DNA from: a virus
Direction: 5' to 3' (one strand)
DNA: 64,000 bases
IMG/VR virus record: IMGVR_UViG_3300031576_000014
Span: 30,583 to 94,582 of that record
A program made the translations under genes and the position numbers. This document shows, in pieces, positions 1 to 64,000 of the stretch. Positions within the stretch are counted from its first letter, which is position 1, and the number at the start of each line of letters is the position of its first letter. The notes beneath the pieces are model-generated. The model searched no databases. It was not told where the DNA came from and worked only from the letters and a program-made list of their open reading frames with translations.

Positions 1-90
1 GCCCGTGGGCACGACGCGGTAGCGCTGCTTGACGATCTCCGCCGCGACTGCCGCCGACGCGTCGTTCGAGGGCGCCGCCGGCGAGGTCAC
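1..90 (-). CDS. hypothetical protein, 5' part only (runs off the window)
   Basis: GTG at 88-90 overlaps the TGA of the upstream resolvase (GTGA coupling seen throughout this operon); frame open to the window edge. Confidence 0.45.
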   Translation of the reverse strand, partial: MTSPAAPSNDASAAVAAEIVKQRYRVVPTG

Positions 91-704
91 GGCCTCCGGG
101 GCAGCCTCTTTCGCTCTCCGCATCCCGCGCTCGCCTCCTGCCTGGCAGCATCCCCCTGCGCGTTCCAACCTTCAAGCGTCATCGACGGCATCCCGAGACG
201 CGCGCGCCCTGCGTTCGCGACGGCGAACGCGTCGACCTGGTCCGCCGTCCACTTCTCCCCAGGCTGGGGGAAAGCTGCGAAGAACGCGCGCTGCACCGCC
301 TCCCCGGACCTCTCGTGGGGCACTTTTCCGAGCAGCGCCTTGCGGATCGTCGGGATCGCGATCGGCCGCGCGACGATGCCCTTCTCCCGGTAGAGCGCCA
401 GCTTGATGCACCCGGTCAGCTCCGCCACGCCGCGCGCGTGCGCGAGCGCGGAACCGAAGCTGTAGTCCTCGACGAAGACGACGACGTCCGACGAGATCAG
501 GCCCACGACCGCGCGCGAGATCTCGCCCAGGCGCACGCAGCGGTCCTCCAGCGTGTGCTCCTTCGGAAGCGCGTGCGCGCAAGAAAAGACGGACACTTCC
601 TCGATACTCTTCGCGTCCCAGCTGCAAAGGACGAGCGCCGCCGCCGTCCCCCGGAGCGACACGTCGAGCCCCCAAACATCGACGGTGGCTCGGCGACGCG
701 TCAC
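87..704 (-). CDS. RuvC-like Holliday junction resolvase
   Basis: C-terminal 205 aa of ORF 87..1802: WGLDVSLRGTA (Asp1), VFVEDY (Glu), DQVDAFAVA (Asp pair); GTG start overlaps the SbcC stop. Confidence 0.8.
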   Translation of the reverse strand: MTRRRATVDVWGLDVSLRGTAAALVLCSWDAKSIEEVSVFSCAHALPKEHTLEDRCVRLGEISRAVVGLISSDVVVFVEDYSFGSALAHARGVAELTGCIKLALYREKGIVARPIAIPTIRKALLGKVPHERSGEAVQRAFFAAFPQPGEKWTADQVDAFAVANAGRARLGMPSMTLEGWNAQGDAARQEASAGCGERKRLPRRP

Positions 705-2596
705 GCGACCACCTCCGCGCGCGACCAACCGCCCTCGCTCACGATCTCGATCCGCCCGGGCAAGCCGTGCATGGTCTGGGGATCGTGCGAGACGACGAAC
801 GCCTGCTCGACCCCGCCGCGGAGCACGAGCGCGCCGAGGTGCCGCGCAAACGCCCGCCGTTTCGACGTGTCGAGCGACCCGAACGGCTCGTCGAGGACGA
901 CGACGCCCCACGGGCTCCCGCGCTCCCCGCGCAGCCAGCCCCCCGCCGCGAGCCCGACCGCTGCGCCGGCGAGGTCGTCCGCCCCGCCAGAGTCGTGCGA
1001 CCTGTTGAACTCGAGCTTCGCCACGATGTTCGGACCCCTGCCCGCACCGCAGCGCGTGCAAACCTTCGCCGTCCTCGACGACGGGAACAGCATGCCGCAC
1101 CCGTCGCACGCGTGCGCCAGCCCTTGGCCCTCGCGCGACCAGCGGACGTCGACGCGCAGGTCGATCCCTGCCTCCGCCAGCCCCGCGTTCGCATCCTCCT
1201 CGATCTCCGCCAGCGCGTCTTCCGCAATCTTCCTCTGCGCACCGTTGCGCCCGAAGACCACCGCGGCCTCTCTCATGATCTCCGCGAAAGGCCGCGACAC
1301 CTCGATCTCCTTCTCGATCTCCGCGATCCTTCTCCTGGTCTCCGCTGCGCGCGAGACCGCCACCGCAGCCTCTGCGACCGCGCTCGTGGCCGCCCGCACC
1401 TGCTCGTACGCCTCGTCGTGCGCCCGCCGCAGCGCTGCCGCGTCCCCGGCCTCCGGAACGTTCCTCGCCGCCTCGGCGGCCGGCAGCATCCCCGCGATCT
1501 GCCCCCTCAGCGCATCGCCCTTGGCCTGCTGCCGCTCCGCCGCCTGGGTCTGCGCCTGCGCGCGCCCGTGCGCGGCCAGCGCCTTCTCGTGGACCGCCTT
1601 CGCCTCCTCGTAGGCATGCTGGAAGCGCTCCGCCTCCGTCCGGCACCTTTCCCTGTTCTCCTCGATGAACGCCCGCGCCGGGCACGGCGCCGAGACGACG
1701 GGACAAAGGCCGGCGAAGTCGCCGCCCGCGATCCCGCGGAAATGGTCGCGTCTCTTCATGTGGGCGCGCATCGCTTCCCCCGTCTCGTTCGCCTCCCTCC
1801 ACCGGTCCTTCGCGTCCGCCGGCGCCTTCGCCTGCACATGCTTCGCCAGCTCCTCGGACAACCGCACGAACTCCACGCGCACGTGCCGCGCCTTCTCCCG
1901 TGCCCCGTTCTCCTCAAGGTCCGCCGCAGCGTCCGACAGCTTCGCCCGGGCATGCTTCTCGCTGACCTTGGCCGCCTCGTGGGTCTTCAGAAGGGCCCCC
2001 TGGTCCCCGTCCTGGCTCCGCAGCACCTTCAGGAGCGCCTCCTTCTCCGCCGTCCCGTCCGTCGACGCTGCGAGCTTCGCGCGCGCGATCTCCGCGCAGC
2101 GCTCGACGGGCGCGAGCGACAGCCAAGAGACGACCACCTGCGTCCGGACCTCCGGCCGCGCGACGACGAGCTGCGAGAGCTTTTTTTGCTCGAAGAAGCT
2201 CGCCGTCATGAAGTCCTCCGACGAAAGCCCGACGAGGTCGTGGATCTTCTTCTGGGCCTCGTCCTTCCAGAGAACGCGCCCGCCGTCGTGGAGGGAAAGC
2301 TTCGTCGGCTTCCCCCGCTCGCGCGAGCGGCTCAGCACCTCGCCCGTGCTCAGAAGAACGACGACGCGGCCGTGGGCCTGCCCGTTCGAGATGAGCCCGT
2401 CCTCCGTCCGGTGCCGGTGCCAGCCGTCGAACGCGAAGCGGAGAGCCTCGAGCAGGTGCGTCTTGCCGAGCCAGTTCGAACACTCCGGATCGTCCACGCT
2501 CCTCGCGACGACGCCGTGCGCGCGCGCTCCTAGCCGGAGACGGTGCTCGCCGCGGAACGGACCCCAGTTCTCGACGAGCAGCTCGCGGACGTGCAT
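701..2596 (-). CDS. SbcC/Rad50-like SMC ATPase
   Basis: MHVRELLVENWGPF start, Walker A variant SNWLGKT, Q-loop FFEQ, coiled coil with a central Cys hook, SGG signature, Walker B VVVLDEPF, VVSH. Confidence 0.9.
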   Translation of the reverse strand: MHVRELLVENWGPFRGEHRLRLGARAHGVVARSVDDPECSNWLGKTHLLEALRFAFDGWHRHRTEDGLISNGQAHGRVVVLLSTGEVLSRSRERGKPTKLSLHDGGRVLWKDEAQKKIHDLVGLSSEDFMTASFFEQKKLSQLVVARPEVRTQVVVSWLSLAPVERCAEIARAKLAASTDGTAEKEALLKVLRSQDGDQGALLKTHEAAKVSEKHARAKLSDAAADLEENGAREKARHVRVEFVRLSEELAKHVQAKAPADAKDRWREANETGEAMRAHMKRRDHFRGIAGGDFAGLCPVVSAPCPARAFIEENRERCRTEAERFQHAYEEAKAVHEKALAAHGRAQAQTQAAERQQAKGDALRGQIAGMLPAAEAARNVPEAGDAAALRRAHDEAYEQVRAATSAVAEAAVAVSRAAETRRRIAEIEKEIEVSRPFAEIMREAAVVFGRNGAQRKIAEDALAEIEEDANAGLAEAGIDLRVDVRWSREGQGLAHACDGCGMLFPSSRTAKVCTRCGAGRGPNIVAKLEFNRSHDSGGADDLAGAAVGLAAGGWLRGERGSPWGVVVLDEPFGSLDTSKRRAFARHLGALVLRGGVEQAFVVSHDPQTMHGLPGRIEIVSEGGWSRAEVVA

Positions 2597-3006
2597 CAGA
2601 GACCGGCCTCGTCCATGATCGCCTCGCACGCCTCGCGCAGCGCCTTCTTGTCCTCGAACGAGCACGCCTCGACGACCTCGAGCACGACGTCCCGCGCCCT
2701 TGCCCGCTTCTTCCGGACGCGCGCGAGCGCCTCGTCGGGAAGCCTCGCCCGCCTCCGGCGCAGAACCCGTATCTCCCCCTCCGCGCCCATCTTCCGGGCC
2801 CACGCCCGCACGGCCTCGACCTGCTCGTCCGCGACGTCCGGGGGCGCGCGCACACGCACGAGCGCGCCCGCCGTCATCTGGTCGAACGCCATGTCTCCGT
2901 CCCAGACCGGACTGTCCTCGCCGATCGTCACGAGCCGCCTCGTCTCGACAGGGAAGAACTCCGTCTTCGGGACGAGCCGGATCGCGGGGTTTCTCCGGCG
3001 CGTCAA
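2596..3006 (-). CDS. hypothetical protein, possibly the separated C-terminal domain of SbcD/Mre11
   Basis: Coupled between the SbcD nuclease domain and SbcC; alpha/beta pattern (ALVRVRAP) followed by a helical tail. Confidence 0.55.
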   Translation of the reverse strand: MTRRRNPAIRLVPKTEFFPVETRRLVTIGEDSPVWDGDMAFDQMTAGALVRVRAPPDVADEQVEAVRAWARKMGAEGEIRVLRRRRARLPDEALARVRKKRARARDVVLEVVEACSFEDKKALREACEAIMDEAGL

Positions 3007-3722
3007 GCGACCTCGGAGACGATGAAGCCCGGATCGTTCCCTTCCTCCGCGAACGTCAACCGCACGAGGGAGCCCGGGATCTCGATTCCGTCCGGCGTCG
3101 TCTGCCGGCGGTGGTAGTGCCCGTTGATCATGAGACGCGCCTTGCCGCGAAGCTGCTCGACGGGAAAGAGCACCTCCCGCCCGCGGGGCATCTCCGCCGT
3201 CTCCTCCCCCGGGATCACGCCCGGGACGTGCAGGTGTCCTAAGACGACCAGCGGCAGCTCAGAGCTTTCCTTCACCGCGGCCGCCGCCGCCGCCGCCGGA
3301 TCGTAGGCGCAGGACCGCGCGGTGTACGGAAGCGTCAAGAACCTGGTGCTCCTCCAGACGAAGCTCTCCGCCTTCTCGAAAACCCCCGTCAGCCCTGCGC
3401 ACGAGCCCAGCGAGCAGAGCGGCTCGAGCGTGGTCCTTCCCCGCCCGTCCTCGATCACGTCGTGGTTGCCCGCCACCCAGAACGACATGATGCCCCGGGA
3501 CCGAAGCTCGCGCGCGGCGTCGAGCGCGAGCGCGACGCACCGGAAGACCGAGGACCCGGAGTCCGGGTCGCAGAGGTCGCCCGTCATCGCGTAGAGGTCG
3601 ACCTTCCTGTCGACCGCCTCCTTGACCGTCTGCTCGACGGCGCGCGCGACGTCGTCGAAGCGGTCGACGCCCCGCGTGCTCCAGTCGGCGTGCCAATCGC
3701 TACAGGTCAGGATGCGGAGCAC
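3003..3722 (-). CDS. SbcD/Mre11-like metallophosphoesterase nuclease
   Basis: Motifs SDWH, TGDL, GNHD, GHLH, GHYH. Confidence 0.9.
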   Translation of the reverse strand: MLRILTCSDWHADWSTRGVDRFDDVARAVEQTVKEAVDRKVDLYAMTGDLCDPDSGSSVFRCVALALDAARELRSRGIMSFWVAGNHDVIEDGRGRTTLEPLCSLGSCAGLTGVFEKAESFVWRSTRFLTLPYTARSCAYDPAAAAAAAVKESSELPLVVLGHLHVPGVIPGEETAEMPRGREVLFPVEQLRGKARLMINGHYHRRQTTPDGIEIPGSLVRLTFAEEGNDPGFIVSEVA

Positions 3723-3735
3723 GCGTTCCCCGGCT

Positions 3736-4071
3736 TCATGGTCTCATCCCGTGCCGCCCGAGCAGCTCGAGCAGCAGGAGCCTGTCCGTCGAGTTCCACG
3801 CGTTGCGGCGCAGCGACTCGACGGCGTGGCGCGGCGGCGTCTGCACGCGATCCCAATCGTCCAGCGTGAACCCCGGGGCCCGCGCGTACACCCTGACCGG
3901 CCCGTCCTGCTCGTCCCTGCGAACAGCGGTCAAAAGGTCGCCGCTCGACCGTTCCGAGAACACCTCGTAACGGAACCTCCGGTGGCCGCGCAACGCCTGG
4001 AAACTGTCGGGCCACTCGCGCCACCACGGCGAAACGGCCAACAGCCTGCAACCCTCGAACGCGCGGGTCAC
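3736..4071 (-). CDS. hypothetical protein
   Basis: Fills the operon gap; GTGA coupling to the upstream MTase. Confidence 0.55.
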   Translation of the reverse strand: MTRAFEGCRLLAVSPWWREWPDSFQALRGHRRFRYEVFSERSSGDLLTAVRRDEQDGPVRVYARAPGFTLDDWDRVQTPPRHAVESLRRNAWNSTDRLLLLELLGRHGMRP

Positions 4072-4697
4072 GCCTCGCACTCCGCCTGCACCAGCGGCAG
4101 CCGCGTCCAGGTCCCCGCCTTCGCGTCCGGGCCCCAGAAATACCAGGAGTAGGCCGTCGCGTCGTGCTTCCCGTCACCCGTGAACGACGGCCGCTTGTCG
4201 AGCATGCCCAGCTCCGGCGGATGCTTGGCGAGGAACCGGGCCCTCTCCTGGATGCGCGGGTACTTCGACCACGGGCAGGATTCCATCCAGCCCGTGCGGC
4301 AGAGCATCGCCACCGTCTTGGCGATCTCCATCGCCCGCGCGGCGAACTCGCGCGCAAGCTCGAACGGCGGGTTGAAGATCGCGTAGTCGTAGGAGCCCGC
4401 GAGGCGTGCGCGGTCGAGGACGTCGCCCCGGAGAACGTGCCAGTCCCCGTTGATGCTCTGCATCTTCTTCTCCGCCGCGTCGGCCAACCTGGGTTGAAGT
4501 TCGACCCCTGTGATGATCGCCGACGGGACGAAGCGGAGAACCTCCGCCATGACGGCGCCCCCTCCGCAACCGAGATCGATCATCCTTGGCCCGTTGTCCC
4601 GCATGTCGAGGCGTCCGAGCGCCGCGCGCGTGCACCAGCCCGGCGTCGCGTAATGCCCGCCCTTCCTGCTCCTCTCCCCCCTGCCCCTCGCGCTCAT
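4068..4697 (-). CDS. DNA amino-methyltransferase (N6-adenine type)
   Basis: YATP, SAM-binding IDLGCGGG, GVEL, catalytic NPPF; ATGA overlap with the recA stop. Confidence 0.85.
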   Translation of the reverse strand: MSARGRGERSRKGGHYATPGWCTRAALGRLDMRDNGPRMIDLGCGGGAVMAEVLRFVPSAIITGVELQPRLADAAEKKMQSINGDWHVLRGDVLDRARLAGSYDYAIFNPPFELAREFAARAMEIAKTVAMLCRTGWMESCPWSKYPRIQERARFLAKHPPELGMLDKRPSFTGDGKHDATAYSWYFWGPDAKAGTWTRLPLVQAECEA

Positions 4698-5854
4698 GCC
4701 TTCTCCCTCTCGTCGCTCTCCGCGCAGCGCTGCCGGATCTCCGCGACGATCTCCGCCAAAATCTCCGGCTCCCCGCGCATCGCCTCGACGAACACCGCCT
4801 CCGTCCTCCAACGCTTGCCGCCCTTCTTCCAGGCGACGGACGAGCCCGAGCGCTCGACCACGCGCATGCGCTGCCCGAAGTCGGCCGCGTCGCGCGCGAG
4901 GTCGAAGGCCGGCGGCGAGAGCTGCGAGTGGAAGTAGGTCACCACGTTCCGCTCGTCCCGCTCCGCGATCTTCGTCTTCTTCACGGTCAGGCGGTGCCGC
5001 TCGCCGACCGTCGCCAGCGTGCCGGCGTCCTTGCTTCCGGTCGTGACGTACGCGTCGCGCTCGACGCGCACGAGCAGGCTCGACTCGTAGACGACCGACC
5101 TGCCTCCCCCGATCCTGTAATCGTTGCCGAACTTCCTCGTCCACGCGTCCGCGTCCGGGTCCTCGTACTCGCGCGTCACGGCGATCCAGGTGCAGCCCGT
5201 GCGCTCCATCAGGGGGACAAGCTCGTCGTACCACTCGGAGTTGAGCTTCGCGCGGAGCTGGCCAGCGCGGCCCCCCAGCACCCGCCCGCCTTTTTTCTTG
5301 TCGTCCTTCCCCTCCTCCTTCTGGAGACGCTTCATCAGGTCCTTCGGCACAAGCTTGCGCAGCGAGTCGACCACGACGATCCCTGTCGCGTCTGCCGGAA
5401 CCTGCCGAGCGTCCCGCATGCGCGCGACCGTCTCGCAGAACTCCCGCACCCGCTCGACGCACGCCTCGTAGCTCTCCGGCCGGATCGCGAGGAAGCGGTC
5501 GCTCTCGGCGAGATCGCCGAAGAGCTGCCGGACCCAGGTGATCGGCGTCGTCCGCTCCGCGTCGACGAGGAGCGCGAAGTGGCCCTGCGCGAGGAACGAG
5601 TAGACGAGCCCGAGCATCATCAGCGTCTTCCCCTCCGCAGAGGGTCCGTGGATCGCGCAGCACCGCTCGAGCGGCCAACCGCCGACGCCGAGGGCGTGGT
5701 CGACCTGCGGCCAGATCGTGCGGACGGCTCGCACGACCGTCAAGGCGTCGCGCGCGGTCCTCAAGCGCGCGAACCCCGAAGCGGCGGCTCCCAAAGCCGC
5801 GCTCGTTTTCCCGCGCGCCGCTCGCATCTCCGCCGTCAACTTCCGTCTGGCCAT
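4694..5854 (-). CDS. RecA/UvsX-like recombinase
   Basis: VDHALGVGGWP, Walker A GPSAEGKT, VDAE, Walker B VVVDSL, GGRSVVYES, KKTK. Confidence 0.9.
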   Translation of the reverse strand: MARRKLTAEMRAARGKTSAALGAAASGFARLRTARDALTVVRAVRTIWPQVDHALGVGGWPLERCCAIHGPSAEGKTLMMLGLVYSFLAQGHFALLVDAERTTPITWVRQLFGDLAESDRFLAIRPESYEACVERVREFCETVARMRDARQVPADATGIVVVDSLRKLVPKDLMKRLQKEEGKDDKKKGGRVLGGRAGQLRAKLNSEWYDELVPLMERTGCTWIAVTREYEDPDADAWTRKFGNDYRIGGGRSVVYESSLLVRVERDAYVTTGSKDAGTLATVGERHRLTVKKTKIAERDERNVVTYFHSQLSPPAFDLARDAADFGQRMRVVERSGSSVAWKKGGKRWRTEAVFVEAMRGEPEILAEIVAEIRQRCAESDEREKA

Positions 5855-5858
5855 CGGT

Positions 5859-6326
5859 TCATCTCGAATATTTTCGATGCTCGAGTCCGTGACAGCGAGT
5901 GCAAAGCCATCGGACGTCGAGCGGCTTGCTGTAATCGTGATGGTGAGCCTGCGCCTTCTTCTTCCCGCATTTCTGGCAGGGTTTCTTCTTGATTCGTCCG
6001 CACTCTACCGCATGCCCGAGAACGACTCGTGCCTTGCGCCGCTCCGGATAGCGTGCGTGATGCTCGCGGTGATAGCGCGCAAAACGTTCTGGATCGCGGT
6101 GCCGCGCATTCTTCTGATAGCGCGACACAGCTCGGCGCCGCACTGGTCGATCCTGACGTTCGCTTTCGTATTGTTTTCGATTCGCGCTCCGGTTGATTAC
6201 GTGCACGTCTTTCTTCGTGCACTCTTTGCACTTGCCGAGATGCCCATCCGCCATCTGCGGATGCTTGTAAAACGCGCTGAGAGAAAGAACTTTCCCACAC
6301 TTGAAACATTGCTTCCGCCTTCGCAT
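5859..6326 (-). CDS. HNH-family (homing) endonuclease
   Basis: N-terminal CxxC..CxxC, C-terminal CQKCG...HHHDYSKPLDVRWLCTRCH; visibly lower GC than its neighbours. Confidence 0.8.
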   Translation of the reverse strand: MRRRKQCFKCGKVLSLSAFYKHPQMADGHLGKCKECTKKDVHVINRSANRKQYESERQDRPVRRRAVSRYQKNARHRDPERFARYHREHHARYPERRKARVVLGHAVECGRIKKKPCQKCGKKKAQAHHHDYSKPLDVRWLCTRCHGLEHRKYSR

Positions 6327-6424
6327 TCCACAAGCGAATCATGAGATAAAACCCTTGTCTAGAAAGGAATTATCAAAACGGGATGTCGTCCCCGCGATCG
6401 ACCGTGCCTGGTGGTGGACGTTCG

Positions 6425-7636
6425 TCACCTGCGCCCGCTTTTTTTGCCGTCCTTCTTGGACGCCACCTCTTTTTCCGACGCCGGTGCGTCCTCGTCGACC
6501 TCGTACTCGCACCCGCAGCGCGGGCACTTGTCCATCTTCGGATGCATCGGCTCGTTGCAGTCGTCGCACGGGATCCACCCTGTCTTGTCCTCCTCCCCTT
6601 TCGGCTTCTCCGCTTTCTTGCGGCCGGAGCGGGCGCGGTCCTGCCTCTCCTCTTCGCCGCCGCCGCGGCGCTCGACTTCTCTGTCGTGCTCCCTCTTCGC
6701 AGCCACCTTCCTGAAAAGCTTCTCCCAGGGAAAATCGACGACCGCGTACTTCTCCATCACGGCGCGGAGCGTTGCCTGGTTCATCGGTTCGAGGAAGACG
6801 GACAGGTCCGGGGGCTCTCCCCGGATCAGCTTCTCGATCTCCGGCGTGATCTTCGCGCGCTCGTACGGCCGCGCATGGTAGCGCTTGTTGAACGCGATCC
6901 CCTTCGACCCGTCGTACGTCAGCTCGATCGCGTACGGCCGGATCATCGGGTTGCCATCCTCCTCGCGGTCGAGCGTCGCCATCCGGTCGCTGATGACCGT
7001 CTTGATCTTGTCGCCCACGTCCTGCGGCTGGATCGCGATCTGGACGCCGTCGCTCGCCTTCTCGTTGTTGACCACGGTCATCGCGTACTGGAGCTTCGCC
7101 ATGCCGTTCTCGCGCCAGGCCTCGCTCGGGCGTATCCCGTGCTCCTTCAGGTCCTCCTCCTCCTCCTCGTCCAGCTCCCGCCCGAAGAGCGCGAGCATCC
7201 CGCCGGCGTGCAGCGTGACGTTGTCGTCGTCGCTCGTCGCCCCCGTGAACTCGAAGACCGGGTCCGTCCAGGCGAGATCGCCCGCCTCGACCGCCACGGA
7301 GAGGTGCTCGAGCAAGAAGCACATCCCGCACTCCTGCGGCCTCTCCTTCCGGCTCCCGTCGTCGTGCGTCTTGTACTGCCTGCGGAGCACCTGCTCGTTC
7401 TCCGGGCAGTTGTGCACCAACGAAACCCAGCGGACCGTTGTTTTCCCCCTCTCTTCCTTGACGATTTGCTTCGGAAACCGGTGGCCCCACTTCGCCACCG
7501 GGAACCGCTTCGTGTGCAGCCAGACGACGATGCGTCCGTCGTCCTTCCAGTCCTCCAGCAGATCCCCTCCTCCGCGCTCGACGCCGCGGTGCTTGAGGAA
7601 GTCGTCGATAGAGTTGAACTCTCCCCTGTCTGCCAT
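6425..7636 (-). CDS. putative single-stranded DNA-binding protein (gp32-like) with C-terminal zinc ribbon
   Basis: Lies between polymerase and recA; HNC...CGMC metal motif, charged linker, CDDC/CPRC ribbon. Confidence 0.5.
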   Translation of the reverse strand: MADRGEFNSIDDFLKHRGVERGGGDLLEDWKDDGRIVVWLHTKRFPVAKWGHRFPKQIVKEERGKTTVRWVSLVHNCPENEQVLRRQYKTHDDGSRKERPQECGMCFLLEHLSVAVEAGDLAWTDPVFEFTGATSDDDNVTLHAGGMLALFGRELDEEEEEDLKEHGIRPSEAWRENGMAKLQYAMTVVNNEKASDGVQIAIQPQDVGDKIKTVISDRMATLDREEDGNPMIRPYAIELTYDGSKGIAFNKRYHARPYERAKITPEIEKLIRGEPPDLSVFLEPMNQATLRAVMEKYAVVDFPWEKLFRKVAAKREHDREVERRGGGEEERQDRARSGRKKAEKPKGEEDKTGWIPCDDCNEPMHPKMDKCPRCGCEYEVDEDAPASEKEVASKKDGKKSGRR

Positions 7637-7706
7637 CTGCTTTTTCTCCCGCGCCTCTAGTTCGATCTAGGGGGTCCTTGGGGCCCTCGAAGTCACAGAT
7701 GCCGCC

Positions 7707-8069
7707 CTATCGGCGTCCCGGGGGCCTCAGCGGACGGTTCTTGAGCACCTCCGGGGTCGGGACCTCCTTCCCCCTCGGAGGCTTCTCGCTCCACCAAGCC
7801 GGCGGAGCCGGGTCGATCTCCCGCTGCCCGCGCGTCCGCTCGACGAACCAGGCGTGGACGACGAGGTTGCCGGCGGTGCCCTTCCCGAAAACCTCCGAGT
7901 CGTCGTGCAGGGCGCTCTTCGGGATCCAGCGGACGTCGTCGTGGCGCTCGCGCGAGCGCGGAACGACCCTCAGGTCCGGCCCGCTCGCCAGGATCGCTTC
8001 CTCCGTCTCGACCGCGCACTCGCACCCGGGAAAGACGTAGACCGGTGCGTCGTCAGACGCACGGCTCAT
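7707..8069 (-). CDS. hypothetical protein
   Basis: Normal composition; ETEEAIL...WIPKS...GNLVVHAWF pattern typical of small phage beta proteins. Confidence 0.65.
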   Translation of the reverse strand: MSRASDDAPVYVFPGCECAVETEEAILASGPDLRVVPRSRERHDDVRWIPKSALHDDSEVFGKGTAGNLVVHAWFVERTRGQREIDPAPPAWWSEKPPRGKEVPTPEVLKNRPLRPPGRR

Positions 8070-8388
8070 TCTTCACCAGACCCGCCAAAGGATCCCCTTC
8101 GCCTGCCTCGACCGCCCGGGAACGCCACGTCTCTGATTCGACGATGTAGTTCGCACAGACCAGCGCGGCCTCTTCGTCGTGCGGCTTGAACGCGACCTCC
8201 GCGATCGCCCTCCGCTGCACCGCCATGTAGCGGTTCGACGGACGCTTGTCGCTCTCCTGACCCGGTCGATACTCCTTCCAGACCGCGCGCCGGAGCAGGG
8301 CCGGCACGCGGTACCAGTGGTTCTTGCACATGAACATGTGCGGCGGGATCTCCTTCGCGCACCCGTGAGCGTGGCAAGCGTGCCTCAA
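8053..8388 (-). CDS. Cys/His-rich hypothetical protein
   Basis: HACHAHGC...MCKNHW; TTG start coupled to the upstream stop. Confidence 0.65.
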   Translation of the reverse strand: MRHACHAHGCAKEIPPHMFMCKNHWYRVPALLRRAVWKEYRPGQESDKRPSNRYMAVQRRAIAEVAFKPHDEEAALVCANYIVESETWRSRAVEAGEGDPLAGLVKNEPCV

Positions 8389-9170
8389 CGGCGGCCCGCC
8401 ATCGTGTTCAGGGAACGGCACCGGCTCTCCCATGCCTCGACGAGATGCTTGAGCGATTCGACCGTCGCCTTCGCGCGCGAGCGGGAGCGCTCCTGCGAGC
8501 GGTACTCGTCCGGGAAAAGCTCGGCGCACTTCATCTCGACGTCCTTGTCCGTGATCGTCTTGTTGCGCCGGCCCGCCTCCTTCTCCGCCTGGAGGAGCTT
8601 CGTCGACTCCGCCCAGAGCGTCGCGAAGACGACGTTGTTCTCCCTCTCGTAGTCCTCCTGCACGACCTTCGCCGTCACGTAGAGCTTGTTCGCCTGCCGC
8701 GAGTTCTTCTCCGCCTCGTCGAGCGCGCGCAGGACGAGCCCGTGCTCCGTCCGCCCGTCGCCCAGCTTGAGGATCTTCTCGAGCCGCTCCCAGACCTTCG
8801 GGATCTCCGCGTCCTGGAGAAAGATGCGCTCGACCGCGTACGCGAACCCTCCTGGCAGCGGAACCTTCTTCGGCGCGTTCGCGCTCTCCCAGACGAGGGC
8901 GCGCGTCGACTCCGCGCGGTCCTTCTCCTCCCGCTTCGCTCCGCTCTCGAGCGCGCGCCCCAGGTCCGCGCTCGTCTCGTCCACCTTCTTCTTCTTGTCG
9001 CCCATCTCACGGTGAAGCCTCGACGCCTCCTCGTCGCAGCGGGGACAGTACTCCGCATAGTCGATCTTGTGGCGCTCGCAGAAGCGGTCGAGCGGTGTTG
9101 TTTCCGTCGAAGACGCCGGCGGGGCCGGGTCGATGATCTGAGCCGCGGCCACCGCCTTTTTCCTTCTCAC
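8385..9170 (-). CDS. coiled-coil protein, possibly a UvsY-like recombination mediator
   Basis: Helical and charged, directly downstream of the polymerase; function inferred from context only. Confidence 0.5.
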   Translation of the reverse strand: MRRKKAVAAAQIIDPAPPASSTETTPLDRFCERHKIDYAEYCPRCDEEASRLHREMGDKKKKVDETSADLGRALESGAKREEKDRAESTRALVWESANAPKKVPLPGGFAYAVERIFLQDAEIPKVWERLEKILKLGDGRTEHGLVLRALDEAEKNSRQANKLYVTAKVVQEDYERENNVVFATLWAESTKLLQAEKEAGRRNKTITDKDVEMKCAELFPDEYRSQERSRSRAKATVESLKHLVEAWESRCRSLNTMAGRR

Positions 9171-11749
9171 AGCAAGCTCGCCTCCCAGGCTTCCGTTGCC
9201 GCCCGCGCTGCCAGGCGAAGCCCGTAGATCTCCGCGAGCATCCGCTGCGACCCGGAGACGCGCAGCCTCGAATCAAGGACAGCAAGGGCACCGGACGCGA
9301 GCCGCACGTGAAGGACAAGCTGCTTCGTGCCCGGGTAGCGGACGACCGCGGCCTTGATGTCCTCGAACACGCCCTCCTCGCTCTCCAGGAGATCGACGAC
9401 GCACGCGCCCGCTGCCGGCGTCGACGCCTCGAAGCCGAGCTGCCCTTCGAGGACGCGCGCCTTCCGCCCGCGCGCCTTCGGGGGACGCACACGCTCGTAG
9501 CCCGTCTTCCAGTCGACGTCCGGGAAGGCCGCCTCGAGCAGCGCCTGCGTCGGCTTGTAGACCTGCTTCTCCCAGTAATAGAAGCGGTCGACGTCGACGT
9601 CCCCGTACTGGTCGATCGGCAGCACGACCTGCGGCGAGACGGAACCGTCTGCGACGAAGTATTCGACCCTCGTCCCCTCCCCGACGTGCTCCCCACGCTC
9701 GCGCAAGGCGCGCGCGACGCGCACGTGCGCCGGCTCCGTGCCCTTTTCGTCATCGTCCCCGCCGCCCTTGCCGTACTCGTGAAGGGGCTTCGAGATCCCC
9801 TTCACGATCACGATCTCCTCGACAGGCAGTTGATCGTTGAGCACGTGCCGGAGTGCGCGGTCGAGCGCCTCGCGGTAGGGCTCCGCCCGGAGATGCCCCT
9901 TCCCGATGAGGTCGATCATCTCTCCCTGAAGCCTGCGCGTCAGGAGGGCTGCGTCGCCGCGCTTGTACGCGAGTCCTTTGATCTCCGGTTTCGCCCCCGC
10001 CTCCGCCTGCTTGCCCTTGTAGTGCTCCCAGAACCCGACGTAGCTCTTGGCAGCGACGATCACGAGAGACCTGAACTTCTTCTCGTACGCGAGCTTGACC
10101 TCGTTGCGGACGCAGCCGGCCTCCCTCAGCATGGCCGGGAACAGCTCCGCGTTGCACCACGCGACGAAGGCCGCGAACTCCGTGTCCGAGACGTTGTCGA
10201 CGAAGATGGCGTCCGTGTCGCCGTACCCGACGCGCAGGCTCCGCTCCGCCGCCGCCGCGATCGTGCTCTTCAGCAACCAAACGCCGTTCTGCGTGATCGA
10301 CTCCGCGACGCGCTTGTCGAAGTAGCGCGAGAACATCGACCCGACGACCCCGTAGAACGCGAGCCCTACGACCTTGTACGCCGCCGACTTCCTGCCCGCC
10401 GCGTGCCACGCTTCCGTGCCCGGCGGAAGCTCCGCCTTCTTCTCGACCCAAACCTGGCGCTTGCTCATCAGGTCGCGCAGCGCCGTCGGCAAGATGCCCT
10501 CCGCACCGTTGTCGAAGTGGTGGCCGGTGAGGGGACAGCGGCAGAGACCTTCGGGGACCGGGCCCGCCGGGGACGCGTCCCGCCAGGTCTCTGGGCTCAT
10601 GTTCCACGTCAAGATGATCGACGGGTAGATCGACGCGAAGTCCGCGACGTGGACGCCGCGGGCGATCCCGCGAAACTCCGGCTCCATCACGTGCGCGCCC
10701 TCGTACTGCTCCGGCTTCAGACCCTCCTTGTAGAACTTCGTCGGGAAGCGCACGCCGCGCTCCTGCCCGAGCCGGAGCATGTAGCCGTCCATCTGCTGCG
10801 TCGGAAGGAGCCCGCGCGAGTCCGGGAGCACGCGGCAGACCTCCGCGATCGTGTTGAAGAGGTCGCCGAAGCCGGTCTTCTCCTCGATCTCGCGGAGAAG
10901 CACCGCATCCTTCAGGTTGTACTTCGGAAGGCGAGGATCCTTCGCCGCCCACGACTCGTACGTCCGGGACGCGTCGAAGTCGTCCTTCCCGTGTCCGAGG
11001 ATCGCCGTCGCGATGCTGTGGAGCTTCATCGACTGCTTCTCGTCGCCGCTCTCCGCGCTCATCTTGTTCATGCGCTCGAAGAGCGCGAGATGGTCGAGGT
11101 AGTGGAGCCTCCGCGTCTCGACTCCGAGGTTCAGGAGGTCCGTTCGCGCCCACCAGACGGGAAAGTCGAAACCGTCGCCGGACCAGGCGAGAACCTGGTC
11201 GTAGCCCTCCATCAGCTCCCAAAGCTCGCCGAGCAGGTCGCCCTCGGCGCCGTTCGTCTCCTCCGCGAGCACGCGCACGAGAGCGGTCTCCCCGTCGTCG
11301 ACGACCGCCCAGGAAAGGACGCGCGCGTCCTCTTTGCGCGAGAAGGGCACGCGCGAGTCGATCTCGAAGTCGACGTAGCAGCGGCGCGGCTTCTCGATCG
11401 TCGCTCCCGTGTCGGTGAACCATCGCCGCACCGCTCCGACGTCTGCCTCGTACGTCTTGACGCCCTTCGAGTCGAAGAAGGACGTGTTCTCCCCGCGCGT
11501 CCGGCACATCTGGGATCGCACGTAGTCGTCCTTGAAGCCGAGCCTTGCCCAGCTCCCCTCGACCTTGAACTCCCGCGTGAAGCGCGAGCTGCGAAGCTGG
11601 CGCGCGAGCGCTTCGTCGACGTCCGCGGCGCGGAGGTACGCGACCCACTCCGCGCGCTCGCGGCGCTCGAAGAGCTTCCCCTGCGCGTCGCGCCGCCAGA
11701 TCGAGACCTGGTTGCCGTCGACGAACGCGCTCAGGATCGGGTCGGTCAT
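9167..11749 (-). CDS. family B DNA polymerase with 3'-5' exonuclease
   Basis: Exo motifs VDFEID, FDFP, YNLKD; Pol motifs DFASIYPS, KxxxxxFYG, YGDTD, KSY, KGL; probable start MTDPIL. Confidence 0.95.
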   Translation of the reverse strand: MTDPILSAFVDGNQVSIWRRDAQGKLFERRERAEWVAYLRAADVDEALARQLRSSRFTREFKVEGSWARLGFKDDYVRSQMCRTRGENTSFFDSKGVKTYEADVGAVRRWFTDTGATIEKPRRCYVDFEIDSRVPFSRKEDARVLSWAVVDDGETALVRVLAEETNGAEGDLLGELWELMEGYDQVLAWSGDGFDFPVWWARTDLLNLGVETRRLHYLDHLALFERMNKMSAESGDEKQSMKLHSIATAILGHGKDDFDASRTYESWAAKDPRLPKYNLKDAVLLREIEEKTGFGDLFNTIAEVCRVLPDSRGLLPTQQMDGYMLRLGQERGVRFPTKFYKEGLKPEQYEGAHVMEPEFRGIARGVHVADFASIYPSIILTWNMSPETWRDASPAGPVPEGLCRCPLTGHHFDNGAEGILPTALRDLMSKRQVWVEKKAELPPGTEAWHAAGRKSAAYKVVGLAFYGVVGSMFSRYFDKRVAESITQNGVWLLKSTIAAAAERSLRVGYGDTDAIFVDNVSDTEFAAFVAWCNAELFPAMLREAGCVRNEVKLAYEKKFRSLVIVAAKSYVGFWEHYKGKQAEAGAKPEIKGLAYKRGDAALLTRRLQGEMIDLIGKGHLRAEPYREALDRALRHVLNDQLPVEEIVIVKGISKPLHEYGKGGGDDDEKGTEPAHVRVARALRERGEHVGEGTRVEYFVADGSVSPQVVLPIDQYGDVDVDRFYYWEKQVYKPTQALLEAAFPDVDWKTGYERVRPPKARGRKARVLEGQLGFEASTPAAGACVVDLLESEEGVFEDIKAAVVRYPGTKQLVLHVRLASGALAVLDSRLRVSGSQRMLAEIYGLRLAARAATEAWEASLL

Positions 11750-11771
11750 CTCTGCGTTGGTTTGCCGCCCC

Positions 11772-11791
11772 ACGTAAACCGCGGTTTACGT
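11772..11791. repeat. 20-bp perfect palindrome ACGTAAACCGCGGTTTACGT, copy 1
   Basis: Read directly; intergenic, just upstream of polB. Confidence 0.95.
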
Positions 11792-11802
11792 CGACCGCCT
11801 GG

Positions 11803-12906
11803 CTATTCTTCGCGCCTGTCGACCGGGACGACGGAAAGCTCGAGCTGCCCGGTGCTGCTCTCCCGGACGGCGATCTCGAGGTGGACCCCGTTCGTCCCCT
11901 CGACGACGCCGTACGGTTGGTCGGCGAGCCTCCGCGCCGGCTTCGGCTCCTGGCCCCTCTTCGCCGGCCTCGCCCAGAGCTTGACGCGCTGGCGCTCCGC
12001 CGGGACGAGGATGGTGAGCGTCTTCTCCCGCCTGTTCTTCTCCGTCGACGCCCTCGTCGCCGCCTCCGTCCGCGCCCCCGCCTTCGCCTTGCGCCGCTTG
12101 CCCTTCTCGAGCTGCTCGCGCACCTGCTGGTGGGACGGCACCGCTCCCCCCTCCGTCAGCTTGCCCCGCGTCTCGACGTCGAGCTTGACCATCAGCCGGA
12201 GCGTCTTCCCGCTGTTGAACTTCTTCGCCTGCTCCTCCGTGAAGTTCTCCGCAACCTCCATCAGCGAGTAGATGTACTGCGGCGTGAAGTTCAGCTCGCC
12301 CTCGCAGAACTGGTTGAAGCCCTTGTACTTCGGCTTCCCTGCGTCGTCGCTGCGCTGCTTCCAAAGCTCCGTCTTGTAGACGGCGCGGAAGATGTAGTCG
12401 CCGAGCTTCCACGCCCAGAGTGCCCCGTCGCCCTTCATCTGCTGGATGCGCGCGACCGCCTCGTCGAGGGCGCGCGTGCCCGCCGTCGTTCCTCCCCCGC
12501 CCGCGAGCGCGAGCGACCTCGTCTGCTGCTGCTTCTCCGCGTTCTCCATCTTCAGCTCCTCTTCTTCGGGTTCGTCGCCCGCGTCCTCGTCGCTTTCCTT
12601 CTCCCCGCTGAGCGGGGCACGGTCCGCGTCGCCGCAGAACGGACAGTGGTCGAGCGCGGCGTCCGAGTCGCCCCCGCACCGGTCACACGTCGCGCGGTCC
12701 TCTGTCGGGATCGATTCGTAGAACTTCGCGAGGTCGGCCACCGCCCTCGCGACCCCGGCCTCGTCCGTCGAGATCTCCGTGCCCAGGGCGTCCAGACACG
12801 CCTTTTTGAGCACCTCGACGGAGACCTCCCCGAGGTCGACGTCGGCGACCTTTCCATGAAGCTTCTTCTTCGCTGCGCTCGTTTTCTTCTTCCGGCGGCT
12901 GCTCAC
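11803..12906 (-). CDS. putative DNA-binding protein with zinc ribbon
   Basis: GTG coupled to the sigma-factor stop; CDRC/CPFC; FNQFCEGELNFTPQYIYSLMEVA helical motif common in phage DNA-binding proteins. Confidence 0.6.
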   Translation of the reverse strand: MSSRRKKKTSAAKKKLHGKVADVDLGEVSVEVLKKACLDALGTEISTDEAGVARAVADLAKFYESIPTEDRATCDRCGGDSDAALDHCPFCGDADRAPLSGEKESDEDAGDEPEEEELKMENAEKQQQTRSLALAGGGGTTAGTRALDEAVARIQQMKGDGALWAWKLGDYIFRAVYKTELWKQRSDDAGKPKYKGFNQFCEGELNFTPQYIYSLMEVAENFTEEQAKKFNSGKTLRLMVKLDVETRGKLTEGGAVPSHQQVREQLEKGKRRKAKAGARTEAATRASTEKNRREKTLTILVPAERQRVKLWARPAKRGQEPKPARRLADQPYGVVEGTNGVHLEIAVRESSTGQLELSVVPVDRREE

Positions 12907-13556
12907 GGGGACACCTCCATCGCGATGCTCCTCACTATGCCGCGCACGTCCGCCCGCGCGTGCTCCCGGCTCTGCCAGCGGTAGCGGAGCCTTTCGCGGC
13001 AGTCGTCGTAGATCTCGTCCGCCGCGGCGTCCGCGTCGCGCGCGCCCGCGTACGCGCGCAGGACGTCCTGGAAAGGCAGCCTCGCTATCGCGCGCCGGAG
13101 GTCGAGCGCCTCCTCCTGGCCGTCCTCGACCGGGATCTCCACGTCCCCCGCCTCTTCTCCGGCCTTCGCAAGGCTGCTCATGGGTGCCTCGAACCGGGAC
13201 GGACCCTTCCTCCGGTGCTGCTCCGCCCCGCGCGCCTTGTGCGCGACCTTGATCGTCGCCTTGATGGCCGCGAAAGAAACGAAGGACCAGGCCGGACAGC
13301 CGCGCGCCGCGTCGAACTTCCCGACCGCCTTCCACGCGAAGAAAAGCAGTTCCTGATAAAGGTCCTCCGCCGTCATCCAGGTCGGCAGACGGAACGAGCG
13401 CGCGATCGCGTGCGCGCGGCCCCTCCACGCCGGCGCTGTCCCGCGCACGAACTGCTCGAAGGTGACGGACCCGTCTCTCGCCCCGCGGGCGATCTCCTCG
13501 TTGTTCATCTTCCACGCTCCCGGCGCCTTGGGCGCCCTCTGCGAAAACGACTGCAC
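12903..13556 (-). CDS. sigma70-family RNA polymerase sigma factor
   Basis: Region 2 motif AEDLYQELLFFAWKAVGKFDAARG..WSF; LRRAIARLP region 4 entry; start may be MNNEE at 13509. Confidence 0.75.
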   Translation of the reverse strand: MQSFSQRAPKAPGAWKMNNEEIARGARDGSVTFEQFVRGTAPAWRGRAHAIARSFRLPTWMTAEDLYQELLFFAWKAVGKFDAARGCPAWSFVSFAAIKATIKVAHKARGAEQHRRKGPSRFEAPMSSLAKAGEEAGDVEIPVEDGQEEALDLRRAIARLPFQDVLRAYAGARDADAAADEIYDDCRERLRYRWQSREHARADVRGIVRSIAMEVSP

Positions 13557-13627
13557 GATCCCTTGGGGATCGATCCATTCTTAGCCGCCGCGCACTGCGT
13601 TTGGAAGCGCTTTCTCGGCCTGTTCCG

Positions 13628-13647
13628 ACGTAAACCGCGGTTTACGT
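13628..13647. repeat. 20-bp palindrome, copy 2
   Basis: Exact copy, upstream of the sigma factor gene. Confidence 0.95.
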
Positions 13648-13718
13648 GAGGGCGGTCATCGAAGTCCCGCGCGAACGCGCGGTGTTCGCCCGCAATGCCT
13701 TACGATCCGCTTCAACTG

Positions 13719-14261
13719 TCACTTTTCGGCCGTCTCCCTGAGCCGACGAGCGAGGTCGGCGAGCTGGTCGAGCGACGCTTCGCGCTGCTCCGTCCTCTCC
13801 ACGTGGATCTCGAGCGCCTGCGCGACCGTCTCCCGGAAGCCGTCGAGCACGTCCGCCGTCAGGTCCTCGTCGACGGGCGCGCGGAACACGAGCCTCTCGC
13901 GGTTCGTCCGCCGCACGAAGAGGAGCCGCCCGAGCCGCCCGAGCACGAGCACCTCTGGATCGTCGTAGCGGACCGGCTTGTCCCGGTTCTGCTCCGCGCT
14001 GAGCACCCGCAGCCCCTGGAAAGGCTCGAACGTCCCGGGGATCGTCTTGCCGGCGTCGATCCCCCGGGTCTCTGTGTAGGAGCACGTCAGGTTCGGCAGC
14101 CCCCGGAGCGGCTCGCCGCGGAGCGCCTCGACCAGCCGATCCTCGAGCGCCCTGACAGCCTTCCTCGCCTCGTCGTTCGCCATCGCCCGTTTCTCCGAGA
14201 GCCGGCGCGAGCCCCGCGAGGTCTCGTCGAAGAGAAGATCGAGAGCCGCGCTCGTGCCCAT
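13719..14261 (-). CDS. hypothetical protein
   Basis: Start MGTSAALD after a GAGG RBS; normal composition. Confidence 0.6.
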   Translation of the reverse strand: MGTSAALDLLFDETSRGSRRLSEKRAMANDEARKAVRALEDRLVEALRGEPLRGLPNLTCSYTETRGIDAGKTIPGTFEPFQGLRVLSAEQNRDKPVRYDDPEVLVLGRLGRLLFVRRTNRERLVFRAPVDEDLTADVLDGFRETVAQALEIHVERTEQREASLDQLADLARRLRETAEK

Positions 14262-14287
14262 GCCTCTAGTGGAGAACAATGCCGCCT

Positions 14288-14485
14288 TCAGGGCAAGCTC
14301 GGCAGCCGGTAGCGCCGCCGCCAACGGTCGCGCACCTCGTTGACGCGCGCCCCCAGCCCCCGGACGGTCAGGGTCTTCTTCAGGCACCCGTACGTCGTGC
14401 GCAGCTCCTCCGCCGCCTTCCTCGCGTCACCCTTGCACGCTTCGAACGCCGAGAGAATCTCCTCGTCCGTTATCGCCGAGCGCAT
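14288..14485 (-). CDS. small Fis-type helix-turn-helix protein
   Basis: ILSAFEACKGDARKAAEELRTT..LKKTL resembles the HTH_8 pattern (AL...GN...AA..LG). Confidence 0.6.
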   Translation of the reverse strand: MRSAITDEEILSAFEACKGDARKAAEELRTTYGCLKKTLTVRGLGARVNEVRDRWRRRYRLPSLP

Positions 14486-15452
14486 CGATGATCCTTTGCC
14501 TCAAGGCCGGCCTTCCGAGGTCGGCCGCGTCCGTGCCCTCCGGCAATCTTACCCGCAACGTCTTCGCATGGCGCGCGAGCGCCCCCTCGAGCGCCTTCGC
14601 CGCCTTCTCCCCCGCCGCGTCCGGGTCGGTCAGGAGAAGGACGAGCTTCCAGGTCGAGAGCTTGCGCACGTACTCGCCGACGCGCGCGTCCGCGAGCGGG
14701 TTCGAGCCCGCGATGGCCGCGACGCAGAACGACGTCGCCTTCTCGACCGCGAGCGCGTTGACCGCCCCCTCGACGACCGCGACCGTGTGCCGGATCTCCT
14801 TGCGCACCCACCGCGCCTCGCCGAACATCACCCCCGTGTCCGCGCCCTCCTTCGGGTGCGGTTCCAGGTAGCGTTTGAGCTGCCCCGTGAACGTCCTGGC
14901 CGTGTACCCGCGAAGATCCCCGCGCGCGTCCCTGTACGGGAAAACGATGCGGCCCGCGAGCCTGCCCGAGAGCGCGTAGCCGATCCCCCAACACTTGACC
15001 TGCCAGTCATCGATCCCGCGCGAGAGCACGTAATCGCGCGCGGACGCCGGCCAACGCTCGAACGGGTCCCAGCAAACGCCCGGCGGGTCCCTCACCGGGT
15101 CGCTCCTCCGCAGAGGACGGCGATCCCGCACCTCCAACCGCGTCGAACCGGGGAGTGGTGACGTGTCCTCTTCGCCCTTCAGCCAGACCCGCGCCTCCTC
15201 TCGCGGGACACCGAGGACGTGCTCGGCGAGATCGAGCAGCGTGCCCCCGAACGAGCATGGATAGCAGTTGTGCCATCCGTCTTTCTTCGTCCCAGGCGCG
15301 TCGACGATGCGCCAGCTCGGCGTGCGGTCCGCGTGCCTCTTGTTCGGGCAGAGCGCCGTCCACTCCCGCCCGCGCTTCTTCGCGTCGATGCCGAGCCTCT
15401 TCAAAACGCGTTCGACTCGCGTCATGCGTCGTTTCTCACCTGCAATGCTCAT
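14427..15452 (-). CDS. DnaG-like DNA primase
   Basis: Zn finger CP..H.D.TPS...CYPC, RIVFP, TOPRIM VVEGAVN, DPDAAG, DAAD. Confidence 0.9.
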   Translation of the reverse strand: MSIAGEKRRMTRVERVLKRLGIDAKKRGREWTALCPNKRHADRTPSWRIVDAPGTKKDGWHNCYPCSFGGTLLDLAEHVLGVPREEARVWLKGEEDTSPLPGSTRLEVRDRRPLRRSDPVRDPPGVCWDPFERWPASARDYVLSRGIDDWQVKCWGIGYALSGRLAGRIVFPYRDARGDLRGYTARTFTGQLKRYLEPHPKEGADTGVMFGEARWVRKEIRHTVAVVEGAVNALAVEKATSFCVAAIAGSNPLADARVGEYVRKLSTWKLVLLLTDPDAAGEKAAKALEGALARHAKTLRVRLPEGTDAADLGRPALRQRIIDALGDNGRGDSLGVRSVQG

Positions 15453-15814
15453 CGGGCGTGTTCTGGATCGGGTTCCCTCAACCGCTCGAACAGGCTCGCA
15501 ACGGCTTGCTCTACGCGGGAATCTTTGGAAACGAGCCTTCTGCGGATCTCGCGCTCCGCCAGAAGGACTGTCGTGTGGTTGCGCCGTTTGAACGCGCGGG
15601 CCAGCATCGGGTAGGACGCGTCCGTCCTCATGCGCGCCACGTACATCGCCACGTGCCGGGCGAAGGCGACCGGCCTCACGCGGCTCGGGCCGAGGAGATC
15701 GTCCAGCGAAACACCGAGCTGCTCGGCCGCCAAGCGCTGGATCCGGTCGACGATCGGCTCGGCCTGCATCCATTTTTGGCGCCACTCTCCGGCACGCTGT
15801 CTTTTGATGATCAC
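15449..15814 (-). CDS. stand-alone DnaA C-terminal (domain IV-like) DNA-binding protein
   Basis: DLLGPSR..VAFARHVAMY..R....SYP.LA..F.RRNHTTV matches the DnaA domain IV signature. Confidence 0.85.
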   Translation of the reverse strand: MIIKRQRAGEWRQKWMQAEPIVDRIQRLAAEQLGVSLDDLLGPSRVRPVAFARHVAMYVARMRTDASYPMLARAFKRRNHTTVLLAEREIRRRLVSKDSRVEQAVASLFERLREPDPEHAR

Positions 15815-15969
15815 CGCCGCACCTTCGATCGCTTGCGCTTGAGCGTGCGCGCGCGGACGAGGATCGAGTACTCCGCATCTTTCTCGCACTCGCGCAGCAG
15901 CTCATCGTAATCCAAACGCCGCCATCGTCCCCCGGCTGCGTCGAGCATCTCCAGCACTCGCTTGCTCAT
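15811..15969 (-). CDS. small hypothetical protein (52 aa)
   Basis: MSKRVLEMLD...; overlaps the flanking start and stop codons and fills the gap exactly. Confidence 0.5.
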   Translation of the reverse strand: MSKRVLEMLDAAGGRWRRLDYDELLRECEKDAEYSILVRARTLKRKRSKVRR

Positions 15970-17513
15970 AGCTGACCTCTCCCGCTCTTACGCTTGCCGC
16001 CCTTCTGCCTGAGAAATGATCCGGCGACGGACACGTCCATGTCGTTGCCGTCTCCGGGGCGGTCGTACTCGATGCTGCGTCCTCCCCAGACCGCGCCGCG
16101 GTCCGGGTCCCAGTCGAACTCGATCCCGAGCGGCCAGATCCCCCAACGCTGCTTGAGCACGAAGATCTCGAGCTTGTTGTCCTCGAGCTTCTTCCAAAGC
16201 GCAGGCCGGTGCGGGGCGACGATGTTGTCCGATATCTCGATCCACGCTCCGCTGCCTTTGATGCCCTCCCGCGTCGGACGCTTGTCCGGCCGCATCTCGA
16301 TGTCCTTCAGGCGCTGCTGCTGGAGAAGCACCGCGTGCATGCGCAGCTCTTCGATCATCGCCTGCTGGTGAACGAGCGCCTCCTCCTCCGACTCCGGGTC
16401 CGTGTACCGCAGGCACCGCTTCCAGAGGTCGGCGACGAAGACGTCGCAGCCCGAGTCCGCGAGGTAGCCGTGTACGAGGTCGAGGTTCCTCTCGTTCGAC
16501 GGCTTCTCGCCGCGCCGCTTGCGGAACGGGTTCGCCCAGAAGCGCACGCGGTCCGTGATCTCGTCCATGCGCGCGCGCAAGACCTCGCGCCCCTCCGGCG
16601 TGCGGATCGGCGAGCCCTCGACGTTCTGCGGATCGCTCATGGCGGTGCGGCTCCAGCCGAGCGAGATCGTCGCGAGAAGCTCCAGCGTCATCCCGCCGGA
16701 CGGCTCCCAGGCCCCGTAGATCACGCGGCGCCCTTCCGGGCTCTCCGGCGGATCGTAGCCTGACCCGTCCGCGCGGTGCTCCCAGCCCGCAAGCCCGAGC
16801 GTCAGGTGCGCCGTCAAGGTCGACTTGCCCGCTCCCGAAACCGCCGTGACCGTCGTGACCATCCCCGGCTTCGCTCCCGGAAGCATGCGGCGGCGGCCGT
16901 CCTCGTAGCGGTCGAGGCCCGGCAGCCCGAACGGGAACGTCGCGCGACCGGCCACGCGCTCTTCGACCTCCCGCATCTGGTCGCGCACGAGCTGCTTCGG
17001 CTCGAGCAGATGCGAGCGTTCCTCGTAGCCGTCGAACGCGACGACGATCGACCGCGCGAGCGCCCGCACGCGTTCCGGCTCCGCCCGCGGATCGCGCAGG
17101 GCTTCCAGGAAGGCCGGCACCGGACCCCTTGCTGCGCCTGCGCGCGCGGAGTCCCAAAGCAGGTTCTCGAGATGCCAGGCCGGGTTCTGGGGAGCGCCGT
17201 CCTCCGCCACGCGCGCGAGCGCCCGTGCGGCGTCCTCGCCGGCGAGCTTCTCGACGACGGCGATGTCGACGGAGAGCTTTCTCCTGCGCGCCTCCGCGAT
17301 CGCCTGCCACGCGTCGGCGAAGAGCCTTGTCTGGAAATGGTCCGCGCGCGCGCGCAGGAGCAGCTTGTCGAGCTGCTCCTCGGAGGACGCGAGGGCTGCC
17401 GCGAGGAGGGCCGCCTCGTTGACCGGATCGTGCGGGATGACGATCGGCTCAGGCGCGTCGTTGCGCTTTCGATCTTCCCTGTCGTCGCCGGGCCTTCTGC
17501 GTTTTCTCCTCAC
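15966..17513 (-). CDS. DnaB-like replicative helicase
   Basis: N-terminal PHDPVNEAALL, Walker A SGAGKST, VFVADLW, QQQR, KGSGAWIEISD, KQRWG. Confidence 0.9.
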   Translation of the reverse strand: MRRKRRRPGDDREDRKRNDAPEPIVIPHDPVNEAALLAAALASSEEQLDKLLLRARADHFQTRLFADAWQAIAEARRRKLSVDIAVVEKLAGEDAARALARVAEDGAPQNPAWHLENLLWDSARAGAARGPVPAFLEALRDPRAEPERVRALARSIVVAFDGYEERSHLLEPKQLVRDQMREVEERVAGRATFPFGLPGLDRYEDGRRRMLPGAKPGMVTTVTAVSGAGKSTLTAHLTLGLAGWEHRADGSGYDPPESPEGRRVIYGAWEPSGGMTLELLATISLGWSRTAMSDPQNVEGSPIRTPEGREVLRARMDEITDRVRFWANPFRKRRGEKPSNERNLDLVHGYLADSGCDVFVADLWKRCLRYTDPESEEEALVHQQAMIEELRMHAVLLQQQRLKDIEMRPDKRPTREGIKGSGAWIEISDNIVAPHRPALWKKLEDNKLEIFVLKQRWGIWPLGIEFDWDPDRGAVWGGRSIEYDRPGDGNDMDVSVAGSFLRQKGGKRKSGRGQL

Positions 17514-17600
17514 GGGGCCCGGCGATCGTTGCCGCCAACGCGCGCCACTCGAACCACGACGCCTTGCTAACGCGCATCAGGTCGCGAAGCACGCCGAGCA

Positions 17601-18005
17601 TCAGGCCCAGGGATGCCTGACGGGGTCGGCGCTGGCCTGACCGTTCATCCAACCGAGCGCGAGCGCCGTCGATCGGACGACGCGCAGGAAGAGCAGGTCT
17701 TTCTCGCGCTGCTCCTTCAGGAGATCATCGTAGGGCATCATGCACGGGTGTTCCTTCTTCTCCGGATCCTTGACCGGCCCGTGCGTCCAGCCGTCCGCGA
17801 TCTTCTGCGCGAGCCAGCCCGCATGCGACTCCTCCGGCGTGTTGCCTGCGAGCGCCCCTTTGACGCCCGCGATGGCGCTGTCCTTCTGCCATTGCGGCGC
17901 GGCCTCCCACGCTGCCTGGCTCGCGTCGCCGATCGCCAGGCAGTACGCCCGGTTGACCTCGTGCGCGGCCCGCGCGCACGCTTCGATCTTCTTCTCGTCG
18001 TTCAT
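17601..18005 (-). CDS. RyR-domain protein
   Basis: PEESHAGW...GWTHGPVKDPEKKEHPCMMPYDDL...KD. Confidence 0.8.
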   Translation of the reverse strand: MNDEKKIEACARAAHEVNRAYCLAIGDASQAAWEAAPQWQKDSAIAGVKGALAGNTPEESHAGWLAQKIADGWTHGPVKDPEKKEHPCMMPYDDLLKEQREKDLLFLRVVRSTALALGWMNGQASADPVRHPWA

Positions 18006-18517
18006 CTCGTCTTCTCCTTCGCGCCTCGCCTCGCTTTATCAAGCCGATAGTCCGTGAGGATCGCCCCGGAGAAGAGCAGGCGCCAGCCGAGCCGGCCTCC
18101 CGGCCTCCCGTTCTCGCGGCGCCACTCCTCGCGGTCCTTCTCCCGCAACCATGCCCAGCGGACGAAGTCCGCCATCGCGTCCGCGTCGCCGTCGAACTGC
18201 GAGCGGAGCATGCGCGCGGCCGCCGCGGCGGCGTCCATGCGCTCGCGCGGCCCGACCTCGTCCGCCACGCCGTAGACCTTCCCGTGGAGCATCGCGCAGA
18301 GGGCGACGAAGTGCTTGCCCGTCGCCCCCGCGAAGCTCTCGATCCGGATCATCCCCTCGACGTCGCGCTCCGCGGAGAGGACGGTCGAGCGGCTCATCGC
18401 CCGCCGCTTCTCCCTCCTGCGCCGGAAGAAGTCGTTCTTCTCGACGTCGCTCGGCTCCTCGTCCGACCAGTGGTCGGCTGCCGGCGGAGGGACGCGCGCG
18501 CCTGCGGACACCGTCAC
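18002..18517 (-). CDS. hypothetical protein
   Basis: C-terminal part of ORF 18002..19159; GTGA coupling. Confidence 0.6.
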   Translation of the reverse strand: MTVSAGARVPPPAADHWSDEEPSDVEKNDFFRRRREKRRAMSRSTVLSAERDVEGMIRIESFAGATGKHFVALCAMLHGKVYGVADEVGPRERMDAAAAAARMLRSQFDGDADAMADFVRWAWLREKDREEWRRENGRPGGRLGWRLLFSGAILTDYRLDKARRGAKEKTR

Positions 18518-19065
18518 GACCGCTCGCCGTACGTGTCGCCGATCGCCTTCAGGTACGCCTTCCACTTTCGGGGAATCTCTTCGTCGCGGAAGGCGCGCAG
18601 GTCGACCATCAGGCGCGCCATCGCCTGCGCGTGCGTCTCGCCCGGCCGGAGCGTCGTCGACCCCTCGAACGGGCCGACCTCGAAAGAATGGAACTGCTTC
18701 GGGCTGAAAAGTTCCTTCCCCCAGACCACGCGCACCACGTTCGCCGGATCGGGCGCGTCCGTCTTCGCATGGTGCTGCTTGTCCGACGCGCGGGAATCTT
18801 CGGGCCGAGATGCTGTTGCGTTGCCTTCGTGGCCGCACGGCCACGCCACCACGGAGCCTCTCGTGGTCGTGAGGCGCTGCCCGCAGCGCCCGCACTCCGG
18901 CTTCCCGTCCGCGCTCAAGACGGCCCCCGGCGGCAAGCTGTCGAACGCGTACGGCGGGTCCTTGCGATCCTCGAAGAGCGATCCGGTCCTGGCCTCGGCC
19001 GGGAGCGACCCGATGTTCGCCGTGTTCGTCTCCGCCGCGCCGCCGCTGTTCTTCTTCCTTCGCAT
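18514..19065 (-). CDS. hypothetical protein with zinc ribbon
   Basis: CGRCG...WPCGH; AAGGGA RBS. Confidence 0.6.
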   Translation of the reverse strand: MRRKKNSGGAAETNTANIGSLPAEARTGSLFEDRKDPPYAFDSLPPGAVLSADGKPECGRCGQRLTTTRGSVVAWPCGHEGNATASRPEDSRASDKQHHAKTDAPDPANVVRVVWGKELFSPKQFHSFEVGPFEGSTTLRPGETHAQAMARLMVDLRAFRDEEIPRKWKAYLKAIGDTYGERS

Positions 19066-19074
19066 GGTTCCCTT

Positions 19075-21153
19075 CTATGCCGCCGCCGCGCGCCTCTTGA
19101 TGTACTCCTTCGCGGGCGTCCATCCGCCGTCCTCGAAGACGACGACGCGGGGGAACCACGTCTTCAGGTTCTTCAGGTGCTTCGGGAAAACGTGCCTGTC
19201 CCAGAGATAGTAAAACCTCGCGCCTCCCTTGCCCGTCGACGTCCGGCAGAAGCGGCCGCGCACCTGCCGGAAGAGCTGGCGGTTCGCCCCGATCGGCGTC
19301 GCGCCGATTCCCGTCCCGATCTTCGGGACGTCGATGCCCGTGCCGAACGCCTGGTACGTAGCGGAACCGGCCTTGAGCGTGCCGGCCTTCAGCCCGGACT
19401 TCGTCCTCTCGAACTCGACGGCGAAGTCCGGGCCGCCGATCAGGTAGCCACAGGGCGTTCCCATCGCGGAGATCGCCTGCCCGAAAGTCATCACGTGCTC
19501 GCGGTACTGCGCGAGCACGACGACCTGCTCGCCCTCCGCGATCGCCTCCCTGGCGAGCCGGAGCACGAGCCGGTTCCGGTCGTCGTCGCCCATCATCTCG
19601 ACGAGCAGACGGTGCCTGTCGACCCCGCGGTCCTCCCCGCCACGTAAACCGCGGTTTACGTCGTCGAAGCCCCCGTTCTCCGCGTCCGGGAGCCCGTACC
19701 AGTCCGCGCGGAAGTCCGTCGGCACGACCCGGACCTCGACGTCGAGGATGTGCCCGCTCTCGACAAGCTCCTTCTCGTCGACCTTCGCGGCCGTCGGACC
19801 GAACAGCTCCTTGATCAGGAACTCCTTCCGGTCCTTGCGACGCACGTCCGCCGTCGCGCCGATCCTGTACCTGGCCGGCAGCGGGTCGATTGCATCGAAG
19901 AGCGTCTTGCTTGCGAAGAGATGGCAGTTGTGAACGAGCACGCCGCCCACGACGAAGACACCACCCTCCGTTTCTAGATTGCAGACCGACGCGATCTCCG
20001 CGATGAAGCTTCGATCGATCCGCGCTCGGCCACGTCGAAGTCGAACTCCCCCCGGAAGCGGAGCACCAGCCAGCCCTTCGATTCGAGGAAGCAGGTTTTT
20101 CGTTCGTCGGCCGCCCCGCGGCTCTGCGCGATCATCGCCGGCCGTCGGGACCTCCACCGCTGACCCGATGAAAGCGCTGGCGCCCACTTCGCGCGCATCG
20201 ACGGATCTTTCCAAAGCTCTTTGAACATGAAGAGGATCACACCAAAGAACGTCATCGCAGCGAACACTTGAGACGCCGACCCATCCTTCACCCTCGACCG
20301 CAACCGGATGTTCGTCCGTCGCTCGCCATCCGGCCAACCGGACAGCCACGACGGCACGGCGTCGAGAAACGACGAGCACCGAACCTCCCGCCGCGACGCG
20401 TTCGCCAGGCCGGACCTCGCCGATCGATTTGAGCGTTCCGTCTTCCATCAGAACAGGCGCTCTCTCTTCAAAACACTCGTCCGCGAAGACCGCCCCGAAG
20501 TAGCGCTGGACGCCTGCCTCGCCCGAGCACTTCGCAAGCGTCTTGCCCATCGCGAGCGTCACGGGCCGCAGTCGCTGCGTCTGCCCCTGCACGACGCCGA
20601 TCTGGTCCGCCCGCATGCCGAGCTGCTCGCCGAGCTGCTCCCGCCACTGCCGGAGCAAGGCCGACGCATGCACGACGATGAGCACCGGGCACCGCACGCG
20701 CGGGATGAGCGAGATCAATGCGCACGTTTTTCCGCTGCCTTGCGGAGCTTCGATCAGGCAGCTCTCGCGCCCGAACGCGAGGTCGGCGAGCCGCGCCTGG
20801 TACGGGTAAAGCTCCCAGGCGTACTCCCCCGGCATGTTCGACTCCGCCGCGTCGACGAACCCTGTGTTCCTCTGGTCGCGGACCGTCCAGTCGATCTGAT
20901 GCTCGTCGAGCACCTCCCGCACCTTCGCGATCCCTCCGCGCGGGACGGAGAGGAATCGGTTCTTCCCGTCCTTCTCCTTCCGCCAGGTCACGATCGTTCT
21001 CGGCTCGTCCCAAACCGGGAGCCCGAGCCGGCGCTTCATCGCGTGCTGCGGGTTCTTGTGCTCGAAACGCTCCCGGAGCGCTGCCTGCGCGTTCTCCGGC
21101 ACGTCGTCGACGCAGAGCCGCGTCCGCGAGTCGACGACGATCAGGGCTGCCAC
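19075..21153 (-). CDS. superfamily 2 (UvsW/ResIII-like) helicase, intein-containing
   Basis: LYPYQ, APQGSGKT, DE|intein|CH (DECH after splicing), GATA, GTGIDVP, QVRGRFCR. Confidence 0.9.
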   Translation of the reverse strand: MAALIVVDSRTRLCVDDVPENAQAALRERFEHKNPQHAMKRRLGLPVWDEPRTIVTWRKEKDGKNRFLSVPRGGIAKVREVLDEHQIDWTVRDQRNTGFVDAAESNMPGEYAWELYPYQARLADLAFGRESCLIEAPQGSGKTCALISLIPRVRCPVLIVVHASALLRQWREQLGEQLGMRADQIGVVQGQTQRLRPVTLAMGKTLAKCSGEAGVQRYFGAVFADECFEERAPVLMEDGTLKSIGEVRPGERVAAGGSVLVVSRRRAVVAVRLAGWRATDEHPVAVEGEGWVGVSSVRCDDVLWCDPLHVQRALERSVDAREVGASAFIGSAVEVPTAGDDRAEPRGGRRTKNLLPRIEGLAGAPLPGGVRLRRGRARIDRSFIAEIASVCNLETEGGVFVVGGVLVHNCHLFASKTLFDAIDPLPARYRIGATADVRRKDRKEFLIKELFGPTAAKVDEKELVESGHILDVEVRVVPTDFRADWYGLPDAENGGFDDVNRGLRGGEDRGVDRHRLLVEMMGDDDRNRLVLRLAREAIAEGEQVVVLAQYREHVMTFGQAISAMGTPCGYLIGGPDFAVEFERTKSGLKAGTLKAGSATYQAFGTGIDVPKIGTGIGATPIGANRQLFRQVRGRFCRTSTGKGGARFYYLWDRHVFPKHLKNLKTWFPRVVVFEDGGWTPAKEYIKRRAAAA
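19642..19661. repeat. 20-bp palindrome, copy 3 (inside the helicase CDS)
   Basis: Exact copy; encodes part of DVNRGLR. Confidence 0.95.
19927..20475 (-). mobile_element. intein (183 aa) in the helicase DECH motif
   Basis: Starts CFEERAPV (block A); ATDEHPV (block B), VCNLETEG (block F), ends VLVHN followed by Cys+1. Confidence 0.92.
19974..20228 (-). pseudogene. overprinted (+1 frame) remnant of a DUF559/Vsr-like endonuclease inside the intein
   Basis: MFKELWKDPSMRAKW...ADERKTCFLESKGWLVLRF; the C-terminal DUF559-like motif is present but the catalytic core is missing. Confidence 0.55.
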
Positions 21154-21343
21154 GCTCTCCTCTTTGCCGCCCGCTTCTTAGGTTCTTCTCCCCGCTACGT
21201 GCGCGCGTCCCCGCGCCCGCGTGTTCCGTAGGAACACGCAAGGATCTCTTTCTGATCGAGATCGATCGTCTCTAAATAATACACAGCTAAGCATAGTGGC
21301 GCGCGCGCACGCGCGCGTCCGTGATCCCGGGCTCGAAGTCCAG

Positions 21344-21724
21344 CTAGTTCTTCGGCGTGGGCGGAACAGCCTCTTTCTCCAGGTCCTTCTGCTCGGAGAC
21401 GAGCGCGAGAAGGGCAAGAAAGCGGGGGGGGTTTCCACCGAGCGCGGCCTTGATGACGACGGCGTAGAGGCCCATCGCGAAGAGCGCCGCCTCGAAGCCG
21501 TCGCGCAGCGCTTCCGGCCACGGCTCGCCCCCGGAGACCGCGACGAGCGCGCCGTACGCGAGCCCGAGAAGGACGACGGCGAACGGTCTCCAGCGCTCCG
21601 GCACCGTGAGCGGGAAGCGGCTGTCCTTCTTGAGCATGCGCGCGAGCCAACCGATGACGACGACGGCGAGCGCGAGATAGTTGTGCGACTTCGCGAGGGT
21701 CCAGACCTGGAGAAAGAGCGACAT
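21344..21724 (-). CDS. holin-like membrane protein
   Basis: 3-4 hydrophobic segments and a charged C-terminus. Confidence 0.6.
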   Translation of the reverse strand: MSLFLQVWTLAKSHNYLALAVVVIGWLARMLKKDSRFPLTVPERWRPFAVVLLGLAYGALVAVSGGEPWPEALRDGFEAALFAMGLYAVVIKAALGGNPPRFLALLALVSEQKDLEKEAVPPTPKN

Positions 21725-21741
21725 CCCCGGATGATACGCCG

Positions 21742-22224
21742 TCAATGCTGGGAAACGAGGGCCGTGACGACGACGCCCGCGAGCGTCGCGAAGATCCCGA
21801 GAAGAGCCGCGATGGCGGTGATCCGCTTCACGCGCGCGTCCGAGAGGACGGCGACCTCGTTCTGGCGGACCTTCTCCTCCTCGATCGTGAGCCGCCTGTC
21901 CTTGCGGTCCGTCTCCTCGCGGGCTGCGCGGCCGCGAAGCTCGCCCCGCGCCTCCGCGACCTCGACGAGCAGCCTCGTCTGGTTCTCGTTCTGCGCGTGT
22001 ATCTGGTCGACCTTCCCGGCGATCTCCGCGACCTTCGCCCCGAGCGGCCTGACGGCCTCGTCGACGTGGCGCGCGGCCGAGTCGGTCATGGCGCGCACCT
22101 CGTGCGCCGTCTCGATCCCTGCCGTGCGCAGCTCGGCGCGGAGGTCCCCGATCGCCTGCCTGAGGCCGGCGATCTGCCGTTCGTGCTCGCGCAGACGCTT
22201 CTCGTGTTCGTCGATCGTCGCCAT
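21742..22224 (-). CDS. coiled-coil protein with C-terminal transmembrane helix (lysis-associated?)
   Basis: Heptad-rich body; ITAIAALLGIFATLAGVVVTALV terminus; next to the holin-like gene. Confidence 0.6.
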   Translation of the reverse strand: MATIDEHEKRLREHERQIAGLRQAIGDLRAELRTAGIETAHEVRAMTDSAARHVDEAVRPLGAKVAEIAGKVDQIHAQNENQTRLLVEVAEARGELRGRAAREETDRKDRRLTIEEEKVRQNEVAVLSDARVKRITAIAALLGIFATLAGVVVTALVSQH

Positions 22225-22242
22225 CGGCGCATCAACGCGATC

Positions 22243-23871
22243 CTACATCCTCCAGCCGAGGACGCGCACGAAAGCGGACGCGGCCGCCGTCACGAAGCCC
22301 GCGTTCGAGGAGAGGATCGTCACGCGGATGTTCCCCGGCGACGTCGACGGGTAGAGCGTGTTGATCGGGACCCAGCGCAGGAGCCTGTGCGAGCCCGCGC
22401 CGACGGGCTCGTTCGCTTGCCCCTCGCTCTCGAGGAGCGCCGCGATCTGTGTGCCGACCCCGCCGTTCCCGAACAGCCTGATCTCGTGCAGGTAGTTTCC
22501 TCCCCCAGCCGCGACCGTGATCGAGTTGCGCATCTCGAGATAGACCGCGCGCGCGTTTGCCGGGTAGTGGACGTTCGCCGTCAGGTCGAAGATCCAGGTC
22601 ACGCTGCCGGCCGCCACGACGTTCGACGTTGCCGCCGCCTCGATCGGCTGCACCGTGGTGGCGATGTTCACGAGGATCGCTCCTGTTTCGTCGGAGAAGT
22701 AGCCGACGAGGAGCGGTCCGATGTCGACCCAGCCGGCGCCGACGCAGACGCCGTTCGCCGTCGTGCCCGCGAGGCCGGTCGAGGTCGGCAGGGCGATCGC
22801 CGCGGTCGGCTGCCCGTCCTCCTTCGGCCCGACGGACGAAACAACAGGGATGCCCCTGGGCGAGCGCGGCTTCCGGACGCCTGCCGCCGCCGTCGTGTAA
22901 CGGGCCCAGCGCGGGAGCCCGAAGGGCGTCAGGAGGTACCAGTACCAGGGTCGGCCAACGACGGGGGCGAACCCGGACTCCTGGTTGAGCACGTCCGTCG
23001 CCGTCATGAAGTCCCCGTCCGGAACCGCCTGGCGCGTCCCGGAACGAACGCGCCCGCCGAGCCGCCGCCCGTCGATCGATTCTGCCTCGACGAGCCCCAA
23101 GACCGGCGTCGCTCCGAGCGCGGTGATCGCCTGGACGACCTGCTTTCTCTGGAGAGTGCGGTTCTGCGTCAGGTCGAACGGGGCGCGCACGCGGTCCGAG
23201 AGGAGCGGCCGCACGTCCCAGAACATCATGTCGTCGCACGACGCGGACGCGACCGGGTTGCGGACCACGGCGAGAGGGAGCCACCCCGCCGCCGTGCCCG
23301 GGAACCCGCCTCCCGGCGCGCCGGCGCGCATGCGGAGCGTTCCCGGGACGGCGTTCGCCACGCGGGCGCGGAGGGCCTTCGTCAGGGGCGTCGCGGAGAA
23401 GAGGCCAGTCGTCGGGTTGAAGACGTCGCGGTTGTCCGTCTCCGCGATCTCTTCGACGACCTGGCACTCGACGACGTCGATCCGGTCGCCCGGCCCGGGG
23501 TTCGTCGTCTCGAGCAGCGTCCCCAGCGCGGTGATCCCCGCGTCCCTGACGTACTTGTAGTTCGACGCGTCCGCCGCGAGGTCCGGCGCGATCGCGAGGA
23601 GGACGCCCGGGTCGACGAGCAGGCTGAACGACGCAAGCTGCGGCCGAACAAGGAGCCCGTTGATGATCTCCGCGCGGAGCGGGTTGCCGAGCCCGGAGAA
23701 CTCCGTGACGACCGCCCCCGCGTCGAGGTCGTCGTTCGCCTGGACGTCGAGCATGTAGCGGAGAAGCTCCGCCTGATCGTTGCCGGCGAAGGCTTGCAGC
23801 CGGTTGATGTCCGTGGAGACCGCCCGCTCCTGCGTGTTGATGACCACACTTTTCCACCCACCACCGGGCAT
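22243..23871 (-). CDS. tail/baseplate-associated structural protein
   Basis: Last gene of the baseplate block; beta-rich, G/T/A-rich. Confidence 0.6.
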   Translation of the reverse strand: MPGGGWKSVVINTQERAVSTDINRLQAFAGNDQAELLRYMLDVQANDDLDAGAVVTEFSGLGNPLRAEIINGLLVRPQLASFSLLVDPGVLLAIAPDLAADASNYKYVRDAGITALGTLLETTNPGPGDRIDVVECQVVEEIAETDNRDVFNPTTGLFSATPLTKALRARVANAVPGTLRMRAGAPGGGFPGTAAGWLPLAVVRNPVASASCDDMMFWDVRPLLSDRVRAPFDLTQNRTLQRKQVVQAITALGATPVLGLVEAESIDGRRLGGRVRSGTRQAVPDGDFMTATDVLNQESGFAPVVGRPWYWYLLTPFGLPRWARYTTAAAGVRKPRSPRGIPVVSSVGPKEDGQPTAAIALPTSTGLAGTTANGVCVGAGWVDIGPLLVGYFSDETGAILVNIATTVQPIEAAATSNVVAAGSVTWIFDLTANVHYPANARAVYLEMRNSITVAAGGGNYLHEIRLFGNGGVGTQIAALLESEGQANEPVGAGSHRLLRWVPINTLYPSTSPGNIRVTILSSNAGFVTAAASAFVRVLGWRM

Positions 23872-23922
23872 GCCGTGTCTCCTGTCTCCGGGGATGTTAC
23901 TCGGACTCGGTCGCGCTCACAC

Positions 23923-26547
23923 CTAGAGGTTGAACCTCGTCGCGAGGTACTGCTCGACGAGCATCCGGTCCGAGTCGAGGAGCGCCTTGCTGTAGACGAT
24001 CATCGCCGCGAGTTCGTGGTCGAGGATGTTCAGTCCGACACCCTCGCCCCCGAGGAAGAAGTCGGCCGTGATCGTTGCGGTGCCTGGCACGGCCGTCGTG
24101 TTGTCCGTGAGGACCTGCGCGGCACCGTCGAGCCACGACGCCTGCGTCGCGTGCGAACCGTCGAAGCGGTACGTCCAAACGTGCCCGTTCGTGTCCGGGA
24201 TCGTGGCGCCCCCGTTCGCCGCCCAGGATGAGTCGCCTCCCGGGGGCGCGCCCGACGTTCGCGCCTCCTGGAACGAGGCGAAGCCCCCGTGCCGGGCGAA
24301 GCTGTAGTCGGCGACGCCCTGCACCTGTGAAAAGATCCGGCCGGCGACGCCAGACCGCTTGAGCACGACGAAGACCGTGCGCGGGCCGATCGCACCACCC
24401 GCCGCCGCCGTGATGCGCAGGACCGCGGACCCCGCGGCCAGGATCGTGATCGTCGGTTGCCCGCCCGCCCACGCCTGCACCGGGTTCAGGACGGGCTGTG
24501 AGCCGCCCCCCGGCACCGTCGCGTGCCGGAGGTTCCCGCTCTTGTCGTTGACCTGCGAGACGTCCGGCGAGAGGACGACGCTGTCCATCTCGAACCACGC
24601 CCAGAGGCCGGCGAGCTTCGCCGGCGTGAACGTCAGCTCGTCGTCGATGAACAGGCTGTAGCCGACCCCTCCCGCCTTCGCAGCGTCGAGCGACGCCGCG
24701 ACCCTTTTGTAGAGCGTCGCTGCCGCCTGCGGGAACCCGTCGAAGAACGCGCTGAACGGCGACGCGTCGTACGCGCCGAGCGAGTAGCCGGGCGATCCCG
24801 CGGGCAGCCCTGCGTAGAAGAAGCCGAACTCGCCCGCGTCGCTGCGCGGGACGCCGACGAAGAAGAACGCGCGGAACTGCTCGTAGTCGAGCCAGACGTG
24901 GAAGCGCCGCGCCGCGAAGGACGGGCTGGGCGTGACCGACGTGATCCCGTCGAAGAACGCGCCCGTGTGCAGGCCGAGGATCTTCAGGCCGAGCGGAAGC
25001 GTGGAAGGGAACGTGCCCGCGCGCCTGATGAACGTCAGCGTCGTCGGGCCCGCACCGTCCTGCCTGCCGACCCAGCCGAGGGCGTAGAGGTTGTTCGCCG
25101 CGTCGATCACCTGCGCGGCCTCCTGGAAGGCGAACGCGCTCGGGCCGAAGGCGTGGACGACCGCGAACGTGTCGAAGTCGTAGGCGTCGTTGGCGCCTCC
25201 TCCGGGGACGAAGTGAGGGGGGCTCACGTCGCCGTCGAAGTAGAAGCCCGGGAAGTCGAGCGAGCCGACCTCGCGGAAGCTCCAGGGGAGCGTGCCGAGC
25301 GCGCGGTTCAGGGCTCTCCGTATCGCGTTCGGCGAGACCACGTCGGCGATCTGCGCGACCCGCTTCCTGTAGGAGTCGTCCGTCTCGCCAGAAGACCGGT
25401 CGATCGCCCTCTCCGCCCCTGCTTCGTCGAGCATCGGCGACTTCCCCCCGGCAGGGCTCGCCGCGTTCGTGCAAGAGAGGTCCCAGTCGTCGACCCAGTC
25501 GAGGATCCTCCAGGTCGCCGCGGCGACCTCGCTCGAGAAGGTCTCCGAGAAAGAGACGCGGGAGACCGTCAGGGTCGCGCCGCTCGCGGCCCCCGTGACC
25601 GTGTTGCCGACCCCGAACGGGGGCGCGAGGCTCCCGTCGAGGAAGATGAACGTCAACTTCTTCGTCCCGGCCGCCGTGCGCGTGCCGAGCGCCGTCCCCT
25701 CGACGATGGTGGTCGGCCCGTTCTTGACGATCACCTTCTCCCCGACCGCGAACGCGCCCGCGAAGACCGTCGCCTCGACGGAGACGTCGGGCTCGAGGAG
25801 AACGGCGCTGCCGACCGGGGGCAGGCCAGAGGGCTGCGGCGCGAAGAACGCGTCGACGCGGCCGACCTTGCCCGCGTTCGCCCCCGCCGTGAAGAGCAAC
25901 GCCTGCCCAACGTGCTCCGGGATGAACATGTCCGTCTTGTTCGGTGCCGTGACCTTGATCTGCGCGGCAGGCACAGACCCGAGCGGCGCCGGGTAGGTCG
26001 CAACGACGGTCGCCGTGTCGTTCGTGAAGTTCGCGCCCGGCTTCTCGACCTCGACGATCGTCCCCGGCATCGGGTTGTCGTACCCGCGCCCCGGCCTGGC
26101 CGCCTCGCCCGGAACGGTGAACGGCCCCGCATCCCCCGGGTGAAAGACGAGGTCCTCCTTGAGCACGTAGCGCCGCCCCGTGACGACCCGCTCGCCTCCC
26201 TGCGGGCCCCAGTCCGTCTGCACCTCGTCGGCGAAGACCTGGCCCGCCCGGAGCCTTAGGGGGCGCTCCAGGAGCTTCGAACGCGCGATCGAGAGGACGA
26301 CCTGGCTCTTCGCCTCGCCCGCCGCCGGCGCCGCCGTCTGACCGCTCCACGGCTGGACGTACAGCTCCTGCGTCGTCTCGTCGATCGCGCGCGAGACGCG
26401 CGCGAAGGTCGCCCACATCTGCCCGTGGGCCTCGAGCCCTTCCCCGTCGCCGGCCGCGAGGAAAGGGTCGCGGTAAGACGGGTCGAGCGCGGCCGACCAG
26501 ATCGCCTGGAAATCCTCCGCCGTCAGGGGCCCGGTCTTCAGCGGCAT
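23923..26547 (-). CDS. baseplate wedge protein with C-terminal LamG/concanavalin-like domain
   Basis: Follows baseplate J; ETDDSYRKRV motif; C-terminus LWAWFEMD..VSQVNDKSGN...IVYSKAL..VEQYL; GGAGGA RBS before MPLKTG. Confidence 0.65.
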   Translation of the reverse strand: MPLKTGPLTAEDFQAIWSAALDPSYRDPFLAAGDGEGLEAHGQMWATFARVSRAIDETTQELYVQPWSGQTAAPAAGEAKSQVVLSIARSKLLERPLRLRAGQVFADEVQTDWGPQGGERVVTGRRYVLKEDLVFHPGDAGPFTVPGEAARPGRGYDNPMPGTIVEVEKPGANFTNDTATVVATYPAPLGSVPAAQIKVTAPNKTDMFIPEHVGQALLFTAGANAGKVGRVDAFFAPQPSGLPPVGSAVLLEPDVSVEATVFAGAFAVGEKVIVKNGPTTIVEGTALGTRTAAGTKKLTFIFLDGSLAPPFGVGNTVTGAASGATLTVSRVSFSETFSSEVAAATWRILDWVDDWDLSCTNAASPAGGKSPMLDEAGAERAIDRSSGETDDSYRKRVAQIADVVSPNAIRRALNRALGTLPWSFREVGSLDFPGFYFDGDVSPPHFVPGGGANDAYDFDTFAVVHAFGPSAFAFQEAAQVIDAANNLYALGWVGRQDGAGPTTLTFIRRAGTFPSTLPLGLKILGLHTGAFFDGITSVTPSPSFAARRFHVWLDYEQFRAFFFVGVPRSDAGEFGFFYAGLPAGSPGYSLGAYDASPFSAFFDGFPQAAATLYKRVAASLDAAKAGGVGYSLFIDDELTFTPAKLAGLWAWFEMDSVVLSPDVSQVNDKSGNLRHATVPGGGSQPVLNPVQAWAGGQPTITILAAGSAVLRITAAAGGAIGPRTVFVVLKRSGVAGRIFSQVQGVADYSFARHGGFASFQEARTSGAPPGGDSSWAANGGATIPDTNGHVWTYRFDGSHATQASWLDGAAQVLTDNTTAVPGTATITADFFLGGEGVGLNILDHELAAMIVYSKALLDSDRMLVEQYLATRFNL

Positions 26548-26563
26548 GGCGATCCTCCTCCCC

Positions 26564-26583
26564 ACGTAAACCGCGGTTTACGT
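26564..26583. repeat. 20-bp palindrome, copy 4 (extends to 28 bp, 26560-26587)
   Basis: Exact copy, adjacent to the RBS of the wedge gene. Confidence 0.95.
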
Positions 26584-26704
26584 GGGGGAGCCGTGCCGCT
26601 GGCCCCGGGATCCTGCCGGAACAGGACGAAGACCGTGCAGCCGCCTACCGCGTACTCGGCAACCAGCTGGCCGCCCACGTCGCGCACGCGCACCGCCGCG
26701 AGCA

Positions 26705-27829
26705 TCAGGACACCGTTTGCACGAGTTCGGGCAGCGTGCGGAGCGTCTGCCCGACGTCGGGCACGAGGTCGCCCGTCGGCGCGACGATCGTGCCCTCCGG
26801 CGTCAAGAGCCCGTCTTCCGAGAAGCGGCGCAGCACAGCGCCGAGGTCGAGGCGGTTCAGGCGTCCGTTGACGGGCAGCGAGTTGACGAACGCGACGATC
26901 GCCGCGCGGACCTGGTCGGTCAGCGACGCCGTGTCGACGTTCGCGCGGAAGGTCAACTTCAGCGTGATCGTCACGAGCAACGGCAGGCTGGTGAAGATGA
27001 TGACCGCGATCCCGGCCGCCCTGAAGTCGTCGAGCGCCGTCTGCACCCTCTGCGCGAGCGCGCGGGAGGCGAGACCGGACGAATCCGCGACGTAGAGCTG
27101 CACGACGCGCGCGGGCAGCCCGCCCGCGATCGGCGTGACGACCTCGATCGCGCGCGCGGAGACGATGCCCGGCACCGTGGTGGCGCCGAACTCGATCGCC
27201 CCGAGCACGCCCCTCCTCGCCGTCCGCCAGAAGTCGCGGACGCGGGCCTTGAACACGTCGTCGTTCTCCGCGTCCTCGCCGCCCGCCGCGGGCTCCTCGT
27301 CGTTCGTGCACTGGAGCGTCTTGTCGAAGAGCGCGCCCGGGTCAGCGAAGCGCTTGATCGCCCCGAGCCCGACCTGCGTCGCCTTCCCGGCCTGCACCGC
27401 GCGCACGTCCGCCCGCGACGTCTTGTCGCCGGCACCGAAGTTCGCCGTCGTGATCGTGACGTACTCGACCCCCGTGTCCGTGACCGTCCGCGTGCCTACC
27501 GGGACAGAGCCGGCGCCGGCGGCCGTCGTCGCACGCGTGACCGAGACGGTTGTCAGGGCGGCGCTCGCGCCTTTGCGCGTGAGCGTGTAGCGGTCGTACG
27601 CGAAGCGGTCGAGGTCGTCGCCCTCGCTCCCGTCGAGCAGGTGCGCCGCCGTGCGGAAACCGAGCTGCTTGATGCACGCGTCCGCCATGACGGACGCGAC
27701 CCCGACGATGATGTTTGCGTCTGAGCCCTCGACGTCGACCATCGCCGGGTCGATCTTGGTCGACCGCTGGACCACGTAGTCCCTGCCTATCGCGTAAAGA
27801 TCAAGCCTCGATGGCAGATCCGGGGGCAT
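26705..27829 (-). CDS. baseplate J-like protein
   Basis: GDDLDRFA..TLTRKGASAA, GGEDAENDDVFKARV, FVNSLPVNG. Confidence 0.85.
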   Translation of the reverse strand: MPPDLPSRLDLYAIGRDYVVQRSTKIDPAMVDVEGSDANIIVGVASVMADACIKQLGFRTAAHLLDGSEGDDLDRFAYDRYTLTRKGASAALTTVSVTRATTAAGAGSVPVGTRTVTDTGVEYVTITTANFGAGDKTSRADVRAVQAGKATQVGLGAIKRFADPGALFDKTLQCTNDEEPAAGGEDAENDDVFKARVRDFWRTARRGVLGAIEFGATTVPGIVSARAIEVVTPIAGGLPARVVQLYVADSSGLASRALAQRVQTALDDFRAAGIAVIIFTSLPLLVTITLKLTFRANVDTASLTDQVRAAIVAFVNSLPVNGRLNRLDLGAVLRRFSEDGLLTPEGTIVAPTGDLVPDVGQTLRTLPELVQTVS

Positions 27830-27836
27830 GCCGTCG

Positions 27837-27865
27837 ATGTTCGCGCGACGACCACGCGCGCACAA
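27837..27865 (-). promoter_or_regulatory. sigma70-like promoter TTGTGC-17-GAACAT, probably leaderless
   Basis: The -10 box lies 7 nt before the baseplate J ATG. Confidence 0.5.
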
Positions 27866-27882
27866 GCGGCAAGCAAAGACGC

Positions 27883-29037
27883 ATGGGAGAGAACGAAATC
27901 AAGGTTCTGGCTGCATATGAAGAGTTCGGCGATGGGCGCCCTGTTCGCGAGCTTCTCGCCGAGTACGCCGAGCGCATCTACCAGATCGAAAAGAACATCG
28001 AGGCCGCTCCGGACGACATCGTCGAGGGCACCGTCGCAGAACGGCTTGCGCACGTCGAAGACGCCGTCGCGCAGTGGCAGCGAGAGAAAAATTCGTCTTT
28101 CGTCGTCCTGCCGAAGTCGCCGCTCTCACCGCTCGTCGATGCAATCAAGGCGAGCCCGCCGACCGGCAACATCGATTGGCCCGCGCACGCGAAGGCTGTT
28201 AGCGCTTCGACGGCGACTTCGACGGCGACGCGTGCAGCTCGGGCTGGAGCCGCCGCGATGAAAAAGGAAGTCCTTGACCACGGATACTTGCAGCTCGTCG
28301 AAACGTGGGGCTCCGACGAGCGCATCATCGAGGCCGCGCGCATGTCGACGCAGAAGGGCTTCCAGGGGTGGGGGCATCCCGATGGGGCGTGCCAGAACTG
28401 TCACGGACAGGGGGAAACGCCTCGGCATGGCGTCTGCTCGCGCTGCGGCGGGACGAAGGTCCAGAAGGCCGGCGACGAGAAGCTCCTTAAGTTCCTCTGG
28501 GAGAACGCGCACCATACGCCCTTCGAGATGACGGGGATGACCATCGAAGTGCAGGCCCCGATCTTCGTCTTCCGCGAGTGGCACCGCCACCGCGTGCCCT
28601 TCGGGTACAACGAGATGAGCGCCCGCTACGCACCGCTCCCGGACGTGAACTACATCCCGACCGTTGAGCGACTCATGATGCAGGGAGGCAGAAACAAGCA
28701 GGCCCAGGGGACCGGCGTTGCGCTCACTGAGGACCAGGCGCAGACCTTCCGCGCGATGCTCTTCGCCTCGTACAAGGATCTGGAGTTCCAGTACCAGAGC
28801 GCGCTGGATGCCGGGGTCCCCAAGGAACTTGCCAGGATCATCCTCCCCGTCGGGCGCTACAGCCGGATGATGGCGACGGGGAACCTCCGCGGGTGGCTTG
28901 CGTTTTTGAAACTGCGCCAAGCACCGAACGCGCAATACGAAATTCGCGTCTACGCCGAAGCCGTTCACGACATGCTCGCGGAGAGGTTCCCCCGCACGCT
29001 CGCGCTCTTCGACGAAGGTACTTCCAAGACGCTCTAG
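27883..29037 (+). CDS. thyX: flavin-dependent thymidylate synthase with N-terminal extension and zinc-finger insertion
   Basis: VLDHGY, AARMS, HHTPFE, PIFVFREWHRHR...NEMSARY, ELARIILP, LRQAPNAQYEIR; ThyX domain begins at ATG 28258. Confidence 0.9.
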   Translation: MGENEIKVLAAYEEFGDGRPVRELLAEYAERIYQIEKNIEAAPDDIVEGTVAERLAHVEDAVAQWQREKNSSFVVLPKSPLSPLVDAIKASPPTGNIDWPAHAKAVSASTATSTATRAARAGAAAMKKEVLDHGYLQLVETWGSDERIIEAARMSTQKGFQGWGHPDGACQNCHGQGETPRHGVCSRCGGTKVQKAGDEKLLKFLWENAHHTPFEMTGMTIEVQAPIFVFREWHRHRVPFGYNEMSARYAPLPDVNYIPTVERLMMQGGRNKQAQGTGVALTEDQAQTFRAMLFASYKDLEFQYQSALDAGVPKELARIILPVGRYSRMMATGNLRGWLAFLKLRQAPNAQYEIRVYAEAVHDMLAERFPRTLALFDEGTSKTL

Positions 29038-29915
29038 GCCGCCTGGGAGAGCGGAACAGGCACGTCGAAGCGCGTGGCCGCCCCGTCGCGCGTGCGCACG
29101 GCCACGATGAACCGGACAAGCTCCGGGTGCTGCTCGTCGAGGACTACGCGGACCCTCGCCTGCGCGACCTCCGGTTCGAGCCGGATCTGCGCCTCCGCGT
29201 CCGCCGTCACGCGCGCGAGCGTGCTCGCGAGCACGAGCTGCTTGCCGTACGTGGTCACGCCGACGCCGTAGCCGAGAAGGTGCGCGAAGCGGTTCTTGAT
29301 CGTCAGGAGGCGCCGGACGATGCGCTTCTTCAGGCCGTCGTCGCCCTCGTCGAACGCGTAGTCGCCGTCCGCCCCGACGGCGAACGTGCCGAGCGCAATC
29401 TGCCCAGCCTGGATCCCTACCGGCTGTCCTCCTCCGGGGGCGTTCCCGATGTCGCGCGCGGGCCGGGGGTTGTTGAACTGCGGCGGTTGAACTTCCTTGA
29501 ACGCCGCGTCGAACGCGCGGGCCGCCGACGCAAGCTGCTGCAAGAGGTCCGCCGAGTAGACGTTCGAGACGGCCGCCGTGTACCGGGTCGGCCAGGCGCT
29601 CATCGGACGGTCGAGCACGAGGTCGACGAACCGCCCGACGTCGTTCGAGGGAAGCTCCTCGATGGTCGGAAGCTCAACGGCGACGACGGAGACGGCCCGC
29701 ACGGCTTCCCCGTCGAGTCCGACCCCGCCCATGACGGGGACCACCGTGTACTTCGACGGATCGCTCGCGTCCCTCGGGTCGAGCAGCCCGGAGAAGAAGA
29801 CCGTCTTCCCAAACGCGAGGCGCACGACGTTCTCGTCGAGCGCGAGCGCGTCGTCGAGCGCGAGCGCGCCCGAAGGGGTGGCGCCCCACGAGAGGAAGTC
29901 CCAGGGACCGCTCAC
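29034..29915 (-). CDS. baseplate protein with C-terminal gp25/W-like domain
   Basis: KKRIVRRLLT......LGYGVG...IRLEPEV; position in the baseplate block. Confidence 0.7.
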   Translation of the reverse strand: MSGPWDFLSWGATPSGALALDDALALDENVVRLAFGKTVFFSGLLDPRDASDPSKYTVVPVMGGVGLDGEAVRAVSVVAVELPTIEELPSNDVGRFVDLVLDRPMSAWPTRYTAAVSNVYSADLLQQLASAARAFDAAFKEVQPPQFNNPRPARDIGNAPGGGQPVGIQAGQIALGTFAVGADGDYAFDEGDDGLKKRIVRRLLTIKNRFAHLLGYGVGVTTYGKQLVLASTLARVTADAEAQIRLEPEVAQARVRVVLDEQHPELVRFIVAVRTRDGAATRFDVPVPLSQAA

Positions 29916-30184
29916 GTGTCCTTCAGGTCAGGGTCGGGGTCCGTGCGGCTGACACGGCCCCCTCCGTAGGAGAGCCCGGCAGAGACGTCGATCGGCTTCG
30001 ACGGATCGCATGAGAGGGCGAAGGAGAAGCTCGGGATCGGGAGCTTGGGCGGGAAGGCGATTGCCGGCAGGAGGAACTTCAGGGAGAACTTCGGAAGCTG
30101 GATCGAGAAACCGCAAAGCTGCGCGTTGACCGTCGGCGTCGCGAAGTCCGCCCCGCCGAACCCCCCAGGAAGAGCCTGCGTCAT
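29912..30184 (-). CDS. hypothetical protein
   Basis: Coupled to the gp25-like gene; TAGCCT -10 box 6 nt before the ATG. Confidence 0.6.
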   Translation of the reverse strand: MTQALPGGFGGADFATPTVNAQLCGFSIQLPKFSLKFLLPAIAFPPKLPIPSFSFALSCDPSKPIDVSAGLSYGGGRVSRTDPDPDLKDT

Positions 30185-30240
30185 GCCTCAAGGCTAACGC
30201 ACCGCCGCGCAGGGGTCGACCGCGACAGGCGTCCGCTTCA

Positions 30241-30546
30241 TCAGTAGATCCTGATCCCGAGCCGTCCGATCGCCTCGTCCTCGCGAACGCCGAAGAGCGT
30301 GTTCACCTCGAGCCGGATGGTCCCTACGTGTGCCTTGCATTTGAGGCACCCAGCATCGGCTTCCCACGCTCGGTCATCTTTGCTCGGCCGCCGGCCTGAG
30401 CCGGCGATGGCGAACGGCTTGTCACCGCAGTAGGGGCAGGCCGCGTCGACGACTACTGCGTGGTCCGCCTCATGGAACGGTTTCTCGCACCGTTGCCGTG
30501 CGCTCCCGTCCTTCGGCAACAAATAGATCTTCTCTCGGTGCGTCAT
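30241..30546 (-). CDS. zinc-ribbon hypothetical protein
   Basis: CPYCG...CLKC. Confidence 0.6.
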   Translation of the reverse strand: MTHREKIYLLPKDGSARQRCEKPFHEADHAVVVDAACPYCGDKPFAIAGSGRRPSKDDRAWEADAGCLKCKAHVGTIRLEVNTLFGVREDEAIGRLGIRIY

Positions 30547-30968
30547 GTTGTCTTCCTTTTCCGGCTTGTCGGGATGCTCGCGAGCTTCGCTTTCAGCGTC
30601 GCGTTTTCGAGGAGCAGAGCTTCGTTCGTGCGCAGGAAATGCGCTCTTGCCTCGCCGGCTTTCTCCAGCTCGTCTTTCAACGTGTCGAGCTTCGTATGCA
30701 GCTCATCGTACTCTTTGCAGAGCTTCGACTTTTCCTCTTCACACTCCCCGCGCGCTTCATTGAGTTTCTCTTCCCAGCCATCGCCTTCGTCGGCCAGCTC
30801 TTGGATCGCGCTGAAGATCTCGTCCGTGGTTTCGCAGTCGATTCCCTCGCGTCCGCTAAGGTCGGCGCGGATCTCGTGGAGAAGCTCCAGGGCCGCGTGC
30901 AGCCGATCGCGCAAGTCTTCCTCGCGTGTGTCTTTGACGTCGCACCATGCTTGCGTGTACGCGCTCAT
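30543..30968 (-). CDS. acidic coiled-coil hypothetical protein
   Basis: MSAYTQAW start after GAGG; ATGA coupling. Confidence 0.6.
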   Translation of the reverse strand: MSAYTQAWCDVKDTREEDLRDRLHAALELLHEIRADLSGREGIDCETTDEIFSAIQELADEGDGWEEKLNEARGECEEEKSKLCKEYDELHTKLDTLKDELEKAGEARAHFLRTNEALLLENATLKAKLASIPTSRKRKTT

Positions 30969-31195
30969 GGCGCCACCTCGGGGAAAACAAATTCGACCGT
31001 CGTATCCGCGTCGCGGTACGCAACGACTAGATACCCGTTGTGTCCGCGCGAAACCTGTACGAGGTGCCCGCGACAACCATCGGGGAAGAGTGCTCCGGTC
31101 CAAACCGCTCGACCGCGTGCGAGCCGAAACCCGATCGACCCTTTGGGCCAGCTATCAATACTGTCGATGACATCAATCACTTCGAACAGTTTCAT
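30965..31195 (-). CDS. hypothetical protein
   Basis: MKLFEVID start; ATGA coupling. Confidence 0.55.
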   Translation of the reverse strand: MKLFEVIDVIDSIDSWPKGSIGFRLARGRAVWTGALFPDGCRGHLVQVSRGHNGYLVVAYRDADTTVEFVFPEVAP

Positions 31196-32463
31196 GACGC
31201 CCCCACGTATTCCCCGATCGCCTTCGAATCGGTGTCCTCGACGACGACTTCCGCCGCGCAGCGGGAGAGGACAGTCTGCTTGCGCCCCTTGTACTCTTCG
31301 TGCTTCTTCACCGTCGCCTTGACCGAGTAGCGCTTGCCCACGTCGAGCCGCGCGCTCGTTGTCCCCCACTTCGCCGCGTTGCCGCCCGCGTCCTCGAAGA
31401 GGTGAAGGTGGAGCGTCCCGTACTCCCCGTCGAAGTCGAGCACCTTCATCAAGGTGAGCACGAAGACCTCGCGCTTGCCCACCGTGCCGAAGTGGTCGTT
31501 CGCGGCGCTGCCCGCAGCCTTGCGCCGGACCGCGTCGCGGCCCATCGCGCGCTCGTACGCGTTGACGAGGGAGACCGCGTAGCCGTAGTGGCGCGGACCC
31601 ACGAACCCGGCCCGCGCGATCGCGCAGACGTTGTGCTCGAAGTCGCTCGCCGGCACGATCGCGGCGAAGTGCTCCGCGATCTGCGTCGCCTTCGCGATCT
31701 CCTCCGGGGTCGCCTGGGACGGCATCGGGAAGAGACGATCGTACGGACCGCAGACCATCCGCTGGACCGTGTCCGCGGTGAAGGGCGGCTTGCCCGACGA
31801 CTTCGGGACGTAGCCGTTCTCCCCAACCTCGCGCACGGCGTACGCGAGCACCGCGACGAGACCATGGACGTTCTCGCCCCCTCCGCCGAACCCGAACCCG
31901 TCCTCGTCGCCGCCTCCGCGGAGAAGCTCAGCGACGAACATCGCCGCCTCCGCGATCTTCTCCGGCGACGCGCGCCCGAGGAAGTCCCGCACGCACTGGC
32001 GGCCCACCTGGATCGTCCGGCCGTCCTCGTGCACGAGCACGAACGTGTCCTTGCGGTGGCGGGCAAGCTTGCAGTGCTCGCAGCGCGGCTTCGCCGTCCG
32101 GTACTCCTCCGGCAGGTCCGTCCCGGAGATGCTCCGGACGAGGTTGACGCCGTCCGCCAGGGGTTCGAGCGTCGCCGCGAACGTCCACCCGTCGAACTTG
32201 GGCGACTCGCCGAAGACCGTCACCTCGACGTACTCTGCCGCGCGGGTGTGCGGCTCGTGCCCCGACGTCCCGGAGAACTCGCACGTGGGAAGCGTGTCGG
32301 ACTTCCTGCCGCACCCGCACGAGAATTGAACGCCGGCCGCGCCCTTCCGGTAGCCGACCACCCCGCACGCGAGCTTCGCGGCCTTGCGCGTCAGGGACGC
32401 CATCTTCTTCTCGAACGCGTGAAGGTTGGAGGGGGCGATGCGGAACGTGGCTTCGGTGGGCAT
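31192..32463 (-). CDS. phage hypothetical protein with CxxC motif and C-terminal OB-fold-like region
   Basis: GWTFAATLE, CEHC..RHRK.TFV, VGRQC..DFLG, HFGTVGKR...KATVKKHEEYKG.KQT. Confidence 0.7.
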   Translation of the reverse strand: MPTEATFRIAPSNLHAFEKKMASLTRKAAKLACGVVGYRKGAAGVQFSCGCGRKSDTLPTCEFSGTSGHEPHTRAAEYVEVTVFGESPKFDGWTFAATLEPLADGVNLVRSISGTDLPEEYRTAKPRCEHCKLARHRKDTFVLVHEDGRTIQVGRQCVRDFLGRASPEKIAEAAMFVAELLRGGGDEDGFGFGGGGENVHGLVAVLAYAVREVGENGYVPKSSGKPPFTADTVQRMVCGPYDRLFPMPSQATPEEIAKATQIAEHFAAIVPASDFEHNVCAIARAGFVGPRHYGYAVSLVNAYERAMGRDAVRRKAAGSAANDHFGTVGKREVFVLTLMKVLDFDGEYGTLHLHLFEDAGGNAAKWGTTSARLDVGKRYSVKATVKKHEEYKGRKQTVLSRCAAEVVVEDTDSKAIGEYVGAS

Positions 32464-32475
32464 GGCTACCCTTTA

Positions 32476-32492
32476 TGCTAATGCTATGCCAA
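32476..32492 (-). promoter_or_regulatory. sigma54-type -24/-12 promoter TTGGCATAGCATTAGCA
   Basis: Correct GG-N10-GC spacing; 13 nt from the -12 GC to the ATG at 32463. Confidence 0.6.
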
Positions 32493-32607
32493 GTATGTCA
32501 GAGCATCTATCAGGGACTCGCCGGACGGTAGCTATGACATGCATGTCATAGCACTTAGACGAAGGCTTGTTTCGTCGGCCTTTTTGCTATGACATCCGTG
32601 TCAAAGC
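32483..32607. promoter_or_regulatory. three 22-bp dyad sites, consensus GCTATGACATGCATGTCATAGC
   Basis: 32531-32552 is a perfect palindrome; 32483-32504 matches 18/22 and 32586-32607 matches 19/22. Confidence 0.75.
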
Positions 32608-32678
32608 TATGATGTCTTTGCATGCTCTCTTGAAGGTGCGCACAACCTTGCCGCGTAAAGATTGCGCTTTTCACGCTC

Positions 32679-33719
32679 TCAGAACAGAAAGCTCTGCCGC
32701 CCGATGCCCGGCGTGTACGGCGTCGGAACGCCCGTCAGGCCGGCGAGGTCCGGGGGCTGCGTCAGGAGCGTGGCCGGGATCAGCGCCGCGAGCCCTATGC
32801 TGTCGAGCGCGCCCCCCGGCGTCGTGGCGGTCGGGGTGGCCGGCGACGCAGCACCCTGGAGCAGGGTCGTCATGATCGCCGCGAGCGTTCCAGGAAAACC
32901 CGCGTTGAAGGAAACCGTGAACGGCATCGCCCACGCCCCCAGGGCGTTCATCACGATCACGAAGTTCGCGATGAGGTTCGAGACCTGCTCGAGCGTGATC
33001 GCGTGGCCGGTCGCCCCGAGCCCGCCCGTCGCGACCGCGAGCGTGCCCTGCGTCAGGAACTGGGAGCCGTCCGCAGCCATCGTCAGCTGCGTCGTCCCCG
33101 CAGCCTGGAGGAGGAGCTGGTTCGACGCGACCTGCACCTGCACCGTCGTGTCGCCGTCCGCGCTCGAAAACCCGACCGCGTCCGCCCCGAGGAAGATGCG
33201 CGCGCCGTCCCCGTCGTTGACCAGGAACTGCCCCTTCTCGTCGAGCGCGATCTGCGAGCCGGTCGCCGCGTTGCGCACGAGGTACGCGTGAGCCGTCTCG
33301 AAGACGTACGGCGTGCGCACGCGCCGGAAAGCGAACGTGTTCTTCGTCGCGTCCATGCCGGCAACGGTGCGGGGCCAAGCGTCGATCGCGTTCGAGAGCC
33401 GCTTGACCACGATCGGCCAGCCGCTCTCGTCCCCTTCCGGGATCGCCACGAGCACCTCGTCGCCCCCGACGATCGGGTGCCAGTCCCCCTCCCCGTCGCC
33501 GGCGACGTCGTTCGCGATCCGGCACGTCACGTCGATCGCGGAGGGCTGGAGCGTCACGTCGACGACGGGGAACGGGAGCGGGTTTCCCTCCGCGTCGTTG
33601 AAACGGAGGCTCCGGGCCTCCTCGGTGTCGAGCTTCACCGTGCCGACGGAGAGCCATTGCCGGGTATCCTGGCCCGGGCCGGCGAAGCCCCTGCGCGCCG
33701 TCTCCTGGTCGTAGGCCAC
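32679..33719 (-). CDS. baseplate spike/gpV-like protein
   Basis: OB-fold-like N-terminus (P..GDEVLVAIPEGD...PIVV) followed by short beta-repeat strands. Confidence 0.75.
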   Translation of the reverse strand: MAYDQETARRGFAGPGQDTRQWLSVGTVKLDTEEARSLRFNDAEGNPLPFPVVDVTLQPSAIDVTCRIANDVAGDGEGDWHPIVGGDEVLVAIPEGDESGWPIVVKRLSNAIDAWPRTVAGMDATKNTFAFRRVRTPYVFETAHAYLVRNAATGSQIALDEKGQFLVNDGDGARIFLGADAVGFSSADGDTTVQVQVASNQLLLQAAGTTQLTMAADGSQFLTQGTLAVATGGLGATGHAITLEQVSNLIANFVIVMNALGAWAMPFTVSFNAGFPGTLAAIMTTLLQGAASPATPTATTPGGALDSIGLAALIPATLLTQPPDLAGLTGVPTPYTPGIGRQSFLF

Positions 33720-33728
33720 GCGCCGATC

Positions 33729-35657
33729 CTACTGGCTTTTCGGGATGATCCCGAACGGCCCGAGCGCGAACTGGAGAAGGGGCTTCGACGCAAGCCCGCC
33801 GAAGAGCGGCCGCACGGAACGGATCGCCTGCTCGTTCGCGCCGCCCGTGTTCTGCTGCGCCCCCTGGTCCGCCGTGTCTTTCGCCGGCCTGACCTCCCTC
33901 GGCCGCGTTCCCGACGCTGCGGCACCCGTCTCGGCCGGGGGCGGGTCGACGCGGGAGACGACGTAGTTGACCACCTTGATCTCGAAGCGCGGCGCCTCTG
34001 TCTCGGACCATGTGAGGGTCGACTCCCGCACCCTGTAGATCCTCTGGAACCCGGCCGCCGTGTACGCCCGCGCGTAGCCGCGCGCGAGCGCCGCAGAGTA
34101 GCCGAGGCTGCGCATCAGCTCCTCGCACTGTTCGCGCGAGCGGAGCCGGCGCTCCATGTCGAGTCCCGTCGAGAAGGAGCGCGAGCTGTCCATCAGGATC
34201 TCGACGCTGTCCATGGCCTTCATGTCGAGCAGGTCCGGGTCGTCGTTGCCGCCGCCGAACGAGGCGAGGTTCGTCGTCCTGACCGTGACCGCCAACTCGC
34301 TCCTGTTGATCCCGTGGTAAACGTCCTCCGCGATGCGCGCGATCGTGTCCTTGTCCGAGACGCCGGAGACGCGCCAGACGATCCACTTCTGCTCCTCTTT
34401 CCCATCGCCGGGGAGCGCGGAGACCGCCCGGTTGTCCTTGTCCGGGAAGCGGGCGACCAGAACGTTCTTCCTCACAGGGTCGTACGCGCGGACTTCGACG
34501 TTCGCCGGCTCCCGCGCGCCGAACTCGCGCTCCGGCTCCAGCTCGTCGACGTTCGCCCCGTAGACGAACGCGCGCACGGGGTAGGTGCCCGACGGCAGGT
34601 TCCGCGTCTCGTAGGGGTCGTCCTCGCGCTGCGGAACGTCGTCGCCGACGAGGGAGCGCACGCGCTGGACGATGAGCGCCGTCCCTTCGACCCGGACGGA
34701 GTGCCCGATCGATCCGCAGACGTCGGTCAAGTAGTCCCAGACGTTGAAGTTGTCCCCGCTCGTCGAGCCCCCGCCCTTCGAGACCGGCGGCCCGAGCTGC
34801 GGCCGGAAGGCGGAACCCGCGAGCGCCTCCCCTAGCCGCGGCGGCGTGTGCGCGTCGCGGGAGACGAACGGCCTGTACTCGACCGTCAGGCCCGCAAGCT
34901 GCGGGAAGTTCGAGAGGTAGACCGCGACCGCCTCGTCGATCGGCTTGTCGTAACCGACGACGAGCTTCGGGGGTGCTTGCTGCTTGATGAAGAGCCGCAC
35001 GTTGTCGACGCACTCGAGGTGGACGACGGGCTCCTCGTTCTTCGGGAAGCGCATCTTCCACTTGTCGACCCAGCCCCTGAACCGGACGTTCGTCCGGAGC
35101 TTGCCGTTGCGGTCGAGCCACGTGTCCGTCAAAGACGACGCCGGGAACCCCGGATTCTGGGCGCCCCCGCCGTAAACGTCGCCGCGCGTGAGCCCGCGCA
35201 CGCCCATCGCATGCTCCGCCGGCGTGACCGTGCCGAAAAGGAAATCGACCGCGACCGCCCGGAGCGTCATCGGGTGGAAAGGAAAATCTGTTTGCCGGAG
35301 GTCGACGACGAGCGTGTCCGGCGTCCGGATCCCGTTCTGCTTCCACTCCGCGGTCTTCGGCACGACGCCCGCGATCTCGTGCGTCAGGTCGTCCGCGCTT
35401 CCGAGCTGGTCGCTCCCGCCCCCCGCCTGCGGCGTCTGCCCCTTCGGCAGGAGAAGGAAACGCGTGGTGCCGGCCGGGGCCTCCGGGTCCGTCACGACGA
35501 CGAGCGGAGCCCGGTCGTCCTTCGTGCCCGCGAGCTGCGTCGTCGGCTTCTTCGGGGCCTTGCCCTTCAGAGTCTCCCGCTCGAACTCCTCGAACCGAAC
35601 GACGAGGCGGAGCATGGCCCGGGGGTAATAGTCCTGCGGAGGCGTTTCTAGGGGCAC
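33729..35657 (-). CDS. baseplate hub (gp27/late control D-like) protein
   Basis: FRGWVD...LECVD motif; lies between the LysM-type gene and the spike. Confidence 0.65.
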   Translation of the reverse strand: MPLETPPQDYYPRAMLRLVVRFEEFERETLKGKAPKKPTTQLAGTKDDRAPLVVVTDPEAPAGTTRFLLLPKGQTPQAGGGSDQLGSADDLTHEIAGVVPKTAEWKQNGIRTPDTLVVDLRQTDFPFHPMTLRAVAVDFLFGTVTPAEHAMGVRGLTRGDVYGGGAQNPGFPASSLTDTWLDRNGKLRTNVRFRGWVDKWKMRFPKNEEPVVHLECVDNVRLFIKQQAPPKLVVGYDKPIDEAVAVYLSNFPQLAGLTVEYRPFVSRDAHTPPRLGEALAGSAFRPQLGPPVSKGGGSTSGDNFNVWDYLTDVCGSIGHSVRVEGTALIVQRVRSLVGDDVPQREDDPYETRNLPSGTYPVRAFVYGANVDELEPEREFGAREPANVEVRAYDPVRKNVLVARFPDKDNRAVSALPGDGKEEQKWIVWRVSGVSDKDTIARIAEDVYHGINRSELAVTVRTTNLASFGGGNDDPDLLDMKAMDSVEILMDSSRSFSTGLDMERRLRSREQCEELMRSLGYSAALARGYARAYTAAGFQRIYRVRESTLTWSETEAPRFEIKVVNYVVSRVDPPPAETGAAASGTRPREVRPAKDTADQGAQQNTGGANEQAIRSVRPLFGGLASKPLLQFALGPFGIIPKSQ

Positions 35658-35658
35658 C

Positions 35659-36957
35659 TCAGGCGCTCCGCGGGGCGTTCGCGAGCGCGGGGACGATGAT
35701 CGGCACGCCCGGCCGGAACGTCGGCGTGTACCAGGGCATGCGGTTCGCCCGCAGGACGTCCGCCCCGTGGTCCGGGCTCCCGTAGAACTTCGTCGAGACG
35801 CTCTGCGGGGTCTCCCCGAGCTTCGGCACGTAGACGGCCAGCACGTCCCCCGCGCGCGTCGTCGAGGAGTCGCGGACGGAGAGCGCTCCCCGGTTCGCGC
35901 CGGAGACGAGCACCTGGCGGATCCTCGACTCGAGGATCCATCCCTGGCGCGCGACGCCGGACGCGGCGAGCTGCGCGTTGCCGAAATAACGGTGAGCCCG
36001 GAGAAGGTCCGAGACGCGCGACTTCGTCGTCATCTCCTCCGGGGGCGTGCGCGAGAGCTGGTCGGCCGCCTGGTTCGCGACCGCCCGCGTGTTGCGCGCG
36101 AGCGCGAGCACGGAGTTCGCGATCGCGAATGGCTGCGCGCGGAGCTTGCGCACCACGTCCCCCGCCTGCCGGAAGACGGCGACGGCGCGGCGCAGCGACC
36201 GGAGAGCGTTGTTGACGAGCCGGAGGGGCGCCCCCGCGAGCTGCTCGAGCTGCCCGAGCGTGAAGCCCGTCGACGAGAGCCTCCGCGCCGCGTCGATCTG
36301 GACGACCTTCGAGAGGACCGCGAACTCCATCGCCTGGACGCTCGCGTCGACCGCGTTCGCCGTCGAAGCGAGGTCCGTGTCCTGCCGCACGCTCACGGCC
36401 CTCTGCTGCGCCGCCCCGCGCCCGACCCACTGGAAGACGATCTCCCACTTGATGAACGTGTGGTCGTTGACCGGCGTCTTGAAGGACTGGGCCCGCCCCT
36501 CCCGCACGATCTTCCGGTCCTCGCCCGCGACGATCCCTCCCCTGCGCGGGTCGCCCGCGAGCGTGTTGCCGGTCGCGGACCACGTCACGCGCAGGCGCTG
36601 GCCCTCGCGCACGATCGCCTCGAGCACCTCCCGGAGCGTCATCGGGTTGATGATCCGGTTCCTCGTCCCCGTCTCGTCGTCGTAGATCGCGGGCACGCGC
36701 CCGAGCTGCGTGCGGCTCCAGACGCCGTTCCAGTTCGAAGGCATCTCCGTCGGGCCGAGCATGTGCTGCGTGCCGTCGACTCCCCCCGCGGGGAAGGACG
36801 TCGGGATCCTGTTGACGGTTCCCCAGTCCGCGCCCTGGAGCGGCAGCGACGGGCCCCGGAGGTAGAGCACGCGCGGCTTCCAGCCGGCGCCCGCCGCCGT
36901 CAGCTCCTCGATCGCGACGACGCTTCCGAAGCCTAGCTGGCTCGTGTCTATCGCCAC
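35659..36957 (-). CDS. tail tube initiator/baseplate protein with C-terminal LysM-like domain
   Basis: YVPKLGETPQSVSTKFYGS......LRAN......GVPIIVP. Confidence 0.7.
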   Translation of the reverse strand: MAIDTSQLGFGSVVAIEELTAAGAGWKPRVLYLRGPSLPLQGADWGTVNRIPTSFPAGGVDGTQHMLGPTEMPSNWNGVWSRTQLGRVPAIYDDETGTRNRIINPMTLREVLEAIVREGQRLRVTWSATGNTLAGDPRRGGIVAGEDRKIVREGRAQSFKTPVNDHTFIKWEIVFQWVGRGAAQQRAVSVRQDTDLASTANAVDASVQAMEFAVLSKVVQIDAARRLSSTGFTLGQLEQLAGAPLRLVNNALRSLRRAVAVFRQAGDVVRKLRAQPFAIANSVLALARNTRAVANQAADQLSRTPPEEMTTKSRVSDLLRAHRYFGNAQLAASGVARQGWILESRIRQVLVSGANRGALSVRDSSTTRAGDVLAVYVPKLGETPQSVSTKFYGSPDHGADVLRANRMPWYTPTFRPGVPIIVPALANAPRSA

Positions 36958-36989
36958 GGCCTAGGTCCTTCCGGCCCGCGCGCGCGGAC

Positions 36990-37199
36990 CTACTTCGCGT
37001 TCTTCATCGCCCACTGCCGGAGCGGGTTCGGCTTCGCGCCCTTCTTCTGCGCCGGGGGAACGGGCGGGGCGGGCTCGGCGGACACCGTCGGCGCGGCCTC
37101 CTCTTCCTCTTCCGGGCTCGGGCTCTCCTCTTCCTCCTCGTCGTCGTCGGGTGCGACCGCGCCTGGTTTCGGGGGGATGACCGGCATTCCGTTCGGCAT
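36990..37199 (-). CDS. small acidic/proline-rich hypothetical protein
   Basis: Fills the gap after the tape measure gene; low complexity. Confidence 0.45.
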   Translation of the reverse strand: MPNGMPVIPPKPGAVAPDDDEEEEESPSPEEEEEAAPTVSAEPAPPVPPAQKKGAKPNPLRQWAMKNAK

Positions 37200-37259
37200 G
37201 GCTCTTCGCTCCGTGTGCACTACCACTAACAGGAGCAGGAGCAGGCGCCAAGCGCCTCG

Positions 37260-39011
37260 CTAGAGACCCATCGGCGTGGCGGTCCGCGCCTGGTAACGGT
37301 TCGTGCCCGCCGCGACGAGGTCCTTCTTCATCTGGAGGATCACGCGGTCCGGGTCCTCCTGCCGGAAGTCCTGGTGGATCTGGAACGTGTTGTTGAAGAA
37401 GTTCACCTGCGGCGGCGCCGCGAAGACGTCGGGCCTCCAGCCCGCGCCTTTCTTGATCTCCTCCGCCGCCTTCTTCCCGGAAGGCCCGAGCGCCGTGAGC
37501 GTCTTGATGAACTCCTGAGCGCCCGCGCCGAAGATCTCCGGGCCCTTCGATGCGAGGGTGCTCTTCATCGCCTCGGAGTCGACGATCACGCTCGCGATGT
37601 ACTTCTCGATCCCCTTGTTGTGCGTCGACGCGGCCCACTTCCAGATGTTGGCAAACTCGGTCGCGTCGAAGTGAGCCGTCGCCTTCGCCGCGTCCGCTCC
37701 CGCAGCGAACGCTTTGTTGTGGAGGTCCCAGACCTGGCTCCACTGCGCCTGGAACTCCCCCTCGTCGTGCCCGGCCGCCATCATCGCGTCGTGCATGCTC
37801 TTCCGGACGCCCTCGATCTCGTCGGGCGTGAGCACCTGCGCCATCCCGCGCTCGCCGCCAGCAAGCTCCTCCGCCTTCCGGATCGCGCGGCCCGAGAGCG
37901 TCTCGAGGCCCCCCTTGCCGACGGCGCCTGGCATCAGCGACTGGAGGGTCGCGATCTCGCGTTCCAGCTCGTCGATGAACCAGTCCCAGCCCATGCCCGC
38001 GAGCTTGATCGAGTCGGCCGCATCTTTGATGAACTCCGCGCCCTTCATCAGGTAGTTCGCGAAGTCGTCTCCGTCCGTGAAGAACCTGTCGAGCACGCCC
38101 CCGATCGCGTCGCCCGCGGCCGAGAACGCTTCCTTGATCTCCTCCGAATGCGCGAGGAGCGAGTCGCGCACGACCGCGATGCCGCGCATCAGCGGGTCGA
38201 CGATCGGCCCGCCGGCGTCCTCCATGAACTGCTCGATGATCGCCTTGATCGACCCGATCTGCTCGTCCCACGTCTTCGGCAGGGCCTCCATGCGGACGCC
38301 CATCTTCTCGACGGCCTTCTCGGCAAGCTCCATCTGCTTGTCGACGCTCATCTTCATCATCTGGCCCGCGACCTGCTTCGCGTTGCCGTGGAGGAGCCCC
38401 GTCGCGGCGATCATCTGCACGAGCGGGTTGCGCGCCCGGATGATGCCCATCTCGATGTTCGCGAACGCCTCCGAGAGCTGTCCGGGGCCGCCGGGCACGG
38501 CGCGGCCGGCCTGCGCCATCGCCTCGGTGAGCTTCATCGTCTGGTCGATGGTGTGGCCGCCCCGCTGGAAGATGTCGCCGAAGACCTCGTTCATCTCGCC
38601 GCCCGAGCGGCCGACCTCTTTGCCGACGTTCTCCAGTTCGTCCTGGAGGTCGTGCGCGAAGATGTTGATCGCCTGGATGCTGTCGCCCGCCGTGTCGAGC
38701 AGAAGCATCGAGTTCGCGAGCTTGCGGACGTCGCGCTCGTTGTCGAGGAACGCCTCCGCCGCCTCCTTCGCGACGTCGACGACCTTCTCGAAGCCCTTCT
38801 CGACCCCCTCGAAGAGCAGCTCGCCCGCCGCGAACTCGACGACGTGCTTGACGCTGTCCCCCCAGGCCTGGCCCGCGTGCTCCCCGGCCATCGAGCCGCG
38901 CTCGCCGGCCTTCTCGAGGTTCTCGCCAAGCCGGTCCGCCGCCTTCGCCGCCGGCTTGTCGTCGAGGACGATCCGGACCTTCAGCTCGCCACCGTCGATC
39001 TTTTCGGCCAC
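37260..39011 (-). CDS. tail tape measure protein
   Basis: Helical A/G/E-rich protein immediately after the chaperone pair. Confidence 0.8.
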   Translation of the reverse strand: MAEKIDGGELKVRIVLDDKPAAKAADRLGENLEKAGERGSMAGEHAGQAWGDSVKHVVEFAAGELLFEGVEKGFEKVVDVAKEAAEAFLDNERDVRKLANSMLLLDTAGDSIQAINIFAHDLQDELENVGKEVGRSGGEMNEVFGDIFQRGGHTIDQTMKLTEAMAQAGRAVPGGPGQLSEAFANIEMGIIRARNPLVQMIAATGLLHGNAKQVAGQMMKMSVDKQMELAEKAVEKMGVRMEALPKTWDEQIGSIKAIIEQFMEDAGGPIVDPLMRGIAVVRDSLLAHSEEIKEAFSAAGDAIGGVLDRFFTDGDDFANYLMKGAEFIKDAADSIKLAGMGWDWFIDELEREIATLQSLMPGAVGKGGLETLSGRAIRKAEELAGGERGMAQVLTPDEIEGVRKSMHDAMMAAGHDEGEFQAQWSQVWDLHNKAFAAGADAAKATAHFDATEFANIWKWAASTHNKGIEKYIASVIVDSEAMKSTLASKGPEIFGAGAQEFIKTLTALGPSGKKAAEEIKKGAGWRPDVFAAPPQVNFFNNTFQIHQDFRQEDPDRVILQMKKDLVAAGTNRYQARTATPMGL

Positions 39012-39014
39012 CCG

Positions 39015-39341
39015 CTACTGCTCCTCTCCCGCGCGACGGATTGACCCTTCGCCGTTCATCAACTCTACAAGGGTCTCGAAGTCGTCGCGCATCTGCGTCA
39101 CGGGGCGATGCTCGTAGTAGTCCGGCGAGACGCGCCCGTAGCGTGCGAGCCGCATGCGCATCGCGTCTCGCCGCTCGACCGCTGCCCGCGGATCGAAGCG
39201 CTCCGCCGCGAGGTCGAGATGCCAGAGCCCCCCGTACCAGCTCGGATAGTAGAAGAAGACCTTCGCGACCCAGTCGTCGACCTCGAACGGGTCCTCTACG
39301 TCGGCTGAGATCGTGCGACCACGTAGCAGTTCACTAAAAAA
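39015..39341 (-). CDS. tail assembly chaperone, frameshifted C-terminal extension (GT-like)
   Basis: -1 frame ORF entered at the TTTTTTA slippery site; ends 3 nt before the tape measure start. Confidence 0.7.
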   Translation of the reverse strand, partial: FFSELLRGRTISADVEDPFEVDDWVAKVFFYYPSWYGGLWHLDLAAERFDPRAAVERRDAMRMRLARYGRVSPDYYEHRPVTQMRDDFETLVELMNGEGSIRRAGEEQ

Positions 39342-39925
39342 TCGAGCGTCTCCATCTTTCCGAGCTGGTGCGTGCGCACGTAGTTGTTGACGACCGCCTT
39401 CCGGCACTTCGGCCCGATCTCGTTCCAGAACTTCTTGAGCGAGTTCGGCCCCACGCCCCCTCCGCGGTCGACGGCCATCCCGTCGACGACCCGGATCGTC
39501 GCCTTCGCCAGCTCGATCGCGGCCCTCTGGTTGTCTCCCCGCGCCCGCTTGTACGCCTCGATCTCCTCGTAGTCGGAGAGCGTCCAGGCGATGCAGACGC
39601 GGTCGCCCTTGTGCGGGGCGCGCGTCCAGGGCGCGCGGAACCGCATCGCCGCTATCTCGACCCCCGGCGGGACCTTGAGCGTGTTCGGGATGACGGCCCA
39701 GTCGGGCAGTTCGCTGTCCTCGACGTTGCCCGGCTGGGGCGGCTCCGCCTCGTCGTCTTCTTCGTCCCCTTCCTTCTTCTCCGCCTCTTCGTCTTCGTCT
39801 TCAGACTCTTCCGGAGCAGCCGGCGCCGCCTCCGGGTCGACCGCGAACTCCGCCGCGGCCTCCTCCGGCGTGAGCTTCTTCTCTCGAACGCCCGTCGCGT
39901 CCTTCTTAGCCGTCGTTCGTGTCAT
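39296..39925 (-). CDS. tail assembly chaperone (G-like)
   Basis: Between tube and tape measure; slippery heptamer near the 3' end. Confidence 0.75.
   Translation of the reverse strand: MTRTTAKKDATGVREKKLTPEEAAAEFAVDPEAAPAAPEESEDEDEEAEKKEGDEEDDEAEPPQPGNVEDSELPDWAVIPNTLKVPPGVEIAAMRFRAPWTRAPHKGDRVCIAWTLSDYEEIEAYKRARGDNQRAAIELAKATIRVVDGMAVDRGGGVGPNSLKKFWNEIGPKCRKAVVNNYVRTHQLGKMETLDFLVNCYVVARSQPT
39335..39341 (-). other. programmed -1 frameshift heptamer T TTT TTA
   Basis: GAT TTT TTA GTG in frame; a rare T-run in a very GC-rich genome, at the canonical position. Confidence 0.75.
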
Positions 39926-40085
39926 GGCGCCTCTCCGTTTCCCTTGGTGGGTCCTCCCGCGCGGGCGATCCCAGGAGGCGCTAACTACTGGTCGGGAAGG
40001 CCGGGCTGGTGCCCTGCCTTCCTCGAGCGTCTCCCGCGCGTTCGGACCCTCAGCTAGCGCCTCGCATCTGCTAAAACTGCGTACC

Positions 40086-40520
40086 CTAAAACTGCACGTC
40101 GTGGGTGTCGGCGGCGTAGTCGAGCTTGAACTTGACGTACTCCGTGCCCCCCGCGACGTTCATCGGCAGCTCCCCGAACTTCACGTCCGGCACCACGATC
40201 GTCGGCGTCTGCTGGTTCGGGAAGGCGAGCACCGCAGAGATGTTGAAGACGACGTCGGGCGTGACGCGCCTCTGCCGGTCCGTGACGGCCGCGAGGAAGA
40301 CGAGGAAGTCGGACGAGTGGAGGTCCATCTCCATGTCGCCCTTCACGTGCTTGAAGACGTCGTCGGTCCTGTCGTTCGTCTCGCCGAGGTACCTCTGGAA
40401 AAGGATCTCCGAGACGAAGACCAGGTTGAAGTTCTTGATGTCGACAAGCTCGGTCTCGAGTTCGGCGCCCCTGTTGATGAGCACCGAAACTTCCTGACCC
40501 TTCAAACGTTGGCTGGGCAC
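40086..40520 (-). CDS. tail tube protein
   Basis: 144 aa, beta-rich, directly after the sheath. Confidence 0.75.
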   Translation of the reverse strand: MPSQRLKGQEVSVLINRGAELETELVDIKNFNLVFVSEILFQRYLGETNDRTDDVFKHVKGDMEMDLHSSDFLVFLAAVTDRQRRVTPDVVFNISAVLAFPNQQTPTIVVPDVKFGELPMNVAGGTEYVKFKLDYAADTHDVQF

Positions 40521-40534
40521 GTTCTCTTACCTTC

Positions 40535-43090
40535 CTACGCCGCGAGGGCGAGCGGCACTTCGCTGACGTCCACGTTCGTTCCGACCACCGTCTGGAGCAC
40601 GATCGCCTTGAGCGACGCGAGCGTGCGCACGTTCAGGATGATGCGGAAGATCCCCATCGCGAGCGACTCCTGCGTGTTCGCCGAAAGGTCGATGGAGAAG
40701 CCCGCGATCCGCTGCGCGTCCGGGTTGTTCCTGGGCAAGAGGCCGTTCATGAACCCGCGTATCTCGACGACGATCGCCTTGCGCCGCTTCTCCGTCGAGA
40801 GCTTCTTCCCGAAGGTCTTCAGGCGCCGGGCGAGCGTGTCCTGGATGAAGTCCGCCATGCGTCGGCGGTTGATGTCGACCAGCTCTGGGAAGGAGGCCGG
40901 GTCGACGGAGGTGACGCCCGACTGGAAGAACGCCCCGTCGCCGTCGATGCGCAGCGCGGCGATGCCCGCCTTCTTGAACGAGACGTAGTCCTCCATCTGG
41001 AGGTTCGCGGCGTTCGGGCTCGACTCGAGCGAGACGACCCCCAAAAGGAAATCCGTCTGCTGCCCGGGATCCTCCTCGGGCGCGAGCTGGGAGAGGATGC
41101 TCGCCATGAACCCGTCCGCCCCGACGTCGACCAGCCCGTCCGCGGTGAACGACGTCCCGCCCGCGATGCCCCTCCTGGCGATGACCGGCACGAAAGTCCG
41201 CGCGGCCGGGTAGCAGTAGACCGCCCGCTGGTTGCGGTAGGCGCCGACGCCGGGCTCCGCGATGCCCGACTTGGCGACGGCCTTCGCCGTGCCGAGCGGC
41301 GGCCTGAGGACCGCCATGCGACCGAACATCCCGCGCGCGCTCGCGTCGACCGCGTTCGTCTTCAGGCCCCGGCGCACCGCGTTCGACTGCCTCGCGGAGA
41401 CGACGATGTTCGCCTCCTTCGCGATGCTGTTCATGTCGATCGTCGAGTCGAGGGCGAGCTGGTACTGCGCGTCGATCTGCGCCTCGGTCAGCGCGGCGGT
41501 CGTCGTCTGCGCGTTGACCGCCGCGAAGCTCCCGAGGTCGGGCGCGTTCGGGACGGAGACGAGCGTGCCGGCGAGCGCGGAGATCCCTGTCCCGTCGTCG
41601 AGCGCGTGGCGCACGAAGACCGGGTACGGACCGGTGCCGCTCGCGCCGACGCCGGGGATCGCGAGGGCCGTCACTTCGACGTCCTGGGTCGTGACGAACA
41701 CGTTCGTCGCCGCCGCGTTCTGGACCACCGTCCCTGCCGGGAGGACACCGTCCGACACGCCGCCCGCGTTGACCGTCGTCGGCACCGTCAGCCCGAGCGC
41801 CGTGAGCACCAGCGCGACGCTCGCCCCGAGGATGCGCACCTGGCCGGCGTTCTTCCTGCCAGCGAAGAGGATGACCGTGGCCGACGCGCTCGTGGCCATC
41901 GTGAAGCCGGCCGCCAGGTTGATGCGCGTGATGACCGCCGCCTGCGTCTGATCGCCGGCCGTGAAGACGACGACGAAGTTCGGCTCGTCGTCGACCCCGA
42001 GCGTCAAGGTCTCGCCCCCGACGAAGGTCGTCGGATAGACGCCGACTCCCGAACGCAAGCGCGCGAAGCCGTCGTTCGAGTTCATCAGCCCGACGGCGAA
42101 GCCGAGCCCGGTCGCCGTCGTCGCGGAGCCGACCGAGATGTAGTCGGCCGCCGCGGCGAAGTTCTTCGAGATCCGGAGCCTTCCCTGCGAGTCCTGCTCG
42201 ACCGTCGTCCCCGCGACCGCCGCCTGGACGACGGTCTTGATCTCGAGGAACGTGACCGCGTCGATGTCGCCGACGTTGCCCGTGCCCATCGTCGTTCCGA
42301 CGGTCATGCCGAGGGCCACGAGAACGCCCGCGCTCGCCGCGACCACGCGCACCTGCGCGTTCAGGCCCCGGCGGATCGACGTGAGCGTGATGATGTTTCC
42401 GCCGCCGTCGGACGCGAAGGAGAATCCCGCGTACTGGTTGATCCGCGCGATGACCTGGAGCTTCGTCTGGTCCGCCGCGAGGAACGTGACGACGAAGTTA
42501 GGCGCGCTGTCGTAGCCGAGCGTCAGGGTCTCGCCCCCGACGAAGAGCGTCGGGTAGACGCCCGCGCCGCTGACCCGGACCGCCGCCGTCGCGGAGAACG
42601 TTGCGTTGACCGCCCCGGCTCCGATGTCGAGCGCGAGGATCTGCGCCGGCTCGAGGTTGTAGGCGAAGGCCGCCCCGCCGGTGATCGTCGCCTGCCGCGA
42701 GAACTGCACCTGGCCGACCGACGTGTCGGCGCGCGCGATGATCAGCCGCCGGAACTTCTTCCCGTTGAGCTGCACCCCGAGGCTGCCGTTCCAGGGCTCG
42801 CCGACGAGGGCCCCGTCCGCCTTGCGCACGCGCGCGCTCGGGTTGTTCGCCGCGACGCCGTTGTAGGTGTAGCCGACGAGCCCGAACGTGTTCTGCATGT
42901 CCGTCGCGCCGAAGACCTCCGTCGGATCGTTGTAGGGGCCGTTCTCCGCCTCGCCCACGTAAAGGACGGTCCCCGTGCCGACGCCGACGATCGACGCGGG
43001 CGGGTTGAGGTCGAGGATGTTGACCGACTCGATCTCGAGCAGGACCTCGGTCCCCGGATCGACGAGGAATCGACGGGTGAACATCGACAT
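40535..43090 (-). CDS. contractile tail sheath protein
   Basis: VGEAENGPYNDPTEV N-terminus; INRRRMADFI...C-terminal sheath domain. Confidence 0.85.
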   Translation of the reverse strand: MSMFTRRFLVDPGTEVLLEIESVNILDLNPPASIVGVGTGTVLYVGEAENGPYNDPTEVFGATDMQNTFGLVGYTYNGVAANNPSARVRKADGALVGEPWNGSLGVQLNGKKFRRLIIARADTSVGQVQFSRQATITGGAAFAYNLEPAQILALDIGAGAVNATFSATAAVRVSGAGVYPTLFVGGETLTLGYDSAPNFVVTFLAADQTKLQVIARINQYAGFSFASDGGGNIITLTSIRRGLNAQVRVVAASAGVLVALGMTVGTTMGTGNVGDIDAVTFLEIKTVVQAAVAGTTVEQDSQGRLRISKNFAAAADYISVGSATTATGLGFAVGLMNSNDGFARLRSGVGVYPTTFVGGETLTLGVDDEPNFVVVFTAGDQTQAAVITRINLAAGFTMATSASATVILFAGRKNAGQVRILGASVALVLTALGLTVPTTVNAGGVSDGVLPAGTVVQNAAATNVFVTTQDVEVTALAIPGVGASGTGPYPVFVRHALDDGTGISALAGTLVSVPNAPDLGSFAAVNAQTTTAALTEAQIDAQYQLALDSTIDMNSIAKEANIVVSARQSNAVRRGLKTNAVDASARGMFGRMAVLRPPLGTAKAVAKSGIAEPGVGAYRNQRAVYCYPAARTFVPVIARRGIAGGTSFTADGLVDVGADGFMASILSQLAPEEDPGQQTDFLLGVVSLESSPNAANLQMEDYVSFKKAGIAALRIDGDGAFFQSGVTSVDPASFPELVDINRRRMADFIQDTLARRLKTFGKKLSTEKRRKAIVVEIRGFMNGLLPRNNPDAQRIAGFSIDLSANTQESLAMGIFRIILNVRTLASLKAIVLQTVVGTNVDVSEVPLALAA

Positions 43091-43117
43091 GGCTGGCGGA
43101 CTCCCTCTCTCGCCCGG

Positions 43118-43146
43118 ATGCTCTCACGCGCGCCCGCGCTTGTCAC
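43118..43146 (-). promoter_or_regulatory. sigma70-like promoter GTGACA-17-GAGCAT upstream of the sheath gene
   Basis: Spacing and position. Confidence 0.4.
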
Positions 43147-43973
43147 TGGTCCTGGACGTCCCCGAACGGGTCGCAGGGGAGCAGCGGCACGGCAAGGTCC
43201 GGGCGCTTCGGCACCGCCGGCGCGTCGCGGTCCGGAAAGACGATCGCGACGTTCGAGTCTTCGTCGACGTTGACGTTCGTCTTGAAACGCACGTCGAGCA
43301 GCGAGTAGTTGATGAGCGAGACGACGTTGAACCGCATCTGGACGACCACCCGCGCGGTGCGCCTGTTGCGCGCGGCGTTGTCGTCGTCTGCGAGCAGCCG
43401 CTTGACCGCCGTGAAGCAGACGAGTTCGTTGTAGTACTCCGGCATCGTGAAGCGGACGCCGTACATCAGCTCCGTCGGCACGAGCGCCGTCTCGACGCCG
43501 GCGAGGACGGCCCTCCGCTCCGCGCGCGAAGACGCCCAGACCTCGACGGCGAACTCCTCGACGAACTCGTACTGCCACTGGATCACGGTCCCCGGCGCGT
43601 AGACGTCCCGCGTGGCCTCCTCGACGTAGGCGGTCAGGCCGATCGAGTCGTACTCCGCCTCGTCCGTCGAGAGGAAGACGAGCGCAGGGAAGGCGACCTT
43701 GTCCGGGTTGTCCGGGAACTCGATGAAGATGTTCTTCTCCGGGATCTGGAAGCGGACCGGGGACCCGACCTTCCCCGTGTCCGGATCGCGCTCGCCCCTG
43801 CGCGCGAAGACCAGCTCGGAGAAGTACCGGCGAAGGATGCGCAAGGCCGGCGTCCTGCCGTCCTCCCCGACCGGGGGCGGGTTGGCCCTGGCCGGAAATG
43901 TCTCGCCGAAGGGCGAGCCGAAGATGAGCTTGCGCAGGAAGGCCGACAGCTTGGGGACGAGCTTCTCCGTCAC
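43143..43973 (-). CDS. tail terminator/completion protein
   Basis: Directly upstream of the sheath; FPAL...FAVEVWA pattern. Confidence 0.6.
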   Translation of the reverse strand: MTEKLVPKLSAFLRKLIFGSPFGETFPARANPPPVGEDGRTPALRILRRYFSELVFARRGERDPDTGKVGSPVRFQIPEKNIFIEFPDNPDKVAFPALVFLSTDEAEYDSIGLTAYVEEATRDVYAPGTVIQWQYEFVEEFAVEVWASSRAERRAVLAGVETALVPTELMYGVRFTMPEYYNELVCFTAVKRLLADDDNAARNRRTARVVVQMRFNVVSLINYSLLDVRFKTNVNVDEDSNVAIVFPDRDAPAVPKRPDLAVPLLPCDPFGDVQDQ

Positions 43974-44467
43974 AGGAACGCCCTCCTAAGCTCGAGGGCG
44001 AACTCCTGCTCGAGGAACCGCGGAAGCTTCGCGAGACCCTTCTCCAGGATCCGGAGACCGCGGGGGGCCCAGATTCCTTTTCGTCGCATCGACTGGGCGA
44101 TCGCCCACGCGACGCCTCGGGCGTCCTCGCGCTTCGAGACGAGCCCCTTTCTCTTCACCCATCCGGCGAGCGCGTCGATCATCGCCTTGCCAACCTTCAC
44201 GTTCTTCCCGCGCACGCCCTTCTCGACGAAGAGCGCATGGGGCGCCGTGTTCTGGATGAGCGCCCCGTCCTGGATCCTCCGCGCGCGGAACCCCGCCCGG
44301 TAGATGCCCCGGTCGACCGGCCGCGGCTGCGCCGCCGGGATCAACACCGAGACGATGTGGGAGACGACGCGCAGGCTCGCGGAGAGCACGGCCTTGCGCG
44401 ACGCCGTCCTCGTCGCCTTCTTCAGCGTTTCGCGAAGCTCGCGCACGTTCTTGTACTTCTTGGCCAT
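43970..44467 (-). CDS. HK97 gp10-like neck/tail completion protein
   Basis: PVDRGIYRAGF...NTAPHALFVEKG; basic. Confidence 0.75.
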   Translation of the reverse strand: MAKKYKNVRELRETLKKATRTASRKAVLSASLRVVSHIVSVLIPAAQPRPVDRGIYRAGFRARRIQDGALIQNTAPHALFVEKGVRGKNVKVGKAMIDALAGWVKRKGLVSKREDARGVAWAIAQSMRRKGIWAPRGLRILEKGLAKLPRFLEQEFALELRRAFL

Positions 44468-45165
44468 CAGTCCTCCGACGCCTCGTGCTCGCTCCGCGTC
44501 TCCCCGCTCCTTCTCCGGTCCTCGCTCACGCGCTCGAGCACGATCGTCCAGTCGAACTTGTCGCCCCTCCGGGTCGGCGTCGAGAAGGGCCGGAACTTCT
44601 TCCGCTCCGACCCCGACCGGTCCTCGACGATCTCGTAGAAGAAGTCGACGTTCCGCGGCGGCCCCGAAGGGTCGAGCCGGGGGAACGCCTTGCCGACGAC
44701 GTCGCCCGGCCGGAGCTGGAGGGCCCCGGGAGCGCTCTGCAAACGCCCCGCGCGCGGGAGCCCGCACGAGTCGAGGTACGAGGCGCTCGGGACGGCGTTG
44801 CCCAAGAGGTTGTCCTCCGTCAGGGACGTCGTTACCGCCTCCAAGCGCACGGACCCGACGGGGAGGATCCCGGCCGCGAACGGCGAGAGCGAGAGCGTTG
44901 TCAGGTCGACGACCTTCGGCCGCGGAACGATCCGGACGCTCGCGAGCTGCGTCTCCTTCTGCCCCTCGCCGCGCTCCTCGCCGTCCCAGCGCGTCCAGAC
45001 GAGGAAGACCTCGTAGGGCCGCAGGCCGAAGCGGACGAGCGTCCTTTGCCGGATCCTGTCGAGCCGCGGCGAGAGGCGCTCGACCAGGTTGCGCGCGCGC
45101 GGGACCGTCGGGACCGGCTCCTGGGCCGCAAGGCACGCCGCGCAGGTGCCGCACCCGCAGGCCAC
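44467..45165 (-). CDS. head closure/head-tail joining protein (putative)
   Basis: Position in the neck block. Confidence 0.55.
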   Translation of the reverse strand: MACGCGTCAACLAAQEPVPTVPRARNLVERLSPRLDRIRQRTLVRFGLRPYEVFLVWTRWDGEERGEGQKETQLASVRIVPRPKVVDLTTLSLSPFAAGILPVGSVRLEAVTTSLTEDNLLGNAVPSASYLDSCGLPRAGRLQSAPGALQLRPGDVVGKAFPRLDPSGPPRNVDFFYEIVEDRSGSERKKFRPFSTPTRRGDKFDWTIVLERVSEDRRRSGETRSEHEASED

Positions 45166-45169
45166 GGCG

Positions 45170-45478
45170 CTACCCTCCCGGCTTCTGCCAGCGGAGCTTC
45201 GGCTTGTCGAACGAATAGCCGGAACGCTTGAGCGCCTCCCGCTGCCCGACGAGCGACTCGATGTACTGGAGGAGCCCCGGCGCGATCTGCCCGCCCGCGC
45301 GCACGACGTCGCACGCCTTCGCGACCTCCGCCGAGTCCGTGAGGTTGCTCACCATGATGCAGGCGAACTCGGCGACGTTCAGCGCGTCCTCGACAACGGC
45401 GTTGACCTTCGCGTTCGTCGCCGGCGAGCAGTCGAGGGCGAGCACGGCCAGGAGCATGGTTGCGCGGACAAGCTTCAT
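45170..45478 (-). CDS. putative lipoprotein/secreted protein
   Basis: MKLVRATMLLAVLALDC signal-like N-terminus; AGGAG RBS. Confidence 0.55.
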   Translation of the reverse strand: MKLVRATMLLAVLALDCSPATNAKVNAVVEDALNVAEFACIMVSNLTDSAEVAKACDVVRAGGQIAPGLLQYIESLVGQREALKRSGYSFDKPKLRWQKPGG

Positions 45479-45488
45479 CTTGATTCTC

Positions 45489-45905
45489 CTAGTGTTGCAC
45501 GGGCACGTTGATGTTGCCTCCACTCGAAAGCCAACTTCTCTGGTCGAACGGGTTCGGCGGGATCCCGAGCAGGTTGGCGAGCCCCTGCTGGGGGATCTTG
45601 TAGTAGCGCGCAAGCTCCGGGAGCCTCTTGCGGTTGATCTTCGCCTCCCCGACCTCGTCGACGTCCGCGAGGTCGAGCCCGCAGAGCACGAAGTTCTCGA
45701 TCTCGTCGAGCCGGGCGAGCATCTCGCGGAACTTGTCGACCGCGTTCGGCGTGTTGAGCACGCGGTTGAACGCCCCCTCCGCCATGAACGTGGTCTGCAT
45801 GGCCGCCGGGACCCCGAGCACGAACGTGGCGACGCTCTCGACGTTCGGGTAGCCGAGGTGGTGCCTCGCCCTGACCTTCTCGTCGTCGCTGATGAACGCC
45901 GCCAC
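45489..45905 (-). CDS. head-tail adaptor protein (putative)
   Basis: DDEKVRARHHLGYP; helical; follows the capsid genes. Confidence 0.6.
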   Translation of the reverse strand: MAAFISDDEKVRARHHLGYPNVESVATFVLGVPAAMQTTFMAEGAFNRVLNTPNAVDKFREMLARLDEIENFVLCGLDLADVDEVGEAKINRKRLPELARYYKIPQQGLANLLGIPPNPFDQRSWLSSGGNINVPVQH

Positions 45906-45916
45906 CTAGAGCCTCC

Positions 45917-46336
45917 TCAGCCCGCAGCTAGGGCGGGCTCCTCGTCCTTGATCTCGCGCAGCCGCACGCCCTGCGAGACGAGCAGCCGGACGTCGTACTC
46001 GTGCTCGCTGAAGATCTTGCCCTCGCGGATCGGGACGGTCAGCCCGTTGTAGAGCACGTTGCGCGTCGCGAGCACCTCGTAGCGTCTCGGCCGCGGTGCT
46101 TTGGGCTTGCTCGGATCCTCCGGCACGACGGACGTGCCGACCGGGATCCCCGGCTGGTGAAAGCCTACCCCCTCGTGGACGATGCCCTCCGCCCCCCCGG
46201 GGATGTGCGGGGCGGGCATGCGGGCCGCCGGTGCCGTCTGCGAGCGGGACTCGTCCAGGCTGCCGGCCATCGTGTGCGGCGTGACCGTCACGCCCGGCGG
46301 GACGAAGGTTGGGACTGGGTTTGCTTTTCGGACCAT
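45917..46336 (-). CDS. hypothetical virion-associated protein
   Basis: AGGAGG RBS, MVRKANP start. Confidence 0.6.
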   Translation of the reverse strand: MVRKANPVPTFVPPGVTVTPHTMAGSLDESRSQTAPAARMPAPHIPGGAEGIVHEGVGFHQPGIPVGTSVVPEDPSKPKAPRPRRYEVLATRNVLYNGLTVPIREGKIFSEHEYDVRLLVSQGVRLREIKDEEPALAAG

Positions 46337-46364
46337 GGAAGACGCCTCCTGTGCAGTCCGTTCG

Positions 46365-46393
46365 AACGTAGCGCCAGGGAGAAGCGCGCACAA
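46365..46393 (-). promoter_or_regulatory. sigma70-like promoter TTGTGC-17-TACGTT
   Basis: 14 bp downstream of palindrome copy 5. Confidence 0.6.
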
Positions 46394-46407
46394 GGCACGG
46401 AGCCGCC

Positions 46408-46427
46408 ACGTAAACCGCGGTTTACGT
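46408..46427. repeat. 20-bp palindrome, copy 5 (extends to 30 bp, 46403-46432)
   Basis: Exact copy, just after the capsid stop. Confidence 0.95.
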
Positions 46428-46467
46428 GGCGGACCTCACCAACCACATCCGACGAGGACGTCCTGGA

Positions 46468-47883
46468 TCACAGGGCATGTTCGAGCACGATGGCGCGTTT
46501 GAACCGCTCGATGCCCGAAGGAGCCGTCACGTCGCTCGGGACGGGAAACGAGGTCGAGGACGACCAGGTGCAGGCGATCTTCTGCTGGAGCCTGTCGAGC
46601 GGCGCGCGGAGGATCATGCGGATGCGCTCCGTCAAGATCGAGATGCCGTTGTTCACGATGGTGAACTCGCCGATCTTGCCGGTCGTGCCCGCCTCCGTGA
46701 CGTACTGCTTCTCGTCGAGATAACGTTCGTAAAGCGCGCCCTTGCCCGTGATGATCACGCGGCCGATCTGGATGCCGTTGCCGTTCTGGACCTCGGCCCC
46801 AAGCTCCGTCGCGTAGAGCCCCGTCGCCCCCGCGGGCGCGCCGACGGCCGCCGCGGTCGTGACGAGCGAGCCGACGTTGACCAGCTCCGGGCTCTCGTTG
46901 TTCATGAAGAACATCACGCCCGAGAGCGTGCCGATGAAGCCCGCCTTGTAGATGACGTGCTCCGGCAGCGACTGGTTCAACCGCTGGAAGACGGGGTCCG
47001 CGAAGACCTGCGCGTTCGAGAGCGGCGAAATGTGCGCGTGGTAGAAGCCGTCCTCGTGCGGCTGCACGCTCGCGCGCCGGAGAAAGGCGCAGGCGTTGAT
47101 CGCCTGCTGGAGCACGAACGTGTCGCCGGCGCCGACCGCGTCGATCGAGTCGCCGCCAGCCGCGCGCACGACGCGCGGCGCGAAGATGCTCCGGACCGCG
47201 GCGCGGACCGCGAAGATCGCGCCGACCGCCGCGGAGAGGGTCAGAACGCCCGGGCCGTCCGGGTCCGCCGGGTCGTCCGGGATGGTGCCGACGACGGACG
47301 CCGTGACGGTCGCCGCGCCGGTGCCGATGCGGATCGTCAGGGGGGACGACGGGGAGACCGGGAGCGGCTTGACGTTGACGCCCGGGTTGACCACGTCGCG
47401 AAACCCGTTGAGGGCCGTCACGCGGACGGTCGTGTCGGCCGCCGCGATGGCCGCGTTGGCCACCGTCTGGCCGGATAGGTACGCCTTGAAGAGCGCGTTC
47501 CTGGCGATGCGGTTGATCGACTGCCCGGCCTGGAGCCCGAGCTGCTTGATGTCGCGCAGGAAGAGGCTCGCGTTCGCCGTCACCGACGTCGGCATGTCGA
47601 CGTCGATCGAGCCGGAGAACTGGAACAGCTCCGCGCTCCACTGCTCGAAGGGGATGGCCTGGGGCAGCGGGTCCGTGCCCGGCGCCTGCGGCCTGACGAC
47701 CGGCGGGAGCAGACCCGCGCGCGTCATCGTGATGTCGTTGCCCGTGTTCGCGGGCCACTCCTCCGCGATCGCCTCCGCCCTGAACGCCAGGTTCGGGTAA
47801 AGGCCGTCGTAGAACTCGCGCGAGATCAGCCCCCGCTGCTGAAGCTCGAGCACTGCGGGCGGGACGCCCAAGATGAGAGACAT
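46468..47883 (-). CDS. major capsid protein
   Basis: 471 aa after the scaffold; strong AGGAGG RBS; N4-gp56-like C-terminus (PLDRLQQK...TW). Confidence 0.8.
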   Translation of the reverse strand: MSLILGVPPAVLELQQRGLISREFYDGLYPNLAFRAEAIAEEWPANTGNDITMTRAGLLPPVVRPQAPGTDPLPQAIPFEQWSAELFQFSGSIDVDMPTSVTANASLFLRDIKQLGLQAGQSINRIARNALFKAYLSGQTVANAAIAAADTTVRVTALNGFRDVVNPGVNVKPLPVSPSSPLTIRIGTGAATVTASVVGTIPDDPADPDGPGVLTLSAAVGAIFAVRAAVRSIFAPRVVRAAGGDSIDAVGAGDTFVLQQAINACAFLRRASVQPHEDGFYHAHISPLSNAQVFADPVFQRLNQSLPEHVIYKAGFIGTLSGVMFFMNNESPELVNVGSLVTTAAAVGAPAGATGLYATELGAEVQNGNGIQIGRVIITGKGALYERYLDEKQYVTEAGTTGKIGEFTIVNNGISILTERIRMILRAPLDRLQQKIACTWSSSTSFPVPSDVTAPSGIERFKRAIVLEHAL

Positions 47884-48052
47884 TCGATCCTCCTACGAAA
47901 ACAGATCCGCACCGACCCCTCTCGCGTGGGGGCTTCCGCGGTCCCTGGCTTCGCAGCTCGTCTCTCTCCCGTTCCACCCTGATTGACCGCCGGGCGTGCC
48001 CGCGTAGTTGGGGATCGATCTGCCGCTTACGCTTCGACCTGTTGCGATCCAG

Positions 48053-48082
48053 ATGATGACCCGCCCGGGCGTCGACCGTCAA
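48053..48082 (-). promoter_or_regulatory. sigma70-like promoter TTGACG-18-CATCAT for the capsid gene
   Basis: Near-consensus -35; implies a leader of about 160 nt. Confidence 0.55.
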
Positions 48083-48154
48083 GGGGGATGGCGGCAAGGG
48101 ATCCACACCTGGCATGAAGTACTTCCTCGACATCGAGTTCCACGAGACATAGCC

Positions 48155-48523
48155 GTGAGGGTTAACGTCTACTGTGAAGAGCTTTCCGACCGCGTCGAGA
48201 TCATCTCGAAGGAGATCGATGGATAAACTTTCACCGGGCTTCGTATCCACCTCGAACTGCCGGTGACGGTTCGCGTGTGCCGGCATTGCGAAATGATCGA
48301 CACGCCAGGCGCTACGTCTCGGTATTGCCCCGGTCACGGTTCACACGATGACATGCATGATTTCCAACCGCGCAATATCAGCGGCCCCTTCATGCATCAC
48401 CCTGGAGACGACGATTCGAGCGCGGTGACCTTCTGGGGGAAGAGGGACTTGCGCGAGGTGCTAAAGAAGGCGCAGGCCCGAAGTGGCAGGAGTGGAGAAG
48501 CCAAGCCGCCCGCGCCAAGGTGA
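48155..48523 (+). pseudogene. phage hypothetical gene broken by an in-frame TAA (48224-48226)
   Basis: MRVNVYCEELSDRVEIISKEIDG*TFTGLRIHLELP...GPFMHHPGDDDSSAVTFWGK reads as a single protein across the stop. Confidence 0.6.
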
Positions 48524-48601
48524 AGTCGTGAGGTGCGCGGAGCCTCGTCGAGCTGCGCGCAGGCAGCCCGGCCCTCTTTCGTTGGTGAGCCGCTCCTGCG
48601 T

Positions 48602-49546
48602 CTAGGTGCGGATCCCGTTCTGCGCTTTCCAAGCCCGGTACTCCGGGTCGGTCATCGAGTTCGCTTTGCCCGGCTCCGGCGTCTTGCCGGCGAGGTTCGT
48701 CGTCTGCTGACTCCCGGCAGGCGGCCGGGTGTTGTTTGGATCGGGGCCCGTCGTCAGCGAGACCGCCGGCGGGGGCGCTGGAACAGACTGCACGACCACG
48801 GGCTGCCCGTTGTCCGCTGGAGCCGGCGGCGCGAAGGTGCGCGCGAACTTCGGGAAGCGCGAGACGGTGTCCTTCGACCACTTCTCGACGACCGCGTCCC
48901 TGTTCTGAAGCTCCTCGTCCGTGCAGTTGAGCAGGTGGTTCGCGAGCGAGACGCGGTGGATCGCCAGGTACTCCGGGTCGAAGTGCTTCCTGAGGACCTT
49001 GTCGATCGCGCGGCCCTCCGAGTTGAGCGCGATCGTCGTCTGAAGCTCGTCGTACTTCGTCTTCCACTCCACGCCCTCGCGGTCCTTCGTCCCGAGCTGC
49101 TCCTTGAGCCGGTCGATCTCGGTCATCTGGGCGAGCCTGGTCGCCTCCTCCTTCTTCTCGAAGTCGGCGAGCTTCTGGAGCTTGCCCCCGATCTCTTCGA
49201 AGGAGTCCGTGCCGAAGCGCTCGCGAAGCTCCTTCGCCGTGTGGCGCCCGAGGCGCTTCTTCAGGCTGTCCTTGCTCAGCTCGATCAGGTCCGTGTCGTT
49301 CGGGATGTCGTCGTCGTCGCCGATCAACTTGCGCGTCGGCACGCGCTCGGCAGGCACGGCGGGAGCCGCCTGCGCGTCCGGCGCCGGCGCGGCCGGGGAT
49401 GCCGGGGACGCCGGGGACGCAGGCGCTGGTGCCGCTGCGGGCGCAGCGGGGGGCGGTTTCGCCTCCGCCGCTGCCGGGGAAGCCGCTGGCGAGGGGGTTG
49501 CCGCAGCTGGTGCTGCGGGTGGGTTGGGTTGCGCCTCGATGCCCAT
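48602..49546 (-). CDS. capsid scaffolding protein
   Basis: P/A-rich N-terminus, coiled coil (QMTEIDRLKEQL), C-terminal MTDPEYRAWK helix. Confidence 0.75.
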   Translation of the reverse strand: MGIEAQPNPPAAPAAATPSPAASPAAAEAKPPPAAPAAAPAPASPASPASPAAPAPDAQAAPAVPAERVPTRKLIGDDDDIPNDTDLIELSKDSLKKRLGRHTAKELRERFGTDSFEEIGGKLQKLADFEKKEEATRLAQMTEIDRLKEQLGTKDREGVEWKTKYDELQTTIALNSEGRAIDKVLRKHFDPEYLAIHRVSLANHLLNCTDEELQNRDAVVEKWSKDTVSRFPKFARTFAPPAPADNGQPVVVQSVPAPPPAVSLTTGPDPNNTRPPAGSQQTTNLAGKTPEPGKANSMTDPEYRAWKAQNGIRT

Positions 49547-49583
49547 GAACGTTTCTCCTGCGCGCGCGGAAAGCGCGCCTTCG

Positions 49584-50327
49584 TCAACCGATGGCTTCGC
49601 TCGCGAGCGTCAGGATCGCGTCGAGGTCCGTGCCCGGCGCAACGCCGAGCTTGACGCGCGCCTGCGTGACCGCGTCGGCGATCGTGAACTGCACGACCGT
49701 CTTCGCGAGGTTGAAGCGCGCGTTGCCGGTCGCCGGGTTCGCTGCCCCGGGAACGAGGACGATCCTCTTGCCGAGCACGCCGCCGACGGTGACCTCCGCC
49801 TCGAGCAGCGACGCGTACCCGTTCGCGATGGCCGTCTGCCCGGCAGCGAGGGGCGTCAAGTTGAGCGTCGACGGCAGGGTGAGCACGCCCGACGCGGCGA
49901 CGACCGGAAGGGTCATCTCGAGGATGTCCTGGCGCTCCGGGATGTACTCGACGTCGACGTCCGTGTACCGGCTCGCCGCGAGGAGCACGATGTTCCCGGA
50001 CGGGGAGACGGCGATCTGGGCATCCGCAGGGGTCGTGCCGAAAGCCTGCGCGGCAAGCTCGCCGAGCGTCCCGGCGGCGGCCGTCGCGCGCGCGTAGGCG
50101 CGAACGATCGTGTTGGCCTTCGCGTCGTCCGGCAGCACGATCGAGTCGACCGTCGCGAGGTCGTGCAGGGAGGCGACCATCGTGTCGACGTTCTTCTTGA
50201 CGAGCTTGATCGGCATCCCGCGAACGAAGTCGCCGAACCTGATCTTCTGGAGCATCGACGCGATCTCGCTCGCGTTCGCGTTGTTCAGGATGTTCTTGCC
50301 CGAGGTCGCCAGGATCGTGATCGCCAT
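49584..50327 (-). CDS. virion structural protein (head decoration?)
   Basis: A/T/V-rich; AGGAG RBS; head module. Confidence 0.55.
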   Translation of the reverse strand: MAITILATSGKNILNNANASEIASMLQKIRFGDFVRGMPIKLVKKNVDTMVASLHDLATVDSIVLPDDAKANTIVRAYARATAAAGTLGELAAQAFGTTPADAQIAVSPSGNIVLLAASRYTDVDVEYIPERQDILEMTLPVVAASGVLTLPSTLNLTPLAAGQTAIANGYASLLEAEVTVGGVLGKRIVLVPGAANPATGNARFNLAKTVVQFTIADAVTQARVKLGVAPGTDLDAILTLASEAIG

Positions 50328-50389
50328 CGCCGTCGTCTCCTACGCTCTGAGTGTGAAGATCAAATATCCGATGCTGGCCGGGATCACAA

Positions 50390-50809
50390 CTACGCGATCC
50401 CGCCGACCAGGTATTCGATCTGCCCTGTGCCCTGGACCTCGAGAAGCTTGAGCGTCCCGGCGTCCGGGAATTCCTGGACGATCGTGCCGAGGACCTCGTC
50501 GACCGAGACGATGTCCGCGCCTCCCCCTATGTCGACCATCGTCTTCCTGATCTTCATCGGCGAGTTGCAGCGGAAGTAGAGGAACGTCCCCTTCGTGACC
50601 GTCGACGTCGCTCCGATGCCGTCGAGCGCGAGGAACGCCGGCGGCGCAACCTGCACGTTGCGCTGCGTCCGGAACGACGCCGCGAGCGGCTTCTGCGACG
50701 GGAAGGTCGTGAGCGAGAGCTGATCAACGGCGGACGGGAACGCGCAGTCGGACGCGCCGAGCGGGCCGACCGTGATGCTCCCGGAAAGGACGACGACCTG
50801 GGTGCCCAT
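50390..50809 (-). CDS. hypothetical structural protein
   Basis: Beta-rich; head module. Confidence 0.55.
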   Translation of the reverse strand: MGTQVVVLSGSITVGPLGASDCAFPSAVDQLSLTTFPSQKPLAASFRTQRNVQVAPPAFLALDGIGATSTVTKGTFLYFRCNSPMKIRKTMVDIGGGADIVSVDEVLGTIVQEFPDAGTLKLLEVQGTGQIEYLVGGIA

Positions 50810-50812
50810 CGA

Positions 50813-51166
50813 CTAGATCTTGAACGGCTTGCCGGACGCCTCGCCGACCTTCGTGCCGGCCTCTTGCGGCGCATCCTGCGGGAAGCCCCCCGCCGTGCCG
50901 GTGAAGCGGTGCGCGTCGATCGACCCGAACGGCAAGCGCCCGCCTTCCGGGACGGAGTCTTTGTCGTAGTCCGGCTCGCCCATCCTCTGGGGCCGGTTCT
51001 GCTTCGCGACGTCGATGCCGCCGCCCGTCGCGGGGGCCGGGCTCTTGCCGTCCTCGACGAAGTCGTGCCCGCCCTCCGAAGGCCCGGCGGAAGATGTCGC
51101 TCCGTCGCCGTTGCCGAACGGCGGCTGCGCTGGGTTCGTGACGTCTGCTTTCTTTCCGTCTTCCAT
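50813..51166 (-). CDS. disordered small protein ending KPFKI
   Basis: G/P/D-rich; GAGG RBS. Confidence 0.6.
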   Translation of the reverse strand: MEDGKKADVTNPAQPPFGNGDGATSSAGPSEGGHDFVEDGKSPAPATGGGIDVAKQNRPQRMGEPDYDKDSVPEGGRLPFGSIDAHRFTGTAGGFPQDAPQEAGTKVGEASGKPFKI

Positions 51167-51175
51167 AGCTGCCTC

Positions 51176-51415
51176 TCAGATCTTGAACGGTTTCTTCTGC
51201 GACGTCTCGACCGTCTGCCCGCGCTCCTCACGCTGCACCGTCGCGGGAGGCCAAGGGATCGCCGGGTCGTGGTCCGGGATCGAGTTGACCGGTGTCCCGT
51301 CGACCCCGGGCTTGTCCGTCTTCGGCACCGCCCCTTGGGTCTTCTTCGCGGGCACCGCGTTCGTGTTCGGGCGCGCGTCCGGTTGAAGGTTGCCGAAGGG
51401 TTTGCTGCCCGCCAT
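51176..51415 (-). CDS. disordered small protein ending KPFKI
   Basis: Start MAGSKPFGN; C-terminal 79 aa of ORF 51176..52243. Confidence 0.6.
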   Translation of the reverse strand: MAGSKPFGNLQPDARPNTNAVPAKKTQGAVPKTDKPGVDGTPVNSIPDHDPAIPWPPATVQREERGQTVETSQKKPFKI

Positions 51416-51417
51416 CG

Positions 51418-51891
51418 CTACCCGTCGATTCCCCAGGCGAGGACGGAGACGTCCGTGACGACCGTCGCGCCCGTGCTGTCGACCGCCGTGACCGTGAACG
51501 ACCCGACGCCGGGCCCGCCGACGACGGTCGTGTACTTGTAGCGTGTGCCCTGCGCCGCCCCGCCCGGCGTCTTGACGTTGAAGAAGAGCCGGCTGAGCGC
51601 CGTGACCGTGATCCCGGTCGAGAGCGTTGCAACGCCCGCGACGAGCGTGATCTCGCCGCCCTGGTCGGACTGCTTCTGGAGCGAATCGACCGCGGCTGCC
51701 ATGATCGCGTTGAGCGTCGCCTCGTTCGCGCCGCGGTTCTTCTTCGCGATCACTGCATCGCTCGACGGCCAGAGCACTCCGCCCGCCGCGGCGATGGCCG
51801 CCGCCGGGTGGACCGCGTCGTCGATGGTCTCGCCAGCGAAGAACTTCGTGTTGCCGACCTGCGTCGTGTTGATCAGGAAGAACGTGCTCAT
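51418..51891 (-). CDS. hypothetical structural protein
   Basis: MSTFFLIN start downstream of a promoter; beta-rich C-terminus. Confidence 0.6.
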   Translation of the reverse strand: MSTFFLINTTQVGNTKFFAGETIDDAVHPAAAIAAAGGVLWPSSDAVIAKKNRGANEATLNAIMAAAVDSLQKQSDQGGEITLVAGVATLSTGITVTALSRLFFNVKTPGGAAQGTRYKYTTVVGGPGVGSFTVTAVDSTGATVVTDVSVLAWGIDG

Positions 51892-51903
51892 CTCGGTCCC
51901 CCA

Positions 51904-51932
51904 TACGTACCAGCGGGGTCGGCGCAGCACAA
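51904..51932 (-). promoter_or_regulatory. sigma70-like promoter TTGTGC-17-TACGTA
   Basis: 13 bp downstream of palindrome copy 6. Confidence 0.55.
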
Positions 51933-51945
51933 GGGCGGCCCGCCC

Positions 51946-51965
51946 ACGTAAACCGCGGTTTACGT
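51946..51965. repeat. 20-bp palindrome, copy 6
   Basis: Exact copy. Confidence 0.95.
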
Positions 51966-52059
51966 CGCCGGCTAGCTGCTCGTCGCGCGGCAATTCCCGG
52001 CATGGGTCGAAGAAAGGTTCCTGCTGCGCAGACGTCCTTCGACTTCAAGGGAGGATCCC

Positions 52060-52467
52060 GTGCGAAGACTGTCAACACCGAAAGGCGCCCCCGCCGACGC
52101 CGAAAGGGATGCTGCGAAGGTGGTTCGTCTGCCTCGACTGCGGCCTGAAGCAGTACATGGATCACGTCCCGATGCGCGAAGCGATCCCGATCCCAAAGTG
52201 CCAGCACGACCTCGACGCGCTCGACGAGTTCCTCCCGCGCCATCGCACGCCGTCTACCGCTACGTCGGCGAAGACGGGAAGCGCGGCCGCGTCCTCTCGC
52301 TCCACGCGACGATCGGGCAAGCGTTCGAGGCGTGCGACCTCGCGTCGGGCGCGTACATAGGCGAGGGTTCCGAATCCCGGGACGCGCGTGTCTCGCTCCG
52401 GACCGTGCGCGCCTACGTGCCCGGGTCCGTCGTCGGCGACGTCGTCGAGCTGCCCAGGCTCTATTAG
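52060..52467 (+). CDS. hypothetical protein
   Basis: GGAGG RBS before the GTG; fills the gap, convergent with the MuF gene. Confidence 0.4.
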   Translation: MRRLSTPKGAPADAERDAAKVVRLPRLRPEAVHGSRPDARSDPDPKVPARPRRARRVPPAPSHAVYRYVGEDGKRGRVLSLHATIGQAFEACDLASGAYIGEGSESRDARVSLRTVRAYVPGSVVGDVVELPRLY

Positions 52468-54371
52468 CGCCGCTTGCCGAACCGCGAGAGCGGGATGGTG
52501 GTCATGCGAGGACGCGGGGGAGGCGATCCCTTCCGCTTCTCCGCGCGCCACCGCGCCGCGATCTCGCCCGCGTCCCGCCAGCGGAACTCCTTCGGGATCG
52601 GCCAGGCGACGCGGTGCGGGACGACGATCTCGCGGTCGTTCGGGCGCGCGGGCGGATGCTGCATCAGCCCGTACCAGGTCTCGAACGCCTGGGCGCTCGC
52701 GCGGATCTGCCCGTGAACCGCGTAGGAGTCAGAGTTGCCCGTATAGATGCCTTCTGCGGTGAAGTAACCCTCGGACGTTGAAAGGTCGAAGACATGCCCG
52801 GAAATCGAAGTGGGTTGAACGTCAACGAGGCGATCGAGTTGTACCGAACCGGAATGACGTTGTCCGAGGTGGCGGGCACTCTCGACATTCATCGCCGATA
52901 TGTTGCCGAGGAGATCGCGGCACGCGGCGAAACTCGATCGAACGCCGAAGCTCGACGACGACAGTTCGCCAATCGCGAGAACCATCCTCGCTATCGCGAA
53001 GGCATGCCTATCAACCACATCGCCCATTCGTACATGAAAGGCGAAGCGATCAAACGCATAGGCAAGCGCCTCGGGGTCTCCCAGACGCTCGTCACTCGGT
53101 GCCTGCTCGATGCAGGGATCACACCACGCTCTGGTTCTGAAACAAACCATGTCCGCGCACGTTCGCGGGCTGATGAGCCTGCCGCATTCGACACAAAAAT
53201 GAACATCATCGGTTGGGGCGAGGACCTGCTTCGCGGCTGGCTCAGTGAGCGCGGCGAATCTCCCCAACCGCAGCTCGCCGTGGGAACGAAGAACATCGAT
53301 GTCGCGATTCGACCCATCGCCGTGGAAGTCTTGATCTCGTCCTCGTCGCCGCTCACGGTTTCCCGTTGCAAGCAGCGACTCGAATACCTCGCCGATCGTG
53401 GGTGGACGACCTGTTACGTGCTCATCTCTCGGCGCACTCGTACGCTCATGCCCACCGTCGCAGACCAGCTCATCGCCAAGGCGAAGTTTGCCCGCAGCGA
53501 CCCATCCGCGCCTCGTGAGCATTGGGTGATTCGGGGTTGTGGTGAGATCGCGGCCCGCTTCGGTGACGAAACGCGCCGCCGGTCCCTCGTATGGCCGTCG
53601 AAAGACTGCCCTCACCACCGCCCCGGCAACCCTCGTCGAACCGACTAAACACGCTGTTCTGTCGTCGAACGTCGCGACGAGGATCTTGCACACGTCGCCG
53701 AGCTGCTGGTGCGCCTCCTTCGTCGCCTCGTAGTTGGCGCGGTTCGCTGATCCCATTATTTCTGTGCGCACGATGCGCTCGGCCCAGCTCGCCGGCGCCT
53801 GCTGGAGGAACGGGCTCCTGTCGACGATCGAGGTGCGCATCGAGTCCCACGACCGGCGCGAGACGAGCCCGAGCTGAAGCTCCTTCTCGAAGTGCTCGAC
53901 CACTCCCGCCCCGTAGCGCGCAAGCACGCCCTCGCCGCGCTTGCCCTTCTCGCCGACGAGGCTCCTGAGGATCGACCCCCGGCTCCCGTCGAGCGCTGCC
54001 TCGAGCATGCGCGCCTCGTCGAGCGCGAGCGGCTGCGCGCCGACTCCGAGGAACTCCCTGTCCCGCGCCGCCAGGTAGCGCGCCGTCGACTCCGCCGCCT
54101 TCTCCGCCGCCGCCGCACCGACGTCGAGGGCGGTCCCGCGCAGCCCGGTGTTGAGCTGAAAGACCACTTCCCGGACCTGCGCAAGCGTCGCCCGGAGCTG
54201 CGCCGCCGTGAAGCTCGCATCCCCCGGCCCCGCGACCGCCCGCGCCAGGCGGCTCTCCAGGTCGCGCTCCGCTCGCTCGAGCAGCTTGCGCGTCCTCCCT
54301 ACGCCCGTCTGCTCCGCGAACACGTGCGCCGCCCGCTTGTCCGCGGCGAGCACCTCGCGTGCGGTCTTCAC
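52464..54371 (-). CDS. MuF/SPP1 gp7-like head morphogenesis protein, intein-containing
   Basis: WAERIVRTE, ATFDDRTA|intein|SDSYAVHGQ, HPPARPNDRE; follows the portal. Confidence 0.88.
   Translation of the reverse strand: MKTAREVLAADKRAAHVFAEQTGVGRTRKLLERAERDLESRLARAVAGPGDASFTAAQLRATLAQVREVVFQLNTGLRGTALDVGAAAAEKAAESTARYLAARDREFLGVGAQPLALDEARMLEAALDGSRGSILRSLVGEKGKRGEGVLARYGAGVVEHFEKELQLGLVSRRSWDSMRTSIVDRSPFLQQAPASWAERIVRTEIMGSANRANYEATKEAHQQLGDVCKILVATFDDRTACLVGSTRVAGAVVRAVFRRPYEGPAARFVTEAGRDLTTTPNHPMLTRRGWVAAGKLRLGDELVCDGGHERTSAPRDEHVTGRPPTIGEVFESLLATGNRERRRGRDQDFHGDGSNRDIDVLRSHGELRLGRFAALTEPAAKQVLAPTDDVHFCVECGRLISPRTCADMVCFRTRAWCDPCIEQAPSDERLGDPEALAYAFDRFAFHVRMGDVVDRHAFAIARMVLAIGELSSSSFGVRSSFAACRDLLGNISAMNVESARHLGQRHSGSVQLDRLVDVQPTSISGHVFDLSTSEGYFTAEGIYTGNSDSYAVHGQIRASAQAFETWYGLMQHPPARPNDREIVVPHRVAWPIPKEFRWRDAGEIAARWRAEKRKGSPPPRPRMTTIPLSRFGKRR
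52734..53651 (-). mobile_element. intein (306 aa) in the MuF-like protein
   Basis: CLVGSTRV (block A), TTTPNHPML..RGW (block B), GHVFDLST (block F), ends YTGN followed by Ser+1; no LAGLIDADG motifs. Confidence 0.9.
52794..53648 (+). CDS. antisense-encoded HTH + Vsr/DUF559-like PD-(D/E)XK endonuclease inside the intein
   Basis: Two HTH-like repeats; GEDLLRGWL..RG....Q..VG..NIDVAI..IAVEV...RLEYLADRGW; AAAGG RBS; normal amino-acid composition. Confidence 0.8.
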   Translation: MPGNRSGLNVNEAIELYRTGMTLSEVAGTLDIHRRYVAEEIAARGETRSNAEARRRQFANRENHPRYREGMPINHIAHSYMKGEAIKRIGKRLGVSQTLVTRCLLDAGITPRSGSETNHVRARSRADEPAAFDTKMNIIGWGEDLLRGWLSERGESPQPQLAVGTKNIDVAIRPIAVEVLISSSSPLTVSRCKQRLEYLADRGWTTCYVLISRRTRTLMPTVADQLIAKAKFARSDPSAPREHWVIRGCGEIAARFGDETRRRSLVWPSKDCPHHRPGNPRRTD

Positions 54372-56302
54372 GGCCCGGCCGCCCCTTCGTCTCCGCCATC
54401 GTCGCCCGGGAGAAAGGGCGGCTGCGGCTTGCCGAACGGCGGCTTGCCGAACGGTTTGCCCCCGCCCGGCTGCTCATCATCCTTTTCGACCTTGCCGGCC
54501 GCAGCCTCCTGCTGCTGCTGGAACATCGCCTGCTCCTTCGCCTTGTCCTTCGCCGTCTGCTTCTGGACGCGCTGCTGCTCCTGCGCAGGGTCCGCCCCGA
54601 ACGCTTCCGCCATCGCTTCCGTCGCCGTCTCGACGGAGAGGAACATCTTGCCCCCCGTCGCGAGCTGGAGCGTCGTCGCGATCTTGGCTTGGTCGTCCGG
54701 CGTCGGCGTGAAGTACGGCGGCCAGCGGAGATCGGTCTCGCCTCCCTCGCCCGGCTCCCGCTCAGTCTTCGTCGTGACCGTCTTCGGCTCGAGATCCTCC
54801 GGGGGCAGCTCCTCGGGCGGCGGTCGTGGTTGCAGAGGTTGTTCTTCCGGGAGACCGGTCTTCGGGTCAAGCGGAGGCTTCCCGGGCGGGACCGGCTGTT
54901 CCGATGGCAGCGGGGCGGGCTTCACCTCGATCTTCGGCGGAAGCGTCAGCTCCCACTTGCCGGGCTGCGTCTTCGGTACGCCAGCCTCGTCGAGCACCGG
55001 CTGCCCGAGGTCGTCCGTCACCTGGACCATCGGCACCCGCTTCATCTTCGCGCGCGCGACGTCCGTCGGCTCGTCGACGAGGTTCCTGATCGCGTGCCCG
55101 TACTGCTCGCGGAGCACGTCCGCGCTCCCGAGCATCGGGGCGAACATCGCCTTGACCGCGACGGAGGAGACGCCCTGCGCGGCGACCTCGTGCGGGTCCG
55201 GGACGATGCACTGCGCGGCTTCGAGGATGCTCCTCCGGTGCGTCTCGATCAGCTTGATCCCCACCTCGATCGACGTGCCCTGAAGCTCCATGTACTCGGC
55301 GTCGCCGCCCTCGCCCGTGACGATCGAGTTGTCGGACCCCTTCTTGACGCCCGACATGGCGATCTGCTCCGGGTCCATCTTGAGCTTGAGCGTCGGGTCG
55401 AGGTTGAGGATCGCCCCGCGCGCGACGACGCTCGCGAGCACGTCGAGCGTGTCGAACTGGTCGAGGAGCCCTGCGTAGTCGCCGACGCCGTCGATCTCGT
55501 CGCTCGGGCGGTTCTGGATCCAGTGGAGGTGGCAGACGCCGTCGTCGTGCCGGACGCTCTTCTTCGCGTCGACGATCCAGACCGGCGCCGTGTCCGGGTT
55601 CGGCTTGATCTCCGCCGGCTCGAAGACGATGTCCGCGTCCGGCGTCCAGTCCCGCCGAAACCAGTAGTAGATCTTGTCGAACGCCTTGCCGTTCCATTGC
55701 GGAATCCAGAACGGGTAGACCTCCGTCGCCCAGCGCGGCTTCAGGCGCAGGCGGTCGGCCCACTCGTGCACGTGCACGTTCTTCGCGTTGTGGACCTCGT
55801 AGCGCGGCCGGCCCTTGTAGAAGCACCAGTCGACGCAGACCGTGCCCGTCGCGCCCCCGAGGCTCCGGGCCTCGATCATCTTCAGGGGCAGGTTGCCGAC
55901 GCGCGCGATCGTCTGCTTGAAATCCTCGTTCTTCGGGTCCCCCTCGACGCGGATCTGCGGGAAGCGGTTCTCGCCGAAGAGCAGGTTCGTGAACGAGTCG
56001 ACGATGATCTTGCCGAGCGGGTACGCGGCGCTCGGGCGGCGGTCGCGGAGCGGGACGTAGTACGGCGCCTGCTCCTGGGAAAGGAGAGGCATCGTCGTCC
56101 GCGGACTGTAGAGACGCCCGTCGAAGTCGTACATCTTGCCGTCGTGCTGCCGGCAACGAAAGTACGACTCGAGAAGGTCGAGCGCGCGGTAGCGGTCACC
56201 CTGGAGGATCGAGAGGGGCCGGAACCCGTCGAACGGGGACTGCTCCGTCCCGGTCATGTTCCCGAACGAGAGCGCGTTGCGCGGGTCGACGACCATGGTC
56301 AT
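54368..56302 (-). CDS. portal protein
   Basis: LESYFRCRQHD, IIVDSFTNLLFGE, SSVAVKAMFAPM, LSVETA; upstream of MuF. Confidence 0.8.
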   Translation of the reverse strand: MTMVVDPRNALSFGNMTGTEQSPFDGFRPLSILQGDRYRALDLLESYFRCRQHDGKMYDFDGRLYSPRTTMPLLSQEQAPYYVPLRDRRPSAAYPLGKIIVDSFTNLLFGENRFPQIRVEGDPKNEDFKQTIARVGNLPLKMIEARSLGGATGTVCVDWCFYKGRPRYEVHNAKNVHVHEWADRLRLKPRWATEVYPFWIPQWNGKAFDKIYYWFRRDWTPDADIVFEPAEIKPNPDTAPVWIVDAKKSVRHDDGVCHLHWIQNRPSDEIDGVGDYAGLLDQFDTLDVLASVVARGAILNLDPTLKLKMDPEQIAMSGVKKGSDNSIVTGEGGDAEYMELQGTSIEVGIKLIETHRRSILEAAQCIVPDPHEVAAQGVSSVAVKAMFAPMLGSADVLREQYGHAIRNLVDEPTDVARAKMKRVPMVQVTDDLGQPVLDEAGVPKTQPGKWELTLPPKIEVKPAPLPSEQPVPPGKPPLDPKTGLPEEQPLQPRPPPEELPPEDLEPKTVTTKTEREPGEGGETDLRWPPYFTPTPDDQAKIATTLQLATGGKMFLSVETATEAMAEAFGADPAQEQQRVQKQTAKDKAKEQAMFQQQQEAAAGKVEKDDEQPGGGKPFGKPPFGKPQPPFLPGDDGGDEGAAGP

Positions 56303-56305
56303 CGA

Positions 56306-56551
56306 TCAGCCGGCCTTCTTGCGCGCGCGCGCGACGCGGTCTGCGCGGCTTCCCCGCAGCAGGACGGGCGGGTCCGGGCGCTTTGGCTCTTCGCGGAACT
56401 CCTGCCGGACAGGCATCCCGCGCCCGCGCTCCGTGACACCTACGAAGTCGACCGCTTCCTCCGGCTCCGGTTTCCTTTCCCCGCGCACGCGCTCGCCGAG
56501 GCGGATCAAGAGATCACCGGCGAGCGATCGGACGTGGTCGCGGAGCCGCAT
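56306..56551 (-). CDS. hypothetical protein
   Basis: Directly after a leaderless-type promoter and upstream of the portal. Confidence 0.55.
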   Translation of the reverse strand: MRLRDHVRSLAGDLLIRLGERVRGERKPEPEEAVDFVGVTERGRGMPVRQEFREEPKRPDPPVLLRGSRADRVARARKKAG

Positions 56552-56557
56552 GCGGAC

Positions 56558-56586
56558 ACTCTACAGGCGCCGCGGGCGACGGTCAC
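56558..56586 (-). promoter_or_regulatory. sigma70-like promoter GTGACC-17-TAGAGT, leaderless
   Basis: The -10 box lies 6 nt before ATG 56551. Confidence 0.55.
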
Positions 56587-56604
56587 GGACCGCGGACGCG
56601 CGCG

Positions 56605-56907
56605 TCACGCGTTCTTCTTCGCCTTCTTCGTCTTCGCCGGAACCTGCTCGTCGTCCGCCGCCGCATCGATCGGCGATGGCGCCGACCCCGCACAGACCGG
56701 GGAGGAGTCGATCGGGGCTTCCCAAGGGAGCCCGGTCTCCGGATCTCCCCCGGCGAAGACGCGCGCGCCGCAACACTTCGTGAGCGCGAGGTCCGAGGAC
56801 CTCACCCGCTGGGAAGTCGTGAAGGTTTCGAGCTGCTCCGCCGTCGGCGGCGTTTGCGTCTCCGCCAGCTGGTGCCACTTGTCTCCGTGCTTCGCCCAAC
56901 CGCTCAT
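56605..56907 (-). CDS. hypothetical protein
   Basis: GGAGG RBS. Confidence 0.55.
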   Translation of the reverse strand: MSGWAKHGDKWHQLAETQTPPTAEQLETFTTSQRVRSSDLALTKCCGARVFAGGDPETGLPWEAPIDSSPVCAGSAPSPIDAAADDEQVPAKTKKAKKNA

Positions 56908-56917
56908 CCTGTCCTCC

Positions 56918-57304
56918 CTACGGAGCCGCTTCGATTGTGAAGAAGCCCGTCGAATCGCCGCGGGCCCAGAAGAAGTCCTGGTATTTGTCCGCTTTGCAGA
57001 GAAAGACCTTCACCTGAGACCCGAACTGGGGGCTCGTGAAATATCCTGCGACGAACCACTTCTGAGCCTGCTGCGCGCTGGCTGTCCGCTGAACGATGAT
57101 CGCGAATGTGCCTGTTGCGGGTTTGCCTGCCGGATCGCTTGCCCCGACCGTGAGCAGCTGAGATGCGTCCGTGTCCGAGAGATGATGCACCGCACCTTCC
57201 GGAGTGATGTCGCGCGCATCCCATCCGGCCGCAGCGTTTCCGGCGAAGACGGTGGCGATCTGTCCGGAGCCGAACGCGAGAAACGATCCGATTGCAACAG
57301 TCAT
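56918..57304 (-). CDS. hypothetical protein
   Basis: GGAGGA RBS; beta-rich; lower GC. Confidence 0.6.
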   Translation of the reverse strand: MTVAIGSFLAFGSGQIATVFAGNAAAGWDARDITPEGAVHHLSDTDASQLLTVGASDPAGKPATGTFAIIVQRTASAQQAQKWFVAGYFTSPQFGSQVKVFLCKADKYQDFFWARGDSTGFFTIEAAP

Positions 57305-57317
57305 GATGATCCTCCTC

Positions 57318-59015
57318 CTACACGAGCGTGGTGCGAGCCTTGTAGATGCGAGCGTTGTGCGTCATGTCGTGAGCGTTGTTCGCGTGCCCGCCAGCAGCGA
57401 TCGTGCCCGTGATGTTCGTCCAAGTCAGCGTGCGCGCGGCAGGAGCGACCGACCACGTGCCCGTCGCCGTGTCGAACGCCTCGACAGAGGAGCGCCCGCC
57501 AAGCATCGCGTTCGGCACCGCCGCTGCGCCCGCGATGTAAAGCTTCGTGCCGTCCGCATACGTGAATGTTGCGTCGTCCTCGCCCTGAACACCGACTGTC
57601 GTCGCGACAGCCGAAGCTCCCCAAAGACCAGAGAGCCCGTACAGGAAGCTCTGCTGACGAGCCGCCCCGAAAGACGCGACGATGATCCCGCCTATCGAGA
57701 GCCCGAGGGCCGGCCAGTCCATGTGCCCGCTGTCCTCGGTGAGGAACGATCCTGTGCGGACGACGAGAACAAAAGTTCCCTGAAACAAAGTTCCCGTCAC
57801 GGCTGCTGCGCCGTCGCCCTCGGCGACGAACGCCGGTTGCGTTCCGGTTCCCCGCACAAGGCACGCGTCGAACTGGTTGGCGTACGTGTTGCCCGCGTTC
57901 TGGCAAGAGAATTGGAAGCCAGTCGTCGAGGATGGCTCAATGTTCGTCGCGGTGAAGAACGCCCACGTGTTTGCCGTTCCCTTCCCCTCTGCCGAGAGGA
58001 TCAGCCTTCCGCCGCCCGCGTCTTTGTCGATCCAACGGCAGTTGGCGAAGACCAGCGAACATGCGGAGTGCAAGAGCTGGGACTCGGAGAAGGCCCCGCG
58101 TCCGAGGATCGACAGGTCTAGATCTTCGAACTGCACGGTAGGCTGGTTCGGGTAGAGGCCGCCGTTCGCCCGGACACGGATGAAGTCGACGTACAACACG
58201 CCCGGCGCGGTGAGGATCTCGTACGGGTCGGGCGCGGCCGGGGTCACGTACGTGTTGGCGAGCACGGGGAAGTTCGGGATGACCGGCTCGCTGACGCGGA
58301 TCGTCGTGGCGCCCGGGACCGTCGCGACGTAAAAGCGCGCGCCCGTGCGCGCGCCCGACGTGATGCGCACGCGCAGACCGAGATCGGTCGCGTCGAAGGC
58401 GGCGCCGGCGTCCGTCAGAAGCCACGGCGTGTTCGTCGAACGCACGCGCACCGTGACCGCCGAGAGGGCTCCAGTTTTCTTCTGGGTCATCGCGGGCCCG
58501 ATGATCCGGACCTTGACCTGCGTCGTCGGCACCCGCTGCTCGATGAAAATGTCTGCTCGCACCGGGTCGGCCTTCGGCGGAAGCGAGATGAACGCGACGA
58601 CCGTGCTCGCCGTGATCGGCTGCGCGCCGAGCCGGTAGAAAAGCTCCGCGTCCGTGAGCAGCGGCGTCCCGGCGGTCAGCCCGTCGTTGAGGTCGCTCGC
58701 GAGCTTCGTCGTGTTCAACCCGTCGACGAACCACGCCGGCTGCGCGCCCCAGCCCGGGTTCGGCGCGAGCTGGTCGCGGAAGGCTATGTCAGCCCCGAGA
58801 TCGACTCCCGGGATCTGCCCCTTGCGCTCCTTCGCGAGGGCGATCGCCGCCGTCGCCGCCGCGTCGCCGTAGACGAGCGGGAGCAGCCGCGCGCCCGCCT
58901 GCCGGAGCCGGGCGACGTCGTCCGTGACCTCGTCGACCGTGCGGCCCTTCCGGAACGTCGCGGTCCCGGAGGGGGTCGCGATCGTCACGTCGTTCTCGAG
59001 CACGTACTTGCCCAT
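57318..59015 (-). CDS. large virion fibre/appendage-like protein
   Basis: WFVDG...ASDLNDGLTAGTPL motif typical of beta-helix fibre entries; lower-GC C-terminal half. Confidence 0.55.
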   Translation of the reverse strand: MGKYVLENDVTIATPSGTATFRKGRTVDEVTDDVARLRQAGARLLPLVYGDAAATAAIALAKERKGQIPGVDLGADIAFRDQLAPNPGWGAQPAWFVDGLNTTKLASDLNDGLTAGTPLLTDAELFYRLGAQPITASTVVAFISLPPKADPVRADIFIEQRVPTTQVKVRIIGPAMTQKKTGALSAVTVRVRSTNTPWLLTDAGAAFDATDLGLRVRITSGARTGARFYVATVPGATTIRVSEPVIPNFPVLANTYVTPAAPDPYEILTAPGVLYVDFIRVRANGGLYPNQPTVQFEDLDLSILGRGAFSESQLLHSACSLVFANCRWIDKDAGGGRLILSAEGKGTANTWAFFTATNIEPSSTTGFQFSCQNAGNTYANQFDACLVRGTGTQPAFVAEGDGAAAVTGTLFQGTFVLVVRTGSFLTEDSGHMDWPALGLSIGGIIVASFGAARQQSFLYGLSGLWGASAVATTVGVQGEDDATFTYADGTKLYIAGAAAVPNAMLGGRSSVEAFDTATGTWSVAPAARTLTWTNITGTIAAGGHANNAHDMTHNARIYKARTTLV

Positions 59016-59059
59016 CGGCCCTCTTCTTGACCGATGGTTTCACGGGCGCGGGAGAAACG

Positions 59060-59542
59060 CTAGATCGGGAGCGTGGTCAGGTCGGCCGCCATGCCGAACG
59101 TGTAGACGCCGTTGGGCGCCACGCCCGGATCCTTGACGATGAGCATCGCCTCGATGCACCCCTGCGTCGGCGTCGCGAGATCCGCCTTGCGCATCTTGCT
59201 CGAGACGATCGCGACGACGTCGAAGAACGTGACCTGGTCGACGAGGAGGTTGCCCGCCATCGCGGTGCCCTGTTTGTACCAGTGATCCGTCTCATGATCG
59301 TAAAGCCAGAGCTGGGCGTTCAAGGAGATCGGCGCCACAGCATCGGTCATGTACGTGACGGCTACCCGGTGAGCCGGCCATCCCTGGTCGGAGAAGTACG
59401 GCGCGATGAGCACGTTGTCGACCGTGTCCGCCGGCTTCGGGACGCCGCCCGGGAAGTTCGCCGGCGTCGGGTCGAGCGTGTCGAAGAACGGAGGAGGCGC
59501 GACGCCTCCCTTTCTCCGCTGGAAAACCTTGGTCATCTTCAT
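59060..59542 (-). CDS. hypothetical protein
   Basis: AGGAG RBS; normal composition. Confidence 0.6.
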   Translation of the reverse strand: MKMTKVFQRRKGGVAPPPFFDTLDPTPANFPGGVPKPADTVDNVLIAPYFSDQGWPAHRVAVTYMTDAVAPISLNAQLWLYDHETDHWYKQGTAMAGNLLVDQVTFFDVVAIVSSKMRKADLATPTQGCIEAMLIVKDPGVAPNGVYTFGMAADLTTLPI

Positions 59543-59558
59543 CGCGGTACGTCTCCTC

Positions 59559-60191
59559 CTAGAGCCCGGTGTGCGCGATCGAGGCGGCGAGCCAGACGAC
59601 GCGCACGTCAGGCATCATGCCGTAGAGCGCGAAGTCGTAGAAACCCGCGCCCTGCGGATGGATCGTGCCCTCGCCGCCGACCGTCCAACCACAGCGCTCG
59701 TCGGGCTTGCCGAGCGCGTCGAACGAGACCGGCTGCGTCTCCTTCGACGCCTGGACGGGCGACTGCCACCCGTGGTGCTGCGACTGCATGCCGATCAGGC
59801 GAACGAACCCCGTCGTGAAGAGCGTCCCGGCCTTCGCCGCCTCGAGCTTCAGCTCCTTCGGCACCAGGCGGGCCGCCCAGTAGATGCGCTTGTGCGTCAG
59901 CTCGACCCAGATCGTCAGGGGGCAGCACATGGTCGGCGTCTGGTAGTCGAGCGGCCAGCCCGCCCCCCAGGCGCGCTTCGCAAAGCCGCCGACGCCGCTC
60001 TTCTTGAAGAGTCTCGGGTCGCACGGGAGAGCCGCGCCCCCGCGCGCGTTGACGACCGCCGCGCGCTGCGCGTCGACGAGGGAGCCTTCCCAGAACTCGC
60101 CGTCCGGGTCCGCGACGACGACGAAGTCGCGGTCGACGGTGCGCCCGCTCCAAGGGTGCTGCGCGTGCCTCTGAAGTTCCGCTGCCTGCAT
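59559..60191 (-). CDS. hypothetical protein
   Basis: Probable start MQAAELQ. Confidence 0.6.
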   Translation of the reverse strand: MQAAELQRHAQHPWSGRTVDRDFVVVADPDGEFWEGSLVDAQRAAVVNARGGAALPCDPRLFKKSGVGGFAKRAWGAGWPLDYQTPTMCCPLTIWVELTHKRIYWAARLVPKELKLEAAKAGTLFTTGFVRLIGMQSQHHGWQSPVQASKETQPVSFDALGKPDERCGWTVGGEGTIHPQGAGFYDFALYGMMPDVRVVWLAASIAHTGL

Positions 60192-60207
60192 GATGTGTGC
60201 GCCTCGC

Positions 60208-60861
60208 TCAGAGAACCTTATCATCCGCGGACGGGGGCACGAAGGGGTGTTCCTTCCACCAGTCCCTGGCGAGCTTCTCCCGCTCCCACGCGAGCCGGCA
60301 CCCGTGGTCCCCATCCTTCTTCTCGTCGTAGCGCTCCCCTGAGTAGCCGCAGAGCGTCTTCGTCGCGTGGAACGACGAGCGCGCGATGTGGAGCGCCGTC
60401 CGCGCGGCGAGCTTCCGGTCGGCGAGGAGATCGTCGCCCGTGATCGCCGGACCCGTGCCACCCATCGACGTGTAGAAGTCCCCGGTGAGCCACAACCCTT
60501 TACCAGGCTGGATCTGCCAGAACGTGAACGCGTGGCCCCCGTCGCACGTCATGCCTGCCGCGGCCAGGAGCCGAAGCGCTTCCTTCAGTTCCGGATGCTT
60601 GCCGTTGCACGTGCCGTCGCCGATCGAGGGCCAGAAGGAGCTTTCCTTGTACGCGAGCGCGACGAGCAGGAGCGCCGTCTTCGCGCGGTCCGCGCCCGCG
60701 GTGGTCGGTGCGAAGAGCGGCTTCTCCGTCTCCTCAAGGACGACCTCCGCAACGTCGCGCGCGGTCCCCTCGTAATGAGAGACGTCCTTTCCCGGCATGA
60801 ACACGGCCGGCGACCAGGCGAGCATCGCGGCGACCAAGTACTTCGTGAGCGCTTCGAGCAT
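60208..60861 (-). CDS. lytic transglycosylase/lysozyme-like protein with N-terminal signal
   Basis: LLVALAYKESSF catalytic ES motif, FWQI; hydrophobic N-terminus. Confidence 0.6.
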   Translation of the reverse strand: MLEALTKYLVAAMLAWSPAVFMPGKDVSHYEGTARDVAEVVLEETEKPLFAPTTAGADRAKTALLLVALAYKESSFWPSIGDGTCNGKHPELKEALRLLAAAGMTCDGGHAFTFWQIQPGKGLWLTGDFYTSMGGTGPAITGDDLLADRKLAARTALHIARSSFHATKTLCGYSGERYDEKKDGDHGCRLAWEREKLARDWWKEHPFVPPSADDKVL

Positions 60862-60886
60862 GGCGTTCTCCGCGAGCCGTCCCTGT

Positions 60887-61288
60887 CTAGCGCGTCGAGC
60901 GCGGGATGTCGAAAGCCTCGCGACGCTTCCGCTCGAGCTGCGTCGCGACGACGAAGACATCGACGTCGCCCGCGAACGATGAGAACGTCGCCCAGTAGCT
61001 GTCGAACAGCTCCGTGTTCGCCATCTCGGGAACGAACCTGGCCATGCGCACCGCGCGCGGGGTTGCAAGATGGAAAGCGACCTCCTCCCTCGTGACGTAC
61101 GCGCGCAAACGACGCGCCGGACCAGGGATGATCGCGTCGCCCTCCGCGTGGACGTCCGCCGCCAAGACCGGGATGTAGGACCGCGCCTGCGCAATCACCC
61201 GGTCGAGGTCGAACACCGGAAACGGGTCCAAGTACTCCCCGATCCGCGCCGCCGGCATGCGGTACGGGTTCGACAATTGCCCGCTCAC
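60887..61288 (-). CDS. hypothetical protein
   Basis: GTGA coupling with the endolysin stop. Confidence 0.5.
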   Translation of the reverse strand: MSGQLSNPYRMPAARIGEYLDPFPVFDLDRVIAQARSYIPVLAADVHAEGDAIIPGPARRLRAYVTREEVAFHLATPRAVRMARFVPEMANTELFDSYWATFSSFAGDVDVFVVATQLERKRREAFDIPRSTR

Positions 61289-62034
61289 GTCACGCCCCCG
61301 TCGCCACGAACGGAGTTCGGGTCGAATCTCCCAGAGGAAAGCCACTCGAGATCCTCTACCTCGCCGGCGAACCAATCGAGGTCGACCTTGCCGGTCACGC
61401 CCGGGCAGATCCCGATCGGGCCGCCCTGCATCGACGCGGCCCACTGCCAGAAGGTCCAGCGCGTCCAGGGCGCGGGCACGACCGGCTCCGGCGCGTCCGT
61501 GTAATGCGCGATCGCCAGCGGGTAGCGAACGATCGCCTGCGCGCCCGCCGACCCCGGCCCACCGAGATCCTTGACCAGCTCCGCGAGGAAGCCGACGTAC
61601 GAGTAGAGGAGGATCCCGCAGCCGCGCTCCGCGAGGTAAAAGCGTTCCCAGGCCCCGACGAAGTCGACCACCTGGTGCGCCGACATGTTCTTCCCGCGCG
61701 ACTCCATGTCGTAGACTGGTGCGTACGGGAGCTTGCCGAGGACGGGCTCCGTCGCGCGCAGGAACTTCTCGACGTCGTCGCGCGCGTCCTCGTCCGGGCG
61801 CCCGAACGTGTAGGCGAACTGCTTCAGCGGCGTGCGCGACGCGCGCTCGACGAACGCGCGGAACTGCGGGTCTTCGTACGTCTCCGCCTCCGTCGCCTTG
61901 TGCCAGACGAACCGCTTGCCACCCTCCGCGTAAGCCTTCCCGAAGTCGACGTCGTCGAGGCTCGACGCGAGGTTGTCGTTCGCGACGGAGATGTCGAACC
62001 CCGGCGTTCTCATCGATGGTTTCCCGAAATGCAC
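61285..62034 (-). CDS. GH25 lysozyme (endolysin)
   Basis: GFDIS, KATE, AYTF, YDMES (DxE), WTFWQW, VDLD; start may be ATG 62013. Confidence 0.9.
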   Translation of the reverse strand: MHFGKPSMRTPGFDISVANDNLASSLDDVDFGKAYAEGGKRFVWHKATEAETYEDPQFRAFVERASRTPLKQFAYTFGRPDEDARDDVEKFLRATEPVLGKLPYAPVYDMESRGKNMSAHQVVDFVGAWERFYLAERGCGILLYSYVGFLAELVKDLGGPGSAGAQAIVRYPLAIAHYTDAPEPVVPAPWTRWTFWQWAASMQGGPIGICPGVTGKVDLDWFAGEVEDLEWLSSGRFDPNSVRGDGGVT

Positions 62035-62192
62035 CGGCTCAACCTTCGCACCATGCGCTCTACGCCAGCGGCGAGGACGCAGAACGTGTAGGGGTTCATC
62101 ATCACGAACATTGCACCAAGAACAGCCGGGCGTTCGGACATATCGATCGTTTTGCGCTGGCGGCTAGTCATGGTGCGTGCGTGGTTCTACCT

Positions 62193-62567
62193 CTAACAAC
62201 GCACCGTGCCGCAAGCGCGAGCGGCTTCGACGCTCTTCGCCTCCTGCACGCACGCAGGCTCGAGCGAGAACCTGCCCGTGACCTCCGCGTCCGCGCAGAC
62301 GCGGTAGCAAGTCTTCCCCCCGTCTGGCCTAGACGCCTCCGGGCACCCGAGCCGCGCAAGCGCCGCGCACGCGCGCGAGCACGCGGGGAAGCGCGCGACC
62401 TCCGCCGGGGGATCGTCGGGGTCTGCGTCGCCGAAGACGATCGGAGCCGGCCCCGCGTCAACCTGAGCTTGACCCGGATCCTTCGGCTCCGGCGGCGGGC
62501 ACCCGATCGCGAACAAGCTTGCGCACGCGAGAACCAAAGAAATACCGGCTGGAAGGTGGCTTCTCAT
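62193..62567 (-). CDS. Cys-rich lipoprotein
   Basis: Lipobox FAIGC after a hydrophobic signal; 8 further Cys. Confidence 0.7.
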   Translation of the reverse strand: MRSHLPAGISLVLACASLFAIGCPPPEPKDPGQAQVDAGPAPIVFGDADPDDPPAEVARFPACSRACAALARLGCPEASRPDGGKTCYRVCADAEVTGRFSLEPACVQEAKSVEAARACGTVRC

Positions 62568-62666
62568 TTCTCTCCTCCGGGTCCCTGTTGCACGTGTGGA
62601 TGAACCGATAGTTCCTGCCGCAGTCGCGCTTGCACCGACAAGCCTCGCAGCGCTTCTTCGGCGTCT

Positions 62667-63515
62667 TCATGCCGCGGAGCATTCCACCGCGCAGAAGTCC
62701 GCGGCGAACGGATCGTTGAGGTACCCCGCCGAGCACCTGTAAAGGCCGCCCTCTCCCCAAGTCGTGCCCCAGGAGTTCAGGCAGACGAAGACGAGGCCCG
62801 ACGGCGCCGTTGTGTAGCCGAGGATCAGCGTCATGTGCCCGCCGAGCCTGGGCACGGACCCCGGCGAGTCGAGCACCTCCCCTGCCTTGTAGTCCTCGAA
62901 CGACTTCGCGACCTGCGTCCCGAACGGCACCGGATGGTTCTGGACAAGCTGGTTGCAGACGTCCTCGATCCGCTGCTGGCCCGTCGAGCGGATCTTCGAG
63001 AGGAGCGCCACGCGCCCCGCGCTCGCGTTCTGCTGCGCGTCCCAGGGAAGCTCCTCGTTGATCTTCGCTTCGTCGAACGGCCAGACATCCTCGGAGGGGA
63101 CGCCGAACTGCGAGAGCGCGTGGTAGGCGTCCGCTGGGTAGCTCCCGTCGTCCTGGAGCTTCGACTTCTTCGTCTGCTTCTCAAGCATCCGGGCGAAGGC
63201 GTAGACGCCGAGCGGGGAAGGTTCCGGGAGCGTCTTGCCGAGGAAACGCAGCCGGACGTCGACGCCGCTTGCGCACGCGTGCCCGACGCACGAGGAGGTC
63301 CCTCCCTGGTCGCGCACCCGGCGCACGAGCCCGACAAGAGAGAGCGACTCCGTCGGCAGGTTCCGGGGCGCCCCGAAGCGAGCCCTCGCGTTTGCGTAAA
63401 GCTGGTCGCGCGGCGCGTCGTCCGCCTTCCAGCCGAAGCGCGTCTTCGGCTGGTGCGTGGTCGGCGCTGACGACCTCTTCGGCTGCGGAGGCGGATCGCT
63501 GTCGACGTCGGTCAT
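62667..63515 (-). CDS. papain-like (C1) cysteine peptidase
   Basis: RDQGGTSSCVGHA, GGHM, NSWGTTWGEGG. Confidence 0.9.
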   Translation of the reverse strand: MTDVDSDPPPQPKRSSAPTTHQPKTRFGWKADDAPRDQLYANARARFGAPRNLPTESLSLVGLVRRVRDQGGTSSCVGHACASGVDVRLRFLGKTLPEPSPLGVYAFARMLEKQTKKSKLQDDGSYPADAYHALSQFGVPSEDVWPFDEAKINEELPWDAQQNASAGRVALLSKIRSTGQQRIEDVCNQLVQNHPVPFGTQVAKSFEDYKAGEVLDSPGSVPRLGGHMTLILGYTTAPSGLVFVCLNSWGTTWGEGGLYRCSAGYLNDPFAADFCAVECSAA

Positions 63516-63521
63516 GCGCGG

Positions 63522-63550
63522 AGCGTACGACGAAACCTTCCGCGCGTCAG
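63522..63550 (-). promoter_or_regulatory. sigma70-like promoter CTGACG-17-TACGCT, leaderless
   Basis: 13 bp downstream of palindrome copy 7 and 6 nt before ATG 63515. Confidence 0.6.
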
Positions 63551-63563
63551 CGGGAGGGCGCCC

Positions 63564-63583
63564 ACGTAAACCGCGGTTTACGT
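63564..63583. repeat. 20-bp palindrome, copy 7
   Basis: Exact copy. Confidence 0.95.
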
Positions 63584-63690
63584 GGTGGGCGAGATCGGGC
63601 AGCGCGCGCACGGCACGCCCTCCCGTCCTTTCAGGTCGACGCGCACCCACGCACGCCGCTTCCCTACGCCCGCCAATGACCGCGCGTCAT

Positions 63691-64000
63691 CTACTTGCGG
63701 AACCCCTTCTCGCGCGCTGCCCGGACGATCTGCTCGCGGAACCACTGCGACATCGTCTTGTTCTCCGACGACGCGATCCGCAGAAGCAGCGCATGGTCCC
63801 CGCGCGGGACCAGGAACCCGACCTGCTGCACGTCCATCACCTCGCCGCCGATCTCGACAGGCCTCGTCCTCGGCTCTTTCCCGTTCGCGCGCGCGCCCTT
63901 CGGCGGCGGGAGCATCTCCCACTTCGCGCCGCACTCGTCGCACTGGAAGACCCCCGTCCTCGTCTCGTCCTCGACGCGCAGGATCGGCCTGTCCGCGTAC
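63691..64000 (-). CDS. zinc ribbon + ribbon-helix-helix DNA-binding protein (5' end may lie outside the window)
   Basis: FQCDECGAKW, then QQVGFLVP..DHALL..IAS...TMSQWFREQI RHH pattern. Confidence 0.6.
   Translation of the reverse strand, partial: YADRPILRVEDETRTGVFQCDECGAKWEMLPPPKGARANGKEPRTRPVEIGGEVMDVQQVGFLVPRGDHALLLRIASSENKTMSQWFREQIVRAAREKGFRK

Follow-up and report, generated by a model that had tools for sequence, protein, structure and literature searches.

Out-of-frame endonuclease genes have been described within actinobacteriophage inteins, where LAGLIDADG and VSR-like nucleases lie antisense to the intein and an EndoVII-like nuclease occupies frame 3 of the same strand (bioRxiv 10.1101/2025.01.02.630785). 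That study proposed that a free-standing homing endonuclease gene invaded the intein, and it predicted decay to mini-inteins, with relics of such decay still to be sought. The inteins examined here resemble the actinobacteriophage examples in that a separate nuclease ORF is overprinted between the splicing blocks and frame 0 is predicted to be structureless. They differ in strand and nuclease type, as the VSR-like nucleases there are antisense and the sole same-strand case is EndoVII-like, whereas the putative nuclease here is DUF559/Vsr-like and lies in the sense +1 frame. They also differ in the host gene (DNA polymerase, minor capsid, terminase and thymidylate synthase there; helicase motif II of uncultured phages here), in the Cys/His N-terminus of the nuclease, and in the presence of a documented decayed relic.

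Several other systems share parts of this arrangement. In the "fractured genes" of Dassa et al. (2009, PMC2677866), a Vsr-like nuclease also accompanies inteins as a separate ORF; there, however, the host gene and its intein are split and the nuclease lies between the halves without overlap, whereas the present intein is contiguous and overlaps its nuclease in the +1 frame. ShiLan (PMC11855218) provides a homing nuclease overprinted on an in-frame, stop-free insertion, an out-of-frame HNH in a phage methylase; unlike the helicase intein, that insertion has no splicing domain and its nuclease is of the HNH type. A preprint on a cyanobacterial intein in dnaX, whose endonuclease is out of frame (bioRxiv 10.64898/2026.09.14.751524), likewise appears to describe a homing nuclease overprinted in a host gene. 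A sequence-only reading of the present locus had suggested that inteins with overprinted nucleases form a general class. The idea is not new, as it is found in the actinobacteriophage and ShiLan reports and, to judge from its title, in the 2026 dnaX-intein preprint. Among out-of-frame intein nucleases, what is new here is a Vsr-like nuclease read in the +1 frame of the sense strand of a helicase intein, found alongside a decayed relic of it. The present lineage of helicase inteins would be the first reported example of a sense +1 Vsr-like homing nuclease whose start codon and C-terminal motif share their nucleotides with codons for conserved Hint residues. The known combinations are thereby extended to a nuclease of the Vsr/DUF559 type that is encoded by the sense strand of a motif-II intein in the helicase of uncultured phages, which lie outside PhagesDB.

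The window, that is, the whole 64,000-nucleotide stretch of viral DNA analysed here, contains a helicase gene (ResIII in Pfam, E 9.4e-8) interrupted by an intein (Table 1). In the translation of this minus-strand ORF the junctions, marked by slashes, read ..FADE/CFEERAPVLMEDG...GVLVHN/CHLFAS. The residues expected of a class-1 intein are present, namely C227, T279-D-E-H282 (block B), H408-N409 and C410 as the +1 Cys; T279, H282 and P283 vary little or not at all in an alignment of 25 inteins. The Pfam matches of the window intein to Vint (E 0.0013) and Hint (E 0.0088) both lie under the cut-offs, and members of its family reach 1.7e-20 for Intein_splicing and 1.8e-18 for Hint. The Hint strands are modelled by AlphaFold2 at pLDDT ~80. 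The intein probably still splices, since its catalytic residues are all intact and it is placed within helicase motif II. The junctions and splicing residues bear out the initial proposal of a 183-aa intein splitting DE-CH. A low-information linker of ~85 aa had also been proposed; the linker is real, but the stretch predicted to be disordered is shorter. This stretch has pLDDT values below 50 (27-31) and no secondary structure, and Hint strands flank it on both sides in the AlphaFold2 model, which was built on the 25-sequence alignment.

Table 1 Features of the helicase gene, its intein and the overprinted reading frame (positions in the window).
Feature	Position	Strand	Description or basis
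SF2 (ResIII/DEAD-type) helicase gene	19075..21153	-	692 codons, intein-interrupted; ORF and translation
Class-1 mini-intein, 183 aa (helicase aa 227-409)	19927..20475	-	Between DE and CH, motif II
Intein block B (TDEHPVAV), frame 0	20296..20319	-	25-sequence alignment
Intein blocks F/G (NLETEGGVFVVGGVLVHN), frame 0	19927..19980	-	Translation and alignment
Frame-0 reading of the relic, predicted unstructured intein linker (helicase aa 316-354)	20092..20208	-	AlphaFold2
Putative relic of overprinted +1-frame nuclease gene	19974..20228	-	ATG, 84 codons, TAG; translation, BLASTP to L060
Relic segment 1 (MFKELWKDPSMRAKWAPALSSGQRWR)	20151..20228	-	Homologous to intact nuclease aa 90-115, middle helical region
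Deletion junction	20127..20150	-	8 codons vs 91 in intact nuclease (aa 116-206, D..E.DG..H core)
Relic segment 2 (..ADERKTCFLESKGWLVLRFRGEFD)	20040..20126	-	Homologous to intact nuclease aa 207-235; holds DUF559 HMM match 20049-20120

Offset by 796 nt relative to the start of the gene (796 mod 3 = 1), the +1 frame is free of stop codons across 19974..20357. From the ATG at 20228 the ORF reads MFKELWKDPSMRAKW...ADERKTCFLESKGWLVLRF..., and its TAG falls within the N-L-E codons of blocks F/G. PF04480 (DUF559) is the sole Pfam family matched, in agreement with the C-terminal motif that had been recognized from the sequence alone, although the match is weak and fails the Pfam gathering threshold (E 0.015, 15.6 bits vs a cut-off of 20.6). 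It spans relic aa 80-103, corresponding to profile positions 67-90 of 109. The catalytic D ... E-x-D-G-x-x-H core is absent. Judged from its sequence, the window ORF is a relic and not a member of DUF559.

GC-rich DNA tends to leave alternative frames open, and the 24-residue DUF559-like motif could in principle be accidental. The sub-threshold Pfam score fits such a chance origin, as does the outcome of the homology searches: the relic ORF had no homologue in a word search of 5.8 billion proteins or in plasmids, and a PDB search gave only a rhodanese match, which was spurious. That the +1 frame is open is also ordinary, because 63% of synonymous-codon permutations are without a stop there too. 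Against chance, a six-frame PF04480 search of the entire 94.6-kb phage record returned one candidate only (E 0.0019, at the position given in Table 1), and it is located in the intein; the ESM atlas clusters closest to the relic ORF all belong to the DUF559 clan, which is a lead only. By codon log-odds, +1 scores better than frame 0 at helicase aa 290-310 and 340-370. The synonymous-permutation z of 3.2-3.5 in the window exceeds all 49 control gene segments (maximum 2.7), yet it amounts to modest support only, because under this permutation null ordinary genes, too, give inflated values (mean z of the controls 0.95). The reading as an accident of composition is already contradicted by the long allele described next, in which a genuine +1 DUF559 ORF lies at the equivalent place of a homologous intein and shares two collinear blocks with the relic, and it is hardly credible.

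Longer alleles with a complete +1 DUF559 ORF had been predicted and were found. In allele L060 a 356-aa intein at DE/CQ (L060 1436-2503) entirely encloses a +1 sense ORF of 252 aa that begins with ATG (1683-2441). This ORF scores well against DUF559 (E 1.5e-11, 44.6 bits vs the cut-off of 20.6) and carries a Cys/His motif at its N-terminus. Complete +1 ORFs with an uninterrupted frame 0 are present in L060, L061 and L063, which count as one independent long allele read as DNA, L063 being the same contig. Within L060 the GC3 of the +1 frame is 0.72, equal to the host value, and that of frame 0 is 0.56. Compared by sequence with PDB 3HRL, a Neisseria endonuclease-like protein (E 0.031), the L060 product aligns in the D-F..E.DG..H..D..L..G.TV.RF columns, with D187, E198, D200 and H204 paired to the 3HRL residues. 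Taken as a whole, the structural model is weak (mean pLDDT 55), with the nuclease domain at ~70-87. Its best Foldseek matches are all Vsr-like (PvuRts1I, I-Bth0305I 3R3P, 3HRL and 1VSR), at weak E-values of 3.5e-3 to 0.09. By Pfam threshold, catalytic residues and modelled fold, L060 1683-2441 thus appears as a clear DUF559/Vsr-like nuclease. Typical DUF559 proteins are encoded by free-standing bacterial genes. The L060 ORF resembles them in scoring above the cut-off and in its aligned catalytic columns, whereas the window copy keeps only the last ~24 profile positions.

The Foldseek matches include a homing enzyme, I-Bth0305I of the EDxHD family (PMC3239194, PDB 3R3P), at rank 2 with probability 1.00 and a target TM-score of 0.62, the E-value being only 6e-3. 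As in the L060 protein, its Vsr-like catalytic domain follows a DNA-binding N-terminal part. It differs in being encoded by a group I intron and in its E-D-x-H-D motif, in place of which L060 reads L-E-I-D-G-S-S-H with the E-x-D-G-x-x-H spacing of the DUF559 type.

Alignment of the relic with the L060 nuclease resolved the two blocks listed in Table 1. Segment 1 matches with a BLASTP E of 1e-7 and 13/26 identical residues in +1, vs 9/27 in frame 0; for segment 2 the E-value is 2e-5, with 13/29 identical in +1 vs 9/30 in frame 0. The DNA alignment, for which the +1 protein blocks served as anchors because MAFFT alone misplaced the middle, gives a divergence of ~43% between the window and L060, and in both blocks identity in +1 exceeds that in frame 0. 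Because the relic aligns to the nuclease only at these two blocks, it is without both the Cys/His region and the catalytic core. Since the two collinear blocks surround the missing core, the original description of an internally deleted overprinted endonuclease that had lost its catalytic center proves correct, and the N-terminal 89 codons are gone as well. Homologous DNA shows some similarity in whichever frame it is read, which accounts for part of the +1 resemblance of the window to L060.

The homologous inteins comprise 25 cluster representatives at a common helicase site, of which 17 have inteins of 348-367 aa, so that, at 50% identity, the long alleles form at least 17 clusters. An in-frame Pfam nuclease is absent from all 25. 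Sixteen further long alleles are known as protein only, and their +1 ORF was deduced from codon compatibility, that is, from whether the dipeptide read in frame 0 at each position is compatible with the +1 residue of L060; this measure is blind to all stop codons and, in most +1 codons, to the middle base. At least 15 of the 16 are compatible with D187, E198, D200, G201, H204, D213, R215, K216, L220, G224, W225, V227, R229 and F230 of the nuclease domain and with C6, C34, C37, H49 and C54, and frame-0 identity at the compatible hallmark positions is low (2-11/16). Within the nuclease domain, 23/78 positions reach at least 15/16 in the +1 frame, vs 4/78 in +2 and 0/78 in frame 0. Of the 16 long alleles, 13-16 could encode the S.GQR.R motif. 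These results indirectly suggest that the nuclease frame is conserved across the long alleles. A "maximum achievable +1 identity" calculated from the protein-only alleles was dropped as undiscriminating, because the middle base of the +1 codons is free.

The same family bears on the possibility that an ancestral in-frame Vsr-like endonuclease domain was later thrown out of frame by compensating indels. Indels of 1-2 bp have been proposed to interconvert same-strand secondary ORFs and in-frame domains (bioRxiv 10.1101/2025.01.02.630785). Against such an origin, the L060 nuclease ORF starts at an ATG and ends at a stop of its own within the intein, with a +1-frame stop 31 codons upstream of the ATG; one +1 register suits all 16 other long alleles; and a frame-0 nuclease occurs in 0/25 family members. 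We consider a frameshifted domain very unlikely.

Very probably, then, the window intein is a shrunken member of a ~355-aa family with an overprinted +1 nuclease that is now a deletion relic. The anatomy, homology, frame and deletions are direct observations. Inteins of this family sit at motif II (DE/C followed by H or Q) of a phage SF2 helicase, and in intact members the region between the splicing blocks would be read twice. There, frame 0 would be an unstructured linker constrained only to be stop-free, so that the precursor can splice, and the +1 sense frame would presumably be expressed as a separate protein of ~252 aa. Its internal ATG is formed by a conserved His codon (CAT) and the G of the following codon. 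The putative nuclease begins with a Cys/His (zinc-finger-like) part, continues through a basic helical stretch and ends in a DUF559/Vsr-like PD-(D/E)xK domain. By analogy to other intein- and intron-borne Vsr-like nucleases, and with indirect evidence from the intein-less helicase alleles of related phages, we infer that it cuts such alleles and drives homing. In the window phage, two in-frame deletions removed the Cys/His region (~89 codons) and the catalytic core (~83 codons). The remaining 84-codon ORF would not be able to act as a nuclease, and the intein would no longer be mobile by itself. Both ends of the homing cycle would thus have been caught, with intact 252-aa +1 nuclease alleles at one end and a mini-intein with recognizable wreckage at the other.

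The 84-codon ORF might nevertheless still be a translated gene, specifying a small DNA-binding or competitor protein. Its ATG is kept, the frame is open, the family motifs S.GQR.R and D..K...L...GW.VLRF are retained, and codon usage is better in +1 than in frame 0. This reading is nonetheless distinctly improbable: the Cys/His region and the entire catalytic core are gone, an open frame is expected by chance, and no clear Shine-Dalgarno sequence or other ribosome-binding site was seen before the ATG in the window, nor a clear Shine-Dalgarno in L060. In addition, frame 0 also constrains part of the segment (LPR.EGL.G..LPG.VRL) and could alone preserve it. A more specific version, in which the ORF is kept open and translated as the basic helix and last strand-helix of the Vsr fold and recognizes the helicase homing site, e.g. 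as a competitor or immunity factor against the intact nucleases of co-infecting phages, appears no less doubtful.

If the +1 ORF is a nuclease relic, as preferred here, a single phage genome has solved overprinting in two ways, on the antisense strand of the MuF gene and in the sense +1 frame of the helicase. Similarity between the relic and the antisense ORF of the MuF intein was not significant by BLASTP. Gene callers and intein databases overlook such nucleases, and intein "linker" regions that look like noise deserve six-frame translation.

A strict DNA pattern for NLETEGGV(Y or F)V was not found in viral, metagenome or genome contigs, nor was one for VYVAGGxLVHNC in IMG/VR, and tblastn of family member P0003 against GenBank phages recovered helicase parts only and no related intein. 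A relaxed pattern recovered L060, L061 and L063; its only match in GTDB genomes was an unrelated Saccharothrix GyrA intein. Intein-less helicase homologues occur in the related IMG/VR phages L003-L009, and the uninterrupted motif of these alleles reads DEAQ, DEVH or DEVQ.

Translation bears out the 183-residue intein that the sequence-only reading had placed in the DECH motif of a helicase: it runs ...FADE/CFEERAPVLMEDG...GVLVHN/CHLFAS (slashes mark the splice junctions), with the residues of a class-1 intein, and interrupts the DE-CH box. The source record is a 94.6-kb IMG/VR virus with a GC content of about 68%, and the window spans its bases 30583-94582. Third-position GC (GC3) is 0.4-0.7 in the intein versus at least 0.9 in both exteins, which fits an element that came from a lower-GC phage (the L060 contig discussed below has 60% GC) and is constrained by a second frame. 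An AlphaFold2 model based on a 25-sequence alignment has a mean pLDDT of 81 and well-modelled Hint strands, and helicase residues 316-354 (20092-20208) lack structure (pLDDT about 30). The low-information linker noted from the sequence is therefore predicted to be disordered over about 40 residues rather than about 85.

Coordinates of the helicase intein, its overprinted ORFs and the antisense case (window positions unless L060 is named)
Feature	Position	Strand	Evidence or remark
SF2 helicase gene, 692 aa	19075..21153	-	ResIII E 9.4e-8
Class-1 intein, 183 aa	19927-20475	-	Cys1, block B T-D-E-H, terminal H-N, +1 Cys
+1-frame ORF, 84 codons	19974-20228	-
635-aa MuF-like ORF with a second intein	52464-54371	-	Intein_splicing E 1.2e-5
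284-aa ORF on the opposite strand of the MuF-like ORF	52794-53648	+	HTH_23 26.2 bits (above Pfam cut-off), HTH_38
L060 helicase gene	719..3400
L060 intein, 356 aa	1436-2503
L060 nuclease ORF, 252 aa	1683..2441	helicase strand, +1 frame	wholly within intein

The +1 frame is stop-free over 19974..20357, an observation that is uninformative taken alone. Its ORF, read from the ATG at 20228 (MFKELWKDPSMRAKW...ADERKTCFLESKGWLVLRF...), matches a single Pfam family, the Vsr-like nuclease family DUF559 (PF04480; E 0.015, profile positions 67-90 of 109); the predicted similarity to the DUF559 C-terminus is present, but its 15.6 bits fall under the cut-off of 20.6 bits. The same site is the only PF04480 candidate in six frames of the whole phage record (E 0.0019), and the nearest ESM atlas clusters, at a score of 0.83 that serves as a lead only, belong to the DUF559 clan. 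Direct searches with the short ORF (a word search of 5.8 billion proteins, PDB and plasmids) returned no relevant match. Codon log-odds, with the genes of this phage as training set, favor +1 over frame 0 at helicase residues 290-310 and 340-370. Synonymous-codon permutation gave a +1 z of 3.2-3.5, exceeding all 49 control segments of ordinary genes (maximum 2.7), a modest support because the controls average 0.95 rather than centering on zero.

A HMMER search of 1.84 billion protein representatives identified 25 proteins with this intein, nearly all of them helicases with the insertion site DE/C[HQ]. The intein is 348-367 residues long in 17 of the 25, and a few are short (119-275 residues). 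The frame-0 inserts are homologous yet weakly conserved, and rich in R, G, E, A and W. DNA collections were scanned with back-translated block-F/G patterns, the relaxed form of which gave contigs L060 (59.9 kb) and L061 and then L063, the IMG/VR copy of L060; the intein is identical in all three. A further match of the degenerate pattern, in Saccharothrix obliqua (NZ_JAHXGQ010000003.1; contig L062, 2802-6308), proved to be an unrelated GyrA intein outside the family (..HAFVVAGRFVHN/CMGKYHPHGD).

L060 is the anticipated longer allele at the same helicase site with a complete +1-frame nuclease ((1683-719) mod 3 = 1). Its ORF matches DUF559 with E 1.5e-11 and 44.6 bits, as well as the same-clan families MTES_1575 and DUF2726, and the alignment to the DUF559 structure 3HRL spans D-F ... 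E-x-D-G-x-x-H ... D ... L ... G-x-T-V-x-R-F. The AlphaFold2 model is weak overall with a nuclease domain at about 70-87 pLDDT, and the structures that Foldseek ranks highest against it belong to Vsr-like nucleases (PvuRts1I, I-Bth0305I 3R3P, 3HRL and Vsr). Residues 1-60 (1683-1860), modelled at low confidence, contain two clusters, C-x2-C...C-x2-H and C-x2-C...H...C, and probably form a zinc-binding DNA-recognition module; this architecture is common to three called PF04480 proteins of 260-262 residues, and the free-standing-size homologues P0029-P0031 have the two clusters. GC3 of the L060 +1 frame, 0.72, equals that of the exteins, versus 0.56 in frame 0. The L060 allele excludes a chance origin of the DUF559-like motif in the +1 frame. 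That the nuclease was formerly an in-frame domain of the intein is unlikely, as the L060 ORF comes with a start codon and a stop codon of its own, 31 codons separate its ATG from the preceding +1 stop, and frame 0 encodes a nuclease in no family member (in-frame Pfam nucleases, 0/25).

Sequence comparison identifies the window ORF as what remains of an L060-type nuclease gene. Two collinear BLASTP blocks join window residues 44-69 to L060 residues 90-115 (E 1e-7, 50% identity) and 78-106 to 207-235 (E 2e-5, 45% identity). Missing are L060 residues 1-89, the Cys/His region, and 116-206, the entire catalytic core, in place of which stand eight codons; the internal deletion and absent core proposed earlier are thereby confirmed, and the decayed overprinted nuclease is supported by intact allele and collinear remnant alike. 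The intein length difference is 173 codons, or 89 + 83 + 1. Identity is 13/26 and 13/29 in +1 versus 9/27 and 9/30 in frame 0, at about 43% DNA divergence. The frame-0 segment beneath the C-terminal motif, LPR.EGL.G..LPG.VRL, is likewise conserved, so the stretch is genuinely dual-constrained. The window ATG and that of L060 lie at one and the same His-codon junction (L060 1681-1685; window 20226-20230), where the conserved frame-0 His codon (CAT) of the Hint D-P-L-H and the G that opens the following codon together make up the start codon. Across the family, E, A, D or V nearly always follows this His; the nuclease start codon and a residue of the splicing domain are thus co-encoded. The ATG lacks a clear ribosome-binding site in the window and in L060; the translation mode of other hidden nucleases is likewise questioned in the literature.

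For 16 long alleles available as proteins only, every position was checked for whether the L060 +1 residue could be encoded by the frame-0 dipeptide found there, a test that sees neither stops nor, in most +1 codons, the middle base. D187, E198, D200, G201, H204, D213, R215, K216, L220, G224, W225, V227, R229 and F230 are compatible in 15-16 of 16, as are C6, C34, C37, H49, C54 and W60 in the N-terminal part, where the Cys/His clusters are encodable in 13-16; 13 of the alleles can encode the start ATG. Variable positions between the hallmarks are near zero (T226 3/16, K228 0/16), and frame-0 identity at hallmark positions is 2-11/16. Of the 78 positions of the nuclease domain, compatibility is 15/16 or higher at 23 in +1, at 4 in +2 and at none in frame 0; positions at which L060 and 3HRL agree show an enrichment for compatibility in +1 (p 0.009) and not in +2 (p 0.34). 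Indirectly, from protein sequences, the DUF559 motif thus appears to be reproduced residue by residue in the +1 frame of the 16 long alleles. The short alleles P0007, P0013, P0021 and P0028 (166, 238, 120 and 119 residues) differ in their deletion end points. These four suggest that the overprinted nuclease was lost repeatedly and independently.

Architecture, frame, homology and deletions of the overprinted nuclease are matters of direct observation. The +1 protein would act in homing, by cleaving helicase alleles that lack the intein, and splicing would restore helicase function. At the empty sites of related IMG/VR phages (L004, L006-L009) motif II reads DEAQ, DEVH or DEVQ versus DE/C[HQ] with the intein, the Ala or Val being swapped for the +1 Cys. 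The window copy, its nuclease gone, would persist as an immobile mini-intein; that the relic still functions has no positive support and is very improbable.

Inteins with separate-frame nucleases, suggested by the sequence-only reading as a general class, are already described: antisense LAGLIDADG, antisense VSR-like and same-strand frame-3 EndoVII-like enzymes in polymerase, minor capsid, terminase and thymidylate synthase genes, with decay to mini-inteins predicted and relics still to be sought (bioRxiv 10.1101/2025.01.02.630785). Related systems include split-intein VSR-like genes (PMC2677866), I-Bth0305I (PMC3239194), the hidden HNH of ShiLan (PMC11855218) and a dnaX intein, the subject of a 2026 preprint (bioRxiv 10.64898/2026.09.14.751524). 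New here is the combination: a Vsr/DUF559 nuclease in the sense-strand +1 frame, bearing a Cys/His N-terminus and lodged in a helicase motif-II intein, plus a documented relic of it. One phage has both antisense overprinting, in the MuF-like gene, and sense +1 overprinting, in the helicase. BLASTP similarity between the helicase relic and the antisense ORF is not significant; the tail of the latter is Vsr-like (...AVEV...R...L...RGW...).

Follow-up and report, generated by a model that had tools for sequence, protein, structure and literature searches.

A putatively MuF-like phage head-assembly gene in an uncultured viral genome very probably carries a mobile intein whose homing endonuclease is a separate antisense ORF in frame -1. 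The locus lies in a 64,000-nucleotide stretch of DNA (hereafter, the window; positions 30,583 to 94,582 of the IMG/VR record IMGVR_UViG_3300031576_000014), which belongs to a viral genome of 94,582 bp and 68% GC. The first-pass annotation, made from the letters alone, had read this locus as a two-strand selfish element, and this reading was supported by region-wise selection on both frames together with the expected folds of both products. The features of the locus, in window coordinates, are as follows.

52464-54371, minus strand: host gene (from the ORF list), encoding a 635-aa precursor of a putative MuF-like head-morphogenesis or minor capsid protein
53652-54371, minus strand: N-extein
52467-52733, minus strand: C-extein
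52464-52466, minus strand: stop codon of the host gene
52734-53651, minus strand: intein of 306 codons, with matches to Pfam Intein_splicing and TIGR01445
53649-53651, minus strand: intein Cys1, codon TGT
53526-53537, minus strand: intein block B, T39-P-N-H42
52734-52736, minus strand: intein Asn306, followed by Ser+1
53454-53651, minus strand: N-terminal splicing region, intein codons 1-66, with blocks A, B and N4
52734-52844, minus strand: C-terminal splicing region, intein codons 270-306, with blocks F and G
52857-53159, minus strand: intein-frame linker, codons 165-265, stop-free, with no amino-acid constraint and no confident fold
53184-53195, minus strand: intein-frame CxxC, codons 153-156, opposite a low-confidence linker of the plus-strand protein
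52794-53648, plus strand: antisense gene of 284 aa, a predicted homing endonuclease, wholly within the intein
52821-53111, plus strand: two helix-turn-helix (HTH) modules, residues ~10-43 and 73-106
53214-53588, plus strand: Vsr-like / PD-(D/E)xK-type nuclease domain, residues ~141-265
53313-53327, both strands: two-frame constrained stretch, plus-strand P174-I-A-V-E178 (catalytic strand) vs. intein F109-H-G-D-G113
53514-53537, both strands: two-frame constrained stretch, intein T39-P-N-H-P...T46 vs. plus-strand R241...G248 (HWVIRG)
52782-52785, plus strand: Shine-Dalgarno-like AAGG, 12 nt 5′ of the antisense ATG

Checking of the ORFs and the sequence reproduced the anatomy and coordinates first proposed for the intein (Cys1, TPNH, block F, terminal Asn and Ser+1), and likewise the 284-aa antisense ORF inside it, with its exact register and with an ATG and a TAA that mirror the block-F His and codon 2. 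In detail, intein codon 287-i lies opposite plus-strand residue i; the antisense ATG (52794-52796) lies opposite the CAT codon of block-F His286 and the antisense TAA (53646-53648) opposite the TTA codon of intein Leu2, each as its complement, and an in-frame TGA at 52779-52781 lies upstream of the ATG. His286 was CAT in 29/34 homologues, and Leu2 was CTA or TTA in the same proportion (29/34). Among the leucine codons, only CTA and TTA give stops on the opposite strand. As read from the alignments, the antisense start and stop codons are built into conserved intein codons.

On the minus strand, Cys1, T39-P-N-H42, Asn306 and Ser+1 were all kept in an alignment of 33 sequences, and the intein junctions were conserved in 45 non-redundant homologues (junction ..RTE/C...N/T..). 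The AF2 model of the intein frame had hardly any matches other than inteins and Hedgehog HINT domains, with 2imz ranking highest (Z 11.4, rmsd 2.0 over 111 residues). The pLDDT of this model was 91–96 at codons 1–66 and 90–96 at codons 270–306, 70–91 at residues 79–160, and 27–46 at residues 165–265. By these sequence and model data, the intein falls into HINT domain class 1 and is predicted to splice. Segment 79–160, which faces the nuclease core, carries FHGDG, conserved in the intein frame, and a CxxC whose C153 and C156 are nearly invariant. The central ~200 aa had first been described as shadow-frame text; this description fits codons ~161–270 only, but not codons ~79–160, in view of the conserved motifs and of the nuclease core opposite. 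An in-frame novel endonuclease was also considered as a candidate and rejected, as the centre of the intein frame had a pLDDT below 50 and no family match.

The host gene gave a PHROG ‘head protein’ match and weak ‘head morphogenesis’ matches, while Pfam MuF had no direct match in the exteins of the window. In the homologues L034 and L008, at the same junction, the Pfam domain Phage_Mu_F is split by the intein at profile position ~44–46, and the window flanks were 56% identical to those of a further homologue, L003. The weak PHROG matches, the L003 flank identity and the homologues with Phage_Mu_F split at the junction tentatively suggest that the host protein is MuF-like. A search of viral contigs with the N-extein returned no close relatives, so that no intein-less allele of this phage was found. 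On average, identity was 43% between the inteins and 32% between their flanks, and the closest pair showed the reverse; these identities do not clearly point to recent transfer and do not decide the matter of horizontal transfer.

The plus-strand protein matched Pfam HTH_23 at E 6.5e-6 (above the curated cut-off) and HTH_38 at E 3.3e-4, and its family profile matched the tandem-HTH protein Cbp1 (2lvs, E 1.4e-5) plus resolvase and transposase HTHs. In sequence searches of the PDB, the family profile was matched in its HTH half only, and phmmer with the protein alone gave nothing meaningful; Foldseek, run with the model, found no PDB entry at E <= 0.001. The AF2 model, built from only eight sequences, had a pLDDT of 78.6 and comprised two HTH modules (helices with pLDDT 82–88), a low-confidence linker at residues 125–140 and a nuclease domain with an alpha-beta-beta-beta-alpha-beta core (pLDDT 78–94). 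When this model was compared by VIA-align, Vsr (1cw0) ranked first (Z 9.7, rmsd 5.8 over 123), a DUF559-like protein (3hrl) second (Z 8.7, rmsd 2.0 over 87), and I-Bth0305I (3r3p) was matched with Z 8.5 (rmsd 3.3 over 91). The suggested make-up of two HTH modules and a Vsr/DUF559-like nuclease was thus upheld by the Pfam HTH match, the profile matches and the fold matches at Z 8.5–9.7. Modelling of both frames, which had been proposed as a check, gave HTH modules and a Vsr-like nuclease from the plus strand, and a HINT domain with an unstructured linker from the minus strand.

The invariant residues of the nuclease were E143, Q160, N167, D169, E178, R195, W204, H243 and R247; among them, H243 lies further downstream than expected for the EDxHD His. 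The spacing E143-26-D169, invariant in the family, equals E170-26-D196 of I-Bth0305I, while at the spacing of H213 and D222 of that enzyme the protein has P186 and R195, as located by spacing, not by superposition. The (D/E)xK lysine was absent, D169 and E178 being present and the third position being Leu or Trp; the fold is still that of the superfamily. Without the EDxHD His and second Asp where their spacing would place them, and without the (D/E)xK Lys, catalysis is not assured.

Selection on the two strands was then assayed by a codon-position test on 34 non-redundant inteins, aligned twice with each frame as the guide once. At the intein ends (codons 1–60 and 281–306), nucleotide identity in the intein frame was higher at position 1 than at position 3 (e.g., 0.66 vs. 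0.38), while in codons 61–280 the order of the positions was reversed, and amino-acid identity was higher in the plus-strand frame (e.g., 0.37 vs. 0.15). The outcome by codon position was unchanged with either guide frame. Across the linker codons 165–265, amino-acid identities were 0.14–0.24 in the intein frame vs. 0.22–0.41 in the plus-strand frame; at intein codons 151–160, the selected frame was that of the intein. These patterns of codon position and amino-acid identity indicate that the terminal parts evolve as intein and the central part as antisense protein. The aligned sequences support purifying selection that acts centrally on the antisense frame and terminally on the intein frame, and the comparison of each strand among homologues, which the first-pass annotation had called for, thereby found selection on both.

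The use of synonymous codons was also compared along the element. In the HTH region, conserved plus-strand residues had free synonymous codons (top-codon share 0.5), and so had conserved intein residues in blocks A, F and G (0.57–0.60), with the exception of His286 CAT. In contrast to these, plus-strand A176-V177-E178, which mirror the invariant intein F109-H110-G111, were encoded by GCC, GTG and GAA in 34/34 sequences, and these codons were fixed although either frame, taken by itself, would let their synonymous sites vary. At block B, which mirrors plus-strand H243...G248, the top-codon shares were 1.0 for intein T39 (ACC), 0.94 for N41 (AAT), 1.0 for H42 (CAC) and 0.94 for T46 (ACG), and the plus-strand frame opposite had GTG, ATT and GGT at 1.0 each.

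Signals for antisense expression were searched as well. A GAGG, AAGG or GGAG tetramer was found at -12/-13 in 20/33 homologues; this Shine-Dalgarno-like tetramer before the antisense start, weak in the present copy, is suggestive only. No sigma-70-like site came out of the promoter scan, and about as many terminators were counted as in shuffled sequence.

To place the element among its relatives, databases were searched with the antisense protein. A protein search returned seven homologues of 281–291 aa with 38–55% identity, and overall the antisense homologues measured 277–291 aa with 36–55% identity; a profile search returned 608 clusters (at 50% identity) with E <= 1e-30, and nearly all profile matches with a complete C-terminus carried the mirror of block B. 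The family was present in phages of Salmonella, Pseudomonas, Klebsiella, Vibrio and Aggregatibacter. Further, tblastn with the plus-strand ORF matched the Gordonia phages Malisha, Angelicage, Vivi2, Affeca and Fosterous (E 6e-9 to 6e-24; 27–34% identity to the ORF of the window), and in Angelicage the MuF gene was the sole annotation over the match. The first-pass annotation knew of no description of this architecture; this claim fell, since Gosselin, Arsenault and Gogarten (bioRxiv 10.1101/2025.01.02.630785) have already reported anti-sense VSR-like homing endonucleases in MuF-like minor capsid inteins of actinobacteriophages, and the five Gordonia phages just named appear in their table as ‘minor capsid, MuF-like, VSR -1 ORF’, the GenBank records being the same that matched the present ORF. 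In that preprint, a model matched 1CW0 over residues 144–267, HHpred gave a match to 3R3P, and the ORFs were typically outside the splicing domain. By sequence, the present element is homologous to the published ‘VSR -1 ORF’ inteins, of which it is a divergent further member. The per-region two-frame selection test, the embedded start and stop, the two doubly constrained stretches and the breadth outside actinophages may be additions beyond the preprint.

Scans of viral and genome contigs returned 82 related loci, and a second scan with more distant members returned 80 further ones; the relatives from IMG/VR numbered 164 in the first scan and 95 in the second. As the search pattern of the locus scan with the A5 alignment was the mirror of block B (the broad A4 alignment was too diverse), the scan is biased towards intein-embedded copies. 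At all 163 related viral loci examined (83 + 80), with GC contents from 33% to 71%, both frames were open, and the frame facing the nuclease ORF, in exact register, was part of a much longer intein-encoding gene (163/163). The stop-free state of both strands across the antisense ORF, first noticed in the window, was thus also found in the homologues.

These loci bear directly on whether the plus-strand ORF could be a chance shadow frame of GC-rich DNA, encoding nothing. The window by itself is compatible with such an origin: long shadow ORFs are abundant in it, among them a 1017-aa ORF that runs across the adjacent gene, and a stop-free mirror frame in this copy has p ~0.25 under host codon usage. 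With 68% GC, many shadow ORFs and such a p value, this window on its own does not make the open antisense frame significant. The intein stretch itself has ~60% GC, and a GC3 signal was seen on neither strand. The significance of the antisense frame comes from its relatives, and their sequences settle the question. The chance of an open mirror frame was as low as 5e-12 per locus when calculated with each locus’s own extein codon usage, and the summed log10 chance over 43 loci was ~ -126, although these loci are not independent. The frame was open in homologues down to 33% GC, the centre was under selection in the plus-strand frame, and the plus-strand frame yielded a Pfam HTH match above the cut-off and a confident nuclease fold. 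A chance shadow ORF, to which we give next to no credence, was ruled out by these family data.

Other explanations accept the antisense protein as real. It might serve as a DNA-binding regulator, or as a nuclease acting against competing phages or host DNA, that resides in the intein and does not home. The absence of three motif residues (EDxHD His, EDxHD Asp, PD-(D/E)xK Lys) from their expected positions is in line with this explanation, as is the lack of a recent-transfer signal in the comparison of intein with extein identity. However, every family member examined lies within an intein at the MuF site, HTH modules joined to a Vsr-like nuclease are the build of I-Bth0305I-type homing enzymes, and HGT-like patterns have been reported for two VSR clusters (10.1101/2025.01.02.630785); a non-homing role is therefore considered improbable. 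It could also be that the nuclease is functional in the family but decaying in the present copy, which would then be turning into a mini-intein. Such decay is exemplified in the family by L002, which has two internal stops in the plus-strand frame and a still open intein frame. But the ORF of the window is full length, its ATG and stop are at the family positions, and 23/23 invariant residues are kept, so that decay of this copy seems very improbable.

The preferred explanation, a mobile intein with an antisense homing endonuclease, would work as follows. On the minus strand, the host gene would be read through, and the HINT domain (1–66, 270–306 and possibly part of 79–160) would excise itself and restore the head protein, while ~100 intermediate intein codons would need only to remain stop-free. 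On the plus strand, the 284-aa protein would be expressed, its two helix-turn-helix modules and Vsr-like nuclease corresponding to the usual modular build of homing endonucleases. During co-infection, the nuclease would cut intein-less MuF alleles, and repair would copy the element in. Antisense transcription and translation, empty-site cleavage and splicing are the steps of this explanation that we infer.

Compared with known systems, the element is most similar to the VSR -1 ORF inteins (10.1101/2025.01.02.630785), with which it shares a contiguous intein, an antisense ORF in frame -1, the nuclease fold and probably the type of host protein; particular to the present case are an ORF that reaches from block F as far as intein codon 2 and the constraint on both frames in two short stretches. 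Anti-sense LAGLIDADG homing endonucleases in inteins (Ssp DnaX and others; Gorbalenya 1998, Gogarten et al. 2002, both as cited in 10.1101/2025.01.02.630785) likewise lie opposite a contiguous intein; as far as that citation describes them, they belong to another nuclease superfamily and other host genes. In the fractured genes (Dassa et al. 2009), a Vsr-like (EDxHD) nuclease is also tied to inteins, but is free-standing between split halves, whereas here the intein is unsplit, the host frame reads through, as in all relatives examined, and the endonuclease gene is antisense. I-Bth0305I (Taylor et al. 2011, PMC3239194) has the Vsr-like fold, the N-terminal DNA-binding modules and the E-to-D spacing in common with the present protein, in which, however, the EDxHD His and second Asp are not at the expected positions. 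Finally, canonical inteins with an in-frame LAGLIDADG or HNH endonuclease, such as PI-SceI and PI-PfuI, share the HINT domain, the same topological place of the nuclease and the presumed life cycle; in contrast to them, the present nuclease is encoded by the opposite strand as a polypeptide of its own, and the in-frame insert is mostly unstructured.

It is conceivable, though we would not count on it, that the nuclease and the intein form an obligate pair, co-evolved codon by codon, in which the nuclease gene would be more than a guest housed in a linker of junk. Such a pair is suggested by the co-encoding of AVE with FHGDG and of HWVIRG with TPNHP, by the mirrored start and stop, and by the placement of the nuclease antisense to a MuF intein at all 163 loci examined. 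If true, intein segment 79–160, with FHGDG and CxxC as a possible metal site, may form a functional subdomain overlapping the nuclease core, and this would be a genuine two-strand double coding of folded domains, which is absent from 10.1101/2025.01.02.630785.

For elements of the kind already published, the family analysis adds quantitative evidence of two-strand selection. The mobile intein with an antisense endonuclease would explain the recurrent ‘large intein without an endonuclease’ in phage head genes, where the second gene is missed by standard annotation, as in Gordonia phage Angelicage, and it would mean that a selfish element can maintain two opposite-strand proteins on the same codons over long evolutionary distances.

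The genome itself supplies a caution on reading open antisense frames as coding, as one of them runs opposite a gene that lies upstream of the MuF gene, the intein-bearing head gene:

54359-57412, + strand, shadow ORF of 1017 aa; the gene opposite it encodes 644 aa

This frame shows that long antisense ORFs in the present genome, of 68% GC, are usually meaningless. At the homologous viral locus L119 (match 3001-3825), both frames are open (stop-to-stop lengths of 338 aa and 611 aa) despite a GC content of only 33%; L119 is the strongest single case against chance opening of both frames. The intein stretch (52734-53651) has about 60% GC vs. 68% window-wide and does not share the strong GC3 signal seen in the exteins on either side of it (0.83-0.97); this fits a foreign origin and/or double coding.

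Within the supposed "linker" region, two motifs are kept by the intein frame:

53313-53327, intein frame, invariant FHGDG (intein codons 109-113)
53184-53195, intein frame, nearly invariant CxxC (intein codons 153-156)

In the AF2 model, intein codons 79-160 have pLDDT values of 70-91, and this segment may form a small subdomain, perhaps metal-binding, that overlaps the nuclease core predicted on the other strand.

Upstream of the MuF gene, two large genes occupy positions where portal/terminase are expected:

54368-56302, - strand, large gene
57318-59015, - strand, large gene

Neither gene has a Pfam match at E <= 0.01; the phage is distant from characterised ones.

Among the homologous loci, the host ORFs of L042 and L043 (887 and 1005 aa) each contain two separate intein-like matches; both host proteins thus appear to carry two inteins, which may occupy the two sites that recur in MuF, ..RTE|..T and ..N|..CRC. 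The L014 intein (4758-5837) spans 360 codons vs. the usual ~305, and its extra ~55 codons are stop-free in both frames. At L002 (1116-2024), two internal stops break the antisense ORF while the intein frame is still open, and this locus shows the decay state expected late in a homing cycle.
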